Of a stretch of DNA of 26,792 nucleotides, positions 1-26,792 are shown piece after piece. The stretch's first letter is position 1. Each line of letters starts with the position of its first letter. The translations under genes and the position numbers were made by a program. The DNA comes from Macrostomum lignano (lineage: Eukaryota). The DNA lies in the NCBI GenBank assembly GCA_002269645.1, contig NIVC01001318.1, positions 1 through 26,792 of the forward strand, in the 5' to 3' direction. The notes beneath the pieces were generated by a model. The model was not told where the DNA came from. It saw nothing but the letters and a program-made list of their open reading frames with translations, and ran no database searches.

Positions 1-13
1 AGGTTAGGCAAAA

Positions 14-83
14 ATGATGATATTACTGGTCCGTGTTTCTGAGCCACCCGTATTGCGGTGCTGCTGATAACTACCAGATCTGA
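14..83 (+). ncRNA. SNORD18: Box C/D snoRNA U18, diverged copy 1
   Basis: Box C ATGATGA at 14-20, guide TGGTCCGTGTTT at 27-38, D' box CTGA at 39-42, C'-like TGCTGA at 62-67, box D CTGA at 80-83, terminal stem AGGCA(6-10)/TGCCT(85-89). The guide is the reverse complement of the conserved LSU rRNA segment AAACACGGACCA, the known U18 target (yeast 25S Am649 and the equivalent vertebrate 28S site). The D'+5 rule lands on that A. Confidence 0.93.
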
Positions 84-138
84 ATGCCTTTGAGGATGCG
101 TCTATTTATATTAGACATTATTAGATCCATATACAGCA

Positions 139-212
139 ATGATGAGATTTCTGGTCCGTGTTTCTGATTACCAATTTTAAACGGTAATGCTGTTACTTTT
201 TACCAGAACTGA
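139..212 (+). ncRNA. SNORD18: Box C/D snoRNA U18, diverged copy 2
   Basis: Box C at 139-145, same guide plus D' CTGA (164-167), internal hairpin TTACC/GGTAA, box D at 209-212, 6-bp terminal stem ACAGCA(133-138)/TGCTGT(214-219). Confidence 0.93.
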
Positions 213-252
213 ATGCTGTTTAAATTAGTCTCAAAACCTGAAATAATTAACA

Positions 253-3200
253 ATGATGAGATTTCTGGTCCGTGTTTCTGATTACCCATTCAAGCGGTAA
301 TGCTGTTACTTTTTACCAGAACTGAATGCCAATTTATCCAAGTTTATAATAGTAGAAGTTTAAATTAAAGGTAGGTAAATCAGGAGTTAGATGTTGATAA
401 CAATCAATGATGAGATTTCTGGTCCGTGTTTCTGATTACCCATTCAAGCGGTAATGCTGTTACTTTTTACCAGAACTGAATGCCAATTTATCCAAGTTTA
501 TAATAGTAGAAGTTTAAATTAAAGGTAGGTAAATCAGGAGTTAGATGTTGATAACAATCAATGATGAGATTTCTGGTCCGTGTTTCTGATTACCCATTCA
601 AGCGGTAATGCTGTTACTTTTTACCAGAACTGAATGCCAATTTATCCAAGTTTATAATAGTAGAAGTTTAAATTAAAGGTAGGTAAATCAGGAGTTAGAT
701 GTTGATAACAATCAATGATGAGATTTCTGGTCCGTGTTTCTGATTACCCATTCAAGCGGTAATGCTGTTACTTTTTACCAGAACTGAATGCCAATTTATC
801 CAAGTTTATAATAGTAGAAGTTTAAATTAAAGGTAGGTAAATCAGGAGTTAGATGTTGATAACAATCAATGATGAGATTTCTGGTCCGTGTTTCTGATTA
901 CCCATTCAAGCGGTAATGCTGTTACTTTTTACCAGAACTGAATGCCAATTTATCCAAGTTTATAATAGTAGAAGTTTAAATTAAAGGTAGGTAAATCAGG
1001 AGTTAGATGTTGATAACAATCAATGATGAGATTTCTGGTCCGTGTTTCTGATTACCCATTCAAGCGGTAATGCTGTTACTTTTTACCAGAACTGAATGCC
1101 AATTTATCCAAGTTTATAATAGTAGAAGTTTAAATTAAAGGTAGGTAAATCAGGAGTTAGATGTTGATAACAATCAATGATGAGATTTCTGGTCCGTGTT
1201 TCTGATTACCCATTCAAGCGGTAATGCTGTTACTTTTTACCAGAACTGAATGCCAATTTATCCAAGTTTATAATAGTAGAAGTTTAAATTAAAGGTAGGT
1301 AAATCAGGAGTTAGATGTTGATAACAATCAATGATGAGATTTCTGGTCCGTGTTTCTGATTACCCATTCAAGCGGTAATGCTGTTACTTTTTACCAGAAC
1401 TGAATGCCAATTTATCCAAGTTTATAATAGTAGAAGTTTAAATTAAAGGTAGGTAAATCAGGAGTTAGATGTTGATAACAATCAATGATGAGATTTCTGG
1501 TCCGTGTTTCTGATTACCCATTCAAGCGGTAATGCTGTTACTTTTTACCAGAACTGAATGCCAATTTATCCAAGTTTATAATAGTAGAAGTTTAAATTAA
1601 AGGTAGGTAAATCAGGAGTTAGATGTTGATAACAATCAATGATGAGATTTCTGGTCCGTGTTTCTGATTACCCATTCAAGCGGTAATGCTGTTACTTTTT
1701 ACCAGAACTGAATGCCAATTTATCCAAGTTTATAATAGTAGAAGTTTAAATTAAAGGTAGGTAAATCAGGAGTTAGATGTTGATAACAATCAATGATGAG
1801 ATTTCTGGTCCGTGTTTCTGATTACCCATTCAAGCGGTAATGCTGTTACTTTTTACCAGAACTGAATGCCAATTTATCCAAGTTTATAATAGTAGAAGTT
1901 TAAATTAAAGGTAGGTAAATCAGGAGTTAGATGTTGATAACAATCAATGATGAGATTTCTGGTCCGTGTTTCTGATTACCCATTCAAGCGGTAATGCTGT
2001 TACTTTTTACCAGAACTGAATGCCAATTTATCCAAGTTTATAATAGTAGAAGTTTAAATTAAAGGTAGGTAAATCAGGAGTTAGATGTTGATAACAATCA
2101 ATGATGAGATTTCTGGTCCGTGTTTCTGATTACCCATTCAAGCGGTAATGCTGTTACTTTTTACCAGAACTGAATGCCAATTTATCCAAGTTTATAATAG
2201 TAGAAGTTTAAATTAAAGGTAGGTAAATCAGGAGTTAGATGTTGATAACAATCAATGATGAGATTTCTGGTCCGTGTTTCTGATTACCCATTCAAGCGGT
2301 AATGCTGTTACTTTTTACCAGAACTGAATGCCAATTTATCCAAGTTTATAATAGTAGAAGTTTAAATTAAAGGTAGGTAAATCAGGAGTTAGATGTTGAT
2401 AACAATCAATGATGAGATTTCTGGTCCGTGTTTCTGATTACCCATTCAAGCGGTAATGCTGTTACTTTTTACCAGAACTGAATGCCAATTTATCCAAGTT
2501 TATAATAGTAGAAGTTTAAATTAAAGGTAGGTAAATCAGGAGTTAGATGTTGATAACAATCAATGATGAGATTTCTGGTCCGTGTTTCTGATTACCCATT
2601 CAAGCGGTAATGCTGTTACTTTTTACCAGAACTGAATGCCAATTTATCCAAGTTTATAATAGTAGAAGTTTAAATTAAAGGTAGGTAAATCAGGAGTTAG
2701 ATGTTGATAACAATCAATGATGAGATTTCTGGTCCGTGTTTCTGATTACCCATTCAAGCGGTAATGCTGTTACTTTTTACCAGAACTGAATGCCAATTTA
2801 TCCAAGTTTATAATAGTAGAAGTTTAAATTAAAGGTAGGTAAATCAGGAGTTAGATGTTGATAACAATCAATGATGAGATTTCTGGTCCGTGTTTCTGAT
2901 TACCCATTCAAGCGGTAATGCTGTTACTTTTTACCAGAACTGAATGCCAATTTATCCAAGTTTATAATAGTAGAAGTTTAAATTAAAGGTAGGTAAATCA
3001 GGAGTTAGATGTTGATAACAATCAATGATGAGATTTCTGGTCCGTGTTTCTGATTACCCATTCAAGCGGTAATGCTGTTACTTTTTACCAGAACTGAATG
3101 CCAATTTATCCAAGTTTATAATAGTAGAAGTTTAAATTAAAGGTAGGTAAATCAGGAGTTAGATGTTGATAACAATCAATGATGAGATTTCTGGTCCGTG

Positions 3201-6200
3201 TTTCTGATTACCCATTCAAGCGGTAATGCTGTTACTTTTTACCAGAACTGAATGCCAATTTATCCAAGTTTATAATAGTAGAAGTTTAAATTAAAGGTAG
3301 GTAAATCAGGAGTTAGATGTTGATAACAATCAATGATGAGATTTCTGGTCCGTGTTTCTGATTACCCATTCAAGCGGTAATGCTGTTACTTTTTACCAGA
3401 ACTGAATGCCAATTTATCCAAGTTTATAATAGTAGAAGTTTAAATTAAAGGTAGGTAAATCAGGAGTTAGATGTTGATAACAATCAATGATGAGATTTCT
3501 GGTCCGTGTTTCTGATTACCCATTCAAGCGGTAATGCTGTTACTTTTTACCAGAACTGAATGCCAATTTATCCAAGTTTATAATAGTAGAAGTTTAAATT
3601 AAAGGTAGGTAAATCAGGAGTTAGATGTTGATAACAATCAATGATGAGATTTCTGGTCCGTGTTTCTGATTACCCATTCAAGCGGTAATGCTGTTACTTT
3701 TTACCAGAACTGAATGCCAATTTATCCAAGTTTATAATAGTAGAAGTTTAAATTAAAGGTAGGTAAATCAGGAGTTAGATGTTGATAACAATCAATGATG
3801 AGATTTCTGGTCCGTGTTTCTGATTACCCATTCAAGCGGTAATGCTGTTACTTTTTACCAGAACTGAATGCCAATTTATCCAAGTTTATAATAGTAGAAG
3901 TTTAAATTAAAGGTAGGTAAATCAGGAGTTAGATGTTGATAACAATCAATGATGAGATTTCTGGTCCGTGTTTCTGATTACCCATTCAAGCGGTAATGCT
4001 GTTACTTTTTACCAGAACTGAATGCCAATTTATCCAAGTTTATAATAGTAGAAGTTTAAATTAAAGGTAGGTAAATCAGGAGTTAGATGTTGATAACAAT
4101 CAATGATGAGATTTCTGGTCCGTGTTTCTGATTACCCATTCAAGCGGTAATGCTGTTACTTTTTACCAGAACTGAATGCCAATTTATCCAAGTTTATAAT
4201 AGTAGAAGTTTAAATTAAAGGTAGGTAAATCAGGAGTTAGATGTTGATAACAATCAATGATGAGATTTCTGGTCCGTGTTTCTGATTACCCATTCAAGCG
4301 GTAATGCTGTTACTTTTTACCAGAACTGAATGCCAATTTATCCAAGTTTATAATAGTAGAAGTTTAAATTAAAGGTAGGTAAATCAGGAGTTAGATGTTG
4401 ATAACAATCAATGATGAGATTTCTGGTCCGTGTTTCTGATTACCCATTCAAGCGGTAATGCTGTTACTTTTTACCAGAACTGAATGCCAATTTATCCAAG
4501 TTTATAATAGTAGAAGTTTAAATTAAAGGTAGGTAAATCAGGAGTTAGATGTTGATAACAATCAATGATGAGATTTCTGGTCCGTGTTTCTGATTACCCA
4601 TTCAAGCGGTAATGCTGTTACTTTTTACCAGAACTGAATGCCAATTTATCCAAGTTTATAATAGTAGAAGTTTAAATTAAAGGTAGGTAAATCAGGAGTT
4701 AGATGTTGATAACAATCAATGATGAGATTTCTGGTCCGTGTTTCTGATTACCCATTCAAGCGGTAATGCTGTTACTTTTTACCAGAACTGAATGCCAATT
4801 TATCCAAGTTTATAATAGTAGAAGTTTAAATTAAAGGTAGGTAAATCAGGAGTTAGATGTTGATAACAATCAATGATGAGATTTCTGGTCCGTGTTTCTG
4901 ATTACCCATTCAAGCGGTAATGCTGTTACTTTTTACCAGAACTGAATGCCAATTTATCCAAGTTTATAATAGTAGAAGTTTAAATTAAAGGTAGGTAAAT
5001 CAGGAGTTAGATGTTGATAACAATCAATGATGAGATTTCTGGTCCGTGTTTCTGATTACCCATTCAAGCGGTAATGCTGTTACTTTTTACCAGAACTGAA
5101 TGCCAATTTATCCAAGTTTATAATAGTAGAAGTTTAAATTAAAGGTAGGTAAATCAGGAGTTAGATGTTGATAACAATCAATGATGAGATTTCTGGTCCG
5201 TGTTTCTGATTACCCATTCAAGCGGTAATGCTGTTACTTTTTACCAGAACTGAATGCCAATTTATCCAAGTTTATAATAGTAGAAGTTTAAATTAAAGGT
5301 AGGTAAATCAGGAGTTAGATGTTGATAACAATCAATGATGAGATTTCTGGTCCGTGTTTCTGATTACCCATTCAAGCGGTAATGCTGTTACTTTTTACCA
5401 GAACTGAATGCCAATTTATCCAAGTTTATAATAGTAGAAGTTTAAATTAAAGGTAGGTAAATCAGGAGTTAGATGTTGATAACAATCAATGATGAGATTT
5501 CTGGTCCGTGTTTCTGATTACCCATTCAAGCGGTAATGCTGTTACTTTTTACCAGAACTGAATGCCAATTTATCCAAGTTTATAATAGTAGAAGTTTAAA
5601 TTAAAGGTAGGTAAATCAGGAGTTAGATGTTGATAACAATCAATGATGAGATTTCTGGTCCGTGTTTCTGATTACCCATTCAAGCGGTAATGCTGTTACT
5701 TTTTACCAGAACTGAATGCCAATTTATCCAAGTTTATAATAGTAGAAGTTTAAATTAAAGGTAGGTAAATCAGGAGTTAGATGTTGATAACAATCAATGA
5801 TGAGATTTCTGGTCCGTGTTTCTGATTACCCATTCAAGCGGTAATGCTGTTACTTTTTACCAGAACTGAATGCCAATTTATCCAAGTTTATAATAGTAGA
5901 AGTTTAAATTAAAGGTAGGTAAATCAGGAGTTAGATGTTGATAACAATCAATGATGAGATTTCTGGTCCGTGTTTCTGATTACCCATTCAAGCGGTAATG
6001 CTGTTACTTTTTACCAGAACTGAATGCCAATTTATCCAAGTTTATAATAGTAGAAGTTTAAATTAAAGGTAGGTAAATCAGGAGTTAGATGTTGATAACA
6101 ATCAATGATGAGATTTCTGGTCCGTGTTTCTGATTACCCATTCAAGCGGTAATGCTGTTACTTTTTACCAGAACTGAATGCCAATTTATCCAAGTTTATA

Positions 6201-7871
6201 ATAGTAGAAGTTTAAATTAAAGGTAGGTAAATCAGGAGTTAGATGTTGATAACAATCAATGATGAGATTTCTGGTCCGTGTTTCTGATTACCCATTCAAG
6301 CGGTAATGCTGTTACTTTTTACCAGAACTGAATGCCAATTTATCCAAGTTTATAATAGTAGAAGTTTAAATTAAAGGTAGGTAAATCAGGAGTTAGATGT
6401 TGATAACAATCAATGATGAGATTTCTGGTCCGTGTTTCTGATTACCCATTCAAGCGGTAATGCTGTTACTTTTTACCAGAACTGAATGCCAATTTATCCA
6501 AGTTTATAATAGTAGAAGTTTAAATTAAAGGTAGGTAAATCAGGAGTTAGATGTTGATAACAATCAATGATGAGATTTCTGGTCCGTGTTTCTGATTACC
6601 CATTCAAGCGGTAATGCTGTTACTTTTTACCAGAACTGAATGCCAATTTATCCAAGTTTATAATAGTAGAAGTTTAAATTAAAGGTAGGTAAATCAGGAG
6701 TTAGATGTTGATAACAATCAATGATGAGATTTCTGGTCCGTGTTTCTGATTACCCATTCAAGCGGTAATGCTGTTACTTTTTACCAGAACTGAATGCCAA
6801 TTTATCCAAGTTTATAATAGTAGAAGTTTAAATTAAAGGTAGGTAAATCAGGAGTTAGATGTTGATAACAATCAATGATGAGATTTCTGGTCCGTGTTTC
6901 TGATTACCCATTCAAGCGGTAATGCTGTTACTTTTTACCAGAACTGAATGCCAATTTATCCAAGTTTATAATAGTAGAAGTTTAAATTAAAGGTAGGTAA
7001 ATCAGGAGTTAGATGTTGATAACAATCAATGATGAGATTTCTGGTCCGTGTTTCTGATTACCCATTCAAGCGGTAATGCTGTTACTTTTTACCAGAACTG
7101 AATGCCAATTTATCCAAGTTTATAATAGTAGAAGTTTAAATTAAAGGTAGGTAAATCAGGAGTTAGATGTTGATAACAATCAATGATGAGATTTCTGGTC
7201 CGTGTTTCTGATTACCCATTCAAGCGGTAATGCTGTTACTTTTTACCAGAACTGAATGCCAATTTATCCAAGTTTATAATAGTAGAAGTTTAAATTAAAG
7301 GTAGGTAAATCAGGAGTTAGATGTTGATAACAATCAATGATGAGATTTCTGGTCCGTGTTTCTGATTACCCATTCAAGCGGTAATGCTGTTACTTTTTAC
7401 CAGAACTGAATGCCAATTTATCCAAGTTTATAATAGTAGAAGTTTAAATTAAAGGTAGGTAAATCAGGAGTTAGATGTTGATAACAATCAATGATGAGAT
7501 TTCTGGTCCGTGTTTCTGATTACCCATTCAAGCGGTAATGCTGTTACTTTTTACCAGAACTGAATGCCAATTTATCCAAGTTTATAATAGTAGAAGTTTA
7601 AATTAAAGGTAGGTAAATCAGGAGTTAGATGTTGATAACAATCAATGATGAGATTTCTGGTCCGTGTTTCTGATTACCCATTCAAGCGGTAATGCTGTTA
7701 CTTTTTACCAGAACTGAATGCCAATTTATCCAAGTTTATAATAGTAGAAGTTTAAATTAAAGGTAGGTAAATCAGGAGTTAGATGTTGATAACAATCAAT
7801 GATGAGATTTCTGGTCCGTGTTTCTGATTACCCATTCAAGCGGTAATGCTGTTACTTTTTACCAGAACTGA
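253..7871 (+). ncRNA. SNORD18: Tandem array of 50 U18 box C/D snoRNA copies (73 nt from box C to box D each)
   Basis: Each unit reads ATGATGA-gatttc-TGGTCCGTGTTT-CTGA-ttacc..ggtaa-TGCTGT-..accagaa-CTGA. Box C starts at 253, 407, 561 ... 7799; (7799-253)/154 = 49, giving 50 copies. The last box D ends at 7871. Confidence 0.92.
253..7871 (+). repeat. Perfect 154-bp tandem repeat (73-nt snoRNA + 81-nt AT-rich spacer), 49.5 units
   Basis: Exact 154-bp period with no net indel. Sequence at position n matches position n+4620 (30 units) where compared. I saw no variant unit by eye. Confidence 0.98.
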
Positions 7872-7964
7872 AATTACTTAGTCTATGAAAGTTGAGTTTA
7901 TTGATTAATTAAGGCAGGTGTTTTTATACTGTTAATATCGTTAATGCATGCTTAAGCTGACAAC

Positions 7965-8201
7965 ATGACCAACACCAAGGGTATTCGCCGCGGCACGCGG
8001 TACATGTTTGCCAGGGATTTCCGACGCCGCGGTGCCCTCCCCCTGTCCACCTACATGCGGGTGTTTAAACGCGGTGATATTGTCGATATTAAAGGCAACG
8101 GCAGCATACAGAAAGGTATGCCGTATAAAACCTATCACGGCAAAACTGGCCGCGTGTACAATGTCACACCACACGCTGTCGGTGTGATTGTTAATAAGCA
8201 G
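7965..8201 (+). CDS. RPL21: 60S ribosomal protein L21 (eL21), first coding exon (aa 1-79)
   Basis: [19 protein letters not shown]...[32 protein letters not shown]...NKQ is the classic eL21 sequence. Donor CAG|GTAAGT at 8201/8202. Probable upstream acceptor cttaag| at 7956, 8 nt before the ATG. Confidence 0.98.
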
Positions 8202-8284
8202 GTAAGTTCGCGTAAAATTTATACAGAATCCTGAATTTTAAAACTCCTGACCACTTGTAGTCACCCTGCAATGACTGTCAGTCC

Positions 8285-8645
8285 TGTCACTTACCTGTCA
8301 TTTGTGTGACTCACCTGTCATTTGAGTGACACCTGTTATCTTTGTGACTCACCTGTTATTTGAGTGACTCATCTGTAATTTGAGTGACTCACCTGTTATT
8401 TGAGTGACTCATCTGTCATTTGAGTGACTCACCTGTCATTTGAGTGACTCGCCTGTCATTTGAGTGACACCTGTCATCTGAGTGACTCATCTGTCATCTT
8501 AGTGACTCACCTGTAATTTGAGTGACACCTGTCATCTGAGTGACTCATCTGTCATCTGAGTGACTCACCTGTCATCTGAGTGACTCACCTGTTATTTAAG
8601 TGACTCACCTGTTTTTTGAGTTACACCTGTCATCTGAATGACACA
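8285..8645 (+). repeat. ~20-bp minisatellite (CACCTGTCATTTGAGTGACT), ~18 copies, in the RPL21 intron
   Basis: Directly visible 18-20-bp tandem variants. Confidence 0.95.
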
Positions 8646-8679
8646 TAACGATCGCCTCACCACCCCACAAATTCACCAG

Positions 8680-8925
8680 GTGCGCAACCGCGTGATCCCC
8701 AAACGGATCAACGTCCGCATCGAGCACGTGAATCCCAGCAAGTGCCGACTGGACTTTCTTCGCCGCGTCAAAGAGAACGACATCAAGCGACGCGAGGCCA
8801 AAGCCGCTGGCAAGAAAATCTCCCTGAAGCGTCGGCCGCAGGGTCCGAGGCGCGCCACCATTGTGAAGACTAAGAAGAACAAGCCCCAGCTGCTGGAGCC
8901 GCTGCCCTACGAGCTGATCGCTTAG
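8680..8925 (+). CDS. RPL21: 60S ribosomal protein L21, last coding exon (aa 80-160)
   Basis: Acceptor caccag| at 8679, phase 0. VRNRVIPKRINVRIEHVNPSKCRLDFLRRVKEND...PLPYELIA*. The spliced total is 160 aa, the usual eL21 length. Confidence 0.98.
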   Translation: MRNRVIPKRINVRIEHVNPSKCRLDFLRRVKENDIKRREAKAAGKKISLKRRPQGPRRATIVKTKKNKPQLLEPLPYELIA

Positions 8926-9013
8926 GCATTAAAAGGGGCCTGCGTAATTCTATACAATATTACATCTGGACTCGAGTAATGGGCAAATGAATTTTCAATT
9001 CCGAGAATTATGA

Positions 9014-9019
9014 AATAAA
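9014..9019 (+). terminator. Probable RPL21 polyadenylation signal
   Basis: AATAAA 89 nt after the stop, followed by a GU-rich tract (tgtggttgtgttgttgttgttgg, ~9031-9053). Confidence 0.7.
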
Positions 9020-9159
9020 AAACACCGGCCTGTGGTTGTGTTGTTGTTGTTGGACAACTAAAGCTCTATTGGATGAAAGATTTGCGTTGGTGTTGTGTTG
9101 CTTCTTTTTGATGATAATATAATTAGCTTTTTCTAATTTTCGGCTTGTTAGGCTTGCAA

Positions 9160-9525
9160 TGTACAGCCTCCCAGATCCTCAGTTTCTGGGTCAGCCTCCC
9201 AGATCCTCAGTTGTTGGGCCACCAGCCTCCCAGATCCTCAGTTTTTGGGCCACAACTCCCCCCCAGATCCTCAGTTGTTGGGCCACCCCCCCCCCAGATC
9301 CTCAGTTGTTGGGCCACCAGCCTCCCAGATCCCCTGTTGCTGGGCCATCCAGCCTCCCAGATCCCCACTTGCTGGGCCAGCCTCCCAGATCCTCTGTTGC
9401 TGTGCCACCACTGCCTCCCAGCTCCTCAGTTGCTGGGCCAGCCTCCCGGATCCTCAGTTGCTGGGGGCCGGCCTCCCAGATCCTCAGTTGCTGGGCCAGC
9501 CTCCCAGATCCCCAGTTGCTAGGGC
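9160..9525 (+). repeat. ~28-32-bp minisatellite (GGGCCAGCCTCCCAGATCCTCAGTTGCT), ~12 copies
   Basis: Tandem variants visible. They account for the repetitive ORFs 9145-9522 and 9159-9671 and the N-terminus of 9245-10336. Confidence 0.95.
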
Positions 9526-9595
9526 ATTGTCACCCAGTACTCAGACTCAACTGCGTGTTACCATCACCATTCATGCCAATTGGACAACCAACACA

Positions 9596-10332
9596 ATGGC
9601 AACCGCTGTGCTACCTCCGCCGCCCTCAATGCCGGATCCGAACTCCTCTGGCGGCAGCTTCAGTCCTCTAACTCTGTTCGAATGCACCATGACCAATGCC
9701 GGTATGCTGGTGGACAGTATGCCAGTTAGGGACCTGGTCTCGGCCCTACGCATCATTGGCACTCTGCACACTCACGTTGTCAACATCATGGACCCTGGCG
9801 TGGCCAGCGTGTGCGACCTGGCCGATCAGTTCAACTCTCACCGGATTAAATGCCCCGCTGCCGCTGCCGAGACCGCCGCCGCCTCAGCTGCCGCCGCCGG
9901 CGAGGCCGAGCAGTCGCCAACTGCCAACTCCTCACTAGACGAAGGCGGCAACGCTAAGAAACGCTTGAAACTGGACGATAATTCTATGGCCTCATCGTTA
10001 AACGATCAGAATTCTACGGATAACAATCAGACACTTAATAACACCGCTTCTGCTGCTGTCAATGTCAAGTCCGAATCTGTTGCCGAATCTGATGATGATT
10101 GTTGTATCCTTGACGACGGCGGCTTAGGCCTGATTGGTTCCGACTTTTACACCAGCATGCAGCAGCAGCAACATCAGCCTCGCAATCCGCAGATATCCTC
10201 AGCAGCTTCAGCATCTGCCGCTCCACCCTATGGCGGTCCCGTGCAAGATTCGGCAGCTATGAAGCAGATTTTACGCAACACCTACAAAGCTATGCGAGCT
10301 GGCGGTCCGCACCTATACGATTTTAATAGGCC
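9596..10332 (+). CDS. Uncharacterised, probably nuclear protein, exon A
   Basis: acaATGG start after the minisatellite; open frame with gene-like codon use. Contains NLS-like KKRLKLD, SUMO-consensus VKSE, acidic-hydrophobic DDDCCILDD and poly-A/Q tracts. Donor CC|GTGAGA at 10332/10333 is phase-compatible with the next exon. Confidence 0.75.
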
Positions 10333-10392
10333 GTGAGAGATTCATCTGTGTATTCTCTTAATTTTCTACTGGGTTTGTTAAATATGACAGAT

Positions 10393-10705
10393 TATACTAC
10401 TGAATTGAGAGTAGCTTAATACTGCATGTGCCTCACAATTTATTAGCTTGAGCTTAAAAATCAAGAAATTATACTACTTAATTGATAGTAGTTTAATGGC
10501 ACATGTATGGACTTATTAATGCTTCTCAGTAATCATTACAGCGGTTTAAAAATCTCAGAAGAGACTACACTACTTAACTGAAAGTAGTTTAATAGCACAT
10601 GCACGGAGTTATTTATGCTTCTCGGGAATCATTTCTACGAGTTTAAAAGTGCTAAAAGAGATAATACTACTTACTAAAATGAAAGTAGTTTATTAGCACA
10701 TGCGC
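10393..10705 (+). repeat. Degenerate ~77-97-bp tandem repeat (4 units) in an intron
   Basis: Units start near 10393, 10470, 10566 and 10663. All four carry (A)CTACT..AGTAG(T); units 2-4 continue TTWATWGCACATG. Confidence 0.7.
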
Positions 10706-10772
10706 ATAGTTTTTTATTCCTAATAATCGCACAATCGTTTTCTCCCTACCCTCACTGCCTTGTCTGCGCCAG

Positions 10773-10870
10773 CTGGAACGATCCCTTGAACCAGTCCGTG
10801 ACTGAACGAATTGTCAGCCAAATTGTTGCCACAACGCCTGACATTTCCGTGTCTCCAGACGACTGGCGAA
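10773..10870 (+). CDS. Uncharacterised protein, exon B (P|WNDPLNQSVTERIVSQIVATTPDISVSPDDWR)
   Basis: Pyrimidine-rich acceptor ...tgcgccag| at 10772 and donor |GTGAGT at 10871. Joins exon A in phase 2 without a stop. Not in the supplied ORF track. Confidence 0.72.
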
Positions 10871-11766
10871 GTGAGTGCAGCTCCATTTTGAATGTGCATA
10901 AAAATTATTGTGTGATTTGTATATAGATATTGAAACATTGGCGCGGTAGCATTTGCAGAGGTTTACAACCCCCAGTTACTGTTTCATTATTATTAATAAT
11001 AGTATTATTATTACTATCCTCATCCTCAAAATGAGAGCCTGATGCTCTCTTGACACACTGATGAAGCATTAATTGTATGAATTAATTAACTAATTAAAGC
11101 ATTAATTGGCCTGTTAACAATGCATAGTGCCGAGCATTAACAACAATAATAATTCCACTGCAAATTCTAATGACATTTAAGGTCAGTCAGTCTCTATGCA
11201 GTTCAGTGTTCCCACTACCTGCGGAAATTCCGCAATGCGGAATTTCTGGCTCGCCTGTGGAAAATCAAGAGGAATTTTGCAATCTGCGGAAATTTGGTTG
11301 CTCCGATTTTGCTCTGATATTTGAATATATGAGGAATTGAGGACACACTTTAGTTTTATACAATCTATATACTAAATATCTTATATATATATATATTTGT
11401 CAATATCTAGTATTTTCTATTTGTTGGAATTCTCCTTAATTATTTGTACACATTATACTACTGTTTAAAAGTTCATTTCTTTATTGATTGTAGTTCTTAG
11501 TTTAGTCTATGTTCCACCGCCACCCTCTTACTAGGAAACTTAGTTTTTCGCATAGAGCTAGAATGGAAATTGGAACCTAATGAGTCTGGAAGCGAGTTTA
11601 ATGAGTCAATACCAATAGTTAATTAAATAGATCAGGTTGGCTAGAAAGACTTTACAAAGTAGCTCAACTTATTTTTCAGCTTTGCTGCCTTTGCGACTTG
11701 CGTTTAACTCAATAAGACAATAACTGAAAAAATATTCTGAGAATACGCTCGTACCCTCGTAGTGAG

Positions 11767-14140
11767 ATGTCTCTAAGCAAGCCTCGTGCAACAGCATTTC
11801 GACATGAGTGGTTACAGCGATCCATTGATGGACGAGTCCTTAGCGAGTGGCTTCAGCCTGATCGAAGTGACGAACTGCTTGGCTTCTGCACCGTGTGCAA
11901 AAAATCATTTCACCTCGGCACTAGTGGGTTCGGCGCAGTTACAGCCCACGCCCAAGGCAAGAAGCACAAGAGTCGATTGCCAGTCATGAATGAGACTGGG
12001 ATAGCACACTTTTTTCCTACTCAAGGCAGCAAGCCATCTTTCACTGCCATGAAGAAGGCTGACGCAGAAGTGCTAATGGCAGAGCTGCGACTTGGAATCC
12101 ATTTTATTGAGCACAATATTGCGTACAATACAGCCGACCACTCGGGTGTGTACCCAGCTATGTTTCATGATAGCAAAATTGCTCAAGACATGAAGTGCCA
12201 TCGCACAAAACTGTGCTATCTTGTTAATCACGCTCTTGCACCAGTGATGCGTGATGAGATGATTCAAGACTTGAACTCTGGCTGCGGACTGTTTTCCCTT
12301 TCTATTGACGAGTCATCTGATGGGGCACGAAAGCACATGGCAGTTGTAATATCATTTGTGTCGTCGAAGAAGGGAAGGCTGTGTACAACTGCCTTGAAAA
12401 CAGTTGAAGTTTCTGACTGCTCAGCCGCTGCTCTGAAAGAGGAAGTTTTGAAGATTCTCGATGAATTCAACATTCCGATTAGGAACTGTGTTAGCATATC
12501 AACAGATGGACCAGCAGTTATGGTTGGAAAGTTTAACGGCTTCCAAAAAATAATGCATGACTTTGCATCTCATCTTGTTTCCATTGGACCATGCAGTTTG
12601 CATATTGTCTCCAATGCGGTTCGACGTGCATGTGAAGCCTTTGATGGAAATGTAGAGGACTTCGCTGATGAAGTGTTCTCCTACTTTCAGACCTCGAAAA
12701 GGTGGACGCGTTATAACAAAGTTCAGTCACTGCTTCAAGTGGCCCAGCATCGCATGTTGCGGCGCGTTGAAACAAGATGGGTGCAGCTTTTGCCTGTTGT
12801 TAATAGGCTTATTGAGCAATATGATTCTCTGGAAGAATTCTTTGTGAAGAATCCATCTCTGATTGAGCAAAAGACCAAAAAGACCAAAGAAATTGCTGAG
12901 CACCTAAAGTCGACGCATACACTGCTTAATCTGCAATTTCTGGCTGCTGTCTTGCCGCATCTAGACCAATTCGAGAAGGCATTTCAGACAGAGGAGCCGT
13001 GTGTCCATCTTTTGCATGGAGAAGTCCGCAATTTGTTTAGGCAGACTTTGTCATTCTTTTTAAATCCAGCGCACATTCAGGAGAACAATCGACATTTGAG
13101 AAATTTGTCGTTGGAAGGCAAATACTTCCTCTCTAATGAAGCCATCTTTATCGGCGAAGCAGCTAAAGAGACATTAAAAAAGGCTTGTCGGACACTCAAC
13201 AGAAGCTCTTTTTCCTACGTGTTCGCACCTTCTATCGTGAACTTGCATTGTACTTGCAAGAACATTTGCCTCTGTCGAATCCTGTCTTACGCTCGCTACA
13301 ATTTCTGGATCCGCAATATCCTATGAAAGTCGGTCTCGCAGCAGCTACTACATCGCTTGCTGCATGTAACCTAGCCAAACAAATGGAATATACACCTGAT
13401 TCCGTATCAAAAATTGATTCCGAATGGCGATGCTTCCTCGTTGACCAACAGGTAGTGGCTTTGGCTAAGGACAATGATGTGGTTACATTTTGGCTTCGCG
13501 TGTCAGCCCTAGAGCTTGGTGGTCAAAAAAAGTACGGCACACTAACCCGACTAGCTTTGGGTGCTCTGACCATTCAGCCAGGCAACGCTGCAGTAGAGCG
13601 AGTCTTTAGCGAGTTATCGGACTTGTTAACGAAAAAACGCAACAAGCTTGGTGAATTGTCTATTGATGCCTGCCTTTTTGTTCGACACTACATCCGCCAA
13701 TCTGGCTAGTTGGTGAGGAGCCTACAACCTGCGAAAACTTTCCATTGACAGACGTCTACGTTCAGTCTGCTGGGAAGGCTCGTTCAGTGTACATGGAATT
13801 CCTTCAACAGCAAAGAGATGCTGATAAGGCCAAGAAAGATGCACGGATTGCCGCTAAACAGTTGGAAGAGCAGCTTGCTGCTGAGATTGAAGTAAACAAG
13901 AAGAAGATGGAATTGGAGGCGGCTGAAAAAAAGTTGGCTGCAGAGCGTGAAATAATTGAAGCTGAGAAGCGAGCTGCTTCGGCTATGCTGCTCGAGTATC
14001 AGAAAAAAATGAGGACTTTAGAAGAGCGAGAGGCCAAAGCTCTACATGATGACGCCAAGCTGCTGAAGCGAAAGTTGAAGACTCAAGACGAGCTGGCTGC
14101 AGAAGCACTGAAAAAGGCCGCCAAGATGATATGCAAATGA
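11767..14140 (+). CDS. hAT transposase, ~790 aa, split by two apparent 1-nt deletions (~13177-13181 and ~13705)
   Basis: N-terminal zinc finger CTVC...HAQGKKH; catalytic motifs SIDES and STDG; CSLH (CxxH); ETRW; C-terminal GNAAVERVFS (catalytic E, dimerisation region); then a charged coiled-coil tail. ORFs 11767-13326, 13185-13709 and 13745-14140 join by adding one base at each of the two sites. Confidence 0.9.
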
Positions 14141-14200
14141 CTAGAAAACAGAACAATGGGGCGTACTAGTAACTAATAAGACAATGTCACGCGTCTTGAC

Positions 14201-14408
14201 TAGAGGTAGGATTGGATCCCGATCACAAAAGCCTGGATCCTGGCCAAACTCATGATCATGATTCTGAAATTATTTTGAGATCCCATCCAACCATCTTATA
14301 TATTCATATCTTTAAATGCTGAAACCTGAAATTCAATCATGAATTGCAATCCCGATTCCCGAAATTAGGAATCCCAATCCCAAAAATCTTCATCCTGTCC
14401 AATCTCTA
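14201..14408. mobile_element. Nested 208-bp non-autonomous hAT-type MITE
   Basis: Imperfect TIRs (left TAGAGGTAGGATTGGA; right, reverse-complemented, TAGAGATTGGACAGGA). 8-bp TSD GTCTTGAC (14193-14200) / GTCTTGGC (14409-14416), 7/8 match. Internal ATCCC/TTCCC short repeats. Confidence 0.75.
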
Positions 14409-15104
14409 GTCTTGGCAGCAGTCTAATTAATAAGCAAAGTATTGTATCTCTAGTAGTTAACTTTACTTAATTAGTTTTACTTTTATTAACAGTTGAATAG
14501 AACCTAAAGAATGTTTAATGCTTGTAGTTGTAACTAAATAGCAGTTGTGCCTGTGTGTCACGTGACACGTCAAATCTTTTCCGTAAAGTGCAAACATTGA
14601 GCCAGCCATTGTTTTTTCGTTAAAGTAGAATAAAAAGAACTTTTTGCCATCCACAGCCAATGTGATGGTTGACAACTTGATTGTAAACTGGAAGTCTAGA
14701 ATACATTGACTTAGACTTGCTTACTTATTTTGAGTTTAAAAAAATGCTTGTTCAAAAGTTTTTTTCCATAGTTTTGTTGAAAATCTTATCATATTTAATA
14801 GGTTAAGCTATCTGCGGAATTTTCTTTAGGCTGCGGAGGAAAAATGGGTAGATTGGAGTGGGAACACTGATGCAGTTCTAAAGCCTATTTGCATTTTTGC
14901 AGCCTAAATGTATGGAAAGCATCTTTTGGATCTCTATTTAGCAGCCTTGATATTGATAGATTGACATTGAAAGGAGAGGATTTTGATGGAATTCAGTTTC
15001 ATGAAAAGAATTTGATATATAAATTTCTGTTTCACAGAGACAATTTCGATGGCTTACAGTTTCCCAAAGAAAATTTTGATAGATTTCTGTTTTAGGGAGG
15101 GATT

Positions 15105-15385
15105 TTAAACATAGAGAGAAAAAAGAGAAAATATGAGAAAAGAGGGGAGAAAAGATATAGTAGTAAAGACAAAAGACCAGGGAAAAGAGATAATAAGGTA
15201 GCAGAGATGAGAGGAGAGAGAAGCAAGAGGAGAAAGGAAAGAGGAGAGAGATAAAAGATCAGAGATGAGAGAGTTAAGATAAGAAAGTAGTGAGGAGAAG
15301 AGAGATGAAAGATGCAATGAGAAAAGATATGAGTAAGAAAATAAGAGAGAGAAAAGATTAGAGATTAGAGATGATGATGAGAGTT
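15105..15385 (+). repeat. GA-rich low-complexity polypurine tract
   Basis: Almost entirely A/G with AGAG/GAGAT motifs. It explains the L/S-rich minus-strand ORF. Confidence 0.9.
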
Positions 15386-16753
15386 AGAGTTGGTATATAA
15401 TATAGTTGTTGGCATACAAAAGACTAAAATATTGTAATGTAAGAAAGGGTCTTGTATTATCACAATGCAAAAAAGGTCCTTTAGTGTCACAATGCAAAAA
15501 GGTCTTTTATTGTTGCAACACTATTTGATAATGTCCAGTGTATAGATCACAAGTAAATTAGTTTTGTTAGCATAAATTTGAGTTTATAGTAAAGGGGTCT
15601 TTTTTCCAACATACTTTGTAACAGATTTGAGTGTTGGACTAGGTGAGAAAGTGCTTCACTTTGCCACTCTACACCACACTTCTTGCCACTTTGTGACACT
15701 ATGCCATACCTCCCACTACCTCCTGCTACTTTGCTATATTATGCTGCACCTCCCATTGCTTTGGTGTACCTAGCCATATCTCGTTGCTTTGCCATATCAT
15801 GCTGTACCTTTTGCCACTATGCACTGTGCAATGCCACACTGCATTGCACTAGGCTGATCCACACTGGATGCTGTCTATCAAAATGCCTATGCACCGCAAT
15901 TGGGATTAGGCCAAACATATATATGCTATATTTCAAATCGAAAGCTATACAAATCAAAAGCTAAAATGGAAGCTATTTTTCAAAGCATTCATGTCTTTAA
16001 TTTAAAGCTGTTTTGCTTATAATTTTAAATATCAAAAGAACTAAAAGATGATTAGATAAGATTAGATTTATTTATAAAAAATGAATTTTATGTCGATAAT
16101 TGTATTTTCTAAGAATTAGTTCCTATTTTTGAGTAGGCCTAGGTCTAGTTTTGATATAAACTTTGTATGTATATTAAATCTACTAAGAAATTTGGGCTTA
16201 AGATTAAGTATGTACAAAATATAGTTTATCCAATTAAAAGATAAAGAATTTTTAAGAATTAGGGAAAATATTTTTTAAAACTAACTAATTCAATTTTATG
16301 ATATATAAAACAAAAATTAAAAAAATGTAACTAAGCCTAAACTAAAGTAAATAAGTTATATTGCTTTTTTTAGAAAAGTACAATATACTACATTAGCTGT
16401 TAAAATTTTAAGTTATGCATGTTTAGCACTTTAGGCTTAAAAATAAGAAAAATTGATACTTAAAAATTAGAGGAAAGATATTAATTTTAAATTTGAGAAG
16501 TCATTCTTGTAATTTTACAGTTCTAGGAGTATATAAACTTGTACAAGATGCATGAAATATTATATGAATTAAATTAAAATTACTATAGCTATACCTAAAA
16601 GCATATTTTACAAAAGCCTTTTTGAACTAGGTTTTCAAATGCCATAGATATCAGATATATGCATGTATATTGTTTCAACTATATAGGCCTAAAGCAGTAG
16701 AAGTTTTTAACAATAGTATGTGTTAATTGCATATTAATTATTTTCCATTTTAG

Positions 16754-16821
16754 ATATTGGCAAACCATTCTTTGGATGCTACCTTCTCTTGCTAAGTATG
16801 CTGCCTACCATTCGCAGATAT
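16754..16821 (+). CDS. TMEM209: TMEM209 homologue, internal exon (YWQTILWMLPSLAKYAAYHSQI)
   Basis: ttttccattttag| acceptor and |GTAAGT donor. Phase-compatible with the next exon. Confidence 0.7.
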
Positions 16822-16917
16822 GTAAGTTAGGCTTTTGGCTTTGACTTTTTGTTTCTTTTGCCCGATCTCAGTTGTCCTATTGATATTAATACTCATTAAC
16901 ACTTTTTATTAATGCAG

Positions 16918-17055
16918 GCTTAGCTATCATTGTCTTGCTTGCTTGGAATGTGCTCAACTTCAGCATCCGCTATTTGCATTGCTGCTACAAGCTTAGTGGC
17001 AAATTTGTTGTTGCTACTGAAGAGGAAAAACTTGACTTATCTAGAAGCTTTCGTG
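16918..17055 (+). CDS. TMEM209: TMEM209 homologue, transmembrane exon
   Basis: aatgcag| ... |GTAAGA. CLAIIVLLAWNVLNFSIRYL...KFVVATEEEKLDL resembles the recalled vertebrate NALFDFWRYF...LVVSPGQQTLLGL. Confidence 0.78.
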
Positions 17056-17136
17056 GTAAGAAAACTGGTCATTTTCATTATTAATGCATTATTTATTCAG
17101 GTATAATCTTCTTTGTGAGAATCATCATTTAGTTCA

Positions 17137-17933
17137 GTTGAGACCACTGCTCAATATTAGTTGAGGACCACTGCTCAATATTAGTTGAGGACGACTGCTC
17201 AATATTAGTTGAGGACGACTGCTCAATATTAGTTGAGGACCACTGCTCAATATTAGTTGAGGACCACTGCTCAATATTAGTTGAGGACCACTGCTCAATA
17301 TTAGTTGAGGACCACTGCTCAATATTAGTTGAGGACCACTGCTCAATATTAGTTGAGGACCACTGCTCAATATTAGTTGAGGACCACTGCTCAATATTAG
17401 TTGAGGACCACTGCTCAATATTAGTTGAGGACCACTGCTCAATATTAGTTGAGGACCACTGCTCAATATTAGTTGAGGACCACTGCTCAATATTAGTTGA
17501 GGACCACTGCTCAATATTAGTTGAGGACCACTGCTCAATATTAGTTGAGGACCACTGCTCAATATTAGTTGAGGACCACTGCTCAATATTAGTTGAGGAC
17601 CACTGCTCAATATTAGTTGAGGACCACTGCTCAATATTAGTTGAGGACCACTGCTCAATATTAGTTGAGGAACACTGCTCAATATTAGTTTAAGACTACT
17701 GCTCAAAGTTAGTTAAGGAACACTGCTCAATATTAGTTGAGGACCACTGCTCAATATTAGTTGAGGACCACTGCTCAATATTAGTTGAGGACCACTGCTC
17801 AAAGTTAGTTAAGGAACACTGCTCAATATTAGTTTAAGACTACTGCTCAATATTAGTTTAAGACTACTGCTCAATATTAGTTAAAGACTACTGCTCAATA
17901 TTACTCGTAGTTAAGGCCAGTGGTCAATATTAG
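17137..17933 (+). repeat. 24-bp minisatellite (TTGAGGACCACTGCTCAATATTAG), ~33 copies, in a TMEM209 intron
   Basis: Near-perfect tandem repeat; source of the (LILSSGPQ)n minus-strand ORF. Confidence 0.98.
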
Positions 17934-17963
17934 ATAAGCAACACTATTTTGGTCTACTTAAAG

Positions 17964-18398
17964 ACCACAGCTACTCACAAATCTACTCAACGCCAACCAT
18001 CTCTCAGGCACAGCAGCATCCAGCCTTGTAACGGTGAGACGGCTGGCCTCTCCATCATCGCCTCAGAAGTCTCCGTCTACTCCGCCATCTCTTCTGTTGC
18101 CATCCTCATCGCCCAGCAGCCCACTATTAAAATCGGTTTACCTGCCATCGGCCACGCCAGCGCCCGCCAGACTGCAGCAGTCCCATCGCCAGCTAAGCAG
18201 CGGCGGCAGCGGATCTGGTGGTAAACAGACCCAGATGTCAAAGCACCATCAAGATTATCGCCTAGGCTGCGCAGCTGGATTATTGAATAATAATCGTCAT
18301 CAGCAACAATTGCCGGCCGCAGCTGCCGCCAACCGCAGCTTCGGTGGCGTCTCCTCGTCTGGTTCAGGCGATTTGTCCGCTTATTTTTCTCCGCCTAG
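17964..18398 (+). CDS. TMEM209: TMEM209 homologue, Ser/Pro-rich exon (5' boundary and frame uncertain)
   Basis: The frame of ORF 18034 gives SPSSPQKSPSTPP...QLSSGGSGSG, matching the Ser/Pro-rich linker. Donor AG|GTTAGT at 18398. Joining to the previous exon needs a 1-nt indel or another splice site. Confidence 0.7.
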
Positions 18399-18499
18399 GT
18401 TAGTCAGAAAAGTGTTTGCCTTGTTTTAACCACAGATACTAGAATAATTAGTTGTGCCACTCGCAATTAACCTTGTAAACAAAAGTAGAGTCTACTCTA

Positions 18500-18925
18500 G
18501 TTCAGCCAATGGGAGAGCAGTAAGGAGAGAGGTCCAAGTCAGACGGATGAAACTCTGTTTAGGGGGGAGGCCCAATCTAGCTCAGCCAATGAGAGAGCAG
18601 TAAGGAGAGAGGTGCAAGTCAGACGGACGAAGCTCAGCCTAGGGACAGGCCCAATCTAGCTCAGCCAATGGGAGAGCAGTAAGGAGAGAGGTCCAAGTCA
18701 GACGGACGAAGCTCAGCCTAGGGGACAAGCCCAATCTAGCTCAGCCAATGGGAGAGCAGTAAGGAGAGAGGTGCAAGTCAGACGGACGAAGCTCAGCCTA
18801 GGGACAGGCCCAATCTAGCTCAGCCAATGGGAGAGCAGTAAGGAGAGAGGTCCAAGTCAGACGGACGAAGCTCAGCCTAGGGACAGGCCCAATCTAGCTC
18901 GTAGTTCAGCCAATGAGAGAGCAGC
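18500..18925 (+). repeat. ~80-bp minisatellite, ~5.3 copies, in a TMEM209 intron
   Basis: TCAGCCAATG recurs at ~18502, 18582, 18661, 18741, 18820 and 18906. Confidence 0.95.
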
Positions 18926-19021
18926 AAGCCAGAGGCGATTTTTACAGCTTCAAAAACTTTAACTATTGGAAAGGCAAAAAACACTACTGTTGGTACTAAC
19001 TTTACTACTTCTGCTTTACAG

Positions 19022-19713
19022 AAATCTTTCTGCTCTGTCAGCCTCGTTGCTTCTTGGCGGCAACAGCGGCCCGTCCGCGCATCATCCCGGCAGCCCTCTG
19101 CAGCATCCGGCAGCTGGACAGTCGCCTCATCTGGACGATTACAGCTATCTGTCCCGCCTGCGCTACCAGCTCGGCACTCCGTCGCCTTCTAATCGTCGGT
19201 CATCTTCTTCGACTGGACTAACTCGCAATTCAACTGCGCCAAACTTATCGCCTTATCCGGCTGAGTCTATTCTCAGCTTGATGTCGCCTCCAACTGATGC
19301 TGAACCAAGTCAGCAACAGCAGCAGCAAGTTGCCCAGCAACAGCAGCGTCACTGGAATCGACTCAGTCCTGAGCACACTATTCGACTATTAGGCATTGAT
19401 CGCGAATTGGACTGCACTCCCAGAGGCCTTGACAAATGGTTGCAGGGCATTCGAGCTTGGCTGCACGGTACCCTGATTGAGCCTCTGAGCAGGGATATCG
19501 AGCGGGTTAATGCTCGGCTTAGGGAGGCTGGAGCTTCATCCGAGATGCTAATAGGGCAAGCCAGTCTGTCCAACTTCAAGCTGTTATTAATAACGTTTCG
19601 GCTAATGCCGCCACCGCTGCGCCTTGGACTCGAGCTCTGACACCGCTGATGCCCTACCTGCAGGCCTGCGATGATCAGGGTTACCTGGTTAGACGGTTGG
19701 CTGAACTGGCTAG
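19022..19713 (+). CDS. TMEM209: TMEM209 homologue exon (apparent 1-nt deletion at ~19570)
   Basis: TACTAAC branch point (~18994-19000) and ctgctttacag| acceptor. LDKWLQGIRAWLHGTLIEPLSRDIERVNARLREAG..MLIGQASL, then after the shift LMPYLQACDDQGYLVRRLAELA, matches the conserved TMEM209 domain. Donor AG|GTGGGG. Confidence 0.88.
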
Positions 19714-19883
19714 GTGGGGCTGGGGCTCGGTTTTTGCTGGATTTGGTAGATTGTGTCTAGAGTTGGTTGAGTTGCAGGTGGATTAGTAGTTTTGGTCGAT
19801 GGTTAACCTTAGCAGTTGGTTTGGTAAATTGGGTAGAGTGGGCTGGTAGGTTCGGCATATTTATTCGAGTAGTGGATTTTGAT

Positions 19884-20310
<427 letters not shown>

Positions 20311-20369
20311 TGTCTATGACCATACACAGATATTTGTCTTAGCAGAGCCCTCTCTACTCTACCATGCAG

Positions 20370-21048
20370 CCTGCCCTGTCTGGGTGCCTACCGCTGGGAC
20401 TCGGGCTCGCCTGACCGCTGGGTGTCGGAGCGCCACCCCCAGACGCCCGCCTGCTGATGTCGCTGCTGTCAGCGTACCTGGACCGCTGCCTGCCGCCTCT
20501 GCCCGGCAACCGGCAGCCATTCAGTTCCGTGTTTTTGGCTTCAACATCTTTAGCAGCTTCTGGTAGCAGCGCTTCGGTGGCATCCTCGACGCCCGATCGT
20601 CAGCAAGCAGATTCGCAGTTGGCAGCAACAGCGGGACCTTCAGCTGGACCGTCGGGTTCTGTCGGCAAAACCGACATCGATTCAAAGTTTTCGACAGCCG
20701 CTTCAGCCGGAGTTGAGCTGAGAATATTCCCAGCCTCACGGCAGCCGCCTCATTATCAGCTGTTGCTTAGCAACCAGCCAACTGAGCAGAAGCAGCAACT
20801 CACTCTGTTGGATATTGCTTCTGGGAGCAGAAATTTCTTCTACTCCGTGTTGTTCTTCTTTTATTAACTATTATAGTCGCAGAGGCGGCCGGCTAAGGCA
20901 GGTGTCGCTAGGCGAGAGCGGATTAAACCTGGATTGGATATTCAGCGGCAGAGGTGGCGCCGCCGCAGGCCTGGATATCGAGGATCTGCTGCTGTCATCA
21001 AGTCTGGAACGCGACGGTGTTGGCTCGGCGGCTTCTGGGAAAGTTTAG
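20370..21048 (+). CDS. TMEM209: TMEM209 homologue, last exon (apparent 1-nt deletion ~20440, 1-nt insertion ~20860)
   Basis: catgcag| acceptor. S|LPCLGAYRWDSG, DARLLMSLLSAYLDRCLPP, PPHYQL, GSRNFFYSVLFFF and GRLRQVSLGESGLNLDWIF correspond to the recalled vertebrate CMSSFRWNRG, DSAIIMHVFCTYLDSRLPP, PPHYEL, GRNNMFHTLLMF and GMLGRVNLGLSGVNILWIF. Confidence 0.9.
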
Positions 21049-21084
21049 TTTGTTAGTTTTGTATGAAGACTGGAAATGTTTAGT

Positions 21085-21470
21085 GGCTCCTTGGTTTACT
21101 TTCTAAGAATTAATCTGAAGTATTTTTTGTAACTTATAATACGATATTATAACCTTAACTGTTTGTTTGGGAAATGTCTGCAAACCACCTCCCTGATATA
21201 CTCTCTAAGAATCATCTGGAAATACTTTCTAAGAATCAGCTCCCTGAAATACTTTCTAAGAATCAGCTCTCTGGAATACTTTCTAAGAATACGCTCGTAC
21301 TTTCTAAGAATCAGCTCGTACTTTCTAAGAATCAGCTCGTACTTTCTAAGAATCACCCTGATATACGCTCGTACTTTCTATGAATCGCTCCTACAGCAGT
21401 GTTAAAAGTTGCCTTTAAACTATTCAGTTTCTAAGAATTGACTCTAATCTGCTTTCTAAGAATAATCCCT
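21085..21470 (+). repeat. 21-27-bp minisatellite with core TACTTTCTAAGAATCAGCTC
   Basis: The core TTTCTAAGAAT recurs about a dozen times; the most regular part is ~21200-21385. Confidence 0.88.
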
Positions 21471-21842
21471 AAACTTACTGTGAGTAATGAGGTGTAGTTT
21501 TTGCAAACTGCTGGTTGAAACTGTATTTTTTTACTTATAATAAAAGTATGGCACCCGACTGTTGTGTTTAATGTTGTTGAAAATTCGTTAAGTGTTTGCT
21601 GTCGTACAACTACTACTGTTCATCTTATGCGTATTATACTGCATGTTACCCCATGAAAGCATTTTCGTAAATACGTAATATTGCACTTGTACCTGCAACA
21701 TGTCTTTATTATCAACATCTGGTTGCTATGAAAAAATATAATAATATATGCATAATTTTACCAAGTTAAAAAAACTTTCGTAACAAAAGATATATTTTTT
21801 AGCTTTAGTTCATCAGTTTTTATCGAAATGGCTGCTACCCAA

Positions 21843-22367
21843 TAATTCTCCAAGGTCATTCAGATCTGGAAATTCCCAACCACTTTCTCCAAGGTCATTT
21901 AGATCTGGAAACTCCCAACCACTATTTCCCCAAGGTCATTCAGATCTGGGAATTCCAACCACTTTCTCCAATGTCATTTAGATCTGGAAACTCCCAACCA
22001 CTATTTCCCCAAGGTCATTCAGATCTGGAAATTCCCACCTACTATTTCCCCAAGGTCATTCAGATCTAGAAATCGATCCCAACCACTATTTCTCCCAGGT
22101 CATTCAGATTTGGGAATTCCCATCCACTATTTCTACAATGTCATTCGGACCTGGAAATTCCCAACCACATTTTCTCCGAGGTCATTAAAATCTGGGAATT
22201 CCAAACCACTTTTTCTCCAAGGTCATTCAGATTTGGGAATTCCCATCCACTATTTCTCCAAGGTCATTCAGATCTGGGAATTCCCAACCACTGTTTTTCC
22301 AAAGTCATTCAGATCTGGAAACTCCCATCCACTATTTCCCCAAGGTCATTCAGATAATCAGATCTAG
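21843..22367 (+). repeat. ~41-bp minisatellite (AGATCTGGAAATTCCCAACCACTATTTCTCCAAGGTCATTC), ~13 copies
   Basis: Tandem variants visible. Confidence 0.95.
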
Positions 22368-22805
22368 AAAAGTAGAAAAGCCCAATTAACTCAGAAGCAA
22401 TAGCGAGGACATTCAAAGCTCAACAGAAATGCGCGTATATCCAAACTCGGCAGTAAATCAAAGACAGATTTTCATTTAACCGTCGCAATTTCGCTTGCAT
22501 AGTTTGACAGTATGCTAATTTTGGTCATTTTTCTTTCGAACTTATCGATCGATTGCATTATAATGATTCCATAAAGGGCACCTGGCACCTGAGTTTCGCT
22601 TTACCGAAAGCGCTCGAGATATTTCTGCTCCTTGGTAATTTAATTTGTTCTGGTTGCCTGCGCAATATGCTAAACAGTGGACATTTCTCTGGGTCTGACC
22701 TCACCGAATCGAGTCCACTTCTGCGTGGTGTATTTAATCTGACTTGGTCGGCACATTGTGTCGTATATTTCTACGAATTGAAAGCCAATTCGAAAAAACT
22801 TCATC

Positions 22806-22883
22806 ATGGGCGCTAAGGAGGGCAGCAGCTACAGGCAGGATGTTGTCGCTGTGAAGTCAAGATGTTGGAGAGCTTTGACTTGG
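22806..22883 (+). CDS. Probable first coding exon of the SLC6 gene (MGAKEGSSYRQDVVAVKSRCWRALTW)
   Basis: catcATGG start, open frame to a strong |GTAAGT donor at 22884, phase 0 matching the acceptor at 23925. No homology support; an alternative start at 22862 is possible. Confidence 0.5.
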
Positions 22884-22931
22884 GTAAGTCCGTGTGGAAA
22901 TGCAGATGTATAGTCATGATTGCCTTATCAG

Positions 22932-23850
22932 CTAACCCATCAGAAACATCGCCCTCCACAACAAACCCATCAGAAAAATCGCCTCCCTCAATAAACCCAT
23001 CAGAAACATCGCCCCCCCCTCAACAAACCCATCAGAAACATCGCCCCCCTCAACAAACCCATCAGAAACATCGCCCCCCTCAACAAACCCATCAGAAACA
23101 TCGCCCCCCACAACAAACCATCAGAAACATCGCCCCCCCCTCAACAAACCCATCAGAAACATCGCCCCCCCCTCAACAAACCCATCAGAAACATCGCCCC
23201 CTCAACAAACCCATCAGAAACATCGCCCCCCTCAACAAACCCATCAGAAACATCGCCCCCCACAACAAACCCATCAGAAAAATCGCCCCCCTCAACAAAC
23301 CCGTCAGAAACATCGCCTCCCTCAATAAACCCATCAGAAACATCGCCCCCCACAACAAAACCATCAGAAAAATCGCCCCCCACAACAAAACCATCAGAAA
23401 AATCGCCCCCTCAACAAACCCATCAGAAACATCGCCCCCTCAACAAACCCGTCAGAAACATCGCCTCCCTCAATAAACCCATCAGAAACATCGCCCCCCA
23501 CAACAAACCCATCAGAAAAATCTCCCCCCCTCCACAACAAACCCATGAGAAAAATCGCCCCCCCTCCACAACAAACCCATGAGAAAAATCGCCCCCCAAC
23601 AACAAACGCATCAGAAACATCACCCCCCTCAACAAACCTGTCAGAAAAATCGCCCCTAACAAACCCATCAGAAACATCGCCTTCCTCAACAAACCCGTGA
23701 GAAAAATCGCCCCCTAACAAACCCATCAAAAATTTCCCTCGACAAACCCATCAGAAAAATCACGCCCCCCCGAACAAACCCATCAGAACCCCCCCCCTCA
23801 CAAACGCATCAGAAAATGCCCGACAATACAAACCCATAAAAAATCGCTCC
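22932..23850 (+). repeat. ~27-29-bp minisatellite (ACAAACCCATCAGAAACATCGCCCCCC), ~30 copies, SLC6 intron
   Basis: Tandem variants visible, degenerating towards the 3' end. Confidence 0.96.
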
Positions 23851-23925
23851 CACAAAAATCCTCCGGAGAAATCGCCACTTTTCTTAAATCTCACCGAAAA
23901 AGAACATTTATCGAATGTCGCACAG

Positions 23926-24103
23926 CTCCGTGGCACTCTCCTGGGCAGCAACCAGTTAGCAAACGACGGCCATGTTGATGACGAAAATCAGGAAAGAGGC
24001 AATTGGAGCGGGAGGCTGGACTTCTTTCTCAGCTGTCTGGGCTATGCTGTTGGCCTGGGCAATGTCTGGCGGTTTCCCTACCTGTGCTACAAGAATGGCG
24101 GCG
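23926..24103 (+). CDS. SLC6 sodium:neurotransmitter/amino-acid symporter, TM1 exon
   Basis: [41 protein letters not shown] is the SLC6 signature; donor G|GTGAGA. Not in the ORF track. The motifs look closest to the amino-acid (glycine/proline) transporter branch. Confidence 0.95.
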
Positions 24104-24229
24104 GTGAGAATCAGCTGACTTTTGAAAATCGGTTAAAAAAATTCGCACCTTTTGTGATGCGTGCCTTCGAAGTTACCTGTTATTTCGCTAGTGTAATCTA
24201 AAATAGAACCATTTAGGAATTTGGGTATC

Positions 24230-24823
24230 AATTTTAGCGCCATTTGGTAGCTATTTTAGCGCCATATGAATAGATTTTTAGCGCCATTTGGTACCCATTT
24301 TAGCTCCATTTTGGTAGCTATTTTAGCGCCATTTGAATAGATTTTTAGCGCCATTTGGGTAGCTATTTTAGCGCCATTTGAATAGATTTTTAGCGCCATT
24401 TGGGTAGCTATTTTAGCGCCATTTGAATAGATTTTTAGCGCCATTCGGGTAGCTATTTTAGCGCCATTTGGGTACCCATTTTAGCGCCATTCGGGTAGCT
24501 ATTTTAGCGCCATTCGGGTACCCATTTTAGCGCCATTCGGGTAGCTATTTTAGCGCCATTCGGGTACCCATTTTAGCGCCATTCGGGTAGCTATTTTAGC
24601 GCCATTTGGGTACCCATTTTAGCGTCATTCAGGTAGCTATTTTAGCGCCATTTGGGTAGCTATTTTAGCGCCATTCGGGTAGCTATTTTAGCGCCATTCG
24701 GGTAGCTATTTTAGCGTCATTCGGGTACCCATTTTAGCGCCATTCGGGTACCCATTTTAGCGCCATTCGGGTACCCATTTTAGCGCCATTCGGGTACCCA
24801 TTTTAGCGCCATATGGGTACCCA
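24230..24823 (+). repeat. ~22-23-bp minisatellite (TTTTAGCGCCATTCGGGTAGCTA / ...GGGTACCCA), ~25 copies, SLC6 intron
   Basis: Tandem variants visible. Confidence 0.96.
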
Positions 24824-24937
24824 GTTTATCGACCTCTTACCAGAACAAAAACCCATTCTATTAGAGTTGAAAAGCTTACCCATGTTATCCATATGATAAA
24901 AAGTTTATATCCGTCGATATGTATAAAACATTTCCAG

Positions 24938-25069
24938 GCGCGTTTTTCATACCCTACTGCATCTTTCTGTTCCTGTGCGGCATGCCCGTCTTCTGCATGG
25001 AGCTGGCGATTGGGCAATTTAGCAGCTCCGGACCTCTCACCTGCTGGGAGTGCGCACCTCTGTTTCGCG
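24938..25069 (+). CDS. SLC6 transporter, TM2 exon
   Basis: tttccag|GC GCG TTT...: [44 protein letters not shown]; donor G|GTGAGT. Confidence 0.96.
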
Positions 25070-25107
25070 GTGAGTCATGCTCGGAAATTAGTTTGGGAGG
25101 TTCCGGA

Positions 25108-25990
25108 TTTTCCATAGAATCTATCAATCGGGGATGTCCCATAGAATCTATCGATTGATTTCCCATAGAATGTATCAATCGAGATATCCCATAGAATCTA
25201 TCGATCGAGGATTTCCTATAGAATCTATTGATTGATTTCCCATAGAATCTATCGATCGAGGATTTCCTATAGAATCTATCGATCGGGGATTGCCCATAGA
25301 ATCTATTAATCGGGGTTTGCCATAGAATCTATCGATTGAGATTTCCCATAGAATCCATGGATCGGGGATTTCCCATAAAATCTATCGATAGATTTCCCAT
25401 AGAATCTATCAATCGATGATTTCCCATAGAATCCATGGATCGGGGATTTCCCATAGAATCTATCGATCGGGGGATTTCTCATAAAATCTATCGATTGATT
25501 TCCCATAGAATCTATCAATCGATGATTTCCATAGAATCCATGGATCGGGGATTTCCTATAGAATCTATCGATTGGGGATTTCCCATAGAATCTATTAATC
25601 GGGGTTTGCCATGGAATCTATCAATCGATGATTTCCCATAGAATCCATGGATCGGAGATTTCCCATAGAATCTATCAATCGATGATTTTCTCATAGAATC
25701 CATGGATCGGGGATTTCCCATAGAATCTATTGATCGGGGATTTCCCATAAAATCTATCGATGATTTCCCATAGAATCTATCAATCGATGATTTCTCATAG
25801 AATCCATGGATCGGGGATTTCCCATAGAATCTATTGATCGGGATTTCCCATAAAATCTATCGATGATTTCCATAGAATCTATCAATCGATGATTTCCCAT
25901 AGAATCTATGGATCGGGGATTTCCCATAGAATCTATCGATCGGGGATTTCCCATAGAATCTATTAATCGGGGTTTCTAAAAAATCTATCG
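25108..25990 (+). repeat. ~22-26-bp minisatellite (GATTTCCCATAGAATCTATCGATCGG) with mixed variants, SLC6 intron
   Basis: Tandem variants visible, roughly 35 units. Confidence 0.96.
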
Positions 25991-26068
25991 ATGGAATTTT
26001 CCGTAGAATTACAGATTTTCGGGAAAGTCAATATTTAATATCCAAGCGCGCAATCCATAACAAAACAG

Positions 26069-26210
26069 GTATTGGAGTTGGGATGGTGCTGGTGTCGAGT
26101 TTAGCGGCTATCTACTACAACATCATCATCAGTTGGTCACTATGGTATCTGTTTGCTTCGTTTAGCAATCCGCTGCCCTGGGCGCGAGTGCGGCAGCTGG
26201 AGCACCCCTC
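26069..26210 (+). CDS. SLC6 transporter, TM3 exon (apparent 1-nt insertion at ~26185)
   Basis: aaaacag|GT ATT...: GIGVGMVLVSSLAAIYYNIIISWSLWYLFASFSNPLPWA, then ECGSWSTP after removing one base; donor C|GTGAGC. Confidence 0.93.
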
Positions 26211-26250
26211 GTGAGCACTGACTTTCGATTGAAACTATTGCTCTGAAGAA

Positions 26251-26650
26251 ATTCCAGCTTCATCTATGGATTCCAGCTTCATCTATGGATTCTAGATTCA
26301 TCTGTGGATTCCAGCTTCATCTTTGGATTCCAGCTTCATCTATGGATTCCAGCTTTATCTATGGATTCCAGCTTCATCTATGGATTCCAGCTTCATCTGT
26401 GGATTCCAGCTTCATCTGTGGATTCCAGCTTCATCTATGGATTCGAGCTTCATCTATGGATTCCAGCTTCATCTGTGGATTCCAGCTTCATCTGTGGATT
26501 CCAGCTTCATCTGTAGATTCCAGCTACATCTATGGATTCGAGCTTCATCTGTGGATTCCAGCTTCATCTATGATTCCAGCTTCATCTATGTATTCCAGCT
26601 TCATCTGTGGATTCCAGCTTCATCTATCCATGATTTTCCAGCTTCATCTA
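26251..26650 (+). repeat. 21-bp minisatellite (TGGATTCCAGCTTCATCTA/GTG), ~18 copies, SLC6 intron
   Basis: Tandem variants visible. Confidence 0.96.
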
Positions 26651-26751
26651 TATTTAATTTCAAGCTTTATCTATGCATGATTTTCCAGCTTCTTTATCCA
26701 TGGAATCTTACTGAGAGTAAATAAATCCGTATTCTTACAAAATTAATCTAG

Positions 26752-26792
26752 TCTGCAGCGGGAGGCTGCATCCGGTGACAGAGAACTGCAAT
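26752..26792 (+). CDS. SLC6 transporter, start of the extracellular-loop-2 exon (truncated by the window end)
   Basis: aatctag| acceptor; phase 1 gives WSTP-L-CSGRLHPVTENCN, supplying the second conserved EL2 cysteine. Confidence 0.7.

Follow-up and report, generated by a model that had tools for sequence, protein, structure and literature searches.

A tandem array with a U18-like box C/D snoRNA in every 154-bp unit lies upstream of RpL21 in Macrostomum lignano

Layout of the array

The window, that is, the whole stretch of DNA analysed here (26,792 nucleotides), is the entire contig NIVC01001318.1 of the M. lignano assembly Mlig_3_7. It opens with 52 box C/D cassettes, all on the same strand, in which two diverged copies are followed by 50 identical snoRNA bodies. 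From the start of the first C box to the end of the last D box they cover positions 14–7871, the same limits as in the original prediction for this DNA. The motif TGGTCCGTGTTTCTGA occurs 52 times in the window, always on the plus strand and with 0 mismatches, compared with 0.16 matches expected from dinucleotide shuffles; a search that allowed up to 3 mismatches returned no extra matches. Start-to-start distances between the copies are 125 and 114 nt, followed by 49 steps of 154 nt. TRF placed an array with a 154-bp period at 251–7872 (plus strand; 49.5 copies, 100% matches, 0 indels), comprising 49 identical full units and a 50th that combines the identical snoRNA body with a different 3′ flank. 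From spacing and TRF, the bodies lie at 253 + 154k to 325 + 154k for k = 0 to 49, the last at 7799–7871, and both ends of the array are snoRNA body. Motif count, spacing and TRF thus bear out the 50 identical and 2 diverged copies that had been proposed. The earlier wording 'at least 52' was also apt, because the contig starts 13 nt ahead of copy 1; the count is a lower bound from one assembly. TRF also detected more than 12 other tandem arrays in the same ~27-kb contig, with unit identities of 77–96% compared with 100% in the U18 array.

The repeated units resemble U18

At its ends, a U18 snoRNA has a box C RUGAUGA near the 5′ end and a box D CUGA near the 3′ end. A box C AUGAUGA and a terminal box D CUGA, 70–74 nt apart, were found in all 52 copies. 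The array body measures 73 nt from C to D and reads AUGAUGA (C), GAUUUC, UGGUCCGUGUUU, CUGA (D′), a UUACC/GGUAA hairpin, UGCUGU (C′), UACUUUUUACCAGAA and CUGA (D). The guide UGGUCCGUGUUU directly precedes the D′ CUGA in 52/52 copies, and an internal 7-bp stem (UUCUGGU/ACCAGAA) adjoins the boxes in all copies. The complete cassette of box C, guide, D′, C′ and D that had been described is therefore present in all its parts, but the C′ box is degenerate (UGCUGU in the array, UGCUGA in copy 1). A second guide upstream of box D was considered and rejected, as ACCAGAA at that place is the 3′ arm of the internal stem; the non-stem part of the stretch before box D differs between copy 1 and the array.

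Guide and D′ match the Rfam SNORD18 consensus at 15/15 positions, in agreement with the original assignment to U18-type box C/D cassettes. In U18, an antisense element of at least 10 nt ends at D′, and its 5th nucleotide upstream of D′ pairs with the target A. Applied to the array guide, the box D′+5 rule predicts that fibrillarin is directed to the A of LSU rRNA 5′-AAAC-A-CGGACCA-3′. This residue corresponds to yeast Am649, Neurospora Am635 and the human 28S site of U18. The target stretch AAACACGGACCA is assumed, from its universal conservation, to be present in M. lignano 28S. U18 of fungi, plants and human carries a D′ guide of 11–12 bp for this same LSU A (PMC2780460).

At the gathering score (41 bits), Rfam gave no match anywhere in the window. 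When the search was re-run at an E-value threshold, SNORD18 was the top family for every copy, with best scores of 34.7, 33.9, 32.2 and 32.0 bits. The Rfam U18 check suggested earlier thus failed at the gathering score, but the 32–35 bits recovered below it resemble those of control U18 genes. Control U18 matches from environmental eukaryotes scored 31.7–62.4 bits; 13 of 21 fell under the 41-bit cut-off, including members of plant snoZ199–U18–snoR64 clusters. Because U18 genes of other non-seed taxa score alike, the sub-threshold score does not refute U18 identity, and the best reading of the sequence is that the repeated units are genuine U18 (SNORD18) box C/D orthologues.

With U18/SNORD18 (Rfam RF00093, clan CL00047) the array shares box C, the 12-nt antisense element before D′ with the same LSU target A, an internal stem in which the bases that follow box C pair with those that precede box D, and a position beside a ribosomal protein gene. 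It differs in scoring 32–35 bits against the gathering score of 41, the 3′ half not aligning to the model, and in a C box-to-guide spacer that is 5 nt shorter, so that guide and internal stem overlap. Next to the array lies RpL21, whereas the host is RPL4 in human (PMC3035437) and in the environmental contig L032, and there are more than 50 copies instead of 1–3.

Two diverged copies precede the amplified one

Copy 1 (6–89, plus strand; C box 14–20, guide and D′ 27–42, D box 80–83; SNORD18 32.0 bits) is the most diverged, with 57/73 identity to the array body, yet every box and the guide are kept. Its D′–C′ hairpin is built from different bases, CACC/GGUG compared with UUACC/GGUAA in the array. 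Copy 2 (134–219, plus strand; C box 139–145, guide and D′ 152–167, D box 209–212; SNORD18 33.9 bits) is 70/74 identical to the array body, whose own scores span 32.2–34.7 bits; the changes are confined to the D′–C′ hairpin loop, and both flanks of copy 2 align with those of the array unit at shuffle level. As read from these alignments, conservation among copies 1, 2 and the array unit tracks function. The hairpin loop CCAUUCAAGC is specific to the array and separates its copies from copies 1 and 2.

Of all the U18 copies, these two are the closest to canonical form. Copy 1 has the terminal stem AGGCA/UGCCU (−7.1 kcal/mol), and copy 2 has a 6-bp stem, ACAGCA/UGCUGU, that abuts the boxes (−8.6 kcal/mol). 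An external or terminal stem for the array units was rejected, given a flank duplex of −5.0 kcal/mol against a shuffle mean of −5.7 kcal/mol. Since the array flanks pair no better than shuffles, the case for stable snoRNPs from the 50 amplified copies is weakened, and folding suggests that the amplified copy, which lacks a terminal stem, may be processed less efficiently than copies 1 and 2.

These features bear on the idea that the array units are largely dead copies, a snoRNA-derived satellite carried as ballast while copies 1 and 2 or other loci supply the functional U18. The missing terminal or external stem, set against the canonical stems of copies 1 and 2, argues for it, as do the degenerate C′ box UGCUGU, a local spacer hairpin (GUUGAU/AUCAAU) that reaches two bases into the C box of the following unit, and a genome rich in neutral tandem repeats (PMC5730564). 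However, the C, D and D′ boxes and the guide are perfect, and the internal 7-bp stem could bring C and D together. Some vertebrate C/D snoRNAs that lack terminal stems are, moreover, still processed. We consider it rather unlikely that the array is largely inert.

The array ends upstream of a putative RpL21 trans-splice acceptor

Downstream of the last U18 copy, a unique stretch of 79 nt (7872–7950, plus strand) leads to RpL21 (eL21), which lies on the same strand. The first exon (7951–8201) comprises a 14-nt 5′ UTR after the inferred spliced-leader (SL) acceptor, an ATG at 7965 and 79 codons, and ends in the donor CAG/GTAAGT (slash, splice site). The intron (8202–8679) is filled by a 20-bp minisatellite (8289–8642), and the second coding exon (8680–8925) adds 81 codons and the stop, with AATAAA at 9014. 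The spliced protein is 100% identical to M. lignano BOX15_Mlig028121g1; after M. lignano, the next match is 73% identical in a protein database with no close Macrostomum relative.

The 79-nt stretch ends in AATGCATG in the window and in AATTCCAG in a second contig. Over 14 kb the two contigs differ by only 3 substitutions, which together replace a YTNCAG acceptor by the 6 nt that end the SL. The second contig has TTCCAG, in agreement with YTNCAG, the published motif of SL acceptors; at that place the window has TGCATG, identical to the final 6 nt of the SL of M. lignano (PMC8629364). The assembly was Pilon-polished with RNA-seq reads (PMC5730564). Because the sole three substitutions swap the acceptor for the SL end in an RNA-seq-polished assembly, the sequence points, indirectly, to SL trans-splicing between 7950 and 7951. 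With its end 79 nt ahead of this putative acceptor, the array would lie in the outron or upstream region of RpL21 and, less probably, in a cis-intron.

No U18 motif or Rfam match was found within 10 kb of RpL21 in Schistosoma mansoni, in Cichlidogyrus (a monogenean) or on one Logan contig; given its absence at these three loci, the U18–RpL21 association is not conserved. Separately, Schistosoma W-element 'snoRNA' predictions are weak and unrelated to the U18 array.

Spacer signals and modes of expression

Spacers between U18 copies measure 41–79 nt, on the same strand throughout. The first of the 49 identical 79-nt array spacers (326–404, plus strand) contains the AT-rich element TTTATAATAG (343–352) and a candidate donor, AAG/GTAGGT (368–376). 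A scan of the window for bacterial-type promoters and terminators was uninformative for a eukaryote.

Each unit could, in principle, be an intron of a SNORD116-like host with micro-exons, or could be transcribed on its own from the AT-rich spacer element. The donor-like AAG/GTAGGT is present in 49/49 spacers, several AG sites lie 17–45 nt 3′ of the D box, and the last U18 is 79 nt from the RpL21 acceptor, a spacing typical of mammalian intronic C/D snoRNAs. For such introns the candidate acceptors would be ..AUAAUAG or ..AUUAAAG, paired with the donor AAG/GUAGGU. Against this mode, the micro-exons that fit between spacer acceptor and donor would be merely 0–28 nt long, and there is no donor-like motif between copies 1 to 3. 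The spacer's GTAGG also deviates from GT[G/A]AG, the donor motif published for M. lignano, and the RpL21 acceptor shows signs of SL trans-splicing, which is expected where there is no upstream cis donor (PMC8629364). We therefore regard this mode of expression as quite unlikely; the donor-like sequence, if used, would favour cis-splicing over an outron model.

Copy number in two contigs

In the second contig, at least 46 identical units occupy the corresponding place before RpL21 and abut an N gap of ~1.9 kb. It was assembled separately (Canu) and differs from the window in its distal structure. The array-to-unique 3′ junction is identical in the two contigs; on its 5′ side the array may extend beyond the contig start in the window and into the N gap in the second contig. 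Upstream of that gap there is only a putative ORF, terminal and on the same strand, to which no function could be assigned. A single PacBio/Pilon assembly underlies both the exact copy number and the 100% identity of the units, and Pilon can homogenise units.

Could the genome hold only a few U18 copies, with length and uniformity contributed by the assembler and by Pilon polishing? An array that touches the contig start in one case and a ~1.9-kb N gap in the other is suspicious, 100% identity across 7.6 kb is unusual, a clear polishing error lies 80 nt downstream of the array, and Pilon short reads are not placeable within 154-bp repeats (PMC5730564). Polishing may erase variants, however, but does not create units, and a 7.6-kb array is within PacBio read length. 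Moreover, two Canu contigs that were assembled separately and differ in their distal sequence contain 50 and at least 46 units and share the same 3′ junction to unique sequence. An assembly artefact is therefore very unlikely.

Comparison with other repeated snoRNA genes

Among 120 environmental U18 loci we found 1 to 3 copies each, and human U18 comes as three isoforms in introns of RPL4 (PMC3035437); a tandem array of more than 50 is far beyond anything in this comparison, and as unusual as the original prediction had held. Small intronic U18 clusters offer the closest layout. In L032, three U18 copies lie 124–153 nt apart before an RPL4 exon, similar to the 125 and 114 nt between copies 1 to 3 of the window, but such clusters show no further expansion, with a maximum of 3 copies per locus in the 120 loci. 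A small cluster of the L032 kind is likely to represent the ancestral state.

Mammalian SNORD115/SNORD116 (and SNORD113/114) likewise form tens of head-to-tail box C/D genes on one strand that arose by tandem duplication. The guides in these mammalian arrays, however, are orphans that sit singly in the introns of a long imprinted non-coding host, in diverged units at the kilobase scale, whereas the U18 array combines a canonical, universally conserved rRNA guide with a 154-bp unit, identical copies and, at most, candidate exons. The snoRNA clusters of trypanosomatids, Euglena and plants also pack canonical rRNA guides on one strand with short spacers, and in trypanosomatids and Euglena they occur in organisms with SL trans-splicing (review, PMC6562600). 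These clusters are processed from a common precursor, whereas polycistronic transcription is only proposed for the U18 array, and they usually hold several different snoRNAs repeated a few times, in contrast to one snoRNA species repeated ~50 times, in an animal, beside a protein-coding gene. Tandem repeats make up ~15% of the M. lignano genome (PMC5730564). Like its ordinary minisatellites and satellites, the U18 array is head-to-tail, but its unit holds a complete conserved RNA gene and shows 100% identity, compared with 77–96% in the neighbouring arrays.

Proposed origin and expression of the array

We considered whether the array is a selected dosage amplification, in which all ~50 copies are processed from one precursor and yield an excess of U18 per RpL21 transcript where high U18 or full methylation is needed. 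Boxes and guide are intact in every unit, the array adjoins RpL21, a highly expressed type of gene, in the same orientation, it is found in two distinct contigs, and its unit identity (100%) exceeds that of the contig's other arrays (77–96%). Yet perfect identity equally fits a very recent unselected expansion or polishing, and the spacer is as perfectly conserved as the snoRNA body, so that the array itself bears no mark of selection. A terminal stem is missing from the amplified copy, and core proteins normally set the limit on snoRNP output. In addition, one to three copies suffice elsewhere (120 loci; PMC3035437). Dosage selection is therefore unlikely. A stronger form, in which ~50 U18 copies in a single Pol II precursor, the RpL21 outron, are all processed in the manner of trypanosomes and Euglena, is distinctly improbable. 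In that form, trans-splicing of a single RpL21 mRNA would yield dozens of U18 guides, and the heritable length of the array would serve as a selected control of dosage.

Our preferred explanation, to which we assign a probability of roughly 0.6, is that U18 orthologues expanded by unequal crossing-over, are transcribed with RpL21, and are probably neutral or mildly advantageous. The starting point would be a small cluster of U18 paralogues (copies 1, 2, 3 and so on) with spacers of 40–80 nt, in a genome that produces minisatellites everywhere. Misalignment of two neighbouring copies, followed by unequal crossing-over, would extend (body + 79-nt spacer)n + body to ~50 units; the snoRNA body at both array ends fits such an exchange between two paralogues. 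The amplification is probably recent and neutral or only mildly advantageous. Of the two options left by the original prediction, a 'functional gene caught up in local tandem expansion' fits better than a 'dosage amplification'.

Since the array and RpL21 share a strand and 79 nt separate the end of the array from the putative SL acceptor, we propose that Pol II transcribes the array within the outron or upstream precursor of RpL21. U18 snoRNPs would then be freed by exonucleolytic trimming after trans-splicing, and U18 output would be tied to how strongly a ribosomal protein gene is expressed. It is the arrangement of the locus that suggests where transcription starts, that the array is transcribed together with RpL21, and how it is processed.

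If the expansion is recent and neutral, it would be a neat, ordinary example of a gene caught in minisatellite dynamics. Should the array prove to be both real and expressed, it would constitute, as far as our searches show, an unreported animal case of a canonical, universally conserved rRNA-methylation guide at ~50 tandem copies; our search of the literature on M. lignano snoRNAs and snoRNA-derived satellites found no report of it. It would also exemplify the placement of snoRNA genes in an outron, here that of a ribosomal protein gene with SL trans-splicing. As transgenesis is available in M. lignano, the locus would provide a tractable system for asking whether snoRNA gene dosage matters and how outrons release snoRNAs. 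More generally, TRF repeat masking, as applied to this genome (PMC5730564), would hide the U18 array genes, and snoRNA inventories of repeat-rich genomes can therefore miss real loci.

A tandem array of U18 bodies

Scanning the window for the 16-mer TGGTCCGTGTTTCTGA returned 52 occurrences between positions 27 and 7827, all on the + strand and with 0 mismatches, against an expected count of 0.16 in dinucleotide shuffles of the window. A search of the window allowing up to 3 mismatches gave no additional matches. In order, the occurrences are spaced by 125, 114 and then 49 × 154 bases. Tandem Repeats Finder placed one array of period 154 on the + strand at 251..7872, with 49.5 copies, 100% matches and no indels. 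Cutting this array into units yielded 49 identical 154-mers and a 50th unit, the first 75 bases of which are identical to the other units and the rest of which is unique sequence. Thus, the array opens and closes with the same 73-nt body, that is, (body + 79-nt spacer) × 49 + body. Two diverged U18 bodies (copies 1 and 2), with C boxes at 14 and 139, lie 5′ of the array on the + strand. Guide matches, repeat annotation and unit cutting therefore confirmed the extent and copy counts of the original prediction (14-7871; 50 identical plus 2 diverged copies).

From C to D, the body measures 73 nt and consists, 5′ to 3′, of AUGAUGA (box C), GAUUUC, UGGUCCGUGUUU (antisense element), CUGA (box D′), the hairpin UUACC-CAUUCAAGC-GGUAA, box C′, UACUUUUU-ACCAGAA and CUGA (box D). 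Box C′ is degenerate (UGCUGU in the array body, UGCUGA in copy 1), and the loop of the D′–C′ hairpin tells copies apart (CCAUUCAAGC in the array, CAAUUUUAAAC in copy 2). For each of the three sequence variants, folding predicted this hairpin together with an internal stem of 7 bp (UUCUGGU/ACCAGAA) directly inside the boxes.

Assignment of the units to U18

At the fifth position upstream of D′ stands a U, which pairs with the second-last A of 5′-AAACA-3′ in 5′-AAACACGGACCA-3′. By the established box D+5 rule, this A, in LSU rRNA AAACACGG, is the predicted methylation site. A D′ guide of U18, 11–12 bp long, is used for the same A in Neurospora, both yeasts, Arabidopsis and human (PMC2780460).

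The original prediction had made its U18 assignment depend on an Rfam match. At gathering thresholds, Rfam gave no match in the whole window, which formally counts against the assignment; at an E-value threshold, SNORD18 (RF00093) was the top family for every copy examined, scoring 34.7, 33.9, 32.2 and 32.0 bits where the cut-off is 41 (E = 1e-4 to 5e-4 over the 600 nt searched). For calibration, public metagenome contigs were scanned for a C box, the U18 guide and D′, and Rfam was run on 20 of the loci so found. SNORD18 scores in these controls ranged from 31.7 to 62.4 bits, with 13 of 21 matches below 41, including U18 genes within classic plant snoZ199-U18-snoR64 clusters. As the U18 member scored just 33–42 bits in five such plant-type clusters (L011, L019, L041, L047 and L048), the Rfam cut-off is conservative for U18, and the frequency of controls below 41 bits shows 32–35 bits to be a usual score for true U18 genes from non-seed taxa. 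The window copies lost score in two places: 5 nt are deleted between box C and the guide, and the model misaligns the 3′ half; guide and D′ equal the family consensus at 15/15 positions. We conclude from guide and architecture that the units are U18 orthologues, albeit scoring below the curated Rfam threshold.

Divergence among copies

With zero variation, the array is uninformative on selection. Copy 2 is identical to the array body at 70/74 positions, with every difference in the D′–C′ hairpin loop, and alignment of the 40-nt flanks, on either side, does not exceed that of shuffled sequence. Copy 1 is identical at 57/73 positions, retaining boxes C, D′, C′ and D, the whole guide and, with different bases, the D′–C′ hairpin (CACC/GGUG versus UUACC/GGUAA). 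This pattern is as would be expected for paralogues of a functional snoRNA.

Terminal stems abut the boxes of copy 1 (AGGCA/UGCCU, −7.1 kcal/mol) and copy 2 (ACAGCA/UGCUGU, −8.6 kcal/mol). Flank pairing of the array unit was no better than in shuffles (−5.0 versus a shuffle mean of −5.7), and its MFE fold contains a local hairpin (GUUGAU/AUCAAU) covering the first two bases of box C. Lacking a terminal stem and bearing this hairpin, the amplified variant may be assembled or trimmed less efficiently; the internal stem beside the boxes might compensate.

RpL21 and a second copy of the locus

Directly 3′ of the array, on the same strand, lies the ribosomal protein gene RpL21 (eL21), with exons at 7965..8201 and 8680..8925 (donor CAG/GTAAGT, acceptor CACCAG/, AATAAA at 9014). 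After splicing, its product matches a Macrostomum lignano protein at 100% identity. A 20-bp minisatellite (8289-8642; ~18 copies, 83% matches) takes up nearly the whole RpL21 intron. Two RNA matches lie near Schistosoma mansoni RpL21 (L003; 14507-14584 and 19808-19847): a mir-3492 precursor scoring 81 bits and a type I hammerhead ribozyme, below threshold at 28.2 bits.

In a second contig, NIVC01001317.1 (L001), 46 units identical in sequence precede the same RpL21 gene. Over 14 kb, window and L001 run collinearly at 99.93% identity; they then diverge completely without a gap (window 14910, L001 16953). The break points to a structural difference (insertion or deletion) that separates the two, and the contigs are thus distinct genomic copies or haplotypes. 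This picture is consistent with the 180 Mb in duplicated blocks reported for the Mlig_3_7 assembly (PMC5730564). The array is found in both contigs and its 5′ edge in neither: copy 1 begins 13 nt from the end of the window, which spans all 26,792 bp of contig NIVC01001318.1 (GCA_002269645.1), sequence further upstream being absent, and the first L001 unit abuts a scaffold gap of ~1.9 kb of N.

Mlig_3_7 is a Canu assembly of PacBio reads with Pilon polishing and SSPACE scaffolding (PMC5730564). Inside 7.6 kb of 154-bp units, short reads are unplaceable, and polishing consequently draws all units toward the majority sequence; other arrays in the window, with units short enough for read anchoring, show 4–23% divergence between units. 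The 100% unit identity is therefore not reliable, and a demonstrable polishing error, the substitutions upstream of RpL21 that resemble the spliced leader (SL), lies 80 nt from the array. Dozens of units in two separately assembled contigs make an artefact much harder to invoke.

Evidence for trans-splicing at RpL21

The 14-kb alignment contains only three substitutions, within five bases, 15–19 nt upstream of the RpL21 ATG (window 7944-7948, L001 9980-9984). Here, L001 reads GTTAATTCCAG/CTTAAGCTGACAACATG and the window GTTAATGCATG/CTTAAG.... The TTCCAG of L001 conforms to the published motif for SL trans-splice acceptors, [T/C]TNCAG (PMC8629364), and the TGCATG of the window equals the last six bases of the M. 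lignano SL, CGGTCTCTTACTGCGAAGACTCAATTTATTGCATG (PMC8629364). Pilon polishing of Mlig_3_7 used RNA-seq and genomic reads (PMC5730564); on the simplest reading, SL-bearing RpL21 mRNA reads probably ‘corrected’ the window sequence. An SL 3′ end where L001 has an acceptor, in an RNA-seq-polished assembly, speaks indirectly but specifically for SL trans-splicing of RpL21 at 7950/7951. Substitutions of this kind may mark trans-splice sites elsewhere in Mlig_3_7. Joined to CUUAAGCUGACAACAUGA (window 7951-7967), the SL (...GCAUG) would open a 6-codon upstream ORF from its AUG, with a UGA stop overlapping the RpL21 AUG (AUGA).

With this acceptor, the array, on the same strand and ending 79 nt before it, would be part of the outron (the RNA 5′ of the acceptor) or, should another gene lie further upstream, of an intercistronic region, rather than of a classical cis-intron. 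A host gene with micro-exons and one snoRNA per intron is conceivable, as each spacer contains a donor-like AAG/GTAGGT and several AG dinucleotides, and the RpL21 acceptor follows the last U18 after 79 nt. Against this, GTAGG does not fit the donor motif GT[G/A]AG reported for M. lignano, and splicing from a cis donor would clash with SL addition at that acceptor (PMC8629364). It is also possible that units are transcribed independently from the AT-rich spacer. In the outron or intercistronic arrangement, Pol II would transcribe through the array jointly with RpL21 and, after trans-splicing, exonucleolytic trimming would free U18 snoRNPs.

Origin of the array

Among 120 environmental loci, U18 was present once in 106, twice in 9, three times in 5 and more often in none, a soft control given that repeats can collapse in short-read contigs. 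The original prediction of unusually many copies for a canonical guide thus holds, although U18 genes commonly form small clusters of two or three in other genomes. In one of these loci, the environmental eukaryote contig L032, three U18 copies (64-412; spacing 124 and 153 nt) lie directly upstream of an RPL4 C-terminal exon (479-900; Pfam Ribos_L4_asso_C, E = 1e-25), which shows that U18–RPL4 linkage exists outside vertebrates. RPL4 is the classical U18 host, with three U18 isoforms in human (PMC3035437). Copies 1–3 of the window (spacing 125 and 114 nt) look like an ancestral small U18 cluster. From such a cluster of two or three genes, unequal exchange between two adjacent paralogues would yield (body + spacer)n + body, exactly the structure of the array.

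Of the two origins originally proposed, local tandem expansion appears likelier than dosage amplification: since spacer and RNA are equally invariant, recent and neutral amplification is more likely than a selected dosage device. More than half of the M. lignano genome is repetitive, with ~15% simple and tandem repeats (PMC5730564). In the window, Tandem Repeats Finder detected more than 12 other minisatellites, one inside the RpL21 intron. Apart from the U18 array and the intronic minisatellite, at least nine mini-/microsatellites (9164-9525, 17136-17903, 18496-18900, 19881-20308, 21839-22355, 22934-23876, 24219-24819, 25105-25992 and 26251-26627) have units of 4–79 bp with 79–96% unit identity, and tandem repeats make up about a quarter of the window outside U18. 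Despite the unusual copy number, this repeat-rich background makes neutral expansion likely.

At 11767-13709, two + strand ORFs of 519 and 174 aa overlap. They match DUF4371 weakly and a hAT C-terminal dimerisation domain with E = 1.8e-8, and look like an apparently frameshifted hAT-type transposase. An ORF at 18966-19640 marginally matches Pfam CytochromB561_N (TMEM209-like; 28.7 bits, cut-off 27.3) and probably represents an exon of a gene nearby.

Relation to known snoRNA loci

In function, the array units correspond to known U18 snoRNAs. Their organisation appears to combine three known themes: small intronic U18 clusters beside ribosomal protein genes; long tandem C/D arrays such as mammalian SNORD115/116, which, however, are orphan and placed one per intron; and the tandem or polycistronic snoRNA clusters of trans-splicing protists (reviewed in PMC6562600). 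In the literature searched, we found this array and M. lignano snoRNAs nowhere described, and the genome paper does not mention snoRNAs (PMC5730564). At L001 37-243, beyond the N gap and at least ~2.7 kb upstream, lies a possible terminal coding ORF on the array strand (..LLRSDLQTDESVDRHLTNRIF, then stop). Should this ORF prove to be a genuine gene, an operon-like unit could include both RpL21 and the array.
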